Positions 1 through 64,000 of a stretch of DNA of 64,000 nt are shown one piece after another. The first letter of the stretch is position 1; every line of letters starts with the position of its first letter. The notes beneath the pieces are model-generated. The model was not told where the DNA came from. It saw only the letters and a program-made list of their open reading frames with translations, and searched no databases. This DNA is from Candidatus Melainabacteria bacterium 17Bon1m (GTDB lineage: Bacteria > Cyanobacteriota > Vampirovibrionia > Obscuribacterales > Obscuribacteraceae), in assembly GCA_032128875.1 (NCBI GenBank), contig JAVLKG010000012.1, positions 32,001 to 96,000 on the forward strand, written 5' to 3'. A program made the position numbers and the translations under genes.

Positions 1-2
1 AC

Positions 3-791
3 GACCATCCAATGCCGGGACCTGGCGAAGATTACAATCCTGATCAACCACAAAACGCTGTTGTATTTTCTGAGAATGGCAAGCCGCAAACGATAGTTCA
101 AGCTGATGGAACCAGCACTGCACTACATTATGATTCAAACAATAATATTGACGGCATCAATGTCTCGAGATTCGAAAATGGAGCGCAGGCAAATCACCAG
201 TTGAAGCGAACAGCTGATGGTTCATGGGTTGACGAGAATGGTAATAAAGCCCCAATACAAGCGCCATTCATAGACGGACAAGGCAATTTCGGCTTCTACA
301 CTCCGCAAGAAGGTAATCCAAATCTGTATAAGAAAACTACAGTTGATACCTACTCCGGCAAATCATCAGTCGAAGACGTAGATTTGAATGGAACAGATCA
401 AGCTGGTGCGCCGATTGCGATTGCCGGTCTGAATCGACCGTTGAATGTTGATGGTTCCAACCAAGGCAATTTTAAAGTTGGCAACTTAGATGTTCATTCA
501 GCAGCATTGCAAGAAGGACAAGCAGTTGGTGACGCTGGTTTGAATTCACAGGCGCAAGCGTCTTACACAATCAAGGACGGTGACAACCTGACGAACATTG
601 TAAGAAACGCCCTGAATTTGCCTGCTGGTTATGACGGACCAGAACTTCAAGCGGCCATGAAGCAATTGGCTGATGCGAATAAGTATCAGGATCTGGACAC
701 TATCAATGCTGGTACTGAGTTGATCATTCCACCCGATTGGAATACCCGTCCTGTGGTGGTACCGCCACCTGCCGCCGTTCCAGCTGCATAG
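3..791 (+). CDS. LysM-domain protein, probably 5'-truncated by the window edge
   Basis: C-terminal YTIKDGDNLTNI...QLADANKYQDLDTINAGTELIIP is a LysM pattern. The frame is open upstream of the ATG at 12 to the window start. Confidence 0.75.
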   Translation, partial: DHPMPGPGEDYNPDQPQNAVVFSENGKPQTIVQADGTSTALHYDSNNNIDGINVSRFENGAQANHQLKRTADGSWVDENGNKAPIQAPFIDGQGNFGFYTPQEGNPNLYKKTTVDTYSGKSSVEDVDLNGTDQAGAPIAIAGLNRPLNVDGSNQGNFKVGNLDVHSAALQEGQAVGDAGLNSQAQASYTIKDGDNLTNIVRNALNLPAGYDGPELQAAMKQLADANKYQDLDTINAGTELIIPPDWNTRPVVVPPPAAVPAA

Positions 792-844
792 CGATGGCGT
801 CATTCGCTAAGACACAGTAATTATTTCGACAAGGAGAACCACTC

Positions 845-1417
845 ATGGGCGGATTCAACGATGGCGCCGGCGATAGCGCGAGCAGTAAGAAAGACGGCAA
901 AGGTGATAGCGGAAGTCGAGACAACGAACGAAGCGGTAGCTCTGGCGACAATCTAAACGATAGCCGCTTGGGCGGCCGGCCAAGTGGAAGAAGTGGAAAC
1001 GAAAGTAGTGTTGGCGACGGAAGAAACGGTGAAAGCCGAGGAACGAACAGCGTAGGAAGCCGCGGAGATAATAGCGAGAATGGTGGTCAGCCCAACGGCG
1101 AAACCAACGAACCAAGAAACGAAAGTGAAGGAGGAGGCGAAGGTGGTGGTGAAGGGGGCGGTGAAGGAGGCCAGGAACAACCACCGGATTGCGATCCTGT
1201 GAGAGATGAAGCCATTCCACGTCCGCCAAGGCGACACGATCACGACTATGTTTGGCCTATTCCGGTCGAGAATCCATATCCTCCCACTTCAAAAATCAGC
1301 GCAAGTGGCGGGTACAACACCCAAATTCGACCTGGCGGCTCCTCCAGTGTCGATGCACCAATTGTCGGTGTTAGTGGTGGCGGCTCTGTCCTTCCTGTTT
1401 TGACTATTGGTCCTTAG
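845..1417 (+). CDS. Gly/Ser/Asp-rich low-complexity hypothetical protein
   Basis: AAGGAG RBS upstream of ATG 845; 190 aa; EGGG repeats; co-oriented with its neighbours. Confidence 0.65.
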   Translation: MGGFNDGAGDSASSKKDGKGDSGSRDNERSGSSGDNLNDSRLGGRPSGRSGNESSVGDGRNGESRGTNSVGSRGDNSENGGQPNGETNEPRNESEGGGEGGGEGGGEGGQEQPPDCDPVRDEAIPRPPRRHDHDYVWPIPVENPYPPTSKISASGGYNTQIRPGGSSSVDAPIVGVSGGGSVLPVLTIGP

Positions 1418-1539
1418 ATAACGTGCGAGGTTTTGCGAAACTTCGTATAAACAAAAAATGCACAAAACGTTCCGGACTCATTGCGTTTTTCTGAATAGTG
1501 TAGATGGACGCGGTTCATAATTAACAGGAAACACGCCCG

Positions 1540-2703
1540 ATGCCACCCTTTGATGGAAACCTATTGCAAATGCCACCAGGTTTGAACCCGCTTATGGGAG
1601 ACCTAGCCGGAGCTGCTTGGCAGTTGCCGTTTGGCGACAGAATGCCAGGACCCGAGCCATCTCAACTCGCTTTTGGTGACATTTTTCAACAGTTGGGTGT
1701 CGGCAATGCCGGCGATCAAACTCCCGCTCAATTCGAAGATGTATTCAAAAATGCTTCCAATATTGAGTTTAGCTCTCAGGCTCAGAATCAGCGTTCTGGA
1801 AAACAGCCCGACTTCTTTTTGAATGCACAGGGGAAGTTGATCAAAAATCCAAACGCTGAACCACTGCAGCCTGGGCAACCATTGAATATTGAAATACAAG
1901 CGAATGCTGGTGAAGCAACGCCTCAACTTCAAGGCGCCATACAATCAGTACTCGATATCTTCTCCAAGTTTCATCCAAACATTCCGTTCTTCCCCCGCAC
2001 TTGGCAGGAAGTTATGCAATTGCTGGCTCAAGCTGCCGGCGCTGAATCAACTGATAGCGCAGCTGGTGGTGCCGGCTCTATGCAGCGTGCTGCGTATGAC
2101 AGTGGCGCTGGTGGTGGTGGTGGTGGTGGTGGCGGAAGTGGTGGTGGCGGCGGTGGCGGATATGGTGGAGAACAAGGTCTTCAGGGTGGCGGCGGCGGCG
2201 GAGGCGGAGGCTCAGACGCCCCTCCCGCTAATGTAGCCGCAGTGCCCTGGGATGGACAGAGTAAGGGCGACATGAATCTCATGGAGCTCTCTGAACAAGC
2301 GGCTTTACAAGGCCGTCAACTGTGGGCAGAAACTGAATGGGCGAACGTATGCCAGGGAGGCAATGTTGGTTGTGCCGCGTCTGTCTCAAAGATATTGCAA
2401 GAGGGTGGCTACGGCTACGCGGGCGATGCTGCGGTAGTAAACCTCGCAGGCGAACTTGCAGCCAACGGTTGGAGTCAGTCAGACGGTCCTGAATCGGCTC
2501 AGCCTGGCGATGTCATTTACGCCGATGGCGGCGGAGATCGCCAACATATAGGAATTGTAGGTGTTGATGAAAATGGCAATAAAGTCATATACAACAACCA
2601 CTCTTCAACCGGTGTTTGGACCAAAGATCCCTTCAATGCTTGTTCAATAATCACCGATTACAGTCCAGGTCAGGTTCACGTTCTGCACGCCCCTCCGAAA
2701 TAG
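1540..2703 (+). CDS. Protein with poly-Gly linker and C-terminal NlpC/P60-CHAP-like cysteine peptidase domain
   Basis: GCAASVSKIL (catalytic Cys) and QPGDVI...HIGIVG (catalytic His); (GGT)7 at 2110-2130 encodes part of the Gly linker. Confidence 0.7.
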   Translation: MPPFDGNLLQMPPGLNPLMGDLAGAAWQLPFGDRMPGPEPSQLAFGDIFQQLGVGNAGDQTPAQFEDVFKNASNIEFSSQAQNQRSGKQPDFFLNAQGKLIKNPNAEPLQPGQPLNIEIQANAGEATPQLQGAIQSVLDIFSKFHPNIPFFPRTWQEVMQLLAQAAGAESTDSAAGGAGSMQRAAYDSGAGGGGGGGGGSGGGGGGGYGGEQGLQGGGGGGGGGSDAPPANVAAVPWDGQSKGDMNLMELSEQAALQGRQLWAETEWANVCQGGNVGCAASVSKILQEGGYGYAGDAAVVNLAGELAANGWSQSDGPESAQPGDVIYADGGGDRQHIGIVGVDENGNKVIYNNHSSTGVWTKDPFNACSIITDYSPGQVHVLHAPPK

Positions 2704-2746
2704 GAGCCGTTCAACCTAATATGGTCCAACCGAAGAACGTCCCGTA

Positions 2747-2820
2747 GTAAGAGAGTCCAGTCGTAAGAAGGTCCAATCGTGAGGGAGTCCAGTTGTGGAT
2801 GAGTCTAGTTGTGAATGAGA
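2747..2820. repeat. Degenerate 16-bp tandem repeat, about 4.5 copies, intergenic
   Basis: GTAAGAGAGTCCAGTC / GTAAGAAGGTCCAATC / GTGAGGGAGTCCAGTT / GTGGATGAGTCTAGTT / GTGAATGAGA at an exact 16-nt period. Confidence 0.75.
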
Positions 2821-3004
2821 CCGAAGCAGAAGAAGATGACTAAAAGGCTGCACGCATAGTTAACTACGACCGGATGTTTCTGTCCTGTGCTTTGATGTGC
2901 GCCAGTTGACATTTCTGCCTCTGGCTTCGCTGCGAGGCTGGCATTCGATCAAAATTGGCATAAAGAGATAAAATGGTAGTGTCTCTTGAATTGCTATTCG
3001 TTTG

Positions 3005-3712
3005 ATGACCCGTTCGTCCCTGAAAATTAGCCTTTCACTGCTTGCCGCGTCCTCTGTTTTCTCCGTCGCGGCCGTGACAGCACGTACAGTTGTTGACACC
3101 GCAGAGATGCTCTCCAGAAGCGGTCATCGCTCTGATGCCATTCGTGTCACGACAGATGCGATTAAGCAATCTCCCAGGAATGCGAGTCTTTATGCACTCC
3201 GTGCAAAGTACTACATAGCTGCCGAGGAATATAAGCTTGGACTGGCTGATCTGAAGAAGGCGGTTACCCTAGAGCCTAATCAAAACAACGCGTGGCTCTA
3301 TCGCATGATGGCCGACTGTGATGCCAACCTGGAAAAATATGATGCTGCAATTGTTGATTTGAAAACTGCGATTGCAATTTCGCCCAATGACGAATACTAC
3401 AAAATGCTCGGCGAAATCAATTATCAGCTCAAGCGTTATGACGAGGCAATCAGCTGTTATAACAAAGGAATCGCCTTAAACAAGAAAGGTTTTTGGCTCT
3501 ACAAGGGCAGAGGCGATGTCTTCTTTCTGCAGCATAAGTATCAAAAGGCTGTCGACGATTACACGAGTGTGATCAACATTGTTCCGAAAGATCCGATGGG
3601 TTACGGCGCAAGAGCAAAAGCCTATGAGAGACTCGGTAGAAAAGATTTAGCTGCGAAGGACTATGCGAGAGGCCGTAAAGACGCCGATTTTATGTCCGAC
3701 ATATTGAAATAG
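3005..3712 (+). CDS. Secreted tetratricopeptide-repeat protein
   Basis: N-terminal signal-peptide-like segment; several 34-aa TPR units (e.g. YKGRGDVFFLQHKYQKAVDDYTSVINIVP). Confidence 0.85.
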   Translation: MTRSSLKISLSLLAASSVFSVAAVTARTVVDTAEMLSRSGHRSDAIRVTTDAIKQSPRNASLYALRAKYYIAAEEYKLGLADLKKAVTLEPNQNNAWLYRMMADCDANLEKYDAAIVDLKTAIAISPNDEYYKMLGEINYQLKRYDEAISCYNKGIALNKKGFWLYKGRGDVFFLQHKYQKAVDDYTSVINIVPKDPMGYGARAKAYERLGRKDLAAKDYARGRKDADFMSDILK

Positions 3713-3722
3713 GCGCGATGCT

Positions 3723-6700
3723 ATGAGACTTACGCTAACTCATAAAGTCGTCATAGCAATCGCAATTCCTGTCATATGTCAGATTGGTCTTTTGTCACTG
3801 TTGCTGCGTTCGGTTGAAAGCCTAGACAATTTAGAGAGGCAAGAGCGAGCGACTTCACGAGTGCTTGAGTGCAAGAAGCAGATTTGCACGGCTGAAGCGC
3901 TGGTTTTTCTCTATTATGCTTTGTATCGTGCTTCTCAAAAACCGGAATACAAGAAAGCGCTGTTACAGACGCAAGAATTGCAAAGGACTGGCTTTAACAA
4001 CCTACGCGTTCTTTGGAAAGGTGACAAGGTAAAGCTGCAAATTTTGCACGACCAGTGGATGGCTGGGATGCAGCAGAGAATTGCGTTTCGATTGACAGCT
4101 GATATGCCACGCGCAGAAAGACTGAGGGATTTCTTTGGTGGGGATATCACTGGGCGAGAAGGTATCTTTTTCAATACTGATCGTGGCAATTTAGGCCGTT
4201 TGTTTGAAGAGCTGGAGCGCTCTCAGTCCCGCCTTCTGCGAGAATCTCAAGAAAGAGAAACCGCAATAAAACAGTCCATCTTGGCAATTTTGTTTGCGTC
4301 TATTTTGATTAGCGTTGGTGCCGGTCTTTTGTTCAGCCGTTCGATTGCTGTTCGGCTCAAAAAAATAGTCGATAACATACATGCTATGGAGACGGAGGAT
4401 GTAGTGCTTGCGCCGGTAGGTGGGCATGATGAGATCGCTGCTCTCAATGATGCAATCATTGATACCAATCGAAAGATCAAAGAAGCCGAGCAGTTTCAAG
4501 CTCAGACTGCGCGCATTGTGGCGCAAGAACTAGAACAGCCTCTCAATCAAATCAATCACTATTTGGAAACGTTGAAGAACAGTGGATTTGATGAGTTGAA
4601 TGCCAATGGCGAAGAGCGCATTGAGCGGTCTTTGTTGGAAGTAACTCGACTGCGAGCGCTGGTAAAAGACCTGATCAGTTTGGACAAGATTAGTCGTATC
4701 GGATGGGAGCTTGAGTTTGTACAGGTCAATCTGAAGGATATTGCGAAAACGGCCGTAGATACAGTTCAAGATTATGCAAATCAGTCAGGAGTTGAGCTGA
4801 TTTCGCGTCTTGATGATGTGCTGATTATTGGTGATCCTTCCCGACTTCAACAGATTGCACTTAATTTGCTGACCAACGCAATCAAGTTTTCGAAGCGAAA
4901 AGCAAAAGTTGAAGTTGAAACAATCAGTGAGAACAATTTTGGCAAACTTTCTGTTGTCGACCATGGAACGGGGATTCCAGAAGAGTTTCAGCAGAAAATT
5001 TTTGGACACTTTGAACAGGCTTCTCACTCTGATGGTGCAGAGAAGGGTGGATCTGGGCTTGGGCTCGCCATCAGCAAAAGGTTGGTTGAATCACAACAAG
5101 GAAGAATGGGATTCAAGTCACAGCTTGGTGAAGGTTCGACGTTCTGGTTTTCTTTACCTCTTGCAGAATTGTCGCCGAATCATGTTTCCAAATTGGAGAA
5201 ACAGCAGGTCGGTCTTCAGCGGCTAAGCATCAAGCCAGATAAGTCGATGGATACCGCTCATGTAACTGATGACTCCACAAGTAAAACTAATTCCAGCAGC
5301 AAGAATGTCTCGAGTAAACGCTATCGTTCAACTTTATGGCGAAATAGCCTTGTCATTGTGCTTCTGCCATTGATTGTTCAGGTAATCACAATTGTGGGTC
5401 TCTGGAATGTAATTAGTTCTATTCGCGGCAATGTCAACGAAATCCACCGCTTCAGTCAAATTACGAGCCTTCATTCCAATCTTCTGGATGCACTAATCCG
5501 TGCGGATGTGTACGCCATCATGTATAACGTTTCACCTTCTAATGTAACTACAACCTACACGGAGCGAAGTCGTTATCTCGTAAGAAGGATTGTTGATCAA
5601 CTCCGTGTCATTTGCGCTTCTGATGCGGTTTTGGCAAGGGACGTCGAGTCTTTGGACAAAATGGTGCAAGAACATATTCAGATCCAAGAAGAGTTCATTA
5701 AGGCGCCATATGATTCTGGCGTCGAACAATTTTTTGGACACAATTCACTTGCTGACACCGAGCGGAAAATGGCGCAACTAGTCATTCCGATTGAGCAAGC
5801 TGCAAAGCAAGAGAAAAAGCTGGTAGAACAGAATGTTTGGGCAAAGACTGATATGCGACAAATCGTTGGCAACATTATTCTGGCTTCCGCGTTGTTTGCG
5901 ATACTCCTTTCAATCGGCTATGGCATCTACACTATTCGTGGATTGACAACGCGTGTGCGCAGGATCGTCGACAACACCAAGCGTCTGGAAGCGCGCGAAC
6001 CCTTGCTGCCAACGTCAGGAAAAGAGGACGAGATCGGGTTTGTTGAGCAGTCGTTTTCAGACGCTGCAACGAAGTTGACCAAGCTTGAGCACTACAAGCA
6101 AGAATTGATAGCCTTGACCTCTCATGAATTTCGTACACCTCTCACCTCACTTCTTGCAAAAGCCGATTTGATGCAGGCAGGAGTTTTTGGCCCGCTAAAC
6201 GCTGATGGGCAGATAGTCGTGGTTAAGCTGAAGAGAAGCATTTCCGACCTGATCGCACTTCTCACGAATTTGCTCGATGTAGAAAAAGTGCAGTCAGGTA
6301 AAAGCTTAGTCGTCAAAAAAGATGTGCAACTGTCGGAAATTTTGAACAAAGCCTTGATGAATGTTAGTGACTCGGTAGAGGAGAAACAGATTGACCTTAA
6401 ACTGCCGCAGGCAGAGGTCAGCATCAATGCCGATGCCACGCGGCTTGTTCAGTCGTTGACGGCCGTGTTGAACGACATTATGCAACATGCTTCTGCTCGA
6501 TCAACAATTTCACTTGAGAGTAAAACTGTTAACAATTGGTTGAATTTGACAATCAACGCACCTGGCGGGGAGTGCAGTAAGGAAGCCTTAAATACGGCGA
6601 GTGCGCGAGGTCGTCTCGCTTCTGACTTGTTACGTCTCATGGTTCAACAACATGGGGGGCGCACTTCAATCGAACCGAGCGATGAACGCTTGGTTGTTCA

Positions 6701-6725
6701 GATAGTTTTGCCCTGCGGTGTTTGA
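3723..6725 (+). CDS. Tandem-duplicated membrane sensor histidine kinase (2x TM-sensor-TM-HAMP-DHp-CA)
   Basis: Module 1 has N box NLLTNAIKFS, G1 DHGTGI and G2 GGSGLGLAIS. Module 2 has H box TSHEFRTPL. Four hydrophobic segments. Confidence 0.9.
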   Translation: MRLTLTHKVVIAIAIPVICQIGLLSLLLRSVESLDNLERQERATSRVLECKKQICTAEALVFLYYALYRASQKPEYKKALLQTQELQRTGFNNLRVLWKGDKVKLQILHDQWMAGMQQRIAFRLTADMPRAERLRDFFGGDITGREGIFFNTDRGNLGRLFEELERSQSRLLRESQERETAIKQSILAILFASILISVGAGLLFSRSIAVRLKKIVDNIHAMETEDVVLAPVGGHDEIAALNDAIIDTNRKIKEAEQFQAQTARIVAQELEQPLNQINHYLETLKNSGFDELNANGEERIERSLLEVTRLRALVKDLISLDKISRIGWELEFVQVNLKDIAKTAVDTVQDYANQSGVELISRLDDVLIIGDPSRLQQIALNLLTNAIKFSKRKAKVEVETISENNFGKLSVVDHGTGIPEEFQQKIFGHFEQASHSDGAEKGGSGLGLAISKRLVESQQGRMGFKSQLGEGSTFWFSLPLAELSPNHVSKLEKQQVGLQRLSIKPDKSMDTAHVTDDSTSKTNSSSKNVSSKRYRSTLWRNSLVIVLLPLIVQVITIVGLWNVISSIRGNVNEIHRFSQITSLHSNLLDALIRADVYAIMYNVSPSNVTTTYTERSRYLVRRIVDQLRVICASDAVLARDVESLDKMVQEHIQIQEEFIKAPYDSGVEQFFGHNSLADTERKMAQLVIPIEQAAKQEKKLVEQNVWAKTDMRQIVGNIILASALFAILLSIGYGIYTIRGLTTRVRRIVDNTKRLEAREPLLPTSGKEDEIGFVEQSFSDAATKLTKLEHYKQELIALTSHEFRTPLTSLLAKADLMQAGVFGPLNADGQIVVVKLKRSISDLIALLTNLLDVEKVQSGKSLVVKKDVQLSEILNKALMNVSDSVEEKQIDLKLPQAEVSINADATRLVQSLTAVLNDIMQHASARSTISLESKTVNNWLNLTINAPGGECSKEALNTASARGRLASDLLRLMVQQHGGRTSIEPSDERLVVQIVLPCGV

Positions 6726-6775
6726 CCGATCAACTGTAGTTTTCGACTAGGATGGTCATCCACGATAAATCCTAG

Positions 6776-7411
6776 CTACCTTTTCTGAAGCCTTTCTGTC
6801 ACCCAGTTTTGTATTCCTTCAACTGTGCCCGCAATGTCTATTGCTGTTGTGTCGAGAATTGTCATTTTTGGCTCTGTTTTCTCGGAATTCTCTTTCAACC
6901 AGTTGTTGAATTCGACCATGTTTTTGAGGTTTTCCTCTGAGCCTGATTGCCGCCAGTGCGGACGGGCCATCAGTCGATTTTTCAATTCTTCCGGCTCGCA
7001 ATAGAGTGACAAATAGTGGATTTTTTCGATGTAACGTCGCTCGTTCAATGTTTCGAATTGTTCGGGAATGGCGCTGCCAAAGAGAACAACTGGACGGCCA
7101 GCTTGATTGATGTTCTTTGCCAATCGCAGCCAAGTATTGCGAAACGCTTTGTAATTGTCGTCCGGCGTGTTGAAAGTTTCGTTCCACAAAATATCCTGGT
7201 CTAGCACGACCACTTCTTTCATCAGTCGTGACAGCTTCAACGCCGCAGTCGTTTTTCCCGATCCGCTGGCGCCAGTGACGATAAAGAGCGGCAGGAGAAC
7301 GAAAGGGCTGCCGTACTGGCAGTGGGGGCAAATAGCAACGGGCGGCACTGGGATGACGTCTTTGTCATCGCTGTACTCTCCGCAACCCGGGCAAACATTG
7401 AACATGGGCAC
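6776..7411 (-). CDS. P-loop small-molecule/nucleoside kinase-like protein with N-terminal Zn ribbon
   Basis: CPGC...CPHC; Walker A GASGSGKT; ELKNRLMAR lid-type motif. Confidence 0.75.
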   Translation of the reverse strand: MPMFNVCPGCGEYSDDKDVIPVPPVAICPHCQYGSPFVLLPLFIVTGASGSGKTTAALKLSRLMKEVVVLDQDILWNETFNTPDDNYKAFRNTWLRLAKNINQAGRPVVLFGSAIPEQFETLNERRYIEKIHYLSLYCEPEELKNRLMARPHWRQSGSEENLKNMVEFNNWLKENSEKTEPKMTILDTTAIDIAGTVEGIQNWVTERLQKR

Positions 7412-7545
7412 CTCCGCGGCAACAGTTGTAGCACGGCTCCTTGTCTGGCGGAGGTTCTAAAGTGTCAATAAATGGAAAAATCCAGTCACTAGATGTGTTT
7501 GCCGGATTCAAAGGGCATAAAATTTAGAGAGGTCAAGGTGTACTT

Positions 7546-8073
7546 ATGGAAACCCAAGAACATCGGCGCCAACTGGTACGACTGCTTCGACTAGCTTATT
7601 CGGGAGAGTTGGCGGCAGCCTTAGCGTACAGCGGGCACTGGCGCTCGCTCAGGGATCCGGAAGAGCGGGCGACGGTGCAAAGAATTGAGCGCGAAGAGCT
7701 CGAGCATCGAGAAACGGTTGGCGAGATGTTGAAGGCTCTGAACGAAAAACCGCTGCTCTGGCGGGAAGCCATGATGTGGACGATCGGGCGAACCGTTGCA
7801 CTTTCGTGTTTCTTGATCGGTTATTTTTTGCCGATGTATTTTGCTGGAAAACTCGAGCACGCCAACGTCATGGAATATGACGGGGCTGCTGAACATGCCA
7901 GCCATCTTGGTTTGGAGCGCTTCATTCCGCAGTTGCATGAGATGTCCAAGACCGAGCGTGAGCACGAAGTTTTCTTCAGCTCGAAGGCTTTGAATCATCC
8001 TTTGCTGCCACTGGTGATAGCAATCTTCCGCTGGGATCCTCACGAAGTTCTCGCCATCGAACCGAAGTCGTAG
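7546..8073 (+). CDS. Ferritin-like di-iron protein (Coq7/demethoxyubiquinone hydroxylase-like)
   Basis: AYSGELAA, EELEH and EREH carboxylate/His ligand spacing. Confidence 0.7.
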   Translation: METQEHRRQLVRLLRLAYSGELAAALAYSGHWRSLRDPEERATVQRIEREELEHRETVGEMLKALNEKPLLWREAMMWTIGRTVALSCFLIGYFLPMYFAGKLEHANVMEYDGAAEHASHLGLERFIPQLHEMSKTEREHEVFFSSKALNHPLLPLVIAIFRWDPHEVLAIEPKS

Positions 8074-8288
8074 CGTGGGGGCGCGTTGCACGCGCCCTTT
8101 TCCTCGTGGTGGCGCGTTGCACGTGCCCTTTCTACTGTAGGGGCGACGCCATGCGTCGCCCGGTTTTGGTTTTCCTTTTGTAAGGGAGCCGCATGCGGCT
8201 CCCTGAGCAGGGGAGGCACATGTGCCTCCCCTACGACTATTTGCACATGTGCCTCCCCTACGACTATTTGCACATGTGCCTCCCCTAC
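8072..8288. repeat. Cluster of REP-like GC-rich palindromes with a 27-bp tandem amplification
   Basis: GGGCGCG-TTGCA-CGCGCCC twice (second copy imperfect); GTAG-GGGCGACGC-CAT-GCGTCGCCC; GTAAGGGAGCCGCATGCGGCTCCCT; AGGGGAGGCACATGTGCCTCCCCTAC. GCACATGTGCCTCCCCTACGACTATTT occurs about 2.7 times at 8216-8288. Confidence 0.85.
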
Positions 8289-8294
8289 AAAGTC

Positions 8295-9560
8295 TTATGC
8301 AATCAGGCAAAGTTCGTCGCTTGTAGTCGAGTCAAATTCGTTGGCGAGTTGGAACTCTTCGTGAATGAGTCTTGCTGCTCTTTGCGCATCTGATTTTTCG
8401 ACCAGGCAAGAGATTGCGAGATCTCCCGTGCGCACTGATTTGACTTCGATGTTGTTAGATTCCAGGCATCCGATTACCTTTACCGATGCTGGCGCGTTGC
8501 CATGCTCGTCGCTGCCCACGAGGGTCACTTTGCAAAGATCCAGTTCGGAGCTGACGCGCACTTCTTTGTCCTTTTCACGAAGCGCCGAAATCGCATCCAG
8601 GACTCTGTCCTGATCTTGATATTGGAAGCAAATCTGGATGGTGGCGCATTTGGCACCATTATCGATTGAGCTGGATTTGCGGATGTTCTCGATAGAGATG
8701 CCGCAATCACTGATGCATTCGGTAACTTCTTTGAGGAGATTGGAACTCTCCTCAGATTTCGAAATTGAGATAAATCCTTGTTTTGAATCTACGGCGACGC
8801 CGCAAAATTGTTTTTGCCTTTCCACTCCGTTTTCTCCTTTGATTTCGGTTCCTCTATTCGAGGGGTTAAACGTATTTCGTACTCGGACGATGACATCGTA
8901 CTGTTCGCCAAGTTCTACAGCGCGTGGGTGAATTACCTGTGCGCCATTTTTTGCAAGCGTTACGCATCGCGCGTATGCGATCTCTTTTAGTGGCACCGCT
9001 TCTTTGATGACGTTTGGGTCCGCAGTGAAAACACCGTCCACATCTGTGTAGATGTCGCATTCTTTTGCGTCTAGCGCAGCTGCGAGTGCGACTGCAGTTG
9101 TGTCAGAGCCGCCTCTTCCGAGCGTTGTGATTTGTCCGCCATCGGTTACGCCCTGGAAGCCAGCGACCACAACCACGTCATTGTCGAATAGTTCGTTCTT
9201 AATCAGTTCGCTATTGATGCCCAAAATTCGAGCTGAGCCGTGATCATCGGTGGTGCTGATTCCGGCTTGTTGTCCAGTGAGAGATTTGGCTGTCAGTCCT
9301 TTTCTCTTGAGGATCAAACTGAGAAGAACGATTGAAACTTGCTCACCTGTCGAAAGAAGCAAATCTAGTTCTCTTTGATCCGGAGTTTTTGTGCATTGCT
9401 TAGCCAGGCTCAAAAGATGATCTGTTGTGTCGCCCATAGCTGATACAACGACAACAACAGGATGTGGCTTGTAGCTTGCGATGATATCGGCGACATGCTC
9501 TATTCGTCCAATGTTTTTCACGGACGAACCGCCGAATTTGAGCACCTTGATTTTGGACAT
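8295..9560 (-). CDS. lysC: Aspartate kinase
   Basis: VLKFGGSSV, VVVSAMG, TTLGRGGSDTTA, TDVDGVFTADP; C-terminal ACT-like region. Confidence 0.95.
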   Translation of the reverse strand: MSKIKVLKFGGSSVKNIGRIEHVADIIASYKPHPVVVVVSAMGDTTDHLLSLAKQCTKTPDQRELDLLLSTGEQVSIVLLSLILKRKGLTAKSLTGQQAGISTTDDHGSARILGINSELIKNELFDNDVVVVAGFQGVTDGGQITTLGRGGSDTTAVALAAALDAKECDIYTDVDGVFTADPNVIKEAVPLKEIAYARCVTLAKNGAQVIHPRAVELGEQYDVIVRVRNTFNPSNRGTEIKGENGVERQKQFCGVAVDSKQGFISISKSEESSNLLKEVTECISDCGISIENIRKSSSIDNGAKCATIQICFQYQDQDRVLDAISALREKDKEVRVSSELDLCKVTLVGSDEHGNAPASVKVIGCLESNNIEVKSVRTGDLAISCLVEKSDAQRAARLIHEEFQLANEFDSTTSDELCLIA

Positions 9561-9573
9561 GATTGACTCCGTT

Positions 9574-10794
9574 CTATGCGGTAACTAATTCTCTATCTTT
9601 CGAAACTGCAAAGCTCTTTGATTTTGGCAACACAGCGTCGAGATCTTTGATCAGGTCGCTGGCTTCTTCAATACCGACGGAAAGTCTGATCAAGCCATCA
9701 ACGATGCCTAGCGGTTCGCGAACTTCTTTCGGAATTGGCGCATGTGTCATTGAGGCGGGATGGCAGATGAGCGATTTGACGCCACCGAGACTTTCTGCAA
9801 GTTGGAACAACTTTGTATTGCTGACTACATCTCTTGCATTTTCCAGTCCACCTTTGACGACGCATGCCACCACTCCACCGAAACCTTTCATTTGTTCGCT
9901 GGCAAGCTGATGCTGCGGGTGGCTCGTCAAGCCTGGATAGAAAACTGACTCCACACCTGGGTGCTGTTCGAGGAAACGTGCAACTGCAAAGGCATTGTTT
10001 TGGTGCTCTTTCATGCGCAGTGCAAGAGTTTTCACCCCTCGAAGCGCCAAGAAGCAATCGAGCGGTCCGGGCACAGCGCCGACAGCGTTATTGTGGAATT
10101 TGAGCACTTCATAGAGTTCATCATTAGAGGTGATGACTGCACCACCGATGATATCGCTGTGACCCGAGATATATTTAGTGGTGCTGTGGATAACAACGTC
10201 GGCACCAAGTTCGATCGGGCGTTGGAAATATGGCGTAGCAAAGGTATTGTCGACCGCGAAAATCAGCCCGCGAGATTTTGTTAGTTCTGCAACTTTTCGC
10301 AGATCTGCCAGGCGCAATAAGGGGTTGGTTGGTGATTCAAGCCAAACTAATTTCGTTTGGGGAGTTATAGCGCGTTCGATGGCATTGATGTCTTTTCCAT
10401 CGATGTAACTGAAGGTGAGACCATATCTGGAAAACACTTTCTCGAATAAGCGGTAAACACCGCCGTAAACGTCCTCTCCGACAATGACGTGATCGCCGGC
10501 GGAGAGAAGGTTTATAACTGTCGCGGCTGCCGACAGACCTGAAGCTGAAGCCAAGCAATATTTAGCGTTTTCCAAAGATGCCAGGCATTCTTCGAGTGCG
10601 CTGCGTGTCGGGTTGTGAGTTCGTGCATATTGATAGCCTTTGTTGACGCCCAGTTCTTCGAGCACGAATGTCGAAGTTTGATAAATGGGCGTGATTAACG
10701 CACCGGTGCTGGGATCGGGCTCCTGACCTTCGTGAATTGCTTTTGTGGCAAAACAGTATTCGGGCGATTCAGTAGTGGATTTGACTTGTGACAT
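9574..10794 (-). CDS. metB: Cystathionine gamma-synthase/lyase (Cys/Met metabolism PLP enzyme)
   Basis: PIYQTSTF, YARTHNPT, ESPTNP, DNTFATP and HSTTKYISGHSD (PLP Lys). GGAGG RBS before ATG 10794. Synthase versus lyase cannot be settled by eye. Confidence 0.85.
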   Translation of the reverse strand: MSQVKSTTESPEYCFATKAIHEGQEPDPSTGALITPIYQTSTFVLEELGVNKGYQYARTHNPTRSALEECLASLENAKYCLASASGLSAAATVINLLSAGDHVIVGEDVYGGVYRLFEKVFSRYGLTFSYIDGKDINAIERAITPQTKLVWLESPTNPLLRLADLRKVAELTKSRGLIFAVDNTFATPYFQRPIELGADVVIHSTTKYISGHSDIIGGAVITSNDELYEVLKFHNNAVGAVPGPLDCFLALRGVKTLALRMKEHQNNAFAVARFLEQHPGVESVFYPGLTSHPQHQLASEQMKGFGGVVACVVKGGLENARDVVSNTKLFQLAESLGGVKSLICHPASMTHAPIPKEVREPLGIVDGLIRLSVGIEEASDLIKDLDAVLPKSKSFAVSKDRELVTA

Positions 10795-10807
10795 TGAAAA
10801 AACCTCC

Positions 10808-10846
10808 AAAACAAAAAGCCCCTCTTCCGCATTCGGAAGAGAGGGC
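10808..10846 (-). terminator. Intrinsic terminator of the attenuator, directly upstream of metB
   Basis: Minus strand GCCCTCTCTTCCG-AATG-CGGAAGAGGGGC followed by TTTTTGTTTT. Confidence 0.9.
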
Positions 10847-10876
10847 ATTGCGACACTTATTCGGCTGAGCTACTTG

Positions 10877-10963
10877 TTAGCTAGACATTCTCACGTGTGG
10901 CAAATGCTCCCCCCTTCCGGAGGGCATCGGCATTACCATAGTGGTGGTCGAGCGATTAAACAT
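10877..10963 (-). CDS. Thr/Met-rich attenuator leader peptide (28 aa, MFNRSTTTMVMPMPSGRGEHLPHVRMSS)
   Basis: ATG 10963 to TAA 10877. Control codons ACC ACC ACT ATG GTA ATG CCG ATG. The ORF overlaps the antiterminator arm. Confidence 0.8.
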   Translation of the reverse strand: MFNRSTTTMVMPMPSGRGEHLPHVRMSS

Positions 10964-10969
10964 GCCCCC

Positions 10970-10997
10970 ATTATGGTTGGATTACAGCAAGAGTCAA
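10970..10997 (-). promoter_or_regulatory. Sigma70-type promoter of the leader-metB-lysC unit
   Basis: TTGACT-N16-CATAAT, then 6 nt, then the leader ATG. Confidence 0.65.
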
Positions 10998-11220
10998 TTT
11001 TTGGCGCCCACTTTGTAACGGGGGCACTTGGCTTAGAGCCGTCTCAGGTGGGTGAAACCTGCAACAGCGCAATGCTTAAGACTGGTATGGCAGAACTGGC
11101 GCGGCTTAACAGAATTGTGCCGATTTCGCCTAATAGATAAAGGTCTTTCTTTGTCCTATATAGCAAGTCACCCTGAATGCCGGAGCCGAGGCACCCTGGC
11201 TGAATAAACCCAGGTGGCAG

Positions 11221-12642
11221 CTAAGAACCTTGCCTCGTCTTCCTGGTCACTACCTTTGCTCCTTCCGTCAAAGTGTCTTGCGGATTCACAACCAATGATT
11301 CGCTTCCATTTAATCCACCGATTACTTCAATGTCGGTGCCAAGATCTTTTCCGAGCTGGAGTTTTTTGAAGTGAACAGTGCCATCTTTTGCCAGCGTTAG
11401 CACACGTTGACCTTCACTGGAAGAAACCAATGAATTCGCTGGAATCAAGAAAGTCTTCGCTGTGACGGGAACAGTGATATTCACGTCCGCGTACATGCCC
11501 GGTGCCAAAAGCATCGCTTTGTTGTCGATGTGAATTTCTGTGCGCATTGTCCGCGCAGCCGGATCGAGTGCAACTGATGTTCGTGCTACGGTGCCGTTGA
11601 ATACGCGGTCGGGAAACTCTTTCAAACTGACTTTTACCGTCTGCCCTGCGCGCACTCCGACAGCAACGTACTGCGGCACATCGATGAAAACTTTCACCGT
11701 ATCTACCCGTGCGACTTTGAAAAGCGAAGTCTTGGAATTTTCGCTTCCGGAAGTGACCAGCATGCCGGTGTCTGCATTGCGCTCCGTGACTATCCCTGTG
11801 AATGGACTGGTGACATTTTGAAATGCTCTTTCAGTACTGCTTCTGGTGGCACGCGCTTTTGATGCCAGTATATTTGCCGCACTCAGGTCTACTGTCGCGC
11901 TCTGGGCTTTCACCTTTGCGCGAGCAGCAATGACATTTGATTCTGCTGCGCTGACTTTATCTAACGCGGCTTGGCGTGCGGCTGTTGTGGTCTTATATCT
12001 GTTTTCCTTTTCATCAACATCTTGCCAGGAAACCGCACCTTGCTCACCAAGACTTTTCCATCTTTGGTATGTCGACAGCGCAAACTTTTGATCGCTCTCC
12101 GCTTCAGTGAGAGATGCTTTTGCTTGTGAAACTTGTGCGATGGCTGCGCTCAAATCTGCCTGTGCGCGATCTCTGTCTGCCTCGCTCTGAGCGCGTGCCG
12201 CCACAGATGTAAGCACTTGCGCTTCAGCCTCGCGCTCGCTAGCTTCTACTTCTGGTGTTTGCAATTTCGCCAGCAACTGACCAGCTTGGACGCGATCGCC
12301 TATATCTACAAATCGCTGCTGCACGTATCCACTACTGCGAGCGTAAATTTCGGCGTCGACAATAGCCTCGATCGTACCCGGCAGATTGAGCTGGTTTGTC
12401 GATGGTGCTGGGCGAACTTGTGTTGTTGAAACAAGCGGCAGCTGCTCAACAATCTTTTTGTGACTCTCGCCTAATTCTTGACCTTGCATAATCCTTGGAA
12501 TCACGCCGATCGGCAGAGCGAGTGACATAACTACTCCGGAGATTCCCAACAACCGCGCAAATCCGGTCTCTTTTCTACCTTCGCGAAAATGCGTCGTAGT
12601 TGAATTTTCTCTTGCTGGTTTTGGAATTGTTTGTTCAACCAT
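11221..12642 (-). CDS. RND efflux periplasmic adaptor (membrane fusion protein)
   Basis: IYARSSGYVQQRFVDIGDRVQAGQLLA lipoyl half-motif, long helical hairpin, TSPFTGIVTER, LAPGMYADV. Confidence 0.92.
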   Translation of the reverse strand: MVEQTIPKPARENSTTTHFREGRKETGFARLLGISGVVMSLALPIGVIPRIMQGQELGESHKKIVEQLPLVSTTQVRPAPSTNQLNLPGTIEAIVDAEIYARSSGYVQQRFVDIGDRVQAGQLLAKLQTPEVEASEREAEAQVLTSVAARAQSEADRDRAQADLSAAIAQVSQAKASLTEAESDQKFALSTYQRWKSLGEQGAVSWQDVDEKENRYKTTTAARQAALDKVSAAESNVIAARAKVKAQSATVDLSAANILASKARATRSSTERAFQNVTSPFTGIVTERNADTGMLVTSGSENSKTSLFKVARVDTVKVFIDVPQYVAVGVRAGQTVKVSLKEFPDRVFNGTVARTSVALDPAARTMRTEIHIDNKAMLLAPGMYADVNITVPVTAKTFLIPANSLVSSSEGQRVLTLAKDGTVHFKKLQLGKDLGTDIEVIGGLNGSESLVVNPQDTLTEGAKVVTRKTRQGS

Positions 12643-12769
12643 GACTCAGGCTCCACTTTTCGGCTGTTGTCAAATTCATTGGAGAGCAATTTCCAACGTC
12701 GAGCATTACGTCCGACAGTTGGCGAGCGGTTTTTGCCGCGTTTTTTTGCTTGGGTTTTTCGCTTCTTTT

Positions 12770-12798
12770 AGAATAGACCGGTCGGTCTAATGCGTCAA
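12770..12798 (-). promoter_or_regulatory. Sigma70 promoter with TetR-type palindromic operator in the spacer (adaptor gene)
   Basis: Minus strand TTGACG-N17-TATTCT; palindrome TAGACC-GGTC-GGTCTA at 12774-12789. Confidence 0.75.
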
Positions 12799-12920
12799 TA
12801 CCTTTTGCCCGCAAATTAATGAAATACAAGGGTTTCAAGGATTTTTCACCATTCTAAGTAACCTCCGAGATACTGCTTCGAGGGCGTTTTTTCCACTTCC
12901 GCCGGTATCGAAACCACTTT

Positions 12921-15900
12921 CTACGCGACCTCTGCAGGTTGCACAACTAGCGTTGGACGCAGTTTTTTTCGTATGAGACTGAATACAACAGGTACGAAGA
13001 AGAGCGTGAAGAAAGTCGCCATCGAAAGACCACCGATGACGGCGCGACCCAAAGGTGCATTCTGCTCGCCGCCTTCGCCCCAGCCGAGTGACATCGGAAT
13101 CATGCCGATTATCATCGCCAAAGCCGTCATCATTACCGGTCGCAAGCGGGTTTTTCCTGCTTCCAATGCGGCAGAGCGAACATCAAGACCTTCCGATAGT
13201 TTTTCATTCGCGAAAGTAATCATCAAGATACTGTTGGCTGTAGCCACGCCGATGCTCATAATTGCACCCATTAGTGACGGGACGTTGAATGTGGTCGTCG
13301 TCAAAAACAACATCCAGATGATGCCGGCGAACGCTCCGGGAAGTGCGGTGATAATGATGAGTGGGTCTGTCCAACTTTGGAAATTGACGACCATCAGTAA
13401 ATACACAAGAACAATAGCGCCGAGAAAACCGATGCCGAGTTTGAGAAAGGCGCTGTCCATGTTTTCCACAAGCCCGCGCAAAAATATCTGATTACCTGGT
13501 TTCATCTTCGGTTTGTATTCGTCCAAAATCTTCTGAATATCTTGTGCCGCACCGCCCAGATCTCGAGTTTGCACACTCGCATAAATGTCGAAGACTGGCT
13601 GAATGTTGAGATGATTGATGGTGCCGTATCCGGAAGTGTGCTCTATGGTGGCAATATTGCCGAGAAATTCCGCTTGCTGCGTTAATCCTTTTGTGGAAAG
13701 TGGAGTCTTCATGATCGAGCTAACGGAATCAACCTTGTACTGAGGCGTTTGGACTGCAAGAAAATATTGAATTCCGGTTTCCGGATCGACCCAATAATTT
13801 GGTGTCACCTGTGTGTTCGAACTAAGTGATACCAATACATCATTTGCCACATCGCGCTGGGTGAGTCCAAAACGTGCTGCACGCGCTCTATCTACATTGA
13901 GTCTTAACTGTGGAGCATCAACCTCTTGGTGAAGATGCACATCAACAGCGCCAGGTACCTTGCGTACTCTATCTATAATCTCCCTGGCGATCTGCAAATT
14001 CTCTGCCTTGTTGTATCCGGCTACCCGAATGTTGATTGGTGCAGGCAATCCAAAGCTGAGAATTTGATTGACGATGTCGGCTGGCTGGTAGTAGAAGGTT
14101 AGATTTGGAAACTTATCGTTGAGCGCAATGCGCACCAGTCGCATATACTCAGGCGTCGAGTGCTTGCGGTGGTGTTTTAGCGAGACGAGAATCTCACCGT
14201 CGGCTGTACCAATTGTCGCGCTGTCACCGAATGCAAGGTTGAAAGCCTCTGCCGGCATCCCTATATTGTCTATAAGGAGGGCTATTTCTTCTTTCGGTAT
14301 AACCCTGCGAATCTCAGCTTCAACAGCGCTAAAGAGCTGCTCTGTTTTCTCTATTCGTGTGCCACTTTGCGCTTTTACGTGCAATCGAAATTGTCCAGCG
14401 TCAACTATTGGGAAAAAATCTCTGCCAATGAAAGGCAGTAATATCGCGCCAGAAATCAGAATTGCCGCAGCGAGTCCGACTACGGCTTTCGGTGAGTCCA
14501 ACGACCAGCGCAACCCGGCCATATACACACGCCGCAAGCGATCGAAGCGGTCGTTAAACCAGGCGTGAAGTTTTTCGAATACACTTTCTTGCCCCGTGTG
14601 AGCATGATTTTCTAACTCGCCCTTCAGCAAGTATTTCACCATTACCGGTACCAACGTCCTGGAGAGGATGTAGGATGCGAAAACAGCGAAAACGACAGCC
14701 AGAGCAAATGGAACGAAGAGAAAACGTGCCGGGCCTTCAAGCAAAATTACAGGAAGAAACACAATACAAATTGCTGATGTGGCAACAAAAGTTGGCACCG
14801 CGATCTGTTGAGCACCATCAAGAATTGCTGTTTTAAGGTCTTTGCCCAGTGCAATGTTGCGGTGAATGTTTTCAATCTCAACTGTCGCGTCGTCGACCAA
14901 AATACCAATCGCCAGCGCCAGACCACCCAGGGTCATGATGTTCAGCGACATGCGAAGCGCGTCAAGCGCAATTATCGAACTGAGAATTGACAGGGGAATT
15001 GATATCAAAACAATAAGCGTGCTCCTCCAACTTCCCAGGAAAAGAAGTATCATCGCCCCGGTCAAACATGCCGCAATTATTCCTTCGTGCACCACGTTGT
15101 CGACTGCTGCTTTTACGAAAAGCGACTGGTCAAATAGCTGCTCGATTCGCATTCCAGGCGGTGCAGCGGCTTGAAGCGTTGGTACCAAACCTTTGATCTG
15201 ATTGACGATGTCCAGTGTGGAGACTGCGCCGTTTTTCAAAATGGTGACGAGAACCGAGCGCGAACCTTCTGCTCTTACGATGTTTTGTTGGACAGCAAAT
15301 CCATCCCGGACATGCGCCACATCACGTATGAAAATCACTTTGCCGTTGACCATTTTGACTGGCAGATCATTGATCGACTGCACAACCTCAGGCGTGTTGT
15401 TCAGCAGAACTCGATAGTCGGTATCTCCGATTTTTGCTTTACCCGATGGCAACGCGAGATTCTGCGCATTGATGGCGTCATTGACTTCGCGAGGAGAAAT
15501 TCCTTTTGATTGAAGCGCCATCGGATCGATGTCGATCATGATTTGCCTGACTTTGCCACCGTAGGGCGCGGGGAGCGTGGTGCCTTGCACTACTGCAAGT
15601 GCCTGTCTGATTCGAAAGATCCCATAATCGTATAGTTGTGATTCATTGAGTGTTTCGCTGCTCAAGGCAAGCTGAATGATCGGCACTGACGATGCCGTAT
15701 AGCGCAGAATAATTGGCGGTTGCACACCTGGTGGCATACGTCGCAGAATGCCTTGTGATACCGCGGTTGCTTGCGCCATTGCAGATTCAACGTTGGCGCC
15801 CGGGTGAAAAAAGAGGCGAATGACGCCAACCCCGTCGGTCGTCTGAGACTCAATCGCTTTAATGTCTTTGACGTTGGCTGAGAGCGAATACTCACTGTAA

Positions 15901-16094
15901 ATCGTAAGACGTCGCTCCATCTCCTCCGCTGACATGCCACCGTACGTCCAGATGACGCTGATGACAGGTATGTTGATATCCGGAAAGATATCTACAGGCA
16001 TCGAGCGTACTGAGCCGATCCCCAGGATCATTATCAAAATCGCCATGACGACGAACGTATATGGGCGGCTTAAAGCCAGCCTTACGACCCACAT
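12921..16094 (-). CDS. RND efflux permease (AcrB/AcrD/AcrF superfamily)
   Basis: 1057 aa; GILVDDATVEIENI, RLRPVMMTALAMIIGMIP, APLGRAVIGGL. Confidence 0.95.
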   Translation of the reverse strand: MWVVRLALSRPYTFVVMAILIMILGIGSVRSMPVDIFPDINIPVISVIWTYGGMSAEEMERRLTIYSEYSLSANVKDIKAIESQTTDGVGVIRLFFHPGANVESAMAQATAVSQGILRRMPPGVQPPIILRYTASSVPIIQLALSSETLNESQLYDYGIFRIRQALAVVQGTTLPAPYGGKVRQIMIDIDPMALQSKGISPREVNDAINAQNLALPSGKAKIGDTDYRVLLNNTPEVVQSINDLPVKMVNGKVIFIRDVAHVRDGFAVQQNIVRAEGSRSVLVTILKNGAVSTLDIVNQIKGLVPTLQAAAPPGMRIEQLFDQSLFVKAAVDNVVHEGIIAACLTGAMILLFLGSWRSTLIVLISIPLSILSSIIALDALRMSLNIMTLGGLALAIGILVDDATVEIENIHRNIALGKDLKTAILDGAQQIAVPTFVATSAICIVFLPVILLEGPARFLFVPFALAVVFAVFASYILSRTLVPVMVKYLLKGELENHAHTGQESVFEKLHAWFNDRFDRLRRVYMAGLRWSLDSPKAVVGLAAAILISGAILLPFIGRDFFPIVDAGQFRLHVKAQSGTRIEKTEQLFSAVEAEIRRVIPKEEIALLIDNIGMPAEAFNLAFGDSATIGTADGEILVSLKHHRKHSTPEYMRLVRIALNDKFPNLTFYYQPADIVNQILSFGLPAPINIRVAGYNKAENLQIAREIIDRVRKVPGAVDVHLHQEVDAPQLRLNVDRARAARFGLTQRDVANDVLVSLSSNTQVTPNYWVDPETGIQYFLAVQTPQYKVDSVSSIMKTPLSTKGLTQQAEFLGNIATIEHTSGYGTINHLNIQPVFDIYASVQTRDLGGAAQDIQKILDEYKPKMKPGNQIFLRGLVENMDSAFLKLGIGFLGAIVLVYLLMVVNFQSWTDPLIIITALPGAFAGIIWMLFLTTTTFNVPSLMGAIMSIGVATANSILMITFANEKLSEGLDVRSAALEAGKTRLRPVMMTALAMIIGMIPMSLGWGEGGEQNAPLGRAVIGGLSMATFFTLFFVPVVFSLIRKKLRPTLVVQPAEVA

Positions 16095-16168
16095 TGGAAT
16101 TCCTCTTATGTTGTTTGAACTGGGGGTGATGCCACGAAATGGTTTTCGGGTTCACTGCGATAGTGTTT

Positions 16169-16197
16169 AGAATAGACCAGTCGTCTAGTAGCGTCAA
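16169..16197 (-). promoter_or_regulatory. Sigma70 promoter with the related operator (permease gene)
   Basis: Minus strand TTGACG-N17-TATTCT; TAGAC-CAGTC-GTCTA at 16173-16187. Near copy of 12770-12798. Confidence 0.7.
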
Positions 16198-16381
16198 GCC
16201 CCCCAAAAATGAGGTAAACGTCTCAAATAACGGGAAATTAGTGGAAACCTTGGAACCTCGAAGGATTTTGCCAGTCCCGCAGAGGTATTACGACATCGCT
16301 TCGGTAGCCAATCGGCTACGGCGGGGACCGAAAAGGTAGGCAGAGCTACGGTTTTAGGCGAAAGAGCGGTCCACCCCCAAG

Positions 16382-17677
16382 ATGGCGAGTCAAGGAGTCA
16401 CCCAGGTATTGATTATGAAACGACGTCATTTGCTAGCTTTGTCGTTATTTGTCTCGCTCGCCTCCGCGCCGCTGGCGTTCCCGAAGGCGGTTTTCGCGGC
16501 TGATGAAGCGATTTCATCAGTGTCCGAGGCGGCTAACGTCGCGGACACTTCTCACACCTCGGCTCATCCAAACGTAGGTGGAGTGGCGCATACGGATATT
16601 GAAACCGCTACAAAGTCGACGGTTGAGTCCCACGGACCGGCACCAGAAGTGATATTCAATCCAAAGCCTACTGAAATTGAGACGAATGCGACGTCAATCA
16701 AACCGGCAAATCCACATTCTATGGAATACGGTTATGTTCCGAAATTCGTTCCTTTCGCCACAGGCAATGGAAAGTTTCAAGTAAATAAGACGCTCCAAAG
16801 GAAAACCATGGCTCTCGCATTAGGTGGCGGCGGTGTCCGAGGAGCGGCTCATGTAGGTGTATTGAAAGTATTCGAGCGCGAGAAACTCCCAATCGATTAC
16901 ATCGTTGGCAATTCGATGGGCGCGATAGTCGGCGGAATGTATGCTGCAGGAGTCGATTTTGATGAGCTTTCCAACGAGAAGAGTTTTGAAGACTTTCGTA
17001 AATCGTATGTCCCGACTTGGACGGCCAAAACGCTTCGACTGCCGCTTTCCGTTTTGTGTCGCCCGTTTCGAACGGGCCCCGTGGGCATTATGACAGGCAA
17101 GAAATATCAAAAGTTCTTGGAGAAACATATACCAAAAGGCAAGGAAAACATCGAGAGCCTGAACATTCCATTTTCTGCCGTCGTCACCAATTTGATCGAC
17201 GGGCAGGCTTACAGAATCAGCGAAGGCGATCTCGCCACAGCGATGCGCGCCAGTTCTGCGATTGCACCGATAATTCAACCCGTGAAAATAGGCGACAAGC
17301 TCTGCGTTGATGGCGGCGTACGTGCAAATTTGCCGGCATCTGCAGCGCGAGATACTGGCGCCGATGTTGTGGTGGCAGTCTTAGTGGACGATCCTTTGCG
17401 TAAAGTGCCAGAGAAAGAGTTGCGTCACTTCCGCTCAGTCGCTGAGAGAATGACAAACATTGTGCTTGCTGTTACTGACGAACATCAGTTGCAGTTCGCA
17501 GATATCGTCATAAGTCCTGATGTAAGCGGAATTTCGATATTCTCCAAGAAAAGGGAAGACATCGAACGTGCAATGAAGGCCGGCGAAATAGCCGCTGAAA
17601 AAGCGATGCCGCTAATCAGGCAGAAGTTGAATCTGCTACCGTCAACGCAGTTGAGTGGCTCTGGTGTTAGTCACTAG
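16382..17677 (+). CDS. Secreted patatin-like phospholipase (start may be 16415)
   Basis: GGGGVRG oxyanion loop, GNSMG nucleophile elbow, DGG; signal-peptide-like MKRRHLLALSLF. Confidence 0.9.
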   Translation: MASQGVTQVLIMKRRHLLALSLFVSLASAPLAFPKAVFAADEAISSVSEAANVADTSHTSAHPNVGGVAHTDIETATKSTVESHGPAPEVIFNPKPTEIETNATSIKPANPHSMEYGYVPKFVPFATGNGKFQVNKTLQRKTMALALGGGGVRGAAHVGVLKVFEREKLPIDYIVGNSMGAIVGGMYAAGVDFDELSNEKSFEDFRKSYVPTWTAKTLRLPLSVLCRPFRTGPVGIMTGKKYQKFLEKHIPKGKENIESLNIPFSAVVTNLIDGQAYRISEGDLATAMRASSAIAPIIQPVKIGDKLCVDGGVRANLPASAARDTGADVVVAVLVDDPLRKVPEKELRHFRSVAERMTNIVLAVTDEHQLQFADIVISPDVSGISIFSKKREDIERAMKAGEIAAEKAMPLIRQKLNLLPSTQLSGSGVSH

Positions 17678-17792
17678 CTATACTGTGATGGCTTGGCACT
17701 AGAGCAAATGATTCCGGTGCTTCGCCGTTTAGCGGCTCAGTCTATTGTGGTTTAATTCTGGAACGGTCCGTTTTTATGTTTGACCAGCCACA

Positions 17793-18275
17793 ATGGAAGC
17801 GTCAATCACACTAATTACATCCCAAAAGGCGTTCAATCAGTTCTTTCCTGGTCTGATGTGGGATTGCGCGTATGTGAAAGAATCGCATTTTGTGCAGGCT
17901 CAGTGGCAAGCGCCCAATGGTGTGGCTTTTAAGGAACAGTCGATTCTACGCATCTTGTTCATGCTTCCGTGTGAGCTAGCGAATCAGGCTTTGGAGCTTG
18001 TCGCCTATGATGTTTCAAATTACTCAATGGCAGAGTGGCTTGATGACTGCGTTCCCACCGGCTCAATCAAGAGCCGGCAAGCAGAAGTTTCCTTCGGCCC
18101 CGTGACTATCAAATCAGCTTGTATCGGCTATCGCTGGGTCGATAACATCTCGTCCGGTCGGCACCAGTTTTTCACGCAAGAAGGATACTTCGACGAGCAA
18201 GGCCGTATCGTTGAGCCATACAATATTGACTGGCCGAGTGAGATGGATAAGCCGATCGAGGCAGTTGCTGACTAA
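17793..18275 (+). CDS. Hypothetical protein, paralog of the next gene
   Basis: Shares ITLITSQK, KES, LRILFxLPC, ALE, CxxYRW and PxNIDW with 18293-18772. Confidence 0.8.
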   Translation: MEASITLITSQKAFNQFFPGLMWDCAYVKESHFVQAQWQAPNGVAFKEQSILRILFMLPCELANQALELVAYDVSNYSMAEWLDDCVPTGSIKSRQAEVSFGPVTIKSACIGYRWVDNISSGRHQFFTQEGYFDEQGRIVEPYNIDWPSEMDKPIEAVAD

Positions 18276-18292
18276 CAAATGAGGCATTTTGA

Positions 18293-18772
18293 ATGAGCGC
18301 TGGCATCACACTGATCACCTCTCAGAAAGTGTTTGATGAGACTATTGCTTCATTAGACTGGCATGATGCTTTCATTAAGGAATCAATTTTTGTAGCAGGA
18401 ATATGGTTTCGTGCTGGAGGCGTTGCTTCTGGTGATGGCGATGTCTTACGGATTTTGTTCGTTCTGCCGTGTCAGTTTCCGAATTCTGCCTTGGAAGTTA
18501 TTGCATATGGTGTTAAACAATATCAACTGGCGAGTTTCTTGGATGACCACTCCCCTATCGCCGAAATTCGCCGACGAGATGCACACTTAAATCTTGGAAC
18601 ATTCGTGTCAGTCCATGCTTCTTGTTTTGCATACCGCTGGTTAGATAACCGTTTTGCTGGTTTTGAAACTTGCTACTCAGCTCTACCTATTCATAATGAA
18701 TTGGGAGAGCTACTTTATCCATTTAACATTGATTGGCGCACTGCAATGGATCTTGTATCCGATCTAAGTTGA
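18293..18772 (+). CDS. Hypothetical protein, paralog of the previous gene
   Basis: GAGG RBS; collinear similarity to 17793-18275; WHDAFI motif. Confidence 0.8.
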   Translation: MSAGITLITSQKVFDETIASLDWHDAFIKESIFVAGIWFRAGGVASGDGDVLRILFVLPCQFPNSALEVIAYGVKQYQLASFLDDHSPIAEIRRRDAHLNLGTFVSVHASCFAYRWLDNRFAGFETCYSALPIHNELGELLYPFNIDWRTAMDLVSDLS

Positions 18773-18863
18773 ACTGCGCTACAGAATAGACGCACTTTGT
18801 CTTCAATTGTGTGATGTGAGTCAGTGAGCAAGGAAAAAAGCAATTACAACATGGACAAAAACT

Positions 18864-19679
18864 TTACTGAACGTTGAATTTCCTTTGGTAGTCCGCAAGT
18901 ATTGCCCTTTCTTTTGCCGCGTTCTTTTTGTCTCCCTTCTTTTCATAGAGCTCAAGAAGCAATTTGTGCGCTTTCATATTTGTTGGAAGCGTTTGCACTG
19001 CTTGCTGAAGATCGGCAATTGCTTTTTTGTCTTGGTGCATCGCCATGTGTGCTTCGGCTCTGCGTCTTAAATTCGAAGAGTATGCCTTCGGATCATTTTT
19101 CTTCATTGCGATCAACTCGGTCTCGTCTTTTATGACTATAGGCCAACGTTTTAACTCTTTAGCCATATCGGAGTGAAGTGTTCTTATTACATCGTTGTCC
19201 GGAAACTTCTGCAAGAAGAGCTCCGATTCTTTCAACGCCTCGTCATATCGATGCAACTTCTGGAGGGGGCGAATTCTCACGCCTAAATAACCTTGAGAAC
19301 ATGCCATCGCTTTGTCCGCGGCTTTCAAAGCTAATTCCGGCTTGTTTTGCAAGAACAGAACTTCCGATTTCTTATTCCAAGCTTGTCCGTTCTTCGGCTC
19401 AAGTGACAGTGCTTTGTCGAGATTGCGAATTGCTTCGTCAGAATTGATGTCTGAAAGAATTAAACCCTTTAGGTAGTAAAAATTCGCGTTTTTGGGATCG
19501 AGCGCGATTGCCTCATCGATCTGCCGAAGCGCCAAGTTTCGCTTAGCGGGTTTTTGGCTGTTGTCTGTCGCCAGTTGGAAAAGTATGCTGGCTCGAGTTT
19601 GAGCTGATGGTCCGGCGAGTGACGGATTTGCACCGAGAAACAAGATGAGAAGAGAAAGAGCAAGAACGTTGGTAAACAT
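18864..19679 (-). CDS. Secreted TPR protein
   Basis: Signal-peptide-like MFTNVLALSLLILFLGANPSLA; TPR units EAIALDPKNANFYYLKG and KALSLEPKNGQAWNKK. Confidence 0.85.
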   Translation of the reverse strand: MFTNVLALSLLILFLGANPSLAGPSAQTRASILFQLATDNSQKPAKRNLALRQIDEAIALDPKNANFYYLKGLILSDINSDEAIRNLDKALSLEPKNGQAWNKKSEVLFLQNKPELALKAADKAMACSQGYLGVRIRPLQKLHRYDEALKESELFLQKFPDNDVIRTLHSDMAKELKRWPIVIKDETELIAMKKNDPKAYSSNLRRRAEAHMAMHQDKKAIADLQQAVQTLPTNMKAHKLLLELYEKKGDKKNAAKERAILADYQRKFNVQ

Positions 19680-19879
19680 GCAGTCTGGCTCGAATTTGTG
19701 CTTGTAGAGCGCAATATTAACATGGCAAAATGGCAAATCTCGCAGCTCTGGATGGTTTTGCCGGCTGTCAATGTTGTAAATTCACTCCCTTTGCAACGGC
19801 TCGCTTTTCTAGGTCTGTGACGCTCAGACCAGGTAGAATATATACTTTCAAAGGAATCGAGAGGCGAAGGAGCCGGGCT

Positions 19880-21514
19880 GTGTCATCAAACACTGAAATG
19901 CGGAGTACGCGCTTGAAAATAGTTAGCAAAGCACCGATATACGGCGTTCTTGCTGGGTTGCTTTTAAGTGGTGTTCTCCCATTGTCCGCTGTTGCGGCAC
20001 CCGCTACCTGGTCTGACTTCTTTACTGATGGTCAAAAAGCGCTGGAGCAGCAGAGCTTGTCGCTTGCCGAAAGTAAGTTTAGAAAGGCTTACGCGTATGT
20101 GTTGAGGCAGTCGAAAAATCCGGCGGATGAAGAGAAGTGCATGCTCAAGCTGGCTGCGACGCTGGCGTTGGAAGATAAAACGGTGGAAGCGCAGGCGCTC
20201 TACCAGAAATTACTTAGGCTCCTCACAAGCCGTTATGGTGTTCACAGCGCGCAGGTTGCGCCAGTATTGATGGCACTCGGTTCTCTGCAAGAAGCGGAGG
20301 GCGACCATTCGTCTGCAATGAGCTATTACCAACAAGCTCTATCAATTAACGAGTCAAGCTACGGTCCTTATAGTCCTTACGTCGCTAGTTCGTTGCGTCG
20401 AATGGGGCGCGCCAGCAAGAAAGCAGGCAGAATAAAAGACGCCGAGACGCACTATCAAAGAGCGATTTCTATACTTTCGAAAGATCCTAACGCCGATGCT
20501 GCGTCGCAGCTCGAAGGTGTGATGCATGATTATGGTGATTTGCTGAAGGGAAACGATAATTCGAACAAAGACTTGATCAAAGACTTTCAAGAAGACATTT
20601 TGAACAGCAAAAATCCGCCATCGCCGCAGCCGGAAAAACGTATTCAAGGCAGCGTTCAAAGTGGTGTTCAAAGAAGTGCCCAAATCAGCGCACAAAGCAG
20701 TACGCAAAGCGGCATTGCGAGCACTCAGAGTGAAAGCGAGAGAGTTGAACTTCGTCAGACCATTCCACCTACTGCTAGTTCGCAATCGCAGTTTCAAATT
20801 GCTAGCCAAAATCAGCTGGCGACTTCTCGACAAGGACAAACAGATGCGAACAGCGCTGTTGCTCTGCGCGGACTGATCGATCCGACCTCAGATAGAACTT
20901 TGGCACCAGCGTACAAGGTGCTCAGTGACTCGATTTTTAAACAGAACCGTTTTGAAAAAGGTGAGACATACTATCAGCGCATGATTGCAATTGATATCGA
21001 TGCGCTAGGTCCAAACCACCCGTCCGTTGCTAACGATCTGAATGGTTTGGCACAACTCTATATTGCTCAGCAACGCTATAAAGAAGCGCAACCATTGTTA
21101 ATTCGTGCTTTGCCGATTTACGAACAGGTGTATGGATCGAATAACCTACTCACCGTAAATACCCGGGCATCGCTCGCGTCTGTTGAATTGCAATTGGGCA
21201 ACTCAGACAAAGCGGCAGAACTATTTAGAAACGCGCTTACACAAGGGAAAACAGCGTTGGGTCCAAACAGTATTGAGACTGCGCGAATCTTGAATAACCT
21301 CGCATACTCGAAATACAAGCAAGGAAATTTGGATGAAGCACGTACATTCTATGAATGGGCGATCGCTAGTACTGAAGGCGCGGTTGGTGATAAGGACACG
21401 TTGCTTGCAGCATGTTTGCGGGATTACGCTCAAGTGCTAAGAAGCCTCGGTCGCGTGCAAGATGCAACTGCTGCTGAAAGCCGCGCTGCGAAAATCTTGG
21501 CGGAAGCGAAGTAA
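19880..21514 (+). CDS. Secreted TPR protein (kinesin-light-chain-type repeats)
   Basis: GTG start after AAGGAG (alternative ATG 19898); LGPNHPSVANDLNGLAQLYIAQQRYKEAQPLLIRAL-type repeats. Confidence 0.85.
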   Translation: MSSNTEMRSTRLKIVSKAPIYGVLAGLLLSGVLPLSAVAAPATWSDFFTDGQKALEQQSLSLAESKFRKAYAYVLRQSKNPADEEKCMLKLAATLALEDKTVEAQALYQKLLRLLTSRYGVHSAQVAPVLMALGSLQEAEGDHSSAMSYYQQALSINESSYGPYSPYVASSLRRMGRASKKAGRIKDAETHYQRAISILSKDPNADAASQLEGVMHDYGDLLKGNDNSNKDLIKDFQEDILNSKNPPSPQPEKRIQGSVQSGVQRSAQISAQSSTQSGIASTQSESERVELRQTIPPTASSQSQFQIASQNQLATSRQGQTDANSAVALRGLIDPTSDRTLAPAYKVLSDSIFKQNRFEKGETYYQRMIAIDIDALGPNHPSVANDLNGLAQLYIAQQRYKEAQPLLIRALPIYEQVYGSNNLLTVNTRASLASVELQLGNSDKAAELFRNALTQGKTALGPNSIETARILNNLAYSKYKQGNLDEARTFYEWAIASTEGAVGDKDTLLAACLRDYAQVLRSLGRVQDATAAESRAAKILAEAK

Positions 21515-21520
21515 ATTACT

Positions 21521-22798
21521 CTACCCTTTGTTGACAGGATTTACTTTCGACTGATTATCCAGTTCTTCGCTGCCCTCTGTTGCCACCATGTCGCCTTCGC
21601 GCAGGTCGCCGAACACTTCAACCATGCCGTCCATGAGCTGACCTTTTCGTACCGTTACCCATTCGACTACGTCGTTTTTGACACGGCAAACAAAAGTGTT
21701 AAGAGGTGTAGACACCACAGCGGAAACTGGCACGAAGAGCGACGATTCGCGGCGGCGTGTTGGCCAATATACTTTGCAGAACATACCAGGGAGGACCTTA
21801 AAGTCCGGATTGAGGAAGTTGAGTTCGACCGGCATCGTCCGCGTATCTTTATCAAGGTCGTTGCTGATACGAGCGACTGTTCCTGTGAAACGTTTGTCAG
21901 GGAAGGACGAAACCGAGAATTGGACTTCTGATCCGAGGACAACGCCAGCAGCGTCAACCTCAGGAACTGGAGCGATAATACGGAGCAGATCTAGTTGTTT
22001 TAATCGGCAAATTGGAGGATACGCTCCCGTTCCATCAGGGCCAACGAAGCTGCCGACGTGCATTTTTCTTTCAGTGACATATCCGTCAAATGGTGCAGGA
22101 ATTTCTAGGTATGAAGCGAAGTCTGCAAAGTTTTCGAATGACTTTGTCATTGCGTCCACTTCTTCCTTTTTCATCGCTACTTCGTGTGCTTTTGCATTGA
22201 CGCGTTTTATAAATGTATTGACGTCTTGGCGATCGGCTTCGACCGTTTGCGCCCACTGCACCACATCGTTGTCGGCAATTACGCCTGGGACAAGCGAAGC
22301 CGTGTAAACACGCTGATAGGTTGACTGATCGGCAAGCAGAGTTGCTTGATGTTTTTTCAGCTCCGCTTGCAGATCGCTTAATCTTGATTCTTCTGCAGAT
22401 AGTGCGGCTTTGAGGGCTGAGACCTTTGCTTGTGCTTCTGTCCTGCGCGCCAAATACTCGGGCGCGTACATCTTTACCATCGGCTGTCCCTGTTTCACAA
22501 TAGAGCCACGGTCGACACCGAGCCATTTGATGAAACCTGGTACTTTCGGATAGATAAGAACATCCTGATATGCGTTGATTTCTCCGGGAAGTTGGTCTTC
22601 GCGAAAAAGTGTCTTCGACACTACCTTGCTGACAGGAAGAGAAACAATTGTCTGTTTTTCTTCTGTCGAAACCAACGGTTGATTGTGTCGCATTTGCAAA
22701 AGGAAGAACGCACCGCCTGCCAGCGCAAGAACGATGACGACGAATATCAAATTTTTCGGACTGAATATTGATGATTTTTCGGTATGACTTTCCATCAC
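21521..22798 (-). CDS. RND efflux periplasmic adaptor
   Basis: IYPKVPGFIKWLGVDRGSIVKQGQ, APFDGYVTER, LPGMF; N-terminal TM anchor. Confidence 0.92.
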   Translation of the reverse strand: MMESHTEKSSIFSPKNLIFVVIVLALAGGAFFLLQMRHNQPLVSTEEKQTIVSLPVSKVVSKTLFREDQLPGEINAYQDVLIYPKVPGFIKWLGVDRGSIVKQGQPMVKMYAPEYLARRTEAQAKVSALKAALSAEESRLSDLQAELKKHQATLLADQSTYQRVYTASLVPGVIADNDVVQWAQTVEADRQDVNTFIKRVNAKAHEVAMKKEEVDAMTKSFENFADFASYLEIPAPFDGYVTERKMHVGSFVGPDGTGAYPPICRLKQLDLLRIIAPVPEVDAAGVVLGSEVQFSVSSFPDKRFTGTVARISNDLDKDTRTMPVELNFLNPDFKVLPGMFCKVYWPTRRRESSLFVPVSAVVSTPLNTFVCRVKNDVVEWVTVRKGQLMDGMVEVFGDLREGDMVATEGSEELDNQSKVNPVNKG

Positions 22799-22812
22799 GT
22801 TTTGTCCTTAAC

Positions 22813-25800
22813 TTAAAACCCGAGATCGTCTGGATGAAGTGATCTTGATTTGAGAGTTGCCTTGTTCTGAATAATTGCGAATACAAGTGGCAGCAGCGTC
22901 AGAACTGACAGTGTTGACATAGTCAGGCCACCAATAACTGCGCGTCCCAATGGTGCGCTTTGAGTTGACGAAAGTGCCATCGGCACCATACCTGCTACCA
23001 TTGCGATCGAGGTCATAAGAATCGGACGCATCCGTTGCTGCGCTCCGTGAATTGCTGCTTCTTCGGCATCCATGCCTTTAGCTCGACTTTCTTCCGCAAA
23101 CACGACCATCAAAATCGCGTTTGCAATTCCGACACCAATACACATGATTGCTCCCATGAACGACTGCACGTTGAGCGTCGTGCCGGTGATTGTGAGCATC
23201 GTCAAAACACCAAGCAAAATAGCAGGCGTCGTTGACATAACGATCAATACAACTCGTGCAGCTTGGAAGTAAGCAAGCAGCATCAGTGTGATAACCACAA
23301 CCGCGAGTACGAGTCCAGAAAGCAAGTGGAAGAAGGTATCTTCGAGTAGAGGAACCTGACCCATCACATCAACGAAAACGCCCGCAGGAGGTTTGCCAGC
23401 GCGACGCACGGCTTCTTTTACGGCATCGCCAACGCGTCCTAAATCGTTTCCTTGCAAATTGGCCGTCAATGACACCATGCGCATCATGTTGTAGCGATCG
23501 AACTCACCATTTGTAGTGCCATAGGCTACGTTCGCCACATCTTGAATAAGTGGGTGTTGTGCGTAACGAGGTTTGCGGTCTGGATAATAACGGTTCGTCA
23601 CTTGATCTTCGAGTTGATCTTTCCACTCTGACATCTCAATTCGTTTTGCACTGTTCATGGTCGGGAATTTTGCGATGTCGTCTTTCGATCGAATTTGATC
23701 TTGCGGCACCTGGACTTGTACCTGATATGAGAATCCGCTGTCTTTGTCACGCCACAAACTGAGATGGACGAATCGGCTCGAGAAATAAGCCGGTTGCAAC
23801 GATCTGCCTATATCCAGCGGCGTTACACCGAGCTGTCCGGCGAGTTCTCTATCAATGTCAATCTGCACCGACGGATAGTCGAGCGCTTGTCCCCACTGAA
23901 GATCTCTTAACTCCGGGATCTTCTGCATCTCTTTCAAAATTTTGCCGGCGAAAACTTTGTCCGCGATGATATTGTGTCCCGATACTTGCACCGTAATTGG
24001 TGTCGGTGATCCGAGGTTCATAATCTGACTGACTAGGTCGCCGGGCTCGAAGGAGAATCTCGTGTCAGGAATATCTTTGGAAAGTCTTTGTCTCAGGCGC
24101 TCTTTGAAGTCAGACATATTGATCTTCGCATCCTCCTTCAACTGAACATCCATAACCGCTTGGTGCGGTCCGCTTGTCCAAAGGAAGGCAGAACTGATAA
24201 CGAAGAACGGTGGTTGCTGACCTGCATAGCCAAGAGTTTTTTCAACGTTCTCTTTGCCGGCGAGTTCTTTCACTATTTCTAAAGTGCGCAAGACGCGTTT
24301 TTCCAAGGCTTCTACGCGCATGCCTGTGGGCGCTGAAATCCGCATACGGAATTGCGAGCTGCCCGAATCAGGGAACAACTGTTTCCCGATGTTTCCATAT
24401 AAGAGCACGACTAGCGTGACGGCAATTCCGACGTAACCAAATACGAGCACCAGGCGCAGTGGCATCAAAAACTTGAGCAAATCGCCAAGCTTGTCTTTAA
24501 CGCCCTCAATCCAATCAGGCTTCTTCTCTTTCTCACCTTCGCCACCATGTTCTGGTTTGATCAACCAAACACCGAGAATCGGTACAAGAGTCGATGCAAG
24601 GGTAGTCGATGCGATCATCGCAAAGCCGACCGCAAGCGAAAGAGGAATAAATAATTCGCGCGTAATGCCGGTCATAAAAAATGACGGTACGAATACTGCC
24701 ACCACGGATAGCATGGCTAACAGACGCGGCACCATGGTCTCGACGCAGGCATCGAAAACCGCCCGGTGTAATATTGCCCCTTCTGCAAGGTGGCTGTGTA
24801 TGTTTTCAATACAAACTGTCGCCTCATCGACGAGAATTCCGATTGCCAGCGCTAGACCGCTGAGTGTTTGGATGTTGAAGGTTTGCCCACAGAGCCACAA
24901 TCCGACGATCGCGGACATGAGCGAAATCGGAATGGTTGTGACGACGATGAGCGTGCTGCGGAAGTCTTTTAAGAAGAGCAAGATCATCAAACCAGGCAAG
25001 ATTGTCCCCATCAAACCTTCATGAAAGACGTCGTTGATTGCCTCTCTGACATACTTGGATTGGTCGAATTCATAACTGATCTTTACATCGTCAGGCAGCA
25101 CCGCTTGCATTCTTTTTAGCGCTTCGCGAAGCGCGTCAACGACCGAAACTGTCGATGCGTCCGCGCGTTTTACAGCAGGAATGTAGACGGTTTGTTTGCC
25201 TTGAAACAATGCATATCCGGCCAGGATGTCCGATGAATCTTGAATTACGCCAATGTCCTTAATGAATATCTGTGGACCATGGCCGGTTCGTATTGGCAAA
25301 TAATCCAGTTGATGGATATCCGGCAAGTCTGTGTTGACTGTCGCTATGCGCATGTAATCATCTGTGCGCACGTTGCCGGACGGCAGCACCTGGTTGCCGC
25401 CGTTGAGTGCTTCGATGACCTCATCGCCAGAGATGTTGTAGCGACGCAGTTTGTCCGCGTCGACGCTGATGACTATACTGCGTACATTGCCGCCGAAAGG
25501 AGGCGGAGCTTCCGCTCCCGGCACCGTCGCCAACATGGGGCGAATGCGCGTGTATGCAAGGTCTTCTAAGTCTTTTACTGACTTCGTATCTGACGATAAG
25601 ACGAGCTGTCCTACCGGCAAACTTCCAGGGTCGAATCGCAACACGAAAGGGTTATATGTTCCCTTCGGCATCAAACTGGTGGCGCGGTTGCACATTGCCA
25701 CAATCGCAGCCATTGCGCTCGCCATGTCGGTGTCTGGATGGAAATAGACTTTCATCAAACACAAGTTCTGAACAGTCTTCGACTCGATGTGTTCGATACC

Positions 25801-26025
25801 GGGCACGTACAAGAAATACAATTCATACGTTGATGTGATGTAGCCCTCGATTTGCTCGGGCGACATGCCGCCATAACCCTGAATGACGTAAATTGCGGGA
25901 ATCTTCAAGTCCGGGAAGATATCGCGCTTCATGCTTGTGATTGCCATCACCGAAATAAGCACTATGCTCAAAACGGCCGCCACAACAGTGATCGGTCGTT
26001 TCATTGCAAATGCGATTATCCACAT
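22813..26025 (-). CDS. RND efflux permease
   Basis: 1070 aa; GILVDEATVCIENI, RMRPILMTSIAMVAGMVP, APLGRAVIGGL. Confidence 0.95.
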   Translation of the reverse strand: MWIIAFAMKRPITVVAAVLSIVLISVMAITSMKRDIFPDLKIPAIYVIQGYGGMSPEQIEGYITSTYELYFLYVPGIEHIESKTVQNLCLMKVYFHPDTDMASAMAAIVAMCNRATSLMPKGTYNPFVLRFDPGSLPVGQLVLSSDTKSVKDLEDLAYTRIRPMLATVPGAEAPPPFGGNVRSIVISVDADKLRRYNISGDEVIEALNGGNQVLPSGNVRTDDYMRIATVNTDLPDIHQLDYLPIRTGHGPQIFIKDIGVIQDSSDILAGYALFQGKQTVYIPAVKRADASTVSVVDALREALKRMQAVLPDDVKISYEFDQSKYVREAINDVFHEGLMGTILPGLMILLFLKDFRSTLIVVTTIPISLMSAIVGLWLCGQTFNIQTLSGLALAIGILVDEATVCIENIHSHLAEGAILHRAVFDACVETMVPRLLAMLSVVAVFVPSFFMTGITRELFIPLSLAVGFAMIASTTLASTLVPILGVWLIKPEHGGEGEKEKKPDWIEGVKDKLGDLLKFLMPLRLVLVFGYVGIAVTLVVLLYGNIGKQLFPDSGSSQFRMRISAPTGMRVEALEKRVLRTLEIVKELAGKENVEKTLGYAGQQPPFFVISSAFLWTSGPHQAVMDVQLKEDAKINMSDFKERLRQRLSKDIPDTRFSFEPGDLVSQIMNLGSPTPITVQVSGHNIIADKVFAGKILKEMQKIPELRDLQWGQALDYPSVQIDIDRELAGQLGVTPLDIGRSLQPAYFSSRFVHLSLWRDKDSGFSYQVQVQVPQDQIRSKDDIAKFPTMNSAKRIEMSEWKDQLEDQVTNRYYPDRKPRYAQHPLIQDVANVAYGTTNGEFDRYNMMRMVSLTANLQGNDLGRVGDAVKEAVRRAGKPPAGVFVDVMGQVPLLEDTFFHLLSGLVLAVVVITLMLLAYFQAARVVLIVMSTTPAILLGVLTMLTITGTTLNVQSFMGAIMCIGVGIANAILMVVFAEESRAKGMDAEEAAIHGAQQRMRPILMTSIAMVAGMVPMALSSTQSAPLGRAVIGGLTMSTLSVLTLLPLVFAIIQNKATLKSRSLHPDDLGF

Positions 26026-26034
26026 ATAGTCGCT

Positions 26035-27543
26035 TTATCCCTGATTGCCTTTGCTATTTCCGGACACAATGTCGACCAATTGAAGGAATGGTCCCAGGTC
26101 TCCTTGCACGTAGCCAAGGTGCAGAATCGAGCGCCAGACCTCAATCTGCGCCAGGGCATTTTCTACTTCCGCCTCTGCGAGCGCCTTTTCTGCGTCCGCC
26201 AGCGAAACCATGTTTGTCAATCCAGCGCTGTATCGCTTCAGTACCTTGATTTCTCTCACGCGCGCCGATTCAACCAAAATTGGAGTCTGCGCCGCCACCT
26301 TTCGCGTCATCTCCAGCTCGATTCGAGCACGTGCATCTTTGCGTTCGAGCACCTGCATCGCCAGGTCGAAGTCAGCCTTGGCGGCCAACTGATTGCTGCG
26401 CGCCATGTCTTTTTGGGCTTTCAACGGAAAGTATTCAAGAACGGGGAAGCTGTACGAGACGCCGACCATGTAGTTGAAAACTTGAGGGAGAAATCCGCCC
26501 GCGACGGCACCAATCGGATTTACCGATTTGTCTGCGCCGCTGCCCCTGCCCCAGGCTGAAGCGTTCAACCACAAGTGTGGACGCCATGCCTTGTCGAGGA
26601 CGTCCCACTTGGCTTTCCATCGATAAATTTCTGCCTCTTTCATGCGTGCCAAAGGGTGCGAGGTCAAATCGACCGAGGAGACGGAGTTTAGGTACATCGG
26701 ACTGCGGGTGAGCGGGTCTGAGACTATATCGATGTCAGTCGAAGCGGTGCCCATCTTTTCTGCCAGATCGACAAGCGCTAGGCGCGTACTTTTTTCTGCC
26801 TTAATTAGGGCGATCTTGGTTCTAGAAACCTCAAAATCCCAGTCGGCCGCATCGACGCCGGGTCGTAAGCCTTCAGACACCAAGGTTTTCGCGCGCAAGT
26901 TTGCGGCTTCCATATGCTCGAGCGCGGCATTAGTTGACTTGATGATTTGCTTGGCAGCGACAGCGTCAAGGAATGCATCAGCGGCGTGAAACGCGACATC
27001 TAGTTTTGTTAGAGCGACATCGGCGCGCGCGGTTCGTGCGTCAGCATACGCAAAGCGGTCGTTGGCTTTTCGCATGCCGTAGTCGACGAGCAACCAGTTC
27101 AAGTTCAAACCCTGCAAATTGTTGCACTCTGGTGTAAGAGTGGTGCTCTTCACCGTCGGACCTGAATCGACAGGCACAGTATCGAAGCCGGACACGTTGT
27201 TCATAACAACGCTGGCGATGCGGTTTGGTGTGACGGCAGACACTTGAGTGTCGATGTTCAAGTTAGGTAAATACTGAGTTTTCGCGAGAGCGACGTTTGC
27301 TTTGGCCGCCCGCAGTTTAAAGAGCTTGCTTGTAATCTGCGGGTAGTTGCGAAGTGAAACATCGACAGCTTCGCGAATTGTCACTGCTTGGGTCGGGCGA
27401 ATCGGCTGAAACTGAATGTCTGGAACTTCTACTTCTCGACCGGCGGAGTAAGCTGGAAGATTGATACTTGTCAGTAACACGGCGACAAAAGCCAGGATAG
27501 CTACTACGCTTTTTCCTGGTTTCAACTGGGTCATTTTATGCAA
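26035..27543 (-). CDS. TolC-family outer membrane efflux protein
   Basis: Signal peptide; AKTQYLPNLN and RYSAGLTNMVSLADAE OMF repeats; first gene of an OMF-RND-MFP operon. Confidence 0.9.
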   Translation of the reverse strand: MHKMTQLKPGKSVVAILAFVAVLLTSINLPAYSAGREVEVPDIQFQPIRPTQAVTIREAVDVSLRNYPQITSKLFKLRAAKANVALAKTQYLPNLNIDTQVSAVTPNRIASVVMNNVSGFDTVPVDSGPTVKSTTLTPECNNLQGLNLNWLLVDYGMRKANDRFAYADARTARADVALTKLDVAFHAADAFLDAVAAKQIIKSTNAALEHMEAANLRAKTLVSEGLRPGVDAADWDFEVSRTKIALIKAEKSTRLALVDLAEKMGTASTDIDIVSDPLTRSPMYLNSVSSVDLTSHPLARMKEAEIYRWKAKWDVLDKAWRPHLWLNASAWGRGSGADKSVNPIGAVAGGFLPQVFNYMVGVSYSFPVLEYFPLKAQKDMARSNQLAAKADFDLAMQVLERKDARARIELEMTRKVAAQTPILVESARVREIKVLKRYSAGLTNMVSLADAEKALAEAEVENALAQIEVWRSILHLGYVQGDLGPFLQLVDIVSGNSKGNQG

Positions 27544-27776
27544 AGCCGGTTATCCAAAGACGCTGAATCGCGATGATTTCAGGAGGCACCTGCCCTGGGT
27601 GCTTTCAAATCTGCGACCGGCGGTCGCCGCAAATCAGCGTATATTTTACAAGAAATTCCGCCCGTCATTCTGATAAGACAGATGCTTTGAATACTTGATA
27701 TCGTCGTGCACCGGTTGAAGTTGTCGAGTCCGACGCGCCTTTTGCAATGCGGGCTGGGGAGAGTAGAATCAGCATC

Positions 27777-28502
27777 ATGGAAAGTTGCAGTCAAGAGAAA
27801 AGTGGGAAGGGGGGGGCGCAAGTTTTTCGCGCGCAGTTTTCGCATTCTCGAGTATTCTTTGCAGCTATTCTTGCGACTCTGCTGTGCACCACCATTGGTG
27901 CGTATGCTGATCCTATTGTTGATGAATCCACCGCTTCTCGTTCGGAGATGGAAACACCACCAGACAAAGGTGGTGATACGCAATCGCGCGTCGATTACTT
28001 ACGCGAGGAAGAACGAGAGCGCAAAGAAATTCGCGAACGCCGAGATGAGAAACGGGAAGAGCTTGAGATGAAAGCTCGCCAGGCAAGAAGTCTGTACGAT
28101 CCTTTTGATGGCTCGGAATTTAAGAAGAAGTCGTTTATTGATACCGACTTTCGCAAACAGAGCTTTACAGATCTTGGTGCTGTAAAACGAAGGAATGACA
28201 CTCGCCCAGACGACGATGCAGCTCGTACCAAAGATTTGTTTGGTAAGACTGCGGATGATCGGACCTCTTACTTTTATGCGCGGGAGAAAATGAAACGCGA
28301 TTTGCGTGAGAAACTACGCGATGACAAAATTTTGAGAGATTTGACGAAACCCATTCCGGGGGCTTTGCATGATTGGGTGCCGAAAGGACCAGACCCAATT
28401 CACAACGGCGGTTTCGAGCGCGAAGAGGATAATGGTCATCCTGTTCCTTACCATTTGAATGGTCACCCGGACTTTCAGCGTAAACTTCCCTGGGCGGAGT
28501 GA
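27777..28502 (+). CDS. Hypothetical exported, highly charged protein
   Basis: Hydrophobic segment VFFAAILATLLCTTIGAYA, then an Arg/Glu/Asp-rich body. Start uncertain (27747 or 27777). Confidence 0.6.
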   Translation: MESCSQEKSGKGGAQVFRAQFSHSRVFFAAILATLLCTTIGAYADPIVDESTASRSEMETPPDKGGDTQSRVDYLREEERERKEIRERRDEKREELEMKARQARSLYDPFDGSEFKKKSFIDTDFRKQSFTDLGAVKRRNDTRPDDDAARTKDLFGKTADDRTSYFYAREKMKRDLREKLRDDKILRDLTKPIPGALHDWVPKGPDPIHNGGFEREEDNGHPVPYHLNGHPDFQRKLPWAE

Positions 28503-28512
28503 GATTGAATTG

Positions 28513-30000
28513 ATGCGTTTTCTTTCGGTAAGTATTGCTTTTGCTCTAACGGTCTCTTTAGCACCGTTAGCCATGGCGAAGGGAAAACAGCAAGTAAATG
28601 CAGACTGGCGTTCTGCGTACGTTGAAGGTGAACGGAAGCTGAAAACACAAGAGTTGGAAGCTGCGGAAGCGGCTTTTTCTGAAGCTCTGCGTAATGTCAA
28701 AAGCAATAAGAATAGCAGTCCCGATGATGTGGCACTGTGTTACCAAAGTCTGGCGAGCGCTCACTATCAGCACGATCGGTTTTATGAACTGGTAGTTCCG
28801 TTGTACAAAAAAGCAATTAGCGTTCTTGAAAAAGCCTATGGGAAGGAAACACCAAAACTAGCAGCACCACTCGCTGCCTATGCAGCAGTCCGCGAGGACG
28901 AAGGCGATTACAAATCTGCTCAAAAACTGCTGGCAAGATCGCTTGCGATTGTAGAAAAATCTGACGGCAAGAATAGTCTCGTATACGCCGACCATTTGCA
29001 CCGGTTGGGTCGGGTGAATTTCCGACTCGGGCTGCCGATGAAGGCCGAGCAAATGTATTACCAGTCATTAGTCACATTGATGAGTCAAAAAGTTTTGCCT
29101 TCTAGTGAAATTATTGAGCAGCAATTGGCTGATTACATAGACTTGCTAACTAAGGTAGAAAATCGTGGCAAGATTCTCAACTCTGCTTTTCAAAAGGAGT
29201 TGCTGAAGGATACTCTTGGTTCTGTCGACAGAACACAGGGAGTTTCCGCTTCCGTCTTTAATAAAGAAGTCTCTTCGAGATTGGCAAATTCAGCTGCTAA
29301 CAAAGAAGAGAGCAGAATCTTCGATACTGTCCCTCCTGTGGTAGCTAACACCGCGATTACTCCAGACAGACCGATGTCTGATTTCGCCGCACTTGAAGAA
29401 ATCAATAAGCAAAGAGTCTCATTTTATGAGCGTATGATTTCGACTGACATACTTTCGCTAGGCGTTGATCATCCCAGTGTGGCGCGAGACCTAAGTGGGT
29501 TGGCTGCGTTGTATTTATCTCAGCGCAAGTTTGACGAAGCGAAGCCATTGCTCCTAAAGGCGCTTGCAATTTACGAAAAATCATATACATCCGAAGCGAG
29601 TATGATCAAGCGCACGAAGGCGCTATTGCAGTTGATTGACGACGAGCAAAACCCGCAGTCTCCAGCCAACTCATCTGTGATTGCCGACTATACTTCAAGT
29701 CTCCCGGCTGTTCCTCTTGCTGCACAAAAGTTGGAAATCGCACTGCGTTTGAACAGACTTGCCTTCATGAATTACTGTCAGGGCAAAATGAATAACGCTG
29801 AGCAGATTTATTCGTGGGCTATCGCAAGCACTGCAAAGTCTGCTGGTGAACAGAGTCTCTTAGCTGCATCTTGTTTGTTTGATTACAGCCGCGTATTGCG
29901 CAGTACTGGAAAACAAGCTGATGCAGAAACTATGGACAATACCGCGCAAGCAATATTGCGTCGTTCAATTTCGCAAAGCGCCGCGAGATCTTTTCCATAA
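28513..30000 (+). CDS. Secreted TPR protein, paralog of 19880-21514
   Basis: Signal peptide MRFLSVSIAFALTVSLAPLAMA; YERMISTDILSLGVDHPSVARDLSGLAALY. Confidence 0.85.
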   Translation: MRFLSVSIAFALTVSLAPLAMAKGKQQVNADWRSAYVEGERKLKTQELEAAEAAFSEALRNVKSNKNSSPDDVALCYQSLASAHYQHDRFYELVVPLYKKAISVLEKAYGKETPKLAAPLAAYAAVREDEGDYKSAQKLLARSLAIVEKSDGKNSLVYADHLHRLGRVNFRLGLPMKAEQMYYQSLVTLMSQKVLPSSEIIEQQLADYIDLLTKVENRGKILNSAFQKELLKDTLGSVDRTQGVSASVFNKEVSSRLANSAANKEESRIFDTVPPVVANTAITPDRPMSDFAALEEINKQRVSFYERMISTDILSLGVDHPSVARDLSGLAALYLSQRKFDEAKPLLLKALAIYEKSYTSEASMIKRTKALLQLIDDEQNPQSPANSSVIADYTSSLPAVPLAAQKLEIALRLNRLAFMNYCQGKMNNAEQIYSWAIASTAKSAGEQSLLAASCLFDYSRVLRSTGKQADAETMDNTAQAILRRSISQSAARSFP

Positions 30001-30046
30001 ACTTTGCGAAAGAGCGACGCCATCCGTCGCCGCCGCAGTCTGACAG

Positions 30047-31153
30047 CTACTGAACTTTTCCGCGCGCAGTGAGTCTCCACACGTTTTCGATCCTGCCACC
30101 ACGATGGCAGTAATAATAGTCGTGCAAATTTACAGTGGTATCAATGTGGCTCGGAATGAGTTCTACTCTGTCACCAATTTCGAGCTTCAACTTGCTGTTG
30201 CTGCTGCTCTCTATTATGCCGTGTTCGTCTCCTGCCGGGCGATAGGTCATGTTGGTATGAGACTTTAACTCAGCATTTCCTGAGTCTGTAGAAAGCGATT
30301 TAAAACCTGCATCAATAACACATCTGTTTTCTGTGGGTTTGCTGATCACAGTAGAAACCACAGTTAGCGCATTCTCATATCGCTGCCCGATCGCACGACG
30401 GTATGCACCGTCCATAAAGACAAAACTTCCAGGTTGCACTTCATTTGCGCCAGCCTCGACGCAATACTCGGACGTGCCAGTGCCGCCAGTTGTGATCACA
30501 TCAATTTTGTGACCATTCTGCCTGAGCAACGACACTGTGCTCATAAGTTTTTCCATAGACTCTGCGCACAGCCTTTTTCTCTCAGCCTCGTCTGTCAGTA
30601 ATTGAAGATGCCCTTCATAGCCTTGTATACCAATCAGTTTCAGATTTGGCTGCTTCGATATTTCATTGGCGATCTGCAAAGCAGGCTCCCCAGGCTCTAC
30701 TCCTGCGCGATTTTGCCCGACGTTTAATTCAAGTAGTACGGCAAGTTGCACGCCAGCATTTTTAGCAGCGTTTTGAATTGCGCTCGCACCGACCGCACTG
30801 TCTATTACAACTTTGACCTGAGCATGTTTTGCAATCAGCTTTTGCAGACGTTCCAACTTTGGCGAGCCAATTATCTCCGTCGTAATTAAGATGTCTTCGA
30901 TGCCTGCCGCCGCCATCACTTCAGCTTCTGACAGTTTTGCAACGCAGACTCCGTTGGCTCCAGCGGCAAGCAGTAATTTTGCAAATTCCGGGCTCTTTAC
31001 GGTTTTTAAATGCGGCCGCACTTTGACATTGCTGCCACTAAATTTTGTGAAGAGTGTCTTCAGATTTTTCTCGACTAGATCCATATCAACAATCAAACAC
31101 GGTGTGTCAATCAGGTCGATCGATATTCCTTTCTCAATTGTTGATGACGTCAT
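30047..31153 (-). CDS. D-threonine aldolase / D-serine dehydratase (DSD1) family, fold-type III PLP enzyme
   Basis: RPHLKTVKS (PLP Lys), GYEGH, GGTGT, EVQPGSFVFMD, DAGFKS, DEHG, PSHIDTTVN; GAGGAAGG RBS before ATG 31153. Confidence 0.88.
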   Translation of the reverse strand: MTSSTIEKGISIDLIDTPCLIVDMDLVEKNLKTLFTKFSGSNVKVRPHLKTVKSPEFAKLLLAAGANGVCVAKLSEAEVMAAAGIEDILITTEIIGSPKLERLQKLIAKHAQVKVVIDSAVGASAIQNAAKNAGVQLAVLLELNVGQNRAGVEPGEPALQIANEISKQPNLKLIGIQGYEGHLQLLTDEAERKRLCAESMEKLMSTVSLLRQNGHKIDVITTGGTGTSEYCVEAGANEVQPGSFVFMDGAYRRAIGQRYENALTVVSTVISKPTENRCVIDAGFKSLSTDSGNAELKSHTNMTYRPAGDEHGIIESSSNSKLKLEIGDRVELIPSHIDTTVNLHDYYYCHRGGRIENVWRLTARGKVQ

Positions 31154-31161
31154 TTCCTTCC

Positions 31162-32796
31162 TCAGTAGCCGGTTACTTTCTTGAATGCCAAAACACATTT
31201 CACAAGTTTTGCCGGACCGCCACGATACACAAAGTATCTGCTTTCCCAAACGGGATCGAACTTTTGCTTGTACTTTTGGAGTCCCTTGTATGAAAAACCC
31301 TTGTTGAGATGTTCGCACAGTTGATAGAGGGCGCGCTCTTTCAATGATGCATCTGGGTTGTCGCCTACACCCGACAGTGCAGCCAATCCAAGATTGAAAT
31401 AACTATAGCCACGCTCTTTGTACGCTTGCAAGAGCTTAAGGAATAGGTAGTCCATGGTGCCTGATGGAACTTCATTGCGGTGACGCATCAGGTCGATCGT
31501 GATTTCTCCTGGATAGTACGATTTTGCTTCGTTGACAAAAGCAATCGATTTTCCTTCCGCATTGTTTAAGCAGATAAGAGGAGTTGTTTGTATGTAGGAT
31601 CTTTCAAAGCGTCCGAGGGTAAAGTTGTGTTCTCCGCGACCTGGAAGTGCGAGCCACTCATTAGAGATAGATTCAACAGTATCCATGAGTTCAGGCGAAT
31701 GGGGCGGCTCATGGCGTACTAGTTCAAACCCTTTGAATTTATTTTCTTTTCCTTTGAAGTCTTTTTTCTTGATTGTTTCGGTGGTGAATTTGTTGATATC
31801 AACTCTTGCCTCTTCGCCGATTTTTACTTCTTCAAATCCCAGGGATTTATAGAGCGGCAAGCACTCTGGTTCTGCCTGAAGAAAGCACAACAGCCACCCG
31901 CTGTCGGTGACCCAATCCACAAATTCCTGAAGAGCAATCTTCAGCTCTTCTTCCGGGCCCACCGGATCTGCGAGCGCTACAACTACATCGTTAGCAATGC
32001 CGTAGGAGACGAAGCAGTTTTTCGACTGCGAGAAAAATAGCGATTTGTCCGGCATCATCTTGTAGAAATCCATAGAAGATCTGCCATTCTTTTCGGCGAT
32101 TGAAAGAGCAAGTTTTCGCTCTTTCTCTTGTGTGTCGAAGTGATACTTGAGTGGGCGAAACATACTTGTGGCTATGAGGAAAATTGTGGTGGCACCTGCA
32201 ACGTTCAATGATTTGAGAAACCATTTCGCGTGATGAGTCGCAGGCACCAGATCTGTGTTGCCCATGAGAAAGAAGCCATCGAGGGTTCGTTTTATCGAAT
32301 CAGCCATGCTGAAATCAATGCCGAAGTCTCGTTTGTCCATGACGAAAAATCCGAGCGTGCCGTATATCAGCGTTAGTAAGACCGTCCCAGCGGAAACGTA
32401 GATGCCTTTGGCAATTGATTGACTCTCGCTCTTTACCGAAAAGTCTGAGCGCAGCGCGAAAAGAAGGACTGCCAGTCCACCCAGAGCCCAAACTCCTGCA
32501 CCTAAATCCTTGTGCAGAAGGTGCGTGCCTAGAGAGAGACTCGTTATCGCGATGGCGATGGCCCACGCAGTTCGTTTTCGCTCACTAAGGTTGACTGCGA
32601 GGTACGTGAGTATCAAGCCGAAGCATATGATCAAACTTTTTGTCAGGTGACTTTCGAATGGAAGATAGGACGCAAACGGACTGTCAGAAATGTCGCCTTT
32701 GATCCCGAGCCAAATATCAAGCAAGCCTACGCCGGCCGCGCATGCCGCTACCAGCTTCACGCCCAGTCCTTGAAGTAAAGGCTCTTTGTCCGCCAA
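31162..32796 (-). CDS. MprF/LysX-type aminoacyl-phosphatidylglycerol synthase-domain membrane protein
   Basis: N-terminal TM helices; ALADPVGP, KIGEEA, TIDLMR, GTMDYLF, FNLGLAAL, GLQKYKQKFDPVWESRY. Confidence 0.88.
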   Translation of the reverse strand: MADKEPLLQGLGVKLVAACAAGVGLLDIWLGIKGDISDSPFASYLPFESHLTKSLIICFGLILTYLAVNLSERKRTAWAIAIAITSLSLGTHLLHKDLGAGVWALGGLAVLLFALRSDFSVKSESQSIAKGIYVSAGTVLLTLIYGTLGFFVMDKRDFGIDFSMADSIKRTLDGFFLMGNTDLVPATHHAKWFLKSLNVAGATTIFLIATSMFRPLKYHFDTQEKERKLALSIAEKNGRSSMDFYKMMPDKSLFFSQSKNCFVSYGIANDVVVALADPVGPEEELKIALQEFVDWVTDSGWLLCFLQAEPECLPLYKSLGFEEVKIGEEARVDINKFTTETIKKKDFKGKENKFKGFELVRHEPPHSPELMDTVESISNEWLALPGRGEHNFTLGRFERSYIQTTPLICLNNAEGKSIAFVNEAKSYYPGEITIDLMRHRNEVPSGTMDYLFLKLLQAYKERGYSYFNLGLAALSGVGDNPDASLKERALYQLCEHLNKGFSYKGLQKYKQKFDPVWESRYFVYRGGPAKLVKCVLAFKKVTGY

Positions 32797-32944
32797 GTTT
32801 TGACCCGCTTTGAGTTTGGAAAGTGCTTCTAAGTTGACGCCATATATGCAGGGAATTCCTACCTGAATATTATCAAAAACATTGATCTTTCAAGCAAAGA
32901 ATATCAAAACAAAGGTACACTAAGTGAGAGTGCGGAGAGTCTAG

Positions 32945-35650
32945 TTGAGAACTTCGAAAACAAGGGAAACGACCGCATCGCTTTCTGATCAAGCGCTGAT
33001 TTGTGCCGCGAAAGCTGTAGACGCACTCAACGAAAGATCTTTGCAGATAGAGGGCATTGAGGCGGACTTAGCTACCTCTACCATTTACGAGAAGATTAGG
33101 AAGCGTGTTGTCAGGCAAATTGCCCAGAGCCATGGTTCATCACTAGACTTTTCGCAGCTAGTCGATGCGTACGTGCTCTTGTTAGACCAGAGGCTGGCGC
33201 TGAGTTGTGGTCGTTACCAACTCGTTGCTTCCGAGAAAGAAAAACGGAAGCGCGGTGTGTTCTACACTCCTAATTGGTTAGCCAGAGAGCTTGCGATGAA
33301 GGCGCTTGCGCCGCTTGTTTTTTGCGACGAGAGTGGTCTGACTGTTGGTAGTGAATGCTCTAAGAACGTATCAAATAGACTGGTATCAGTGGAGAGGATG
33401 CTCTCCCTTACCATCCTTGATCCAGCGATGGGGGCTGGAACATTCTTGGTAAATTCGTCGGAGATTTTAAGTGAATTTGTAGTTCGAAAACTTGCTTATT
33501 GCAATGCTGATTCCGACTGGAATGCGCTTGTTCACTCGCTTCATGAATGTAGTCCGAAATCGTCAAGCCTGGCTGAATTGAAGTCGCTGAATGAAAGCCA
33601 GCTTTATGTAGTGGTGCTGCAGGCGGTGGCGCGGCGATGTTTGTATGGCTTTGATTTGGACGAAGCTGCAGTAGAACTCTCGAAGCTTGGCCTTGCGCTT
33701 CGCTGTGGCTTGTCTTCGGAGAGCAGCAACTTTTTTTCTAACCTCAAAACCGGCCATGCAATATTGGACCTGTGGAGAAGTCCAGGCGATATTTTCCCCG
33801 CCGTCTTTGCCCGGGAGAATCCAGGGTTTGATTTGATTATTACCAATCCACCATGGGAGATTGAAAAGTCCAACTCTCGAGAGTTCTTCTCACGCATTGA
33901 CCCAACATACATGTCGCTGAGCAAGCAAGCCGCCATCGAGAGGCAGAAGCAAATTCTGTCGCAGGACAAGACTGTGGAAGAGGAGTGGAATCAGTACCGC
34001 GCTAATCACGAGAAGCTAGGTTCATTCATTCAGCGCAGAGCGAGATTTCAAGGCGGTGGTGATTCGAATGCGTACAAGTTATTTTTAGAACTTGGTTATG
34101 ACCTCTCGCGTACAGGCGGTGTGATGGCGCAAATTGTGCCATCTGGAATCTACAGTGATAAAGGTGCAACCGAGTTGCGACGCTTGTTTGTGGAGAAGTG
34201 TCGTTGGCTTTTCTTGAACGGTTTTCACAATCACGACGGAATTTTTGAGATACATAGGTCGTTCAAATTTTGCATGCTTGGAGTGGTGAAAGGAGCGCGT
34301 ACCGATTCAGTCGAATGCGGCTTCCTTCGAGTTTCTTCAACAGAAAAACCAATTTCTTTCCAATACAGAATTGCAACACTCAATGCTTTGTCCCCTGAGA
34401 ATCTTGCATTTTTCGAAACCACAAATGCATCTGATCTAAGGCTCCTTGAAAAACTGGCAGCAACGTGCAAACCACTTGCGTCCATGCCTGTTTCGTTTCG
34501 TCGGGAGTTTGATATGACTAACGATTCGAAGCACTTTATCGAGAGGTCGGTAGCTCAGGTTGAAGGCTATGCGCTGGATAGTTTTGGACATTGGCTGAAA
34601 GGGTCTTGGAGACCGGCCGAACAAGTTGATACTAAGCATCGAGAGCAATTTGCGTTTTCGCCAGATGGAAAAACTGCAATTGCAGTTGATGATATAAAGC
34701 GTGTTCTTCTGCCGGTTTACGAAGGTCGCATGATCGGACAGTATGACTGGGCGAAAAAGGCTTGGATGCAGGGCAAAGGTCGCAGCGCCGAGTGGACAGA
34801 GTTGCCTTTTGGTGAGAAACATATGCTGCCTCAGTATCTCCTCGATGTCGACAGCTACCTGGAATCGCAGCCTAATCGCGGGGCAAAAGTGGCGTACCTC
34901 GCAGTAGGAGCATCGACGAATTCACGTTCGTGCATAGCCTCTTTGATTGGCGATTGGCCGTGTGGAAATTCAGTGCCTGTGCTGACGCCGTCCAGCGGGG
35001 CAGGAGAAGAACGGAATGCTTTTCTATCGGCACTGCTTGCGTGTCTCAATAGTTTTGTCTTTGATTACATCTTGCGTTTGAGACTGTCTGCCAACAACCT
35101 TAACTGGTTTATTTTGCAAGAGTGTCTTCTACCAAACGTAAATCAACTGGCACGAAATGAGCCTCTACTATCAGCGGTTTCGGAACTGAGCGCTCACAAC
35201 GCCCTTCTCGCTGAGGGATTCGGTAGCAAATGTCCCGACGCTGTTCGCCGATTGAAGTTGAGAGCCTTCATTGAGGCTGTGGTCGCGCAAAGCTATCAGA
35301 TAAGCGACTCTGATTGCGAGGTCATCCTCAGAGGCTGTGAGCTCGGCAATCTTCGTCCGACGAAGGTTAAGCCGTCCTCAATCGATAAAGGTTTTCATCG
35401 CATGGATCTGGAGTTGCCGTCCAAGCTCAGGGCACCTTCACTCTTTCTTGAGGCTTTTAAGTTAATTCGTGAGCGTGATGCAAATTGGCTATTTGAGAAT
35501 CTTGACGCTGATGAAGTGTTGTTCTCCAGGCAGAGTTTTGAACTCCCAATATCGAGCGCCGAGCGCTCAGAGATCATGACTGCAAGGGAGGCGGCGACCC
35601 TCATGTGCCGCATTAGAAATGCCGGCTCTCGCCTTGGATTTCCTCGCTAA
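32945..35650 (+). CDS. N6-adenine DNA methyltransferase with C-terminal target-recognition region (Eco57I/Type IIG-like)
   Basis: GVFYTP, motif I ILDPAMGAGTFL, motif IV FDLIITNPPW, REFDMTNDS, LPVYEGRMI. Confidence 0.88.
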   Translation: MRTSKTRETTASLSDQALICAAKAVDALNERSLQIEGIEADLATSTIYEKIRKRVVRQIAQSHGSSLDFSQLVDAYVLLLDQRLALSCGRYQLVASEKEKRKRGVFYTPNWLARELAMKALAPLVFCDESGLTVGSECSKNVSNRLVSVERMLSLTILDPAMGAGTFLVNSSEILSEFVVRKLAYCNADSDWNALVHSLHECSPKSSSLAELKSLNESQLYVVVLQAVARRCLYGFDLDEAAVELSKLGLALRCGLSSESSNFFSNLKTGHAILDLWRSPGDIFPAVFARENPGFDLIITNPPWEIEKSNSREFFSRIDPTYMSLSKQAAIERQKQILSQDKTVEEEWNQYRANHEKLGSFIQRRARFQGGGDSNAYKLFLELGYDLSRTGGVMAQIVPSGIYSDKGATELRRLFVEKCRWLFLNGFHNHDGIFEIHRSFKFCMLGVVKGARTDSVECGFLRVSSTEKPISFQYRIATLNALSPENLAFFETTNASDLRLLEKLAATCKPLASMPVSFRREFDMTNDSKHFIERSVAQVEGYALDSFGHWLKGSWRPAEQVDTKHREQFAFSPDGKTAIAVDDIKRVLLPVYEGRMIGQYDWAKKAWMQGKGRSAEWTELPFGEKHMLPQYLLDVDSYLESQPNRGAKVAYLAVGASTNSRSCIASLIGDWPCGNSVPVLTPSSGAGEERNAFLSALLACLNSFVFDYILRLRLSANNLNWFILQECLLPNVNQLARNEPLLSAVSELSAHNALLAEGFGSKCPDAVRRLKLRAFIEAVVAQSYQISDSDCEVILRGCELGNLRPTKVKPSSIDKGFHRMDLELPSKLRAPSLFLEAFKLIRERDANWLFENLDADEVLFSRQSFELPISSAERSEIMTAREAATLMCRIRNAGSRLGFPR

Positions 35651-35808
35651 GCGTTAACTGCTGTCTCTTTTGGGCTTTTTATTCGGATTTATATATGGCT
35701 TAGACTCTAAGGCAAGTGGGAATAGATAAGAAGCTAATACAGGTAATACTCTAATTATCTGACGCTTAGCCTATTAATTCTATTGGCTGGAGATGTCCTG
35801 GAAGCCCG

Positions 35809-38508
35809 ATGGAGCCTGAAGATAACGAGTTTTCGATAGAGGAGGACAAGACGCCATGCGCTGGTCCTCCCCCATCAGCACAAGATATCTCCCAGCAAAG
35901 GACCATTGCCGGTTCGCGCCTGAAAGATGAACCGATGGCTATTGTTGCGGATTCACTGGTTGGTGAGATTCTCGACAGTAAGTACGGCATTGTAAAACGG
36001 CTAGGCATTGGCGGAATGAGTGTCGTCTATCAAGCGAGAGATCTTTCGCTTGGGCGAAACGTTGCTATCAAGATGATGCCTCTGCAATCAGGTCATACGA
36101 CGCAAGACTTGCCTCGCTTCCAACAAGAAGCACAAACAATCAGCAGATTGAAGCATCCCAATCTTGTTACTGTGTTTGAATTTAACGTCAACAACATACC
36201 ACCGTATTTGGTGATGGAGTATATCGAAGGCAAGTCGCTTGCTGAAGTGCTCAGCAGTGAAGGACCTCTCGGTTTGGAACGCGGCATCAATGTTTTGCGC
36301 CAGATGTGCAGCGCACTTACACATGCCCATGAAAACGGAGTTGTTCACCGAGATCTCAAGCCAGCAAACGTCCTTTTGCAGAAGACTGCTACGAATACCG
36401 AAATCGTCAAAATCGTGGATTTCGGCATAGCTAAGCTTGTGCATCAGGACGATGCCGACGCACAAAATTTTACGCGCTCTGGAGAAATCCTCGGAAGTCC
36501 ACTGTACATGAGCCCCGAGCAGTGTCAGGGCAAGAAGCTGGATCATCGCTCGGACATCTATTCGATGGGGTGTGTACTGTATGCAATTTTCGTCGGCGTA
36601 CCACCCTTCCAGGGCGCGACAGCGTTTGAAACAATTCAAATGCATATGCACGAACAGCCTGTATCAATCAGCTCTCGCAGAAGAGACTTGCCTTATGCAA
36701 TGGAGCTGGATTCGATTTTGTTTAAAGCGATGGCGAAAGAGCAATCTCAGCGATACCAGACAATTGGCGAATTAGACGAAGCTCTGTCGAAAATTGGTCT
36801 AGAAGATGAGATGGTCGGTTTTGGCGCCCTAAAAGCCATGATTGATCTCAATTTCAACCGAGCTGCAGCGAAGAAAAGCCGCGGTATGTCAGTCAAGCTG
36901 TTTTGGCTTGTCACCATCATTAGTGTCGGCATCGGCTGCTTTGGTCTTTGGCACGCTTTGGATAGATACTTTGCGGAAGACAGTGTTAAGAGCTGGCCTG
37001 AGATGGACTATGGCGGACAGAAGGCTTTTGATGAAGGTGATTACCCGAGAGCAAACAACTTCTTCACGCTCGCGTTAAAGCAAGCTCAGCGCTCCAATAA
37101 CATGACTAGGATCAACGCCTCTCTTGAAGAGCTGATCGATCTTAACGAGGTGTTGAAAAATCGTGAGAAGGTAATTGAATACCAAAGCCAGCACGAGAGT
37201 TCGCCTGAAGAAACACAACTTGGTCTGCGAACTTACAGAATTGTTGCACTAGCTCAAAATGCTTTGGATGACTTGGAGAAGCAAATGAAAACGCTTCCTC
37301 CTCCCGGTCCGGCGCGCACAAAGCAGGAGATAAAACTGCAGCGGAAGCTTGCTGTTGTTCTCGGCGATTGCCGTCAATTGTTGGTGAGAAAAGCCGACAG
37401 TCGTCAGTTCACCATTATTCATGGACCAAATGCAATTCGATGCCAGGAAATTTTGATCAACGCGAGAAAGCTTTGCAAAGAGCTTACCGGTGAACAACAC
37501 GCGCTCTATGGGCGTGTTCTCCACACACTTGCTCTTGCATATTTGGCAACCAGTCAACCAGATCTTGCGGAGAGGTGTTTTGAGTCTGCGGAGAATCTGC
37601 TCAAGAATTCACCTGCTGTTTCTCCTCTGGAGCGAGCTGATTATCTGAGTGATGCCTCTCACTTTTTTCAATTGCATGGCAATTCAGAGAAGGCTATCTT
37701 GGCACTACAGAAGGAGTTGGAACTAGCTGGCGGAGCGGAATCCAATAGCATCATCGCAGGATCGATTTGTTTTCAACTTGCAGAGTTGTACTACGCCATT
37801 GGCAAACATGAGCAGGCAAAAAAATATGCTCAGCTTTCGATCGAGATTTTGGAAAAGACGCAAGAAAAGGAAATGGGAGTTACTCACTCTTTCCTGCTTT
37901 TATACATGAAGGACTATCAAGGAGCGCTTCAACCTGCACAGCAGTCTTTGCAAGAGAGTGAGCGAAAAGAAGTCAAAGACTATTGGGAGTTGACTTCTCT
38001 TCTTACGATTATTGCCACTTGCTACAGTCATGATCCGAAGACCGCACCACTGGCAATTCCGCTTCTAAAGCGCGCTGCTGCGGTTAACTTAAGATGCGGG
38101 GAGCCTTTTGCCTATGTGCGCAGATTGCAAAAACTGGCAAAAGTATATTCAATTTGCGGAATGCAGCAAGACGAGTTGAAAACGTATGAAGAGACTCTTA
38201 AGAATGCTGTCAACTTGTACGGCAGTCGAAGTCCTGCTCTCGCTTCTCTCTATAAAGACTATGCCGCGGCGCAGTTGCAATCGGGTGATAAGGATGGCGC
38301 GGAGAGAAGTCTGAGCAAAACAGTTGTTATTCTGGAAAAAGGTTCTTCCTCAAGTCCTCAGATGAAAGAGGCTCTGGAAAGGCTAGCGGATGTGCTTCGT
38401 CAGCAAGGGCGTGCGGAAGAAGCTGAAGAATTCCAATCGCGCGCAAGCAGCATTAAGTTAGAAGCTGATGGAGCAAAGCAAGATCCGCTCGATGCCATTC
38501 CCAATTAG
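35809..38508 (+). CDS. Membrane Ser/Thr protein kinase with C-terminal TPR region
   Basis: LGIGGMSVVY, VAIK, HRDLKPAN, DFG, GSPLYMSPEQ; one TM helix; TPR-like helices. Confidence 0.93.
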   Translation: MEPEDNEFSIEEDKTPCAGPPPSAQDISQQRTIAGSRLKDEPMAIVADSLVGEILDSKYGIVKRLGIGGMSVVYQARDLSLGRNVAIKMMPLQSGHTTQDLPRFQQEAQTISRLKHPNLVTVFEFNVNNIPPYLVMEYIEGKSLAEVLSSEGPLGLERGINVLRQMCSALTHAHENGVVHRDLKPANVLLQKTATNTEIVKIVDFGIAKLVHQDDADAQNFTRSGEILGSPLYMSPEQCQGKKLDHRSDIYSMGCVLYAIFVGVPPFQGATAFETIQMHMHEQPVSISSRRRDLPYAMELDSILFKAMAKEQSQRYQTIGELDEALSKIGLEDEMVGFGALKAMIDLNFNRAAAKKSRGMSVKLFWLVTIISVGIGCFGLWHALDRYFAEDSVKSWPEMDYGGQKAFDEGDYPRANNFFTLALKQAQRSNNMTRINASLEELIDLNEVLKNREKVIEYQSQHESSPEETQLGLRTYRIVALAQNALDDLEKQMKTLPPPGPARTKQEIKLQRKLAVVLGDCRQLLVRKADSRQFTIIHGPNAIRCQEILINARKLCKELTGEQHALYGRVLHTLALAYLATSQPDLAERCFESAENLLKNSPAVSPLERADYLSDASHFFQLHGNSEKAILALQKELELAGGAESNSIIAGSICFQLAELYYAIGKHEQAKKYAQLSIEILEKTQEKEMGVTHSFLLLYMKDYQGALQPAQQSLQESERKEVKDYWELTSLLTIIATCYSHDPKTAPLAIPLLKRAAAVNLRCGEPFAYVRRLQKLAKVYSICGMQQDELKTYEETLKNAVNLYGSRSPALASLYKDYAAAQLQSGDKDGAERSLSKTVVILEKGSSSSPQMKEALERLADVLRQQGRAEEAEEFQSRASSIKLEADGAKQDPLDAIPN

Positions 38509-38814
38509 CTGAGGGTCCACAGGATCACCGGTACGCGTTCAGGGTTAACCCTATCGATTCCGTCCGTCGTTCGCGTTAAATTTTCAACGCTGGCTTTCCA
38601 GCGTTTCTAACTTACTAGTCAGACAACCAGTTCATTCGCATGCATCTCATCGAGTTGCGCGCAGGTACTGTCATACACAAGAATAGGCAGTTTTGCTTCT
38701 GCACAAACACGTGCCAGTGCACAACTTGCATTATCAACGAGTGCAGCTCGAAGTTGCATTCAGATTTGTGAATGCGTTTTCCTGCGCTGCTTTTGATGGC
38801 GTGCACGGTTGAAC

Positions 38815-41800
38815 ATGAGTGGAGAAACTCATATGAGCGATGATATTAATGAAGATTCGGACTTAGCTCCGGAAGAAAGTGATGATCTTGCCGATCTTGA
38901 AGATCTTGCCGAGCCCGAAGATGAGCAAGATGATCAAGAAATCTATAAAGATCAAGAGACTCAAAAGGTTCAAAAAGTTCAAAAGATTCAAAAGATTCAA
39001 AAGATTCAGAAGGTTCAAGAGTTCCATAAAGACCAAAAGTCTCATAAAGACCAAAAGTCTCGAAAAGAAGAGCGGACGTCCAAGCGAAATAGCGATGCCG
39101 AGAAAGTCACAAAACTGAGACTTGATTGGAAGTGGAAGATTCCGATTTCATTCAATGATTTCTGTGTCGTCTCATTGGGTGTTTTGATTCCCCTTGCGGT
39201 GCTACTTTTGGGATCTGCATTTGCCGCGAAGCGACTAACTCTGGTGTTGCTCAATCATCCCGTTGAGACAATCGTTCAGATATTTTTTGCTTTGCTGATT
39301 CCACTTGCGAATTTTAGAATGTGGCGTTCTTTGCGACGTCAGGATTATCGCTTTTCTGCCTTCAGAGGTATATTCTCTGGCGCAGCAGTTGGAGCCGCTC
39401 TTACAATATGCGCCGTCAGTATGGCTTCGATGGTCGTGGGCGGTGAAGTTATGGAAAACGAAATTGGCACCACTTTTGGTACTGGCTTTACCTTCCTGAG
39501 TACATTGACATTCTTGTCCATGTTGGTGGCAATCTATCAGGTTAATGTGTTTCGTCTGGCTCGTGATTTTCGGGTCTCTCGCGCGCAGATAACGATGTTT
39601 GCAACTATTGGTGTTTTGCTCTCAATTGCCTCTCTGTGTGCGACTGAAGCAAAGTCATTCTATGTGCGCATTGCAGAGAAGAGTGCAGTTACAAATGACA
39701 AAGCAGAGCGTCAACGTGGACTCAATGTTTTGAGGACGCTAGATATCGAGCGTCAATTGCGTATGGAGTGTACTGATGATCGAGCTGCCGGCCTGTCCGG
39801 TTTGTTTATTCCAATCAAATCGTCCACGCAAAGGCAGTTATATTTCGCCATCACAGGCAAGCCATTTAGAGACGTTAATGCAGGGGAATTGTCGGCAATG
39901 TCCGATGACTACCTGCGTCGCCACGTTGTCGGTGAGCCGGTCAAAGGACTAACGCTTGTCCGTTCGCTCTTGAGTGGTTCGTTGAGTCCAGCGACTCTAA
40001 CTTCTACTGTCAATTGGACCTATGTATTCAAGAATGAATCTGCCGGACCGCAGGAGGCGCGTGCAGAGATTGCTTTACCGGCAGGAACGGCTGTGACCGG
40101 TATGACCCTGTGGAAAGACGGTGAGCCTACCGATGCTCGTATAGCTGTTTCCGTTAGTGAAGCGGGTCAAGGCGAACAAAGCTGGGTTCAAGCGAATCAT
40201 AATTGCCCTGCAATGCTTACGCCGATTGGGCATGGTCGTTTTTTGCTCCACTGCTATCCGGTTGAGCAAGATGAAGAACTGAAGATTCGCATGACAATGG
40301 TGGTGCCCTTGAAGGCTGAAAGCGCTTCCCAAGCGGCATTGCCGATACCTCGATTTGTTGCCGCCAACTTTACGTTGGATGGAAAGCATTTACTCAAAGT
40401 CAAATCGCCGCTAGCGCTAAAAGCGCACAGCAAGGATTTAAAACAGTCGCATAGCACATCCGGGCAGCACATTGTTGCCGGTCCACTCACGAAGGAGGAA
40501 TTGAAAGGCAGCGAAGTGGGCATCGCTGCGCAACTGCCGGCCAAAATGGAGCAAGTCGCAGTGTTCGACATGATTTCCACAAAACTGAAGGAGCAAGAGG
40601 AAAAGGAAAAACTAAAGAGAAAGCGTGAACAAGAGCTTGAGGCTCAGGCTCAAGCAGAGGCAGAACTTGCAGAGGAGGAAGGTAAGCCGCAACAAGTTGT
40701 AGTAATGATTGACGGCTCACGAGGCGTGCGGCAACAGTTGGAGGATGTTGCTCGCGTTCTCAAGCCGGGAAAAGCGAAGAAGAAAGCTATTCAAGCTCTC
40801 AAGAAGGGACAGGTCGCAAAACGCTATGTCGTTGAGACCATTAAACCGATTTGTGTAAAACCGCCGAAGAATTTGGTGGTGGTGCTCGACGGATCCTCGG
40901 CACTAGCAGGACAGGAGAAGGAGATAATCGCAGCTCTAAGAAGCGTTCCAAAAGGTGTAATCACAACTGTGATGGTGGCATCGGATGAGCAGAAAAAGGA
41001 ATTGGAAAGTCTTGAGGTGGAAAGCGGTATCAAACTTATTTCCAACATGAAGTTCGCTGGTGGACAAGACAATTTGCAAGCAGTCGTTAACGCATCTGAA
41101 CTTGCAGGCGAAAGCGCAAATGGTGCGGTCCTTTGGATTCATGGCCCACAGCCTGCATTCAATCGCGAAATCTATATCATGTCGCAATATTCGAATGTTC
41201 CTGCCTTCTATGAATACTCGATAGACAGTGGAGAGACTGATACTCTCGAGTTCTTCAAAAACCATGCGGAGATCGGACCATTCTCTCAAATTCCTAAGAG
41301 TGGTTCGATGGGCAAGGACATCGCCAGTTTTTTATCCCGCTGGCGCAGTGATAGGACAAACTATGCTGTGGCATTGGCTGAAACAATCGAAAAGCCGACC
41401 TGCAGAATGGCTACTCCGAAAGAATCAATGGAGCTGCTAGCACTGAGAGCGAATGCCTATTGTGAACAGTTGCTCTCCGAACGCCGAGCCGCCAGAGCCG
41501 CGACTATTGCTGCAACATACGGTTTGGTCACACCGGTTAGTTCGGCCATCGTGAATGAAGCTGTCGGTCGCAATCTCCATCTAGGAGAAGCTCCCGTTCA
41601 AACCAGAGAGCAAGATAGTGATGTTCCGACATTGCAGGGGGCCACGAATGGTACCATCGGACCTCAAGGTACCGATGCGACCTATGTGACTGGTATCAAC
41701 ACTGCTGGTACAGTGCGCGTAAACAATTTGGCAAACCTTGAAGCTCTGCTGAATGTCATTACCAATCTGGCGGAAATGGTTGGTTTGACTCTCGGCTTCG

Positions 41801-41982
41801 GTCTCTTGGTGCACGGATTGCTGCAGCGAAACGTGGTGCTCTATGTACCGGGATTGAATGCATCGCTCACGCATGTTCATAGAATCGCATATGGTGCTGC
41901 CATCATGTTCATGGCTTCATCCCTACCTGGAATCGTGAATTGGTTTGTCGCATCTGCACGCGACGCGAATCTATTCAGTTAA
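38815..41982 (+). CDS. Multi-pass membrane protein with VIT and vWA-like domains
   Basis: About five N-terminal TM helices; WTYVFKNESAGPQEARAEIALPAGTAVTGMTLW (VIT); VVVLDGSS; YGLVTPVSSAIV; two C-terminal hydrophobic helices. Start is 38809, 38815 or 38833. Confidence 0.8.
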   Translation: MSGETHMSDDINEDSDLAPEESDDLADLEDLAEPEDEQDDQEIYKDQETQKVQKVQKIQKIQKIQKVQEFHKDQKSHKDQKSRKEERTSKRNSDAEKVTKLRLDWKWKIPISFNDFCVVSLGVLIPLAVLLLGSAFAAKRLTLVLLNHPVETIVQIFFALLIPLANFRMWRSLRRQDYRFSAFRGIFSGAAVGAALTICAVSMASMVVGGEVMENEIGTTFGTGFTFLSTLTFLSMLVAIYQVNVFRLARDFRVSRAQITMFATIGVLLSIASLCATEAKSFYVRIAEKSAVTNDKAERQRGLNVLRTLDIERQLRMECTDDRAAGLSGLFIPIKSSTQRQLYFAITGKPFRDVNAGELSAMSDDYLRRHVVGEPVKGLTLVRSLLSGSLSPATLTSTVNWTYVFKNESAGPQEARAEIALPAGTAVTGMTLWKDGEPTDARIAVSVSEAGQGEQSWVQANHNCPAMLTPIGHGRFLLHCYPVEQDEELKIRMTMVVPLKAESASQAALPIPRFVAANFTLDGKHLLKVKSPLALKAHSKDLKQSHSTSGQHIVAGPLTKEELKGSEVGIAAQLPAKMEQVAVFDMISTKLKEQEEKEKLKRKREQELEAQAQAEAELAEEEGKPQQVVVMIDGSRGVRQQLEDVARVLKPGKAKKKAIQALKKGQVAKRYVVETIKPICVKPPKNLVVVLDGSSALAGQEKEIIAALRSVPKGVITTVMVASDEQKKELESLEVESGIKLISNMKFAGGQDNLQAVVNASELAGESANGAVLWIHGPQPAFNREIYIMSQYSNVPAFYEYSIDSGETDTLEFFKNHAEIGPFSQIPKSGSMGKDIASFLSRWRSDRTNYAVALAETIEKPTCRMATPKESMELLALRANAYCEQLLSERRAARAATIAATYGLVTPVSSAIVNEAVGRNLHLGEAPVQTREQDSDVPTLQGATNGTIGPQGTDATYVTGINTAGTVRVNNLANLEALLNVITNLAEMVGLTLGFGLLVHGLLQRNVVLYVPGLNASLTHVHRIAYGAAIMFMASSLPGIVNWFVASARDANLFS
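38962..39060 (+). repeat. In-frame tandem repeats: 9-bp x7 and 18-bp x2
   Basis: CAAAAGATT-like units at 38962-39024 (QKV/QKI); CATAAAGACCAAAAGTCT twice at 39025-39060. Confidence 0.9.
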
Positions 41983-42006
41983 CAGACTTCAGTGATGCGA
42001 AGGGCG

Positions 42007-42039
42007 ACAGGGGGAGCGTAAGTTCCCTCTGTTTCTTTT
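42007..42039 (+). terminator. Intrinsic terminator between convergent genes
   Basis: ACAGGGGGAGC-GTAA-GTTCCCTCTGT followed by TTCTTTT. Confidence 0.7.
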
Positions 42040-42042
42040 GGA

Positions 42043-43746
42043 CTATTTATCTGCATTCTCCAGCAGTCTGTTTACTATGTTGTAAACAAGAACAGCTAGC
42101 AATACAGGAACAACCCATTGGTAAACAGGGTTGTGTGCCAAATAGCTGTTGAGCTCTACCAAATATTTTGCAGCCATGAAGAACAAATTGTCATCACGCA
42201 TTTCTTTCGGGTCAATCGGTAAAATCAATCGCCCGTTCAAAGGTTCGAAGACAATCAATGTCGCAATGACCGCGACCAGTCTAATTACATCGTGACCGCT
42301 GACGCTGAAGTCTGCGGGCTCTTTTGCTGTGGTAGGCGGTTGTGTAACAGGAATTGGCTTTGTCGCATCACCCGAATTTTGTTTTGTATTGTTGGAAGTT
42401 GAAGCAGAGTTCTCATGCGTTTCAGTATCATGCGAAATTTTTGAACTCAGTCTGTCTGCCTCATCAATAACGAGCGTCGACTTTGAGCTTGTATCGTTTG
42501 CATTTCCTTTGAACTCATCTGAGGATGACGAAGCATTCTTGATTGAAGCTGAAGAAGCATCATCTTGCTCCTTTAGCTGCACCTGTTCCGGAATTTTTTC
42601 AACCACCTTTGCGGACATTGCCTCGCCTTCTTCAACCACCGCATGCGGTGCATGGGCTGGATTTTGCAGGTGTCCCTTCCCTGCGCCTACGAGGTCGCTG
42701 TCGTTATTGCTTTTGCTGTCGCTCTCGTTATCGCTTGTTTTTGCGTCTTCGAGCTGTTCTTTCAACGCACGCTCTGCAAGCGGTTTTATGTCGTTGAGCA
42801 GCGAGGCAACTTCTTTGGCAGAACCGTAGCGATTTTCAGGTTGCTTTTCTATGCATCGCATGATCAACTGCGCCAACTCATTCGGCAGAGGCGTTTTTGT
42901 TTTGAATGATGTAATGTGCTCCGGTGGCTGCACTAAATGCATTGCCATGGTTGCTTGTTCGTTTATTCCAGAAAATGGCAAGTTGCCGGTGAGTGTTTCA
43001 AACATCACACAGCCTAAGCTGTAAATATCAGAGCGCGCATCAAGATCTTTTCCCTTGATCTGCTCAGGGCTCATGTAAAGCGGAGTTCCGAGGACGAAAT
43101 CTGCTTTTGTGAGCTTTGTGAGTTCTTTTTCTTTGAATACCGCAATGCCAAAATCGACAAGCAAAGCCTGTCGATCTCCATCTTCAGATTCGACGAGCAT
43201 TATGTTGCTTGGTTTTAGATCTCGATGAACAATGCCCTTTGAATGCGCATGCTGAAGTGCTCTCGCCACTTGCTCAAATATTTGGCAGGCTTCAACGCAA
43301 GGTAGTGATTTTACTCTTTCGAGATAATCCTCGAGCGTTTCACCCTTCAGTAAGTCCATCACGAAGAAAGGCTGCTCTTTGTCTGTAAGCCCAAAGTCGT
43401 GCACTGCTGCGATGTTTCGATGACTAAGGCCGCCCTGAGCTTTGGCTTCGCGCATAAAGCGTTCTTTCTTGACCCTGTCGTTAAGAGCTTGCGATTGCAA
43501 GACCTTAATTGCCACTTCTTTGTTCAAAATCAGATGTCGCGCTTTATATACGACACCCATGGCACCACTGCCAAGGTGCGCAAGTATCTCGTACTTATCG
43601 CCCAACACTTTGCCGCGAATCAGCTCGGGATCGCTCTTGCTGCTGGCGTTTGTTTCAACAGTCTCGTCATTATCCGGCGGCGTGTCATCACCACGGGCGG
43701 TGTTGCCCGAATCGGGATCCCGTCCTTCTTTGTTTTTACCGCTCAT
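42043..43746 (-). CDS. Ser/Thr protein kinase with disordered linker and C-terminal membrane anchor
   Basis: LGSGAMGVVY, VAIK, HRDLKPSN, DFG, GTPLYMSPEQ; two hydrophobic segments at the C-terminus. Confidence 0.93.
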   Translation of the reverse strand: MSGKNKEGRDPDSGNTARGDDTPPDNDETVETNASSKSDPELIRGKVLGDKYEILAHLGSGAMGVVYKARHLILNKEVAIKVLQSQALNDRVKKERFMREAKAQGGLSHRNIAAVHDFGLTDKEQPFFVMDLLKGETLEDYLERVKSLPCVEACQIFEQVARALQHAHSKGIVHRDLKPSNIMLVESEDGDRQALLVDFGIAVFKEKELTKLTKADFVLGTPLYMSPEQIKGKDLDARSDIYSLGCVMFETLTGNLPFSGINEQATMAMHLVQPPEHITSFKTKTPLPNELAQLIMRCIEKQPENRYGSAKEVASLLNDIKPLAERALKEQLEDAKTSDNESDSKSNNDSDLVGAGKGHLQNPAHAPHAVVEEGEAMSAKVVEKIPEQVQLKEQDDASSASIKNASSSSDEFKGNANDTSSKSTLVIDEADRLSSKISHDTETHENSASTSNNTKQNSGDATKPIPVTQPPTTAKEPADFSVSGHDVIRLVAVIATLIVFEPLNGRLILPIDPKEMRDDNLFFMAAKYLVELNSYLAHNPVYQWVVPVLLAVLVYNIVNRLLENADK

Positions 43747-43757
43747 TTTTTATGTGA

Positions 43758-45992
43758 TTATGCGGATGCTGAAGCCAGCTTGCTTGGTTCTTTTTCGTCT
43801 TCGTCAGATGGATCGAGGCTGTATCCCTTGAGCCAACCGTTTGACGTATGAATGGATGAACGCAGGGCTTCTGCACTGCCTTCGTTGAGAGCAATCTCTT
43901 TGTACATTGCCAACAATTGCAATGTGGTGAGCATTAGCACATTCTTCTTACTTGCGTAATCTGCCAATTCACCGGAATAATCGGTGTCGGTGATCTTCGG
44001 TGGCGGCTTATCTTCCGCTTGGGCAGCAATTAAGATGCCCTTAGGTTCTGCGCCTTGTTCGCACCAGTATCTTGTTTGTGCAATCGAGAGCTGACCGAGG
44101 TGTGTGCGCTCCGGCAAGCCTTGAGTCCAAATAATTCTGCAGATTGAAACTTTGTCATCGGATTCGAGGCGAAGCTCTTGCTTGTCGTCTTCAACAATTT
44201 TGACGCGCCATCCGAGACGAGCTAGCACCTTTCCGCAGGCTTCGACGAGGTCTTCGCCTGTTGCTGTGAGAAGAGTGTTACGCAGGCTCTTGGTAGCGGC
44301 CAAGCGGTTTTCAACTTCTTTGATTTTGGTTTGAGCGTTGCGAACTTGCTCATTTAGATTGTCGAGATCTTTCACCAATAGGTTCAGCTCTGAAGCAAAG
44401 TATTTGCTGCACCAGTCGGGGACTTTCGTGTCTTGCATCGTATTTCCGCTCCATGCTCCGTTTTTCGTCTTCTCAACAATTTCTTGTTCGAACTCTTTGT
44501 TTGCTGCTACCGATTCAGACTGTTCTGACTCTTCGCCTTTTTCGTTCGACTTGCTGTCTTCAGCTTTTTCTTCTTTCGAGCCCTTATTTTTGTCTTTGGA
44601 TTCCGTATCAGAACCAGACATTTCTTGAACGGCATCAGCCATTTTATCGAGAGTACTCTTTGAAACGCTCTGTGCGTCGCTCTCGGGCTTGCCAGGACTA
44701 AAGTCCTCTTCATTGGACTTATCTTCCGGCGCTTTTTCCGCCTCTGAATCAGTTATTTTATCGCTACTTGAAGTTTCCTGCTCTTTCTCATCGCTGCTGG
44801 CAGGCTCTTTTTCTTCAGAAGTTTTGTCAAGATTTCCATTGTCCGAGAAAAGACCTTGCAAGTCTTTTTCCGACGGTTGGTCGTCGTCTTTCTTATTCTT
44901 CTTGCCTTTGTCCTTGGCTTCAGCTTCTTCCGACTTGTCTTTGCCGTTGTCTTTGCCGTTTTGCTTTGTGGTTTCTTTTTCGGATGCTTTTTCGGACTCT
45001 TTGTCTTTGTCAGACGGCTTGTCGTCAAGCTTCGAGACCTCAGAAAGAGACTCGTGTTCGAGCGCTTCCATCAGCATTGAAGCGGTAATTTGCAAACCTT
45101 CTTCTTTCTTTTCTGACGCGTCGGACGAATCTTCCTTTTTCTCGGAATTCTCTTCTTCTTTATCGTCCTTATCTTCTTTAGCGTCCTTTTTATTCTTGGA
45201 CTCTTTGACCTCGGACTCAGACTTTTCGTCCTTCGCGTCCTTATCATCTTTTGAGTCTTTTGCGTCTTTGGAATCTTTATTATCTTTAGCGTCTTCCGCT
45301 TCCGCTTTCTCGACTGCGTCTTTGGCTTTTTGAGCATCTTTAGGTGCAATGGTCATGCTCATTTCTTCTTCATTGAACGAGCCTTCTTTTGCTTTTGCTT
45401 GCGCCAAAACTTCTTTCAGCGAAGTCATTGAAGAAATATCTGTCTCTCGCGTCGGCGCATAAGGAGTGGTTTTCTCGTTAGCACTAACCTTCACTTCTTG
45501 AGATTCGACAGGAGATTCGACTGATCCGATGTCGACCGGAGAAAACTGGTCTCCTCCACCGACCGACTGGTTTTCGATGACAAACCAGAACAGCGAAACG
45601 CCCACTTTTAGGACGTCTCCGTCATTAATGGGGATTGGTCCGGCGATTTGATTTCCGTTCAGGAAAGTACCGTGGCGGCTCTTGCTGTCCTGCACCATGT
45701 ACTGGTCGGAATCTTTGGTAATGACAAAATGAAATCTTGAAATTGATTGGTCGCCAGAAATGACGATGTCATTGAGATCGTCGCGACCTACTTTGCACCT
45801 GGGCGTAGTAATTGGAATTTTGCGATTGGAGACAAGGTCGACCAAAAAGGCAGTCGGCACTTCATTTCCGTCTCCGCCGTGTTGGAGGTGCAATTTATCG
45901 GTCAATTCCGAAACCTTGACGTCGGTGACCGTGCAATACGGACAGAGTTCTTCAGTGTGAGAGCGCTTGCATACTGCGCACGTAGTGGCCAT
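43758..45992 (-). CDS. FHA-domain protein (Zn ribbon - FHA - long Asp/Glu/Lys linker - coiled coil - alpha/beta domain)
   Basis: CAVC...CPYC; VGR...ISRFH...SRHGTFLNG FHA signature; GGAAGG RBS before ATG 45992. Confidence 0.88.
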   Translation of the reverse strand: MATTCAVCKRSHTEELCPYCTVTDVKVSELTDKLHLQHGGDGNEVPTAFLVDLVSNRKIPITTPRCKVGRDDLNDIVISGDQSISRFHFVITKDSDQYMVQDSKSRHGTFLNGNQIAGPIPINDGDVLKVGVSLFWFVIENQSVGGGDQFSPVDIGSVESPVESQEVKVSANEKTTPYAPTRETDISSMTSLKEVLAQAKAKEGSFNEEEMSMTIAPKDAQKAKDAVEKAEAEDAKDNKDSKDAKDSKDDKDAKDEKSESEVKESKNKKDAKEDKDDKEEENSEKKEDSSDASEKKEEGLQITASMLMEALEHESLSEVSKLDDKPSDKDKESEKASEKETTKQNGKDNGKDKSEEAEAKDKGKKNKKDDDQPSEKDLQGLFSDNGNLDKTSEEKEPASSDEKEQETSSSDKITDSEAEKAPEDKSNEEDFSPGKPESDAQSVSKSTLDKMADAVQEMSGSDTESKDKNKGSKEEKAEDSKSNEKGEESEQSESVAANKEFEQEIVEKTKNGAWSGNTMQDTKVPDWCSKYFASELNLLVKDLDNLNEQVRNAQTKIKEVENRLAATKSLRNTLLTATGEDLVEACGKVLARLGWRVKIVEDDKQELRLESDDKVSICRIIWTQGLPERTHLGQLSIAQTRYWCEQGAEPKGILIAAQAEDKPPPKITDTDYSGELADYASKKNVLMLTTLQLLAMYKEIALNEGSAEALRSSIHTSNGWLKGYSLDPSDEDEKEPSKLASASA

Positions 45993-46215
45993 AACGTTTC
46001 CTTCCCGAAAGGTGGACCTTGCCACCCCCCACATAGCTCTTGCTGCTATGCCATAAAAATAGCAGCTTCTATATGTCACTCATTAAATGTGCCACGGTAT
46101 GGAGAATATAAACCCGGCTTGGCATCCCTTGAGGGCGCCTGCAAAAGGGTTTTGACCTGTTGGGCTGACCGATAATCCGTTAAATATTGGCTGGGCGCCG
46201 TTTCAGGCTCTCGCG

Positions 46216-47172
46216 CTAGGGCATTTCGTCCATCTTCGGACGTTTCACAGGCTTAGCTTCCAGACCATCACTTTCGGAAAGTCCCAAATCCTGGTCACCC
46301 AACATCATCTCGACTTCCGTCTTTACTTTCTTGTAGCCGGCGATTGGCTTGAATTCGTCTTTTGTGATGTTGCTCTTCGTGAGCTTTACCGTTTCCCAGA
46401 TGCTGGTAATTTTTCCGTTTTTCTGACGCAAGCTGATGCTTAAGGGCAGTCCGTCCTCGGCGGGAATTCCAAAAATCTTGCCCATCAGCTCATTAAACTG
46501 TTTTGGAACGCACGGGTCTTTGGCGACCCACATCTCTGCTTCCCTGACTGTAACGGGCTTCATTGCAGCAGTTTTTGCAGGCACTTTGACTGCTTTTGCT
46601 GCGGAACCGGGCGCGCCATTCTTACCCTGCGTTCCCGGCATCCCTGTGCCACCAGGCATTCCCGGTGCCCCAGCCTGAAAAGTCGCCATAATCAAGTACT
46701 GTCTTGTGTTGAGACCGTGCATAACCTTTGTGTTATTGGTCTTTTCAAGTTTCAAGGTCGTTCTTTTCTTTGCCATTGGCATGAACGACTGGCGTTTTGT
46801 CCATTCGTTGTAAGGCAAGTCCATGTAGCATTCGGTGCTTGTGTTGTAAATTTGCGCGTTCCATTTCGGTGCCGTCAAAATCCATGTGAGTCCCATACGG
46901 TCGGACTTTACGCGAATGCCTTCTTTGCACATCTGGCAGGAAAGTGTGCCAGCATAGTTGCTCGTGGCTTCTACTCTGTAGCCGAAAGAGCCTGCTGCGG
47001 TTGTGGTTGCGGATTCCGTCTTTGTTTTGGATGTTGCCGCCGAGGATGCAGATTGAGCGACGGAAACAGTTGGTGTCTTCGCTTGCAGAGCGGCGCCGGA
47101 CAGGGCAAAAGCTGCCAGCACGCCTAAAAATGCCACTTTTTTGTTGACCAGACCCACTGAGCAATCCCTCAT
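46216..47172 (-). CDS. Secreted hypothetical protein (DUF4412-like)
   Basis: Signal-peptide-like N-terminus; AEMWVAKD, GLPL and DEFKPIAGYKKV resemble the DUF4412-type C-terminus. Family call is by eye. Confidence 0.6.
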   Translation of the reverse strand: MRDCSVGLVNKKVAFLGVLAAFALSGAALQAKTPTVSVAQSASSAATSKTKTESATTTAAGSFGYRVEATSNYAGTLSCQMCKEGIRVKSDRMGLTWILTAPKWNAQIYNTSTECYMDLPYNEWTKRQSFMPMAKKRTTLKLEKTNNTKVMHGLNTRQYLIMATFQAGAPGMPGGTGMPGTQGKNGAPGSAAKAVKVPAKTAAMKPVTVREAEMWVAKDPCVPKQFNELMGKIFGIPAEDGLPLSISLRQKNGKITSIWETVKLTKSNITKDEFKPIAGYKKVKTEVEMMLGDQDLGLSESDGLEAKPVKRPKMDEMP

Positions 47173-47390
47173 AAACGCCAGAACTCCTATGTGCCTTGAA
47201 TTTGGTCCTATAAACCCTGGGTAAATAGCTAAAGGCAGATAGGCCTGCAAAAAGCCTGCCTTAAACCTGGCGAGTATAGATAATAGGATAACAGTTGTTC
47301 TAACCCCGTTACGAATTTAGGGCATCAGTTGGAATTCTGCTAAAACCTCAAGTGGTACTGCTAGTAGTGTCTATGAAAACGTGATTTGAC

Positions 47391-49571
47391 GTGCCGGAAA
47401 ACGACAAGAGCAAATTCGATAAACCCAATAGAATGGACACACCGGTTGCCTCCGAAGGCGTCGCCGGTGGTGCCGGAAATGCTGCCGGTGCAGGCCAAGG
47501 GAAGAAGATTGATCCGGCGTTTGTAAGAGATAATTTCTTCTCGTTGTCGTCACTGGACGAGATTGACGATGAAGATGACGATAACGATGATCTCGAAGAG
47601 CTGTCAGAGTTTACGCGGCAATTCGTCGGTTCCATAATTCAAAATCGTTATGAGGTAGAAGAACCGATCGGACGGGGCGGTATGAGTTCCGTCTACAGAG
47701 CGCGCGACATGACTACTGGTCAGCAGGTCGCTTTCAAAGTTATGCATGCGCACTTGCTGGATAACCCTGCCAACGTTCGTCGTTTTCGCCGAGAAGCTCA
47801 GGCCGCCAACAAAGTCCGCCACCCGCATGCCGTGCAAATTTTTGACGTTGGTGTCACACCTAACGGCAGTCCCTACATCATTATGGATTTCCTCGATGGT
47901 CCATCATTGTCCGATGTGATTGCGCAGAACGGTAAATTACCTGTAGAGCGGTGTTTGAAGATCTTTATTCAAGCTTGTGAAGGCATGGCTCATGTGCACG
48001 AACTTGGCGTTTTGCATCGAGATTTGAAGCCAAGTAATATTGTTCTTGTGAAAGAAGGCGACGATGTCGACTATGTGAAGGTAGTGGACTTCGGAATTGC
48101 CCGGGTTTTAGCTGAAGAAGCACGCAGCACTCTCAGTAAAACACCCACCGGACACGCATTGGGAAGTCCACCGTATATGAGCCCTGAGCAATGCCGTGGC
48201 CTCAGCGTCGATAAGCGCGCAGACATTTATTCTATGGGTTGTCTCATGTACGAGGCTCTGACTGGGAGAGTTCCGCTTGAAGGTGAGACGATCGTCGAGA
48301 CGATGTACAAGCAAGTGCATGAACTGCCGAAAAGTGTTGACGGGGTAGATGCCGATGTTCGGCTTGTTGAACGCCTCGAGAAAATCTTGTTCAAAGCACT
48401 CAGTAAAGATCCGAATAATCGACAACAGTCGATGGATGAACTGAAGGCTGAATTGGAAGCGCTTCAGACCAAGGAAGCGAAAGGACTTAAATCTGTTGCG
48501 CTGGCTTCGCGTGAAATGCATGAAGTACGCCGTCGCATTTTCAATGTCCTTGGATCATCGAAGAAGCTCGTGATCAGTCTTATTTGTGTGGTCATACTGG
48601 TTGTCGGGGCCGGTATTGCGATGTACTTTCCGCTCTACGGATTGGGGGCTGACCCCAGTGCTGTCGAGCGCGATATTGCGATCGAGCAGCCAAAGTCTTT
48701 GTACGCTGCAAAACCAGCGGAGTTCAAAATCAAGGAAGAGTATTTCCGCACCAGGCGAAAGCTCGCCCATCAGACTAGCGGAGAAAGCAGTCCGCAAGGG
48801 CTGGAAGTCGAGCGCATGATCGCTGAGTTTTACAAACTTGCCGGTCGCTATAACGAAGCTCAACAGCGATACCAAATGTGTTTGCAGATTGCCGGCAACA
48901 TCAATTTGGCGGGTTCGTTGGACGCAGCGGAGTTGTGGATCGAATGCGGCAAATGCTGCATTCTCAATGGCAAACCAGGATTAGCGCAAATTTGCGCCAG
49001 CAATGCTTTGCATGTATTAGAGCAACTATCAAAACTTGGCGGGCAAGACCATTTGCGTGCGTTGGCAATTACGGTTGATGCTTATCGCGGTCAGAAATTG
49101 TATGCGAAGGCTGACGATGCTGCTCTTCAATTCATCAAGGTCTGGAAGGAGAGTGGGCAAAGCAGCATCTTGAGCAGTGAAATGGGTTATCCGTGTTACA
49201 CAGTGGCTGAGCACTTGAGGCAACGAAATTACCTCGACATGGCCGACCCTTTGTTCAAGCAAGCTGCGGCGTGCTTCAGAGAGCAGGGTGATAAAGGACG
49301 CTACAACTATGCGATTTGTCTGAATCAATTGGGTTTGATCGAAATGGCTCGCGGCAAGCCTGCGCAGGCGAGAAAGTACTTTGATAAAGCCATAGTATTT
49401 TTCAAGAAGGCGAAAGGAAAAGAAGATATTTCCGTAGCCAAGGTCCTTTTTAATCTCAAGGACGCCGAGATGAAAATGGGCGATATTTTCGATGCGGTTG
49501 CCAATCGCGCCACGGCCAAGCGAATTTGGAATGACTGGGAGCAGAACACCCACGAGCCCGGTTTGCCCTAG
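47391..49571 (+). CDS. Membrane Ser/Thr protein kinase with C-terminal TPR region
   Basis: IGRGGMSSVY, VAFK, HRDLKPSN, DFG, GSPPYMSPEQ; TM helix; TPRs. Confidence 0.93.
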   Translation: MPENDKSKFDKPNRMDTPVASEGVAGGAGNAAGAGQGKKIDPAFVRDNFFSLSSLDEIDDEDDDNDDLEELSEFTRQFVGSIIQNRYEVEEPIGRGGMSSVYRARDMTTGQQVAFKVMHAHLLDNPANVRRFRREAQAANKVRHPHAVQIFDVGVTPNGSPYIIMDFLDGPSLSDVIAQNGKLPVERCLKIFIQACEGMAHVHELGVLHRDLKPSNIVLVKEGDDVDYVKVVDFGIARVLAEEARSTLSKTPTGHALGSPPYMSPEQCRGLSVDKRADIYSMGCLMYEALTGRVPLEGETIVETMYKQVHELPKSVDGVDADVRLVERLEKILFKALSKDPNNRQQSMDELKAELEALQTKEAKGLKSVALASREMHEVRRRIFNVLGSSKKLVISLICVVILVVGAGIAMYFPLYGLGADPSAVERDIAIEQPKSLYAAKPAEFKIKEEYFRTRRKLAHQTSGESSPQGLEVERMIAEFYKLAGRYNEAQQRYQMCLQIAGNINLAGSLDAAELWIECGKCCILNGKPGLAQICASNALHVLEQLSKLGGQDHLRALAITVDAYRGQKLYAKADDAALQFIKVWKESGQSSILSSEMGYPCYTVAEHLRQRNYLDMADPLFKQAAACFREQGDKGRYNYAICLNQLGLIEMARGKPAQARKYFDKAIVFFKKAKGKEDISVAKVLFNLKDAEMKMGDIFDAVANRATAKRIWNDWEQNTHEPGLP

Positions 49572-49690
49572 CCCCTGACATCCGGATTAATTCAGCCAGA
49601 ACCCGTGTGAATACAACACAAATGGGTGATCTTCCGAATCAAGCAGTCTACAATTAGGACCTCGTTAGTTATCTAGGTGGTTATCAAGCG

Positions 49691-50149
49691 ATGAGTGAAG
49701 CAGAAGGCGCCTCCGCAACGTGCGCTACATTTCTTGAGATGCTCAAGACACTTCCCTGGTGCAAACAAGGGACGGATGTTCTGGTGGCAGTTCATAAAAT
49801 CACACCGGAAATCATTGAAGTCATAAAAGACTTAGGCGCCAACGTTTACCCGGGCGGTATTCACGTAAAATTGAATAAGTCGTTTTTGCACGATCTGCAG
49901 AATAAGTTTGATGATGGGCAGCCACTGCCAGCGGTGCTTGTCTGGAAGCCGCAAAATGTCGAGATTTGGTACAGACGTCAGAACTCGAGTGATTTCCCTT
50001 ACGATGCCTGGCAAAATCCGCAAGGCGCATCGCAGGAGAGAGAATGCGTTCTCGTATCTGTAGATACACTCGGAGACGGCGCTGCTGCTTCGCAATCTGA
50101 AATTGTAGGGAAGGCAAAAGAATGCCCTTCCATGATTCCTCCACAGTGA
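49691..50149 (+). CDS. Hypothetical protein
   Basis: 152-aa ORF filling the gap between co-oriented genes; AGGTGG upstream; no motif recognised. Confidence 0.6.
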   Translation: MSEAEGASATCATFLEMLKTLPWCKQGTDVLVAVHKITPEIIEVIKDLGANVYPGGIHVKLNKSFLHDLQNKFDDGQPLPAVLVWKPQNVEIWYRRQNSSDFPYDAWQNPQGASQERECVLVSVDTLGDGAAASQSEIVGKAKECPSMIPPQ

Positions 50150-50157
50150 AGACAACA

Positions 50158-51078
50158 ATGAAAGACAAGTTCAATCGCCGTCGCGGTTTTGCAAACGGCA
50201 TCAATTTCGCTATGGCTCTTAGCTTATTTTGTGGAACACTTTCGGTGAGTGCGGCAGCGCCAGAGCCGACGTGGGAAAGTTTGCACAGGCACGGTAAAGA
50301 CAATTTCGAAAGAGGCAATTACGAATCAGCGCTCAAGGATTTCAAACAAGCGCTGGATCTCTCTGAGAAATTCCCTGAAAATGATCCGCGCCGTGGCAAA
50401 ACACTCAATAATCTTGCCACCACTTACGATTATCTCGGTAAGTACAGCGAAGCATGCACATCGGCAGAGCTCTCCGTTAAATACGGAGAGAAGATAATGC
50501 CGGCGGAAGATCCGACATTGATGAGACGTTTGGATTTTCTCGCTACTCTTTATTTGAAAACCAATAAATTTGAGAAGAGTCAGGAAGCGTCGGAGCGTTA
50601 TCTAAAGTACGTCGAAAAGACAAAAAGCAAAGACGACAAAGAGTGCGCTCGTGTTTTGGATAACATTGTTGTAGCGCTTCATGCGCTTAAGAAGAGTGCC
50701 GAAGCTGAGCCTTATTCCAAACGCGCCTTGTTGATTTGGGAGCGCACCACTAGCGAAGAGAGCAAATCTGTTGCGAAGGAGCTTAGCGTGCTGGCCGGTC
50801 TGCAATTAGATCAAAAGAAGTACGCGGAAGCCGAAGCGTCTAGTCGTCGTGCACTTTCACTGTTTGAAAAACACTACGGCAAGAAAGATCAAAACACTGC
50901 CGTAGCTCAGGCATCGTTGGCGGAGATTTTGGCAAAACAAGACAACGCCGCGAAGAAGACAGAAGCAGATGCGTTGTTCAAACAATCGATTGCTACTCTG
51001 AAACGTGGAAAGGGCGAGCAATCATTGAAAGTCACCGAGAGCGTGACGAAGGTCTATAAAGACCTGCTCCCTAACTAG
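50158..51078 (+). CDS. Secreted TPR protein (kinesin-light-chain-type)
   Basis: Signal-peptide-like segment; DPRRGKTLNNLATTYDYLGKYSEA-type repeats. Confidence 0.85.
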   Translation: MKDKFNRRRGFANGINFAMALSLFCGTLSVSAAAPEPTWESLHRHGKDNFERGNYESALKDFKQALDLSEKFPENDPRRGKTLNNLATTYDYLGKYSEACTSAELSVKYGEKIMPAEDPTLMRRLDFLATLYLKTNKFEKSQEASERYLKYVEKTKSKDDKECARVLDNIVVALHALKKSAEAEPYSKRALLIWERTTSEESKSVAKELSVLAGLQLDQKKYAEAEASSRRALSLFEKHYGKKDQNTAVAQASLAEILAKQDNAAKKTEADALFKQSIATLKRGKGEQSLKVTESVTKVYKDLLPN

Positions 51079-51081
51079 TAG

Positions 51082-51198
51082 AGCGTGGGTGCGCGTTGCA
51101 CGCGCTCAAGCTTTTGTACTGTCGCAGGTATGCGACCAAATTTTTGTAGGGGCGGCATACATGCCGCCCTGCCAGGGAGCCGCATGCGGGTCCCTTAC
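51082..51198. repeat. Second cluster of REP-like palindromes, same family as 8072-8288
   Basis: AGCGTGGGTGCGCGTTGCACGCGCTC; GTCGCA-GGTA-TGCGAC; GTAGGGGCGGCAT-AC-ATGCCGCCC; AGGGAGCCGCATGCGGGTCCCTTAC. Confidence 0.85.
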
Positions 51199-51944
51199 GT
51201 TTCTGGGACATCAAACACACTTTCATCGATGTCCTGATCGAACAGCACGTTCGAATAAACACGGCGTGAATGTCTAAGTACATCGAATGATCCATTCTTC
51301 ACAATTTCAGCGATACTCGGATATGCTTGCCGCGCTCGTTTGATTGTTTCTCTTACTTCCGGCACCGCTATGACTGTTTCGTGCAATTCCAGAAACTCAT
51401 CCTTGCTCATCGTCGATTTTACTTCGACATCATGAACCGCTAAATCTGCCCTGAACCAAACATCAGTTGTTTCGCAGTCATTCGTTCTGCGAATGTGTGC
51501 CTTTGAATTTACCTCTTTGATATAGAAGCAATTTGAATCGAAGAAATTAGTGGCACAACTGTCTCGCATTTCTTTCTCTAAAAGAGTTGGAACCGCAAGG
51601 ACAAATCCATCGCTCGTCCAGTTTGAAACTGCGCAAATCTTCGCTAACGCATTACTTAAGGAATGACATTCCATCGCAGGATCGCCAGCTCCTTCCCGAA
51701 AAGCAAATACCTTCCCGTCATTGAAGGATATGCAAATAGGTAATCCACTTTGATCCTCGCTGAACCATATGTAAATGCTAAGACGTGATGGACGCAAATA
51801 AAAGGTGCTGAATGAATTGTGCGTTTTAATAACTCGTTCGCCAACAGTCGTGGTTATTTGAATCAGCCCTGAATCCTGATACGAATCGCAATGACGATAT
51901 TTGTTGGATAACATTTCCAAGAAATCTGCGGTCTTCTTGTCCAT
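51195..51944 (-). CDS. Hypothetical protein, LolA/DUF2092-like fold suspected
   Basis: YRHCDSYQDSG...FYLRPSRL N-terminus and FDQDIDESVF C-terminus resemble LolA-like proteins; no signal peptide seen. Confidence 0.5.
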   Translation of the reverse strand: MDKKTADFLEMLSNKYRHCDSYQDSGLIQITTTVGERVIKTHNSFSTFYLRPSRLSIYIWFSEDQSGLPICISFNDGKVFAFREGAGDPAMECHSLSNALAKICAVSNWTSDGFVLAVPTLLEKEMRDSCATNFFDSNCFYIKEVNSKAHIRRTNDCETTDVWFRADLAVHDVEVKSTMSKDEFLELHETVIAVPEVRETIKRARQAYPSIAEIVKNGSFDVLRHSRRVYSNVLFDQDIDESVFDVPET

Positions 51945-52023
51945 GTGTTCCCCGTCGTCTTGCTGCTTTTGTTGTTCTATTTCTCTGCTTCTAATGCGTG
52001 CTCTAAAACGCTATCCGCGAAAC

Positions 52024-53646
52024 TCAGCGTTTCGCCCTTATATCCGCCGCCTTGCTGGCGAGTATTCCCGCCATCTCGTCGCCGTCTGCTTCCTTCAACT
52101 CTTCCGCCCAGTCTTCTAAGACAAAAGCTAGAAAGATACTTTCTGCTCCTGTTTCTTCTTCGAGTTCCGCAACTGCAATCGCAATAAGTTCTCTCGCCTC
52201 TTCCATTCTTCCAAGGTGCTTGTTTGCAAGTGCAAGGCGGTAGTACGCAGAAGCATTGTAGTCGCGCATTCCGTCAAGAGCAGCGTTCTCTATGCGCCCT
52301 TGCAGATGTGACACCAAGCTCTCGCCATGATCTCTTCTTCCTATTCTTACTAAGATAGGCACGAGGCGTGCTAAAAGCAAGCAATCTATTTCGTCTTTTC
52401 TGTCGAGTTCGATCAATCTGTCGCAGATTTTTGAAGCTTCACTGCCTTGCCCGGTTTCACTGCATATGGTGGCAAGGGTAATGGCGCTTTGAAGTGTGTA
52501 AAGTGCTGTTTCACCACAGTAACGGTCTGCCATTTTTACGACCCAGCGTGAATACTCTTCTGCATCTTTCCACTTGCGCTGTTTGCAAAGCAGCTCTGCA
52601 AGTTGTTGTCCGTGGCTTATAGCAAGCATCTCATAACCATAAGTAGACTCTCCGCCGAACGTGTTGTCTACTACGGATTTGTAGTTTTGAAACAGCAATC
52701 GATCTAATGCTTCGACGCGCCCATACACGCCTGTGCGCTGCGCGAGTCTGGCGTATTCGGCTCGCACCAAACTTATGGAAAGAGGTGGCACCGCGGCTTC
52801 GCAAGCGTCCATTGCTTGAGCCAACAGTTCTTCGGCCAATTCGTAATTTTGATGCACGACGGTTTGCAGTCGAGAGAGGCGTACCAGTGCTTCCGCCGTA
52901 TAGCGCGCGCAAGCCTGCGGACGATTAGTGGCGAGTTCTATCGCCTGATCGTAGGCGTCTTCGGCTTCTTCGAACTGCTCTTTTCCAAAATAGTGCTTGC
53001 CTAATGACGATGCCGCATCGACAGCTTGTTGGCAGCACTCAGGATCGTCTTTCAAAATCGGCAACGCGCGCTCAATCAAAACGGCGGCCTCATCGTCATC
53101 GGTGTAGCTCATACACATATTGCCGAGCGAGAGGAGCGTGCGTCCAAGTAAAGAAGGGTCGGTGGGTGGATTGGTTTCCAAATGCTCCAGCAAATCGCGC
53201 AGTAAGCTTTCCGCTTCGTCTTGCCTGCCGTGCATGCCATAAAGGTGTGCAAGTTGCTCGATTGCCAGTGCAGCGCGTTCGTCCCTAACTTCGCGGTACA
53301 CCAAAATTGCTTGTTTGAGGTTCTTTTCCGCCTCGTCGAGCGCGTAAATGGTACCTAGCCTGCCAATCTGCGTGAGAATCGTGGCTACTTCGTGATGAAC
53401 AGGTCCGTATGCGTTCTTTGCAATGCCCAGGGCACGGTCCAGCTCGTCGAGCGCTTCGCCGGCCCGCCCCAGATTGGCAAGGACTTCGGCGTGCTTGCAC
53501 AGGGACTCGCATAGGCGAGTGTTGTTGTAGCCGAAGCGCTCGGCCTCGGCTAGAGCTGTTGCCAGGTGCTTCTCAGCAGCCTGCCAATTCTCGAGTTCAC
53601 ACTCTTTGCTGGCAGCTTCGATGCACTGCTGCCACTTCTGAAACAC
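52024..53646 (-). CDS. Cytoplasmic TPR protein
   Basis: GEALDELDRALGIAKNAYGPVHHEVATILTQIG-type repeats throughout. Confidence 0.85.
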   Translation of the reverse strand: MFQKWQQCIEAASKECELENWQAAEKHLATALAEAERFGYNNTRLCESLCKHAEVLANLGRAGEALDELDRALGIAKNAYGPVHHEVATILTQIGRLGTIYALDEAEKNLKQAILVYREVRDERAALAIEQLAHLYGMHGRQDEAESLLRDLLEHLETNPPTDPSLLGRTLLSLGNMCMSYTDDDEAAVLIERALPILKDDPECCQQAVDAASSLGKHYFGKEQFEEAEDAYDQAIELATNRPQACARYTAEALVRLSRLQTVVHQNYELAEELLAQAMDACEAAVPPLSISLVRAEYARLAQRTGVYGRVEALDRLLFQNYKSVVDNTFGGESTYGYEMLAISHGQQLAELLCKQRKWKDAEEYSRWVVKMADRYCGETALYTLQSAITLATICSETGQGSEASKICDRLIELDRKDEIDCLLLARLVPILVRIGRRDHGESLVSHLQGRIENAALDGMRDYNASAYYRLALANKHLGRMEEARELIAIAVAELEEETGAESIFLAFVLEDWAEELKEADGDEMAGILASKAADIRAKR

Positions 53647-53765
53647 TAATATAAGTTCCTATTTGGTACTTATTAGGCCTAAATAGTCTTTCTGTTAGGC
53701 TAACTAATTTACTTCCACATGCATGAAGGATTTAACCTCCGGCATGGGCGCTGTATAATCGAATT

Positions 53766-54155
53766 GTGAATGTAATTGACCCCGTGGGGCTGGTATACAA
53801 GGCAATTGGTTCCGACGAGCCGTTTTACAGGCTGGTCGAACATTTTTACGAAGGGGTTGAGAAAGACCCCATTTTGCGACCGCTTTATCCCGAAGACCTT
53901 GCGCCTGGTAAAGAACATTTAGCGTTGTTTCTCATTCAGCGCACCGGTGGACGCCAGACTTACAGCGAACAGCGCGGTCATCCACGAATGCGCCAGAGGC
54001 ACATGCCCTTCAAAATTGGGCAGAAAGAACGTGATGCCTGGATTAAAAATATGAATGCAGCACTAGATGCGGTGCCGGAATTTTCAACGCATACTCAAAC
54101 TATGCGCGAGTTTTTCGATAGCTTTGCGACGTTCATGATCAATCAAGCCGAGTAA
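53766..54155 (+). CDS. glbO: Group II truncated hemoglobin
   Basis: LVEHFYEGV, LRPLYP, GG..TYSEQRGHPRMRQRHMPF, RDAW. Confidence 0.88.
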   Translation: MNVIDPVGLVYKAIGSDEPFYRLVEHFYEGVEKDPILRPLYPEDLAPGKEHLALFLIQRTGGRQTYSEQRGHPRMRQRHMPFKIGQKERDAWIKNMNAALDAVPEFSTHTQTMREFFDSFATFMINQAE

Positions 54156-54198
54156 AAATTCAGGCTTAAAATTGAGTCGTAAAATTCAATCCTGAAAA

Positions 54199-55404
54199 TT
54201 AGTCTACTTTGCTAATCATGAGGCTTTCTCTGAACTTTTGCGCAGATGCAAGAGCTTCGTCTCCCGTCTGATTTTGCGCGACGAAATGACCCATCTTTCG
54301 TTTCTCTCGGGCTTCGTGTTTTCCATAGAGAACCACATCAATGACTTCAGGAAAGGCTTCGAGGGCTTGTAGATTGAGTGGTTTTTGACCGTTGGTGCCT
54401 TGGGCTAGATAGACGTCACCGAGCAAGTTGCCCATGCAATAAGAGCCGACATCGACGCCTTTCGGATGCGCCAGGGGAATGTTGAGTAAAACTCTCGCCA
54501 GATTGTCGAATTGGCTGACGCTTGATGCCACCCGGGTAACGTGTCCGGAGTTGTGCGGGCGAGGCGCCATTTCGTTGATGTAGATAGTCCATTCGCCGAC
54601 TGTGATGCCGGAGGAATTTGGAGAACGTCGTTTTGCAAGGAAAAACTCAATACACAGCAGTCCGTTCACATCCATTCGCTTTGCGGTCGCTAGTGCAATG
54701 TCCTGCAGCTTGTCTGCAACCTCCAGCGGCAAGCGCGCGGGAAATACTGTGAAATCTAGAATGTGATTCTTGTGGAGGTTCTCGAAAACGGGATAGACAT
54801 AATCTTTGTTTGCTGGGTTGCGAACAACAATGCAGCTCACTTCCATCGCAATGTTGATCACTGCTTCGACAACAAAACCACTTCCTTCGTGCTTCAGAAG
54901 GTCCGTGTCATCAAGTAGAGTCTCTAGTTCCGACGTATTGTTAATGAGCCATTGCCCTTTGCCATCATAACCACCGCGTGCGGTTTTGATAATAAAAGGC
55001 AGTTGAAATGCGCGTGCTTCCTGCTCGAGCTCTTTGACTGTTTTTGCAGTAGCGAAGTGTGCGTGAGGGAGGTTGTTTTCTTTTAGAAACTGCTTTTCCT
55101 GAATGCGGTCTTGGCAGATGGCCAGGACTTTCACACTAGGCAAAATTGGCTTTACTTTCGCCAGCGAATAGAGTGGTGCACTTTCAACATTCTCAAACTC
55201 GTATGTGACCACATCGCAGTGTTCGAAAAATTCTCTTAAGTGATATGCGTCGGTAAAGGATTTGGTAAAGGAACGGGCCGCCAGTCTGTGTGCGGGAGCA
55301 TTAACATCAGGATCATAAACCGCGACAGTGCCACCGTATCGGTAGATGCTTTCTGCAAGAAGCATCCCTAGTTGACCACCACCAAGAATACCTACTGTCG
55401 CCAT
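54199..55404 (-). CDS. purK: N5-carboxyaminoimidazole ribonucleotide synthase
   Basis: GILGGGQLG, TYEFENV, GGYDGKGQ, NEMAPRPHNSGH, RKMGH. Confidence 0.96.
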   Translation of the reverse strand: MATVGILGGGQLGMLLAESIYRYGGTVAVYDPDVNAPAHRLAARSFTKSFTDAYHLREFFEHCDVVTYEFENVESAPLYSLAKVKPILPSVKVLAICQDRIQEKQFLKENNLPHAHFATAKTVKELEQEARAFQLPFIIKTARGGYDGKGQWLINNTSELETLLDDTDLLKHEGSGFVVEAVINIAMEVSCIVVRNPANKDYVYPVFENLHKNHILDFTVFPARLPLEVADKLQDIALATAKRMDVNGLLCIEFFLAKRRSPNSSGITVGEWTIYINEMAPRPHNSGHVTRVASSVSQFDNLARVLLNIPLAHPKGVDVGSYCMGNLLGDVYLAQGTNGQKPLNLQALEAFPEVIDVVLYGKHEAREKRKMGHFVAQNQTGDEALASAQKFRESLMISKVD

Positions 55405-55490
55405 TTGTATTGTCTTTTCTGCCTCGTTTTACTCGTTCGAATTGAGTCCCTGGAGCTCAAACCGGGCCATGCATGGCATTGCCCTTATGC

Positions 55491-56000
55491 TTACTTAGTC
55501 GTCAACCTTTCTTTCACTACGACGTCACCAGCGCGGGCTTCGTCGGCGAGTTTTTCTCTGTATTTCTTCATTGCGGCGAGAAGCTTTTCGTCTTCAAGCG
55601 CGAGAATTTGAATGGCGAAAAGCGCAGCGTTGACGGCGCCCGCTTGTCCGATTGCGAATGTAGCGGTCGGAATACCGGAGGGCATTTGGACAATTGAAAG
55701 CAAGCTGTCGACGCCCTTAAGCACGCGTGATTCCATGGGCACACCAAGCACCGGTAGCGGTGTCAAAGCTGAAACCATACCGGGTAAATGAGCGGCACCG
55801 CCCGCTCCGGCGATGATTACTTTCAACCCCCGCTCTTCAGCAGTGGTCGCATAGTCGAACATCTCCTTGGGCATGCGGTGCGCGCTCTTGACCGAGATTT
55901 CATAAGGGACATCGAAATCAATCAGCACTTGCTCGCCGTGTTTGAAAGTCTCGTAATCGGACTTGCTTCCCATTACGATGCCGACGACAGGCTTTTTCAT
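55491..56000 (-). CDS. purE: N5-CAIR mutase
   Basis: [32 protein letters not shown]. Confidence 0.97.
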
Positions 56001-56109
56001 TTCGTGTCCCTCTTATCTCGCATTTGTTTTGTGCATTTCGTATCTCGCTGTTCGCAGCAAGTCACTAATTGAAAGCTTTTAGTGATTGCAGAAACTAACA
56101 CCGAAATAT

Positions 56110-57708
56110 CTAGTGCTTGAAGCAGCGTTGTCCTGTGAAGAGCATCGTGATGCCTGCTTTTTCGCAGGCTTCGATGACCTCTTTGTCTTTGATGCTGCCT
56201 CCCGGCTGCACAATCAACTTGATACCGGCTTCCTTGCAAGCGTCAATGTTGTCTGTTGCCGGAAAGAATGCATCGCTGGCGAGGACCGCACCGCGTGCCG
56301 CTTCACCTGCTTGTTCCAGAGCGATTTTTACTGACGCGATACGGCTTGTTTGACCAATACCGAAGCCCAGCGATTTCCCATCTTTAGCAATGAAGATTGC
56401 GTTTGATGTGAGGTGTTTTACGACCGACCATGCGAATTGTGCATCGCCAAGCAGTTGGTCTTCGCCTTTGCCGGAGACCTTTTGGAACTTCTCACCGGTG
56501 ACCGGCGGTTCTGTATCCTTTTCGATAATCCAGCCGAAATCTTGCAGGTATTTTGCGGTCCAAGCATCGTGCGCTTGGGGTGAAAGCACGTTTGGCTTAA
56601 ACTTCAGCACGCGAATGTTTTTCTTTGTGGAAAGAACCTTCAACGCGCCTTCTTCGAAATCTGGCGCGGCGACGATTTCTACAAATCCTTCGACGATCTT
56701 GCGCGCCAGGTCTTCGGTCAATTTTGCGGTAAATCCATAGATGCCGCCGAATGCGGAAACCGGATCTGTGGAATAAGCCTTTTCAAACGCTTCATCCAAT
56801 GTTTTGCCGATTGCGACACCGCATGGATTGTTGTGTTTGATAATGCATGCTGCAGGGTTGCCCGCGTCTCTCAAGATGCGAACCAGGCAATAGGTGTCGG
56901 TGATATTGTTGGAAGACATCTCTTTGCCTTGCAATTGCAAGAAAGGAGGAAAGCTCTCTTCCGTTTTTCCGCAAAGAGAATCTGAATACCAGACCGCTGC
57001 TTGATGCGGATTTTCGCCGTATCTGAGCGATTGGAATTGCGAGAGGTTCAAAGTCACTGATGGCGGCAATGCTTCACCTTCCGAGCATGTTTCACCAGCT
57101 TTGGCACCGGCAGTCTTTACGAGCGCTTGTTGCTGTTTGGCAAAGTAGTTAGAAATCTGTCTGTCATATTCTGCTGTGCGAGTAAATGCGGCATAGCAAA
57201 GTTGTTTGCGCAACTCGTCTGTAATTTTGCCTTGGTTGGCTTTCATCGATTCGATGATTGAATCGTATTGCTCTGGTTGGCATGCGATTGCCAGATACTT
57301 GTGATTTTTAGCGGCGGCACGGATAAGCGATGGTCCACCGATGTCGATCTGCTCAACCATTTTTTCAGGAGGCAGACCTTCTGCAAGCTTTTTCTCGAAT
57401 GGATAGAGATTGACGACTACCAAGTCGAGGGGCTGTACGCCGATGTCTTTTAAAACTTTGCCATCCTCTTCTTTATCTCTATAAAGAATGCCGGCGAAAA
57501 CTTTCGGGTGCAGTGTCTTTACGCGCCCGCCGAGAATTTCAGGAAACTGCGTCAGATCCTCGACTTTATTGCAGTCAATTCCAATTTCTTTTATATATGC
57601 GTAGGTGCTGGATGTCGCAATGATATTCAGCTCTCCAAGCTCCTTCAGCTCTTTAAGGAACTTCTCCAACCCTGTTTTGTCGGAAACGCTGATTAGCGCA
57701 TTGACCAT
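56110..57708 (-). CDS. purH: Bifunctional AICAR transformylase / IMP cyclohydrolase
   Basis: ALISVSDKTG, GRVKTLHP, IDIGGP, LRYGENPHQ, KHNNPCG, ASDAFFP. Confidence 0.97.
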   Translation of the reverse strand: MVNALISVSDKTGLEKFLKELKELGELNIIATSSTYAYIKEIGIDCNKVEDLTQFPEILGGRVKTLHPKVFAGILYRDKEEDGKVLKDIGVQPLDLVVVNLYPFEKKLAEGLPPEKMVEQIDIGGPSLIRAAAKNHKYLAIACQPEQYDSIIESMKANQGKITDELRKQLCYAAFTRTAEYDRQISNYFAKQQQALVKTAGAKAGETCSEGEALPPSVTLNLSQFQSLRYGENPHQAAVWYSDSLCGKTEESFPPFLQLQGKEMSSNNITDTYCLVRILRDAGNPAACIIKHNNPCGVAIGKTLDEAFEKAYSTDPVSAFGGIYGFTAKLTEDLARKIVEGFVEIVAAPDFEEGALKVLSTKKNIRVLKFKPNVLSPQAHDAWTAKYLQDFGWIIEKDTEPPVTGEKFQKVSGKGEDQLLGDAQFAWSVVKHLTSNAIFIAKDGKSLGFGIGQTSRIASVKIALEQAGEAARGAVLASDAFFPATDNIDACKEAGIKLIVQPGGSIKDKEVIEACEKAGITMLFTGQRCFKH

Positions 57709-57712
57709 AATT

Positions 57713-58720
57713 TTACTCCTTCAAGTTGATTGCGCCACCACGTGCGCCCACGCCGTCGATGACCACTTCACCGCGACTGTCCGTAACCTCTCCCACCACT
57801 TTTGCTGTAAAACCGTATTCTGTAAACGTCTTTATGACCAAATCTGCATCACCGTCTGTGGTGACCGTCATTCCCATGCCCATGTTGAACGTTTTGTACA
57901 TCTCATCCGGCTCGATGTTGCGTCCGAGATGTTCAAATATTTCTGGTACCGGCAGCAGGCTGTTCAGCTTGTAGCCTACATTCTTTGATAGTCTGAGCAT
58001 ATTTCGCCAGCCACCGCCCGTGATGTGGGTGACACCTGTAATTGCTTGCGGCTTTTTATCGAGAATTTCATTGACTGGCTTTGTATAGATCAACGTTGGC
58101 GTCAAAAGCTTTTCTTTCAAACCTTTGTCATCGCCAACCAATTTCGATGCGAGCGACAGTCCATTTGAATGGATACCGGACGAAGCGATACCGACGACTT
58201 GCTGACCTTTTTTGATCTTTTCACCTGTAATAAGTTTTTCTTTGCTGACCAGACCTACTGCAAAGCCAGCCATGTCGAAGTGTCCGCCTTTATACAGATC
58301 TGGCATCTCTGCGGTTTCGCCACCAACCAGAAGCAAGCCTGCCTGGTCGCATCCTTCGACGATACCTTGCATGATCTGGTCGGCATCTTCGTCGACGAGT
58401 TTGCCGACTGCGTAGTAATCGAGAAATGCGACAGGGCGCGCACCGACGCACACCAGGTCATTTGCGCACATTGCCACCAAGTCTATGCCGATGGTGCTGA
58501 GCTGCTTGAGCTCCAAGGCTATAAGCAATTTTGTTCCGACACCGTCAGTGGTGAGCGCCATTGCGGTTCGCTCATCGACGGGGTAGACCGCCGCATAACC
58601 ACCTGCGGCCGGCCACATTTGCTGATGGGCGGCTCGTTTGGAAAGGCGCTTCAATCGGGTGACGAAAGCTTCTGCTTTCAGCACATCGACTCCTGCTTGC
58701 GCGTAAGTTTTTGGTTCCAT
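57713..58720 (-). CDS. purM: AIR synthetase
   Basis: YAQAGVD, TDGVGTK, GGETAEMP, SSGIHSNG, HITGGG, TFNMGMG. Confidence 0.97.
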   Translation of the reverse strand: MEPKTYAQAGVDVLKAEAFVTRLKRLSKRAAHQQMWPAAGGYAAVYPVDERTAMALTTDGVGTKLLIALELKQLSTIGIDLVAMCANDLVCVGARPVAFLDYYAVGKLVDEDADQIMQGIVEGCDQAGLLLVGGETAEMPDLYKGGHFDMAGFAVGLVSKEKLITGEKIKKGQQVVGIASSGIHSNGLSLASKLVGDDKGLKEKLLTPTLIYTKPVNEILDKKPQAITGVTHITGGGWRNMLRLSKNVGYKLNSLLPVPEIFEHLGRNIEPDEMYKTFNMGMGMTVTTDGDADLVIKTFTEYGFTAKVVGEVTDSRGEVVIDGVGARGGAINLKE

Positions 58721-59472
58721 CAGTTTGCCACCATTGAATGAGCGTTTTGAAAAATTCTAAGACCTGGAGGAGCTTTATCCGGCAAAGAAGTCAATCGAGT
58801 CCAACTCGGATGCTGTGTCCAGCGCACAAACGCTTCCGGGTGTGGCATAAGTCCAAAGACGTTTCCTTTAGAATTTGTCAGCCCCGAAATACGATCAAAG
58901 CTGCCATTGACCTCAAGTGAATATCTGAGTGGTGCTTGCTTCTTTACTGCTTCTTCGGAATCCTTTGCTGGGGACAAGCGCCCTTCGCCGTGGCGAATTG
59001 GCAAGTCGAATTCAGTCAAACCTTCTAACCAGGGGCACGAGACTTTTGAGTCGACCGAAAGTTGAACCCACCTGTTGATAAACTTCTTGCCGTTGTTGCG
59101 AGCCAAGCTTGCCAGACGCACTCCGTCTTTTTCTGACTCCGGAAGTAAGCCCATTTGCACCAAGCATTGAAAACCGTTGCAGATGCCAATGACTAGCTTT
59201 CCCTCATCGACGAATTCTTTGAGGCTGTCTTTTAATGCTGCTTCAAGTTTGATCGCCAGAACCTTACCCGATGCGATTTCATCGCCGAATGAAAAGCCCC
59301 CGGGCAGAGCCAGAAGTTTTGCATCCTTGAGCAACTTAGGATTACTCAGAAGATCGCTGGTATGTGTCAGCAATGGATCGAAGCCGGCGATTTGCAGGGC
59401 GAACGAAGTCTCGTCGCCGCAGTTGATGCCGTCTCCTGTCAAAACTATTGCTGTTGGTTTCATTGCTGCCAT
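58720..59472 (-). CDS. purQ: FGAM synthase glutaminase subunit
   Basis: PGGFSFGD, GICNGFQ, HGEG, GLMPHPE. Confidence 0.95.
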   Translation of the reverse strand: MAAMKPTAIVLTGDGINCGDETSFALQIAGFDPLLTHTSDLLSNPKLLKDAKLLALPGGFSFGDEIASGKVLAIKLEAALKDSLKEFVDEGKLVIGICNGFQCLVQMGLLPESEKDGVRLASLARNNGKKFINRWVQLSVDSKVSCPWLEGLTEFDLPIRHGEGRLSPAKDSEEAVKKQAPLRYSLEVNGSFDRISGLTNSKGNVFGLMPHPEAFVRWTQHPSWTRLTSLPDKAPPGLRIFQNAHSMVAN

Positions 59473-59478
59473 CCTGCC

Positions 59479-62400
59479 TTAGTCAAATGGAAGTGCCGTT
59501 TCCCACGCTGTTTTCATCGCCTGCGTGCTCAGGCTGATCAAGTCTCTTTCTTCTGGCTTCATCTCGCTGTCGACAATGTTGAGCTGTTGCTCGGCTGTGA
59601 CTTCGCCTATCTTGATTGAAGTAAGTCCTTCGAAATGCCGCTCGAAATCTGATTGATGATCCGGGTTTATGGAGACCACGATGTGACCTGGTCCTTCCCC
59701 GAAGAGTAAGGCGTCAGCCCGAGTAACGAAGTCCCACGATTTGAACGCTTGCGTTCCGCGCTCTTCGTAGAGGTTAGAGAGGTATTTGTGGTACTCGCCA
59801 ATATCTAAAGAGGCGCCATTTCTCGAGCCGATAACGCTTTCGGCAATGCAGGCGGCGAGCCCGCCTTCAGAAATGTCGTGCGCAGAATGTATCCAGCCGC
59901 TCTTGATTGCAGTGTGCAATCTTCTATAGAGAGTTGGCGCGCGATCGAGGTCTAATTCGGGCAGCATTATTGATTGCCATCCGTTGAATTCTTCGTAGTG
60001 GCTGGCGGCTAAGCCGAGCACTCCAGCGCTGAGAATATAAATTAGGTCGCCGGCTTTTTTAAACTCCATGGAGCGGGCGAAGCGAGCTTCAGGAACCCGT
60101 CCCATGCATGAAATCAGCAATGTGGGCGGAATCGCGAGCTTCAGCGCGCCGTCATCGAAGTTGTTTTTCATGCTGTCTTTGCCGGAGATCAATGGTGCTC
60201 CGTATGCAATCACAGCGTCGTAAAGTCCCTGGCAGCAGCGCACCAGTTCTGCCAAGTGCCGCTTACCTTGCGGGTTGCTATCACTGTAGACTGGGTCAGG
60301 CCAGCAGAAATTGTCCAACAGGGAAAGTGTGTCGGGGTCTGCGCCTACACAAACCGCGTTTCGTACAGCTTCGTCAACTGCACACTGAGCCATCAAATAT
60401 GGATCGTGTTCGCTCAACCTGGGGCATAAGCCATTAGAGACTGCGAGCGCAGGAGCGTGGTCGAGATCAGCGGTCAATCTGGGCAGGAGAACGGCTGCAT
60501 CGCAGGGCGCCTTTTGCGCTGGTCCCATCAATGGTTTGATAACACTTTGGCCGCGCACTTCATGATCGTATTGTCTGATGATTGGCTCTCTCGAGCAGAT
60601 GTTCGGGTGCTTGAGCAATTGAAGTAAAACGCGGCCCAGATGTTCCGGCTGCTTGCCTGTCTTCATCGTGATTTGAGCTGGGCTCCACTGCGATTCCAAC
60701 GAAAGAACCGGGCAACCGTCGTGAAGAAATTCAAGGTCTAGCAAAGCAACTGTTTTGCCGTTGTTTTGAACTTCGAAATACCCCTTGTTGGTGAACTCAC
60801 CGATATTGCTTACTTCAACATTATGCTTTTCGGCAAGCTTCTTTATGCCGTCGAAGTCATTAGTAGAAATGGTCATGCGCTCTTGCGATTCGGAGACCAC
60901 AACTTCCCAATCTGCTAAGCCTGGGTATTTGGTTGGCACTCTGTCCAGGTGAATTATCGCACCACCCGTGATGTTAGCCATCTCACCGACGGAAGAAGAT
61001 AAACCACCAGCGCCATTATCGGTAATGCCGGTAATCAAACCTGCATCGCGAGCGTCGATAACGAAGTCGAGCAAGCGTTTTTGTGTAAATGGATCACCAA
61101 TTTGTACCGCAGACATCGGCGAACCTTCGTTCAACGACTCTGACGAGAAAGTAGCGCCATGAATACCATCTTTACCGACACGTCCGCCGGCCATAATGAT
61201 CAGGTCGCCGGCTTGCGTATGTTTTTTTACAGCATCTCGTGTCTCGTTGCCGGCTTTGATGTACAACGGAAGCAATCCGCCTGTGCCGCAAAATACTAGT
61301 GGCTTTGCTCTGTAGCCCGGGTCGAAGTAAATGGCACCATTTACGGTGGGAATGCCGCTTTTGTTGCCACCGTCTTCAACACCTTTTCGCACGCCGTCGA
61401 GAATTGCTTTTGCTGGCAAAAGTTTCGGACGTTGAGGTAGAGATGGAGACGGATATGCAAAACAGAAAATGTCTGTATTAAAAAGTGGCTTAGCGCCGAG
61501 ACCCGTGCCGAGGATGTCTCGGTTGACTCCAAGAATTCCAGTCAATGCACCGCCATAAGGTTCGAGGGCGGAAGGTGAATTGTGTGTTTCGACCTTGAAG
61601 CAAACTGCAGTCTCGTTATCCCATTTGACGACACCGGCGTTGTCTTCAAAAACAGAAAGAAGGTCTTTTCTCCATTGTGAGAGTTTTTTCGTAGCCGCCT
61701 TGATGTAGGTCTTGTAGAGGCTCGTTATCGTCTCTGACCTCAACTCGCGCGGCTTACTATTGTCGATGTGGGTAATCTTCGCGTTGAATATTTTGTGTTT
61801 GCAGTGCTCAGACCATGTCTGCGCCAACACTTCCAATTCGACATCGGTAGGCATCTCCGGCATGCCATGACCTTTCCTGTCTGCCTTCGTTTTGTCGAGG
61901 CGATAATATTGTCTGATTGCTTTCATCTCGTCGAGATTGAGCGCAAGCAGCCGTTCTTTGCTCAATGCTTCCAAGTTCGCATCGGGCAACTCCAGGTTGA
62001 CGTTTTCAACCTTAGGAGTTTCCGGCAGCACCACATGAGGAAACTTAAGTAGTTTTGCACCATCACCGGATGTTTCGTGTACGACAAAACGATCTGTAAG
62101 TGGGTGATATTCCTTATAAATAAGCATCTGCGAAATCGCCTTGGCGTCACCGGATTTTTCTTTGAAGAGAAAACCTTTGCCGGAGGCGACTTTAATGATG
62201 CTTTTCAGACCCTTCAGCCTGAGCGCTTCTTCAACAGTGTGAGCGAGGTTGTCCGTTACTCCTGGTAAAAACTGTCTTTCTGCGAAGTGCTTATATTCTT
62301 CTTTTGCAAATCTCTCCAGCCATTTTGAACGCTCTTCAGGGATGCAAGCCAGTACTTCTTGCGACAGCGAGTCAGCAAGAACAGCACTGATGTCCTTCTG

Positions 62401-62577
62401 CATAGTGCTGGGAATTTTGCCGTCCGTCAGCGACTCTTTATCAACCAACAACCAGTAAAGCGGGAATGATTGAGAATTATGAGGCTCTGCTTCGGAAATC
62501 ACCGCGACGCAAATGGTGGCAGTTTTGGAGATCTCCAGTACATGCTCGTTTTCTCTGTACTTTGCTCCTTGCGTCAT
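59479..62577 (-). CDS. purL: FGAM synthase synthetase subunit with N-terminal PurS-like extension
   Basis: QTWSEHCKHK, KVETHNSPS, DGIHGA, DNGAGG, SESQERM, ISGKDS, HDISEGG. Confidence 0.95.
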   Translation of the reverse strand: MTQGAKYRENEHVLEISKTATICVAVISEAEPHNSQSFPLYWLLVDKESLTDGKIPSTMQKDISAVLADSLSQEVLACIPEERSKWLERFAKEEYKHFAERQFLPGVTDNLAHTVEEALRLKGLKSIIKVASGKGFLFKEKSGDAKAISQMLIYKEYHPLTDRFVVHETSGDGAKLLKFPHVVLPETPKVENVNLELPDANLEALSKERLLALNLDEMKAIRQYYRLDKTKADRKGHGMPEMPTDVELEVLAQTWSEHCKHKIFNAKITHIDNSKPRELRSETITSLYKTYIKAATKKLSQWRKDLLSVFEDNAGVVKWDNETAVCFKVETHNSPSALEPYGGALTGILGVNRDILGTGLGAKPLFNTDIFCFAYPSPSLPQRPKLLPAKAILDGVRKGVEDGGNKSGIPTVNGAIYFDPGYRAKPLVFCGTGGLLPLYIKAGNETRDAVKKHTQAGDLIIMAGGRVGKDGIHGATFSSESLNEGSPMSAVQIGDPFTQKRLLDFVIDARDAGLITGITDNGAGGLSSSVGEMANITGGAIIHLDRVPTKYPGLADWEVVVSESQERMTISTNDFDGIKKLAEKHNVEVSNIGEFTNKGYFEVQNNGKTVALLDLEFLHDGCPVLSLESQWSPAQITMKTGKQPEHLGRVLLQLLKHPNICSREPIIRQYDHEVRGQSVIKPLMGPAQKAPCDAAVLLPRLTADLDHAPALAVSNGLCPRLSEHDPYLMAQCAVDEAVRNAVCVGADPDTLSLLDNFCWPDPVYSDSNPQGKRHLAELVRCCQGLYDAVIAYGAPLISGKDSMKNNFDDGALKLAIPPTLLISCMGRVPEARFARSMEFKKAGDLIYILSAGVLGLAASHYEEFNGWQSIMLPELDLDRAPTLYRRLHTAIKSGWIHSAHDISEGGLAACIAESVIGSRNGASLDIGEYHKYLSNLYEERGTQAFKSWDFVTRADALLFGEGPGHIVVSINPDHQSDFERHFEGLTSIKIGEVTAEQQLNIVDSEMKPEERDLISLSTQAMKTAWETALPFD

Positions 62578-63239
62578 CTCCTGGCGGTCTCCCTGTCTGT
62601 GCCTTCTTTTAATTGTGACTCGGTGCTGTCATCTTTCAGACGTTTGAAGTATGTAACTCCATCTTTGGCTATGTTTTGTAAAACTTGCGGGAAAAGCTCG
62701 TGTTCTATTTTTAGACCACGCGCTTTAAAACTTTCAATGGTGTCATCTGCTTCACGGCTAAATGTCGCTTGCGCTAATATCGGTCCGTGATCGACCTTTT
62801 CGTCTACCAGATGAACCGTAACTCCAGCGATCTTGACGCCATATTCGAAGGCTTCCTCGTATCCTCTTATGCCGGGAAAAGCCGGAAGCAAGGAAGGGTG
62901 AATGTTGATTACTTTGAAAAACCCGCGCGAGTCTTTGAAGTTTGCAAGAAACGCAGACGAAAGCACGCGCATATAACCAGCTAGCACCACGAAATCCAGA
63001 TCGTGCTTCTTAAGCTCAGCGACAACTTTCTCTTCGTGTTCTTTGCGCGACAGTCCAGCATTTGGCACCACGGCTGTCTGCACGCCGTGTTTGTTTGCAA
63101 TATCAATGGCACCCGCTCCAGGTACATTGACCAGTACGAGTTGAACCTTCGCATCTAGTTTGCCGGCAGCAATTGCATCTAAGATTGCTTCTAAATTTGA
63201 ACCTCTTCCAGAGGCGAGGACAGCTATGTTGATAGACAT
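62574..63239 (-). CDS. purN: Phosphoribosylglycinamide formyltransferase
   Basis: SGRGSNL, LAGYMR, INIHPSLLP, GVTVHLV, DHGPI. Confidence 0.97.
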   Translation of the reverse strand: MSINIAVLASGRGSNLEAILDAIAAGKLDAKVQLVLVNVPGAGAIDIANKHGVQTAVVPNAGLSRKEHEEKVVAELKKHDLDFVVLAGYMRVLSSAFLANFKDSRGFFKVINIHPSLLPAFPGIRGYEEAFEYGVKIAGVTVHLVDEKVDHGPILAQATFSREADDTIESFKARGLKIEHELFPQVLQNIAKDGVTYFKRLKDDSTESQLKEGTDRETARR

Positions 63240-64000
63240 TGCCCAACCTCCTTAAGCGCGATATCAGATCGGCATGCCATGTCGGCAAATTTTACTTGTT
63301 TGATCGCTTTGTATGCGTTTTCCCGTGCCGCTTCGATATCATCACCAAGTGCAGTCAAAGCTAAAACTCTGCCACCATTGGTCAGCAGTTTTCCATCTTT
63401 CAATTGCGTCCCTGCATGAAAAAGACAGGCATCAGCAGGTAAATCACCAACTTCGATTTCTTTTCCTTTTGAAGATGATTCCGGATAATTCTCTGCCGAG
63501 AGCACCACGCAGACGCTGGCTTTATCGAACCATTCGATTTGCTCATCAGCTAAACATCCTTGTGCGCTTGCCCAGAGCAAAGGCAGGATGTCCGACTTTA
63601 GTCGCGGCATTAATGCTTGTGTTTCCGGGTCGCCAAAGCGAGCATTGAATTCGAGAGCATAAGGAACCAGCTCATTGTTTGAGGGTGGAGCTGTGCCATC
63701 TGAAGAGGCCGGTAGTCCAACTAAAATTCCAGCAAAGAGCATTCCTTTGAAATCGAGACTTCCGTTTTTCAAAGCTTCTTCAATTGGTTTGATTACTTGC
63801 GCTTCAATCAAGCTCTTGTTTCTGTCAAACAACCGGACCGGCGAGTATGCACCCATTCCGCCTGTGTTAGGTCCTTTGTCGCCATCAAATCTTCGTTTGT
63901 GATCTTGGCAAGCGGAAAGCGGCATCACACTCTGGCCGTCAATTAAAAGCAAGAGTGAAAGTTCTTCACCAATCAATTTTTCTTCGATGACGACAGTGGA
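63224..64000 (-). CDS. purD: Phosphoribosylamine-glycine ligase, 3' part (runs off the window)
   Basis: QDHKR..DGDKGPNTGGMGAY, EFNARFGDPE, FHAGT, TNGGRVL; frame open to position 64000. Confidence 0.96.
   Translation of the reverse strand, partial: STVVIEEKLIGEELSLLLLIDGQSVMPLSACQDHKRRFDGDKGPNTGGMGAYSPVRLFDRNKSLIEAQVIKPIEEALKNGSLDFKGMLFAGILVGLPASSDGTAPPSNNELVPYALEFNARFGDPETQALMPRLKSDILPLLWASAQGCLADEQIEWFDKASVCVVLSAENYPESSSKGKEIEVGDLPADACLFHAGTQLKDGKLLTNGGRVLALTALGDDIEAARENAYKAIKQVKFADMACRSDIALKEVGQCLST

Follow-up and report, generated by a model that had tools for sequence, protein, structure and literature searches.

The window, i.e., the whole stretch of 64,000 nt that was analyzed, carries on its minus strand a metB-lysC operon preceded by a short leader, the features of which are listed in Table 1. 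The product of the first gene is a PLP enzyme of Cys/Met metabolism, which matched PF01053 at 2.9e-149 and NF005871 with 506.6 bits (below the cut-off of 513); judging from these profiles it is metB-like and closest to cystathionine gamma-synthase. The aspartate kinase encoded by the last gene of the operon scored 384.8 bits with NF005154, above the cut-off of 376. Five aspartokinase-like loci were found in the genome, the lysC of the operon included, so that the operon's copy can be a Met-dedicated isozyme. The upstream regions of the other four aspartokinase-like loci were inspected as well and showed no leader peptide. The organism is known from metagenome-assembled genomes only.

Table 1. 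Features of the metB-lysC operon and its leader (positions within the window)
Feature	Position	Strand	Basis or remark
-35 box TTGACT	10992..10997	minus	sequence reading and consensus scan
-10 box CATAAT, 16 nt from the -35 box	10970..10975	minus	sequence reading and consensus scan
Start codon ATG of the leader ORF (uORF)	10961..10963	minus	predicted transcription start at its A
Leader ORF, 28 codons including stop; peptide MFNRSTTTMVMPMPSGRGEHLPHVRMSS	10877..10963	minus	ORF listing
Thr codons 6-8 (ACC ACC ACT), putative role in sensing	10940..10948	minus	sequence reading
Putative regulatory Met cluster ATG-GTA-ATG-CCG-ATG, codons 9-13	10925..10939	minus	sequence; ATG-NNN-ATG-NNN-ATG columns of alignment A2
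Region 1, 5' arm of the protector (anti-antiterminator), overlaps Met codons	10919..10938	minus	folds
Region 2, G-rich 3' arm of the protector and 5' arm of the antiterminator	10895..10918	minus	folds, covariation
Region 3, 3' arm of the antiterminator, with the terminator's 5' arm inside it	10834..10856	minus	folds, covariation
Intrinsic terminator hairpin (regions 3:4)	10818..10846	minus	fold; consensus scan (10844-10819)
U-tract TTTTTGTTTT	10808..10817	minus	sequence, fold
Shine-Dalgarno sequence GGAGG of metB, 8 nt before the ATG at 10794	10803..10807	minus	
metB-like PLP enzyme of Cys/Met metabolism, 406 aa	9574..10794	minus	profile matches
lysC-type aspartate kinase, 421 aa, last gene of the operon	8295..9560	minus	profile matches

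An independent consensus scan of positions 6500-11300 returned five promoter-like sites, the best of which (10/12 matches) was the site TTGACT-N16-CATAAT that had been read from the sequence in an earlier note on this DNA; GGGGGC (6 nt) separates its -10 box from the ATG of the uORF, which has no Shine-Dalgarno sequence. Among 53 distinct copies of the element from the order, the -10 box was CATAAT in 35, GATAAT in 17 and TATCAT in one, while a -35 box of the form TTGAC[AT] or TTGCAA was found 16-17 nt from it in 45 copies; one further copy has TTGCAT at a distance of 18 nt. The distance from the -10 box to the ATG was 6 nt in 26 copies and 7 nt in 27, and in none of the 53 does a Shine-Dalgarno sequence fit in between. 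From this fixed spacing and the missing Shine-Dalgarno sequence, transcription is predicted to start at the A of the ATG, and the leader transcript would be leaderless, as the earlier note had thought probable from the window alone. A crude scan of the genome for -10 boxes located 6-7 nt before long ORFs gave no clear general signal of leaderless genes, and this positional scan is dominated by codon periodicity and uninformative on their frequency; when the whole genome was scanned for other leader peptides of the leaderless type, the known element and noise were all that came up.

The 28-codon uORF with its stretch Thr-Thr-Thr-Met-Val-Met-Pro-Met, likewise described before, is present and has three Met codons within five codons. 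A uORF of 22-34 codons occurs in all 53 distinct copies, and in each of them the Met cluster is in frame with the ATG and no stop codon lies between the two; the first internal Met is found at codons 5 to 15. Met accounts for 24.7% of residues 2-16 (38 distinct N-termini), as compared with 2.2% in the ORFs of the proteome of at least 300 aa. Of 46 distinct peptides, 45 have the pattern MxM and 39 have MxMxM; MPS is found in 22/46, as part of a conserved core M-x-M-P-S-G-R-G. In genus g26 the element is kept with one or two internal Met codons only, which lie in a Lys/Arg-rich stretch. The conserved signal in the leader peptide is Met.

Folding of the leader RNA reproduced all three stems that the earlier note had proposed, with an antiterminator longer than described there (additional ACAC/GUGU and GC pairs). 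In transcript coordinates, the protector comprises nt 36-61 (extended hairpin, -17.9 kcal/mol), nt 45-69 are paired with nt 108-130 in the antiterminator, and the terminator comprises nt 118-146 (-22.0 kcal/mol), followed by UUUUUGUUUU; the terminator with its U-tract in front of the ribosome binding site of metB was also recovered by the consensus scan. In the folds one strand is common to the antiterminator and the terminator, and another to the protector and the antiterminator. The fold of the window's leader taken alone is unexceptional (z = -1.72; an equal or better fold in 11 of 200 shuffles). What sets the element apart from chance is its conservation and covariation in relatives, not the single-sequence fold. 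The effect of ribosome position was estimated by a stall scan, i.e., by equilibrium folding with a ribosome footprint extending 12 nt past the A-site codon, which was used only as a hint to the relevant codon (the terminators of the copies L127 and L155 were mis-picked automatically). It was informative for the window's leader and for part of the relatives. In the window, a ribosome on Met11 lowered the terminator to P 0.01. In two other copies the terminator remained at P >= 0.97 (L129) and P >= 0.69 (L144) at every ribosome position; with such dominance at equilibrium, the model needs kinetic, co-transcriptional competition.

A search of positions 10500-11400 against Rfam at E <= 10, a check that the earlier note had proposed for SAM riboswitches and T-boxes, yielded isrC only (E = 3.3, opposite strand, 15.8 bits as against a gathering score of 39); Thr_leader, Trp_leader, His_leader, Leu_leader, SAM riboswitch and T-box had no match in the leader. 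SAM-I and SAM-IV riboswitches were not found in the 93%-complete genome (controls matched as expected), and the SAM-II search is uninformative, since none of the control genomes yielded a match for its control.

The distribution of the element was determined by searching with covariance models in a sample of 453 genomes, 107 of which (38 genera) belong to the order. Within the order, model R1 found it in 59 genomes from 19 genera, i.e., in 58/103 genomes of the window's family and 0/3 genomes of the second family, with one copy per genome except for G092, which has two. The 48 genomes of the order that yielded no match include incomplete ones and others that apparently have a paralogue only. 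The window's own genome gave a single match (E = 5.4e-27). At the 60 places in total, the first gene after the element was metB(-like) in 58 cases (57 of these at 65-100% identity) and lysC directly in two; where metB(-like) came first, lysC followed within 400 nt in 51/58. The upstream neighbour was kept at only four of the 60 loci, which is why the element is assigned to metB and not to the upstream gene. Other metB-like paralogues (17 loci, searched with filters off) gave no match at E <= 0.01.

Since MAFFT alone lost the helix register in divergent copies, alignments made with covariance models were used for the structural comparison. In all 53 distinct copies the terminator reached -14.2 kcal/mol or lower and the protector -8.8 kcal/mol or lower. 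With the 3' arm of the terminator removed, the antiterminator (at least 15 pairs) was the lowest-energy fold in 47 copies and was not the lowest-energy fold of the shortened transcript in the other six; the region 2:3 duplex beat shuffles in 53/53 (z <= -2.2). For the protector, 79.3% of the cells in alignment A2 were paired, compared with at most 55.3% when the partners were slid, and double-sided changes occurred in 64 cells versus 27.0 +/- 6.7 in shuffles, none of 500 of which reached this value. For the antiterminator, the corresponding values from alignment A3 were 74.6% and at most 60.5%, with changes on both sides in 17 of 21 pairs and in 133 cells versus 71.2 +/- 8.3 in shuffles (0/500), counts that are biased towards this structure because alignment A3 was fitted to it. 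On the evidence of these alignments, both the protector and the antiterminator helix show compensatory changes. The comparison of orthologous operons suggested in the earlier note has thus given a conserved uORF, a conserved Met cluster and compensatory changes in two alternating helices.

Outside the family, 11 class-level matches were obtained, all of which were inspected. Five of them (L178-L182) were terminator-only partial matches without a Met-rich frame and were discarded as false positives. In other orders a Met-rich uORF plus terminator, here preceded by a Shine-Dalgarno sequence, was found before three kinds of genes, namely those for an O-acetylhomoserine sulfhydrylase (TIGR01326, 634.9 bits), for a small SAMP1/MoaD-like protein with GG as its last residues, and for a lineage-specific hypothetical protein of 432-569 aa; the region 2:3 alternative was present in six of seven of these leaders. 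A scan of the genome for further Met-rich uORFs with a terminator returned 18 candidates. Apart from the known element, the four that were inspected were out-of-frame readings of GAT/GAC-rich stretches or of other coding sequence, and the other 13 were dismissed from their listed translations alone.

The element is very probably a Met-sensing, ribosome-mediated transcription attenuator of the trp/thr type, with a leader peptide made from a leaderless transcript. Attenuation of metB-lysC had been the central proposal of the earlier note, and the conserved architecture, the compensatory changes and the link to the genes in 60/60 places strongly support it. From the sequence features, conservation, covariation and link to Met-pathway genes that were observed, we infer the transcription start, the translation of the uORF, the stalling and the response to Met as follows. 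RNA polymerase would start at the A of the uORF AUG, and the ribosome would initiate on the 5' end itself. With Met-tRNA(Met) plentiful, it would pass the Met cluster and region 2, after which regions 1 and 2 would pair again as the protector hairpin; region 3 would then be free for region 4, and the resulting terminator would stop transcription in the U-tract before metB. With charged tRNA(Met) scarce, the ribosome would stall within the Met cluster, in the window preferably at Met11, and cover region 1, allowing the region 2:3 antiterminator to form, so that the terminator would be absent and metB-lysC would be transcribed. Without translation the protector would form first, which makes termination the expected default state. 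Met is the initiator residue as well, and severe Met starvation would reduce initiation on the leaderless AUG and favor termination; the expected response to starvation is therefore complicated.

The earlier note had called the element a Thr/Met attenuator, and it is possible, if rather unlikely, that in the window's genus both amino acids are sensed, with stalls on Thr6-8 also opening the protector and the operon answering to Thr and Met alike as end products of the aspartokinase branch. Three consecutive Thr codons stand directly before the Met cluster in this genus and in one other (that of copy L151), and the aspartate kinase of the operon also feeds Thr synthesis; yet a ribosome placed on Thr6-8 leaves the terminator of the window at P >= 0.96, and with five aspartokinase-like loci this kinase can be dedicated to Met. 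Thr is enriched only 1.8-fold (9.6% vs 5.3%), a value close to those of Ser (1.9-fold) and Asn (2.4-fold), and is absent from seven of the 38 distinct N-termini. It does occupy position 6 in 28/46 distinct peptides, but there it is part of a conserved N-terminal motif MxNR[AS]T, the Asn and Arg of which are without regulatory meaning, so that the conservation of Thr6 may have another cause. The Met half of the label is upheld by the enrichment of Met given above; the Thr half is not supported by the present data.

TRAP-like proteins bind spaced triplet repeats, and the pattern AUG-NNN-AUG-NNN-AUG resembles their targets. That the leader RNA acts without translation, either as the target of such a protein at the spaced AUGs or as a metabolite riboswitch, the frame being incidental, is nevertheless very improbable, given that the repeats are in frame with the start ATG at varying distances with no stop between in 53/53 copies, that this ATG is fixed 6-7 nt from the -10 box, and that the Met-rich frames of other orders have a Shine-Dalgarno sequence instead. 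Beyond the three switching helices, neither a conserved structure resembling a ligand pocket nor an Rfam match was found.

Slightly less credible still is an arrest peptide, in which the nascent MxMxMPS(G/A)(R/G)G would stall the ribosome on free Met or SAM, in the way that TnaC stalls for Trp and the MTO1 region of plant CGS1 for SAM. The conserved core with MPS would fit such a peptide, but the codons for PS(G/A)(R/G)G constitute the protector stem-loop itself (CCCUCC-loop-GGGGGG), and variants of the FPARE and APVARE forms preserve the base pairing; moreover, stalling induced by abundance would turn the operon on with the product plentiful, which is the wrong direction for genes of biosynthesis. 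Finally, a chance arrangement, or a terminator of the upstream RND-adaptor gene beside an unrelated promoter, would agree with the unexceptional single-sequence fold and with the site counts of the region (5 promoter-like sites vs 3.5 +/- 2.3 and 12 terminator-like sites vs 6.6 +/- 2.3 in shuffles), but it is already refuted by the comparative data and can practically be discarded, as the element travels with metB/lysC in 60/60 places and with the upstream gene in 4/60, occurs only once in its own genome at the E-value reported above, and covaries in two alternative helices.

The enterobacterial trp, thr, his, leu, pheA and ilv leaders exert control by the coupling of transcription and translation. 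The Met-sensing attenuator proposed here has in common with them a cluster of end-product codons in a short ORF, 1:2, 2:3 and 3:4 helices, and a terminator before the first gene; it differs from them in that Met would be sensed, in that the uORF has no Shine-Dalgarno sequence and begins at the predicted transcription start, and in its occurrence in Vampirovibrionia (Cyanobacteriota), and neither by sequence nor by Rfam is it related to Thr_leader, Trp_leader or similar families. Feedback control of Met biosynthesis is otherwise exerted by SAM riboswitches, Met T-boxes and MetJ, including that of the metBL operon of Escherichia coli, which pairs metB with the aspartokinase gene metL; in contrast to these, the proposed sensor is the speed of the ribosome on Met codons, which would report the charging of tRNA(Met), in place of SAM, of uncharged tRNA bound by the RNA or of a repressor protein.

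A Met leader peptide has been proposed before in Campylobacter jejuni, where MetL, a uORF of 20 aa with three Met codons, is encoded on a short RNA before metBA (PMC3847290) and shows translation-initiation peaks (PMC11955535). As far as the accessible text of these two reports extends, it resembles the present element as a Met-codon leader peptide thought to attenuate a metB-containing operon, a likeness in function only; no alternative-helix or covariation analysis appears in that text (PMC3847290, PMC11955535). In Streptomyces lividans, a leaderless short ORF with Met and Thr before metNIQ, named 'metL', is annotated as an attenuator, although its authors consider termination there to be unclear and note the absence of a typical Rho-independent terminator (PMC8079986). 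In the portion of that paper available to us, 'metL' differs from the present element by a single Met-poor C-terminal motif, by preceding a transporter operon and by lacking comparative support (PMC8079986). For Deinococcus deserti, 14 leaderless leader peptides have been predicted (PMC4007540), and poly-Cys leaderless uORFs have been described from mycobacteria (bioRxiv 10.1101/834739). According to the sections at hand of these two sources, such regulatory uORFs are rich in their cognate amino acid and are transcribed from the start codon onwards, as is predicted for the element, and they differ from it in phylum and in the amino acids concerned. No description of leader-peptide attenuation in the Vampirovibrionia lineage was found in the literature, in agreement with the earlier note, which knew of none.

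The element represents a new cis-regulatory leader family, supported by covariation and without a match in Rfam, from a sister lineage of the cyanobacteria that is uncultured and does not photosynthesize. Its kind is already known; judging by the text available from the two reports, those specific for Met had until now been proposed at the level of annotation only, in Campylobacter and Streptomyces (PMC3847290, PMC8079986), and the combination of a three-helix switch, an in-frame Met cluster and a gene link, conserved across 19 genera and with variants in other orders, places the present one among the better-supported Met attenuators for experiment. For annotation, it guards against over-extending metB as far as the ATG at 10848, identifies the aspartokinase linked to metB as a probable Met-dedicated isozyme, and flags a lineage-specific protein family of unknown function as probably methionine-related. 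Tentatively, and with more doubt than confidence, the element may be regarded as the core of a class-wide Met regulon in Vampirovibrionia that is based on tRNA charging and replaces SAM riboswitches. If so, the hypothetical protein of 432-569 aa, which is known from Melainabacteria only, would stand for a new Met-related function, e.g., uptake or salvage. Owing to the leaderless AUG, the Met pool would in Obscuribacteraceae be sensed at initiation (through fMet-tRNA) as well as at elongation (through Met-tRNA), with a two-phase response as the outcome, and in the window's genus the run of Thr codons would add Thr co-sensing for a Met-linked aspartokinase isozyme.

The leader upstream of metB-lysC in the window is very probably a methionine-sensing, ribosome-mediated attenuator of transcription whose leader peptide is read from a leaderless transcript, the best explanation of the sequence comparisons. 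The promoter proposed in the earlier note (TTGACT-N16-CATAAT, then 6 nt and ATG) was seen on the minus strand, and an independent consensus scan of 6500-11300 ranked it first (10 of 12 matches) and placed a hairpin with a T-tract at 10844-10819. The 28-codon leader frame proposed there is likewise present in the ORF list. Regarding metB, the ORF-list call with a start at ATG 10848 (10846-10848, minus strand; 9574..10848, 424 aa) was rejected; this in-frame codon lies within the terminator stem, and the start at 10794 is backed by the Shine-Dalgarno sequence and by orthologues. Since the gene beyond lysC is convergent on the plus strand, the operon consists of the leader, metB and lysC.

Features of the metB-lysC leader region in the window, and three fetched loci (L) of related variants
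Feature	Position	Strand	Remarks
-35 box TTGACT	10997-10992	-	Sequence read; 16 nt to the -10 box
-10 box CATAAT	10975-10970	-	Sequence read; then GGGGGC, then ATG
uORF ATG	10963	-	6 nt (GGGGGC) after the -10 box
Leader frame, 28 codons	10963..10877	-	ORF list; peptide MFNRSTTTMVMPMPSGRGEHLPHVRMSS
Shine-Dalgarno GGAGG of metB	8 nt before ATG 10794	-	Sequence read
metB-like, 406-aa Cys/Met PLP enzyme	from ATG 10794	-	Closest to cystathionine gamma-synthase
Aspartate kinase (lysC), 421 aa	9560..8295	-	Downstream of metB
Hypothetical protein	L176:1169-2464	-	Met-rich uORF upstream
Hypothetical protein	L177:372-2078	+	Met-rich uORF upstream
Hypothetical protein	L183, downstream of 1501-1635	-	Met-rich uORF upstream

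Folding reproduced all three competing stems that had been proposed. Counted from the A of the uORF ATG, the protector pairs nt 26-45, which contain three Met codons, with nt 50-66; the antiterminator pairs nt 45-69 with nt 108-130; and the terminator occupies nt 118-146 (-22.0 kcal/mol) and is followed by UUUUUGUUUU. The antiterminator helix was as described, but its approximately 22 pairs exceed the count first given. Taken alone, the sequence has an unexceptional fold energy (z = -1.72; 11 of 200 shuffles fold equally well or better), and the case therefore rests on comparative data. A search of Rfam gave no relevant match to the leader region at E <= 10, the only hit being a meaningless one to isrC on the opposite strand.

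Regarding the distribution, the orthologous metB loci of relatives have the same promoter, an ATG without Shine-Dalgarno sequence and a Met-rich frame. R1, a covariance model built on the 'off' state, was searched across the order at E <= 0.01 and matched 59 of 107 genomes, spanning 19 of 38 genera and 21 of 39 high-quality genomes; the window's family accounted for 58 of 103 genomes (the window's own left out of the count), and the order's second family for 0 of 3. Each matching genome, and that of the window too, holds a single copy, except G092 with two. The 62 aligned matches comprise 60 places plus two loci duplicating two of them; 53 of the sequences are distinct. A second model, R2, built on the 'on' state, matched all 60 places, 28 of 151 genomes in a class sample, 3 of 151 in a phylum sample (all inside the class) and none of 99 in 27 further families. 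The first downstream gene is metB or metB-like in 58 of the 60 places (identity 65-100% in 57, 43% in one) and lysC, directly behind the element, in the other two. Within 400 nt after metB, lysC follows in 51 of the 58; in five of the other seven the flank is too short to tell. Of the 60 loci, only 4 keep the RND-adaptor gene that precedes the leader in the window. No match (E <= 0.01, filters off) was obtained at 17 loci where the metB-like gene is another one, in most cases a paralogue behind a different upstream ORF.

Every one of the 53 distinct copies retains a terminator of -14.2 kcal/mol or lower and a protector of -8.8 kcal/mol or lower, and in every one the duplex between antiterminator arms is stronger than with a shuffled 5' arm (z from -2.2 to -5.6). 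When the 3' arm of the terminator is removed, the lowest-energy fold pairs the antiterminator 5' arm (region 2) with the terminator 5' arm in 47 of 53 copies (15-24 pairs). The compensatory changes sought were found in both alternative helices. In a covariance-model alignment of the protector (A2), 79.3% of the cells were paired versus 45.6-55.3% with slid partners, and two-sided changes occurred at 10 of 16 pairs (64 cells versus 27.0 +/- 6.7 shuffled, reached by 0 of 500). The corresponding values for the antiterminator (A3) were 74.6% versus 47.7-60.5% and 17 of 21 pairs (133 cells versus 71.2 +/- 8.3, reached by 0 of 500), counts which lean towards that structure because A3 was fitted to it; the shuffle figures are not probabilities for either helix, because the sequences are related to one another.

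The -10 box is CATAAT in 35, GATAAT in 17 and TATCAT in one of the distinct copies, and ends 6 nt before the ATG in 26 copies and 7 nt before it in 27, which puts the A at the usual position of transcription start and leaves no space for a Shine-Dalgarno sequence. This predicts a leaderless start at the A of the ATG, and there are signs that the uORF is translated from such a transcript: although the first internal Met can be at any codon between 5 and 15, in every copy the cluster of Met codons shares the reading frame of the ATG without an intervening stop. Methionine makes up 24.7% of residues 2-16 (38 distinct N-termini) versus 2.2% in this genome's long ORFs; MxM occurs in 45 and MxMxM in 39 of 46 distinct peptides. 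An N-terminal M-x-N-R-[A/S]-T (codons 2-6, A2) is also conserved (Asn3 in 37, Arg4 in 27 and Thr6 in 28 of the 46). This motif shows no evident regulatory role, and its function might lie in leaderless initiation or in the initially transcribed sequence. In genus g26 (L152, L155, L158, L160, L162, L164) the leader is retained before metB-lysC, and the peptides have just one or two internal Met codons, set in a Lys/Arg-rich stretch (..NKRKMQMRKPS..); its specificity may be weakened or shifted.

The earlier note had named both Thr and Met as control codons. In a stall scan of the window's leader, the RNA was masked as far as 12 nt beyond the A-site codon and the terminator's probability at equilibrium was computed, the footprint being assumed and the values a model, not a measurement. 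With Met11 in the A site the probability fell to 0.01, the only position that low; it was 0.73-0.81 at Met9 and Val10, 0.67-0.77 at Pro12 to Ser15, and at least 0.96 at Thr6-8 and all remaining positions. Thr (9.6% versus 5.3%) is only mildly enriched in the peptides, as are Ser (13.3% versus 6.9%) and Asn (9.5% versus 3.9%), and it is absent from 7 of the 38 N-termini; the Met part of the claim is supported, the Thr part is not. Co-sensing of Thr besides Met in the window's genus is possible but unsupported, and appears rather unlikely. Among the relatives, L131 and L137 behaved like the window, and in L129 and L144 the terminator was dominant at all ribosome positions, which means that the actual choice has to be made kinetically (L127 and L155 were left out of this comparison).

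Scans of the window's genome found no further Met-rich uORFs, and no SAM-I or SAM-IV riboswitch was found in this 93%-complete genome, the controls of both searches giving the expected matches. A crude scan gave no clear sign that leaderless genes are common in it. Five aspartokinase-like loci are present, so the metB-linked one can be a Met-dedicated isozyme; no leader peptide is visible upstream of the other four (contigs C3, C2 and C7). The E. coli metBL operon follows the same logic, with an aspartokinase linked to metB. A second metB-like paralogue (G000:C11:14132-15331, 59% identity) has a counterpart in relatives behind another ORF, without the leader. A GC-rich palindrome, GGGGGCGC-TTGCA-GCGCCC followed by Ts, occurs at several gene ends (window 8111-8127, plus strand; C3 near 745,900, C4 near 124,170, C6 near 271,950) and resembles a recurring terminator-like element.

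Outside the family, 11 class-level matches were fetched, of which five (partial, terminator only) were dropped and six have Met-rich frames with a terminator after and a Shine-Dalgarno sequence before them, instead of a leaderless start; a seventh variant (G315) came from the phylum sample. Three genomes of genus g17 (L173, L174, L175) carry a ..TMMMCMMMPMP.. uORF, probably Shine-Dalgarno-led and perhaps starting with GTG, and a terminator upstream of an O-acetylhomoserine sulfhydrylase of MetY type (TIGR01326, 634.9 bits versus a cut-off of 495.1). Genome G028 (L172, C76, minus strand, about 280-972) has two tandem Met-rich leaders (cores TMMMTMTMPS and TMTMTMTMTMAM), each with Shine-Dalgarno sequence and terminator, upstream of a 109-aa protein with a GG C-terminus and weak, below-cut-off resemblance to SAMP1/MoaD/Urm1 sulfur carriers; this arrangement could indicate a protein-thiocarboxylate route of Met synthesis subject to double attenuation. 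In G219, G315 and G179, from two other families of the class, TMMMQMMMMQ-like frames and a terminator precede a hypothetical protein of 432-569 aa without Pfam or NCBIfam match, whose nearest Atlas clusters are solely Melainabacteria and which may have a methionine-related function. Truncated folds gave the antiterminator alternative in six of the seven variants. Varied, apparently Met-related genes behind one kind of leader are the usual comparative argument for specificity.

In the accessible parts of the cited papers, 14 leaderless leader peptides are predicted in Deinococcus deserti (PMC4007540), leaderless poly-Cys uORFs are reported in mycobacteria (bioRxiv 10.1101/834739), and the 20-aa MetL of Campylobacter jejuni, with three Met codons upstream of metBA, is proposed as a leader peptide (PMC3847290), for which translation-initiation peaks were later observed, along with a second Met-rich uORF upstream of a Met transporter gene (PMC11955535). 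A leaderless 'metL' is annotated upstream of metNIQ in Streptomyces lividans, termination being unclear (PMC8079986), and no Met leader is mentioned in the accessible part of Naville and Gautheret (PMC2965389). In line with the earlier note, which knew of none, no description for this lineage was found in the literature searched on leader peptides in Melainabacteria, on ribosome-stalling attenuation in cyanobacteria, on methionine in Obscuribacter and on attenuation at Met codons, most subscription journals lying outside its coverage. The mechanism would be classical attenuation, and Met-type and leaderless leader peptides both have precedents. Comparative data back the element unusually strongly, the lineage that carries it is unstudied, and it has useful consequences for annotation.
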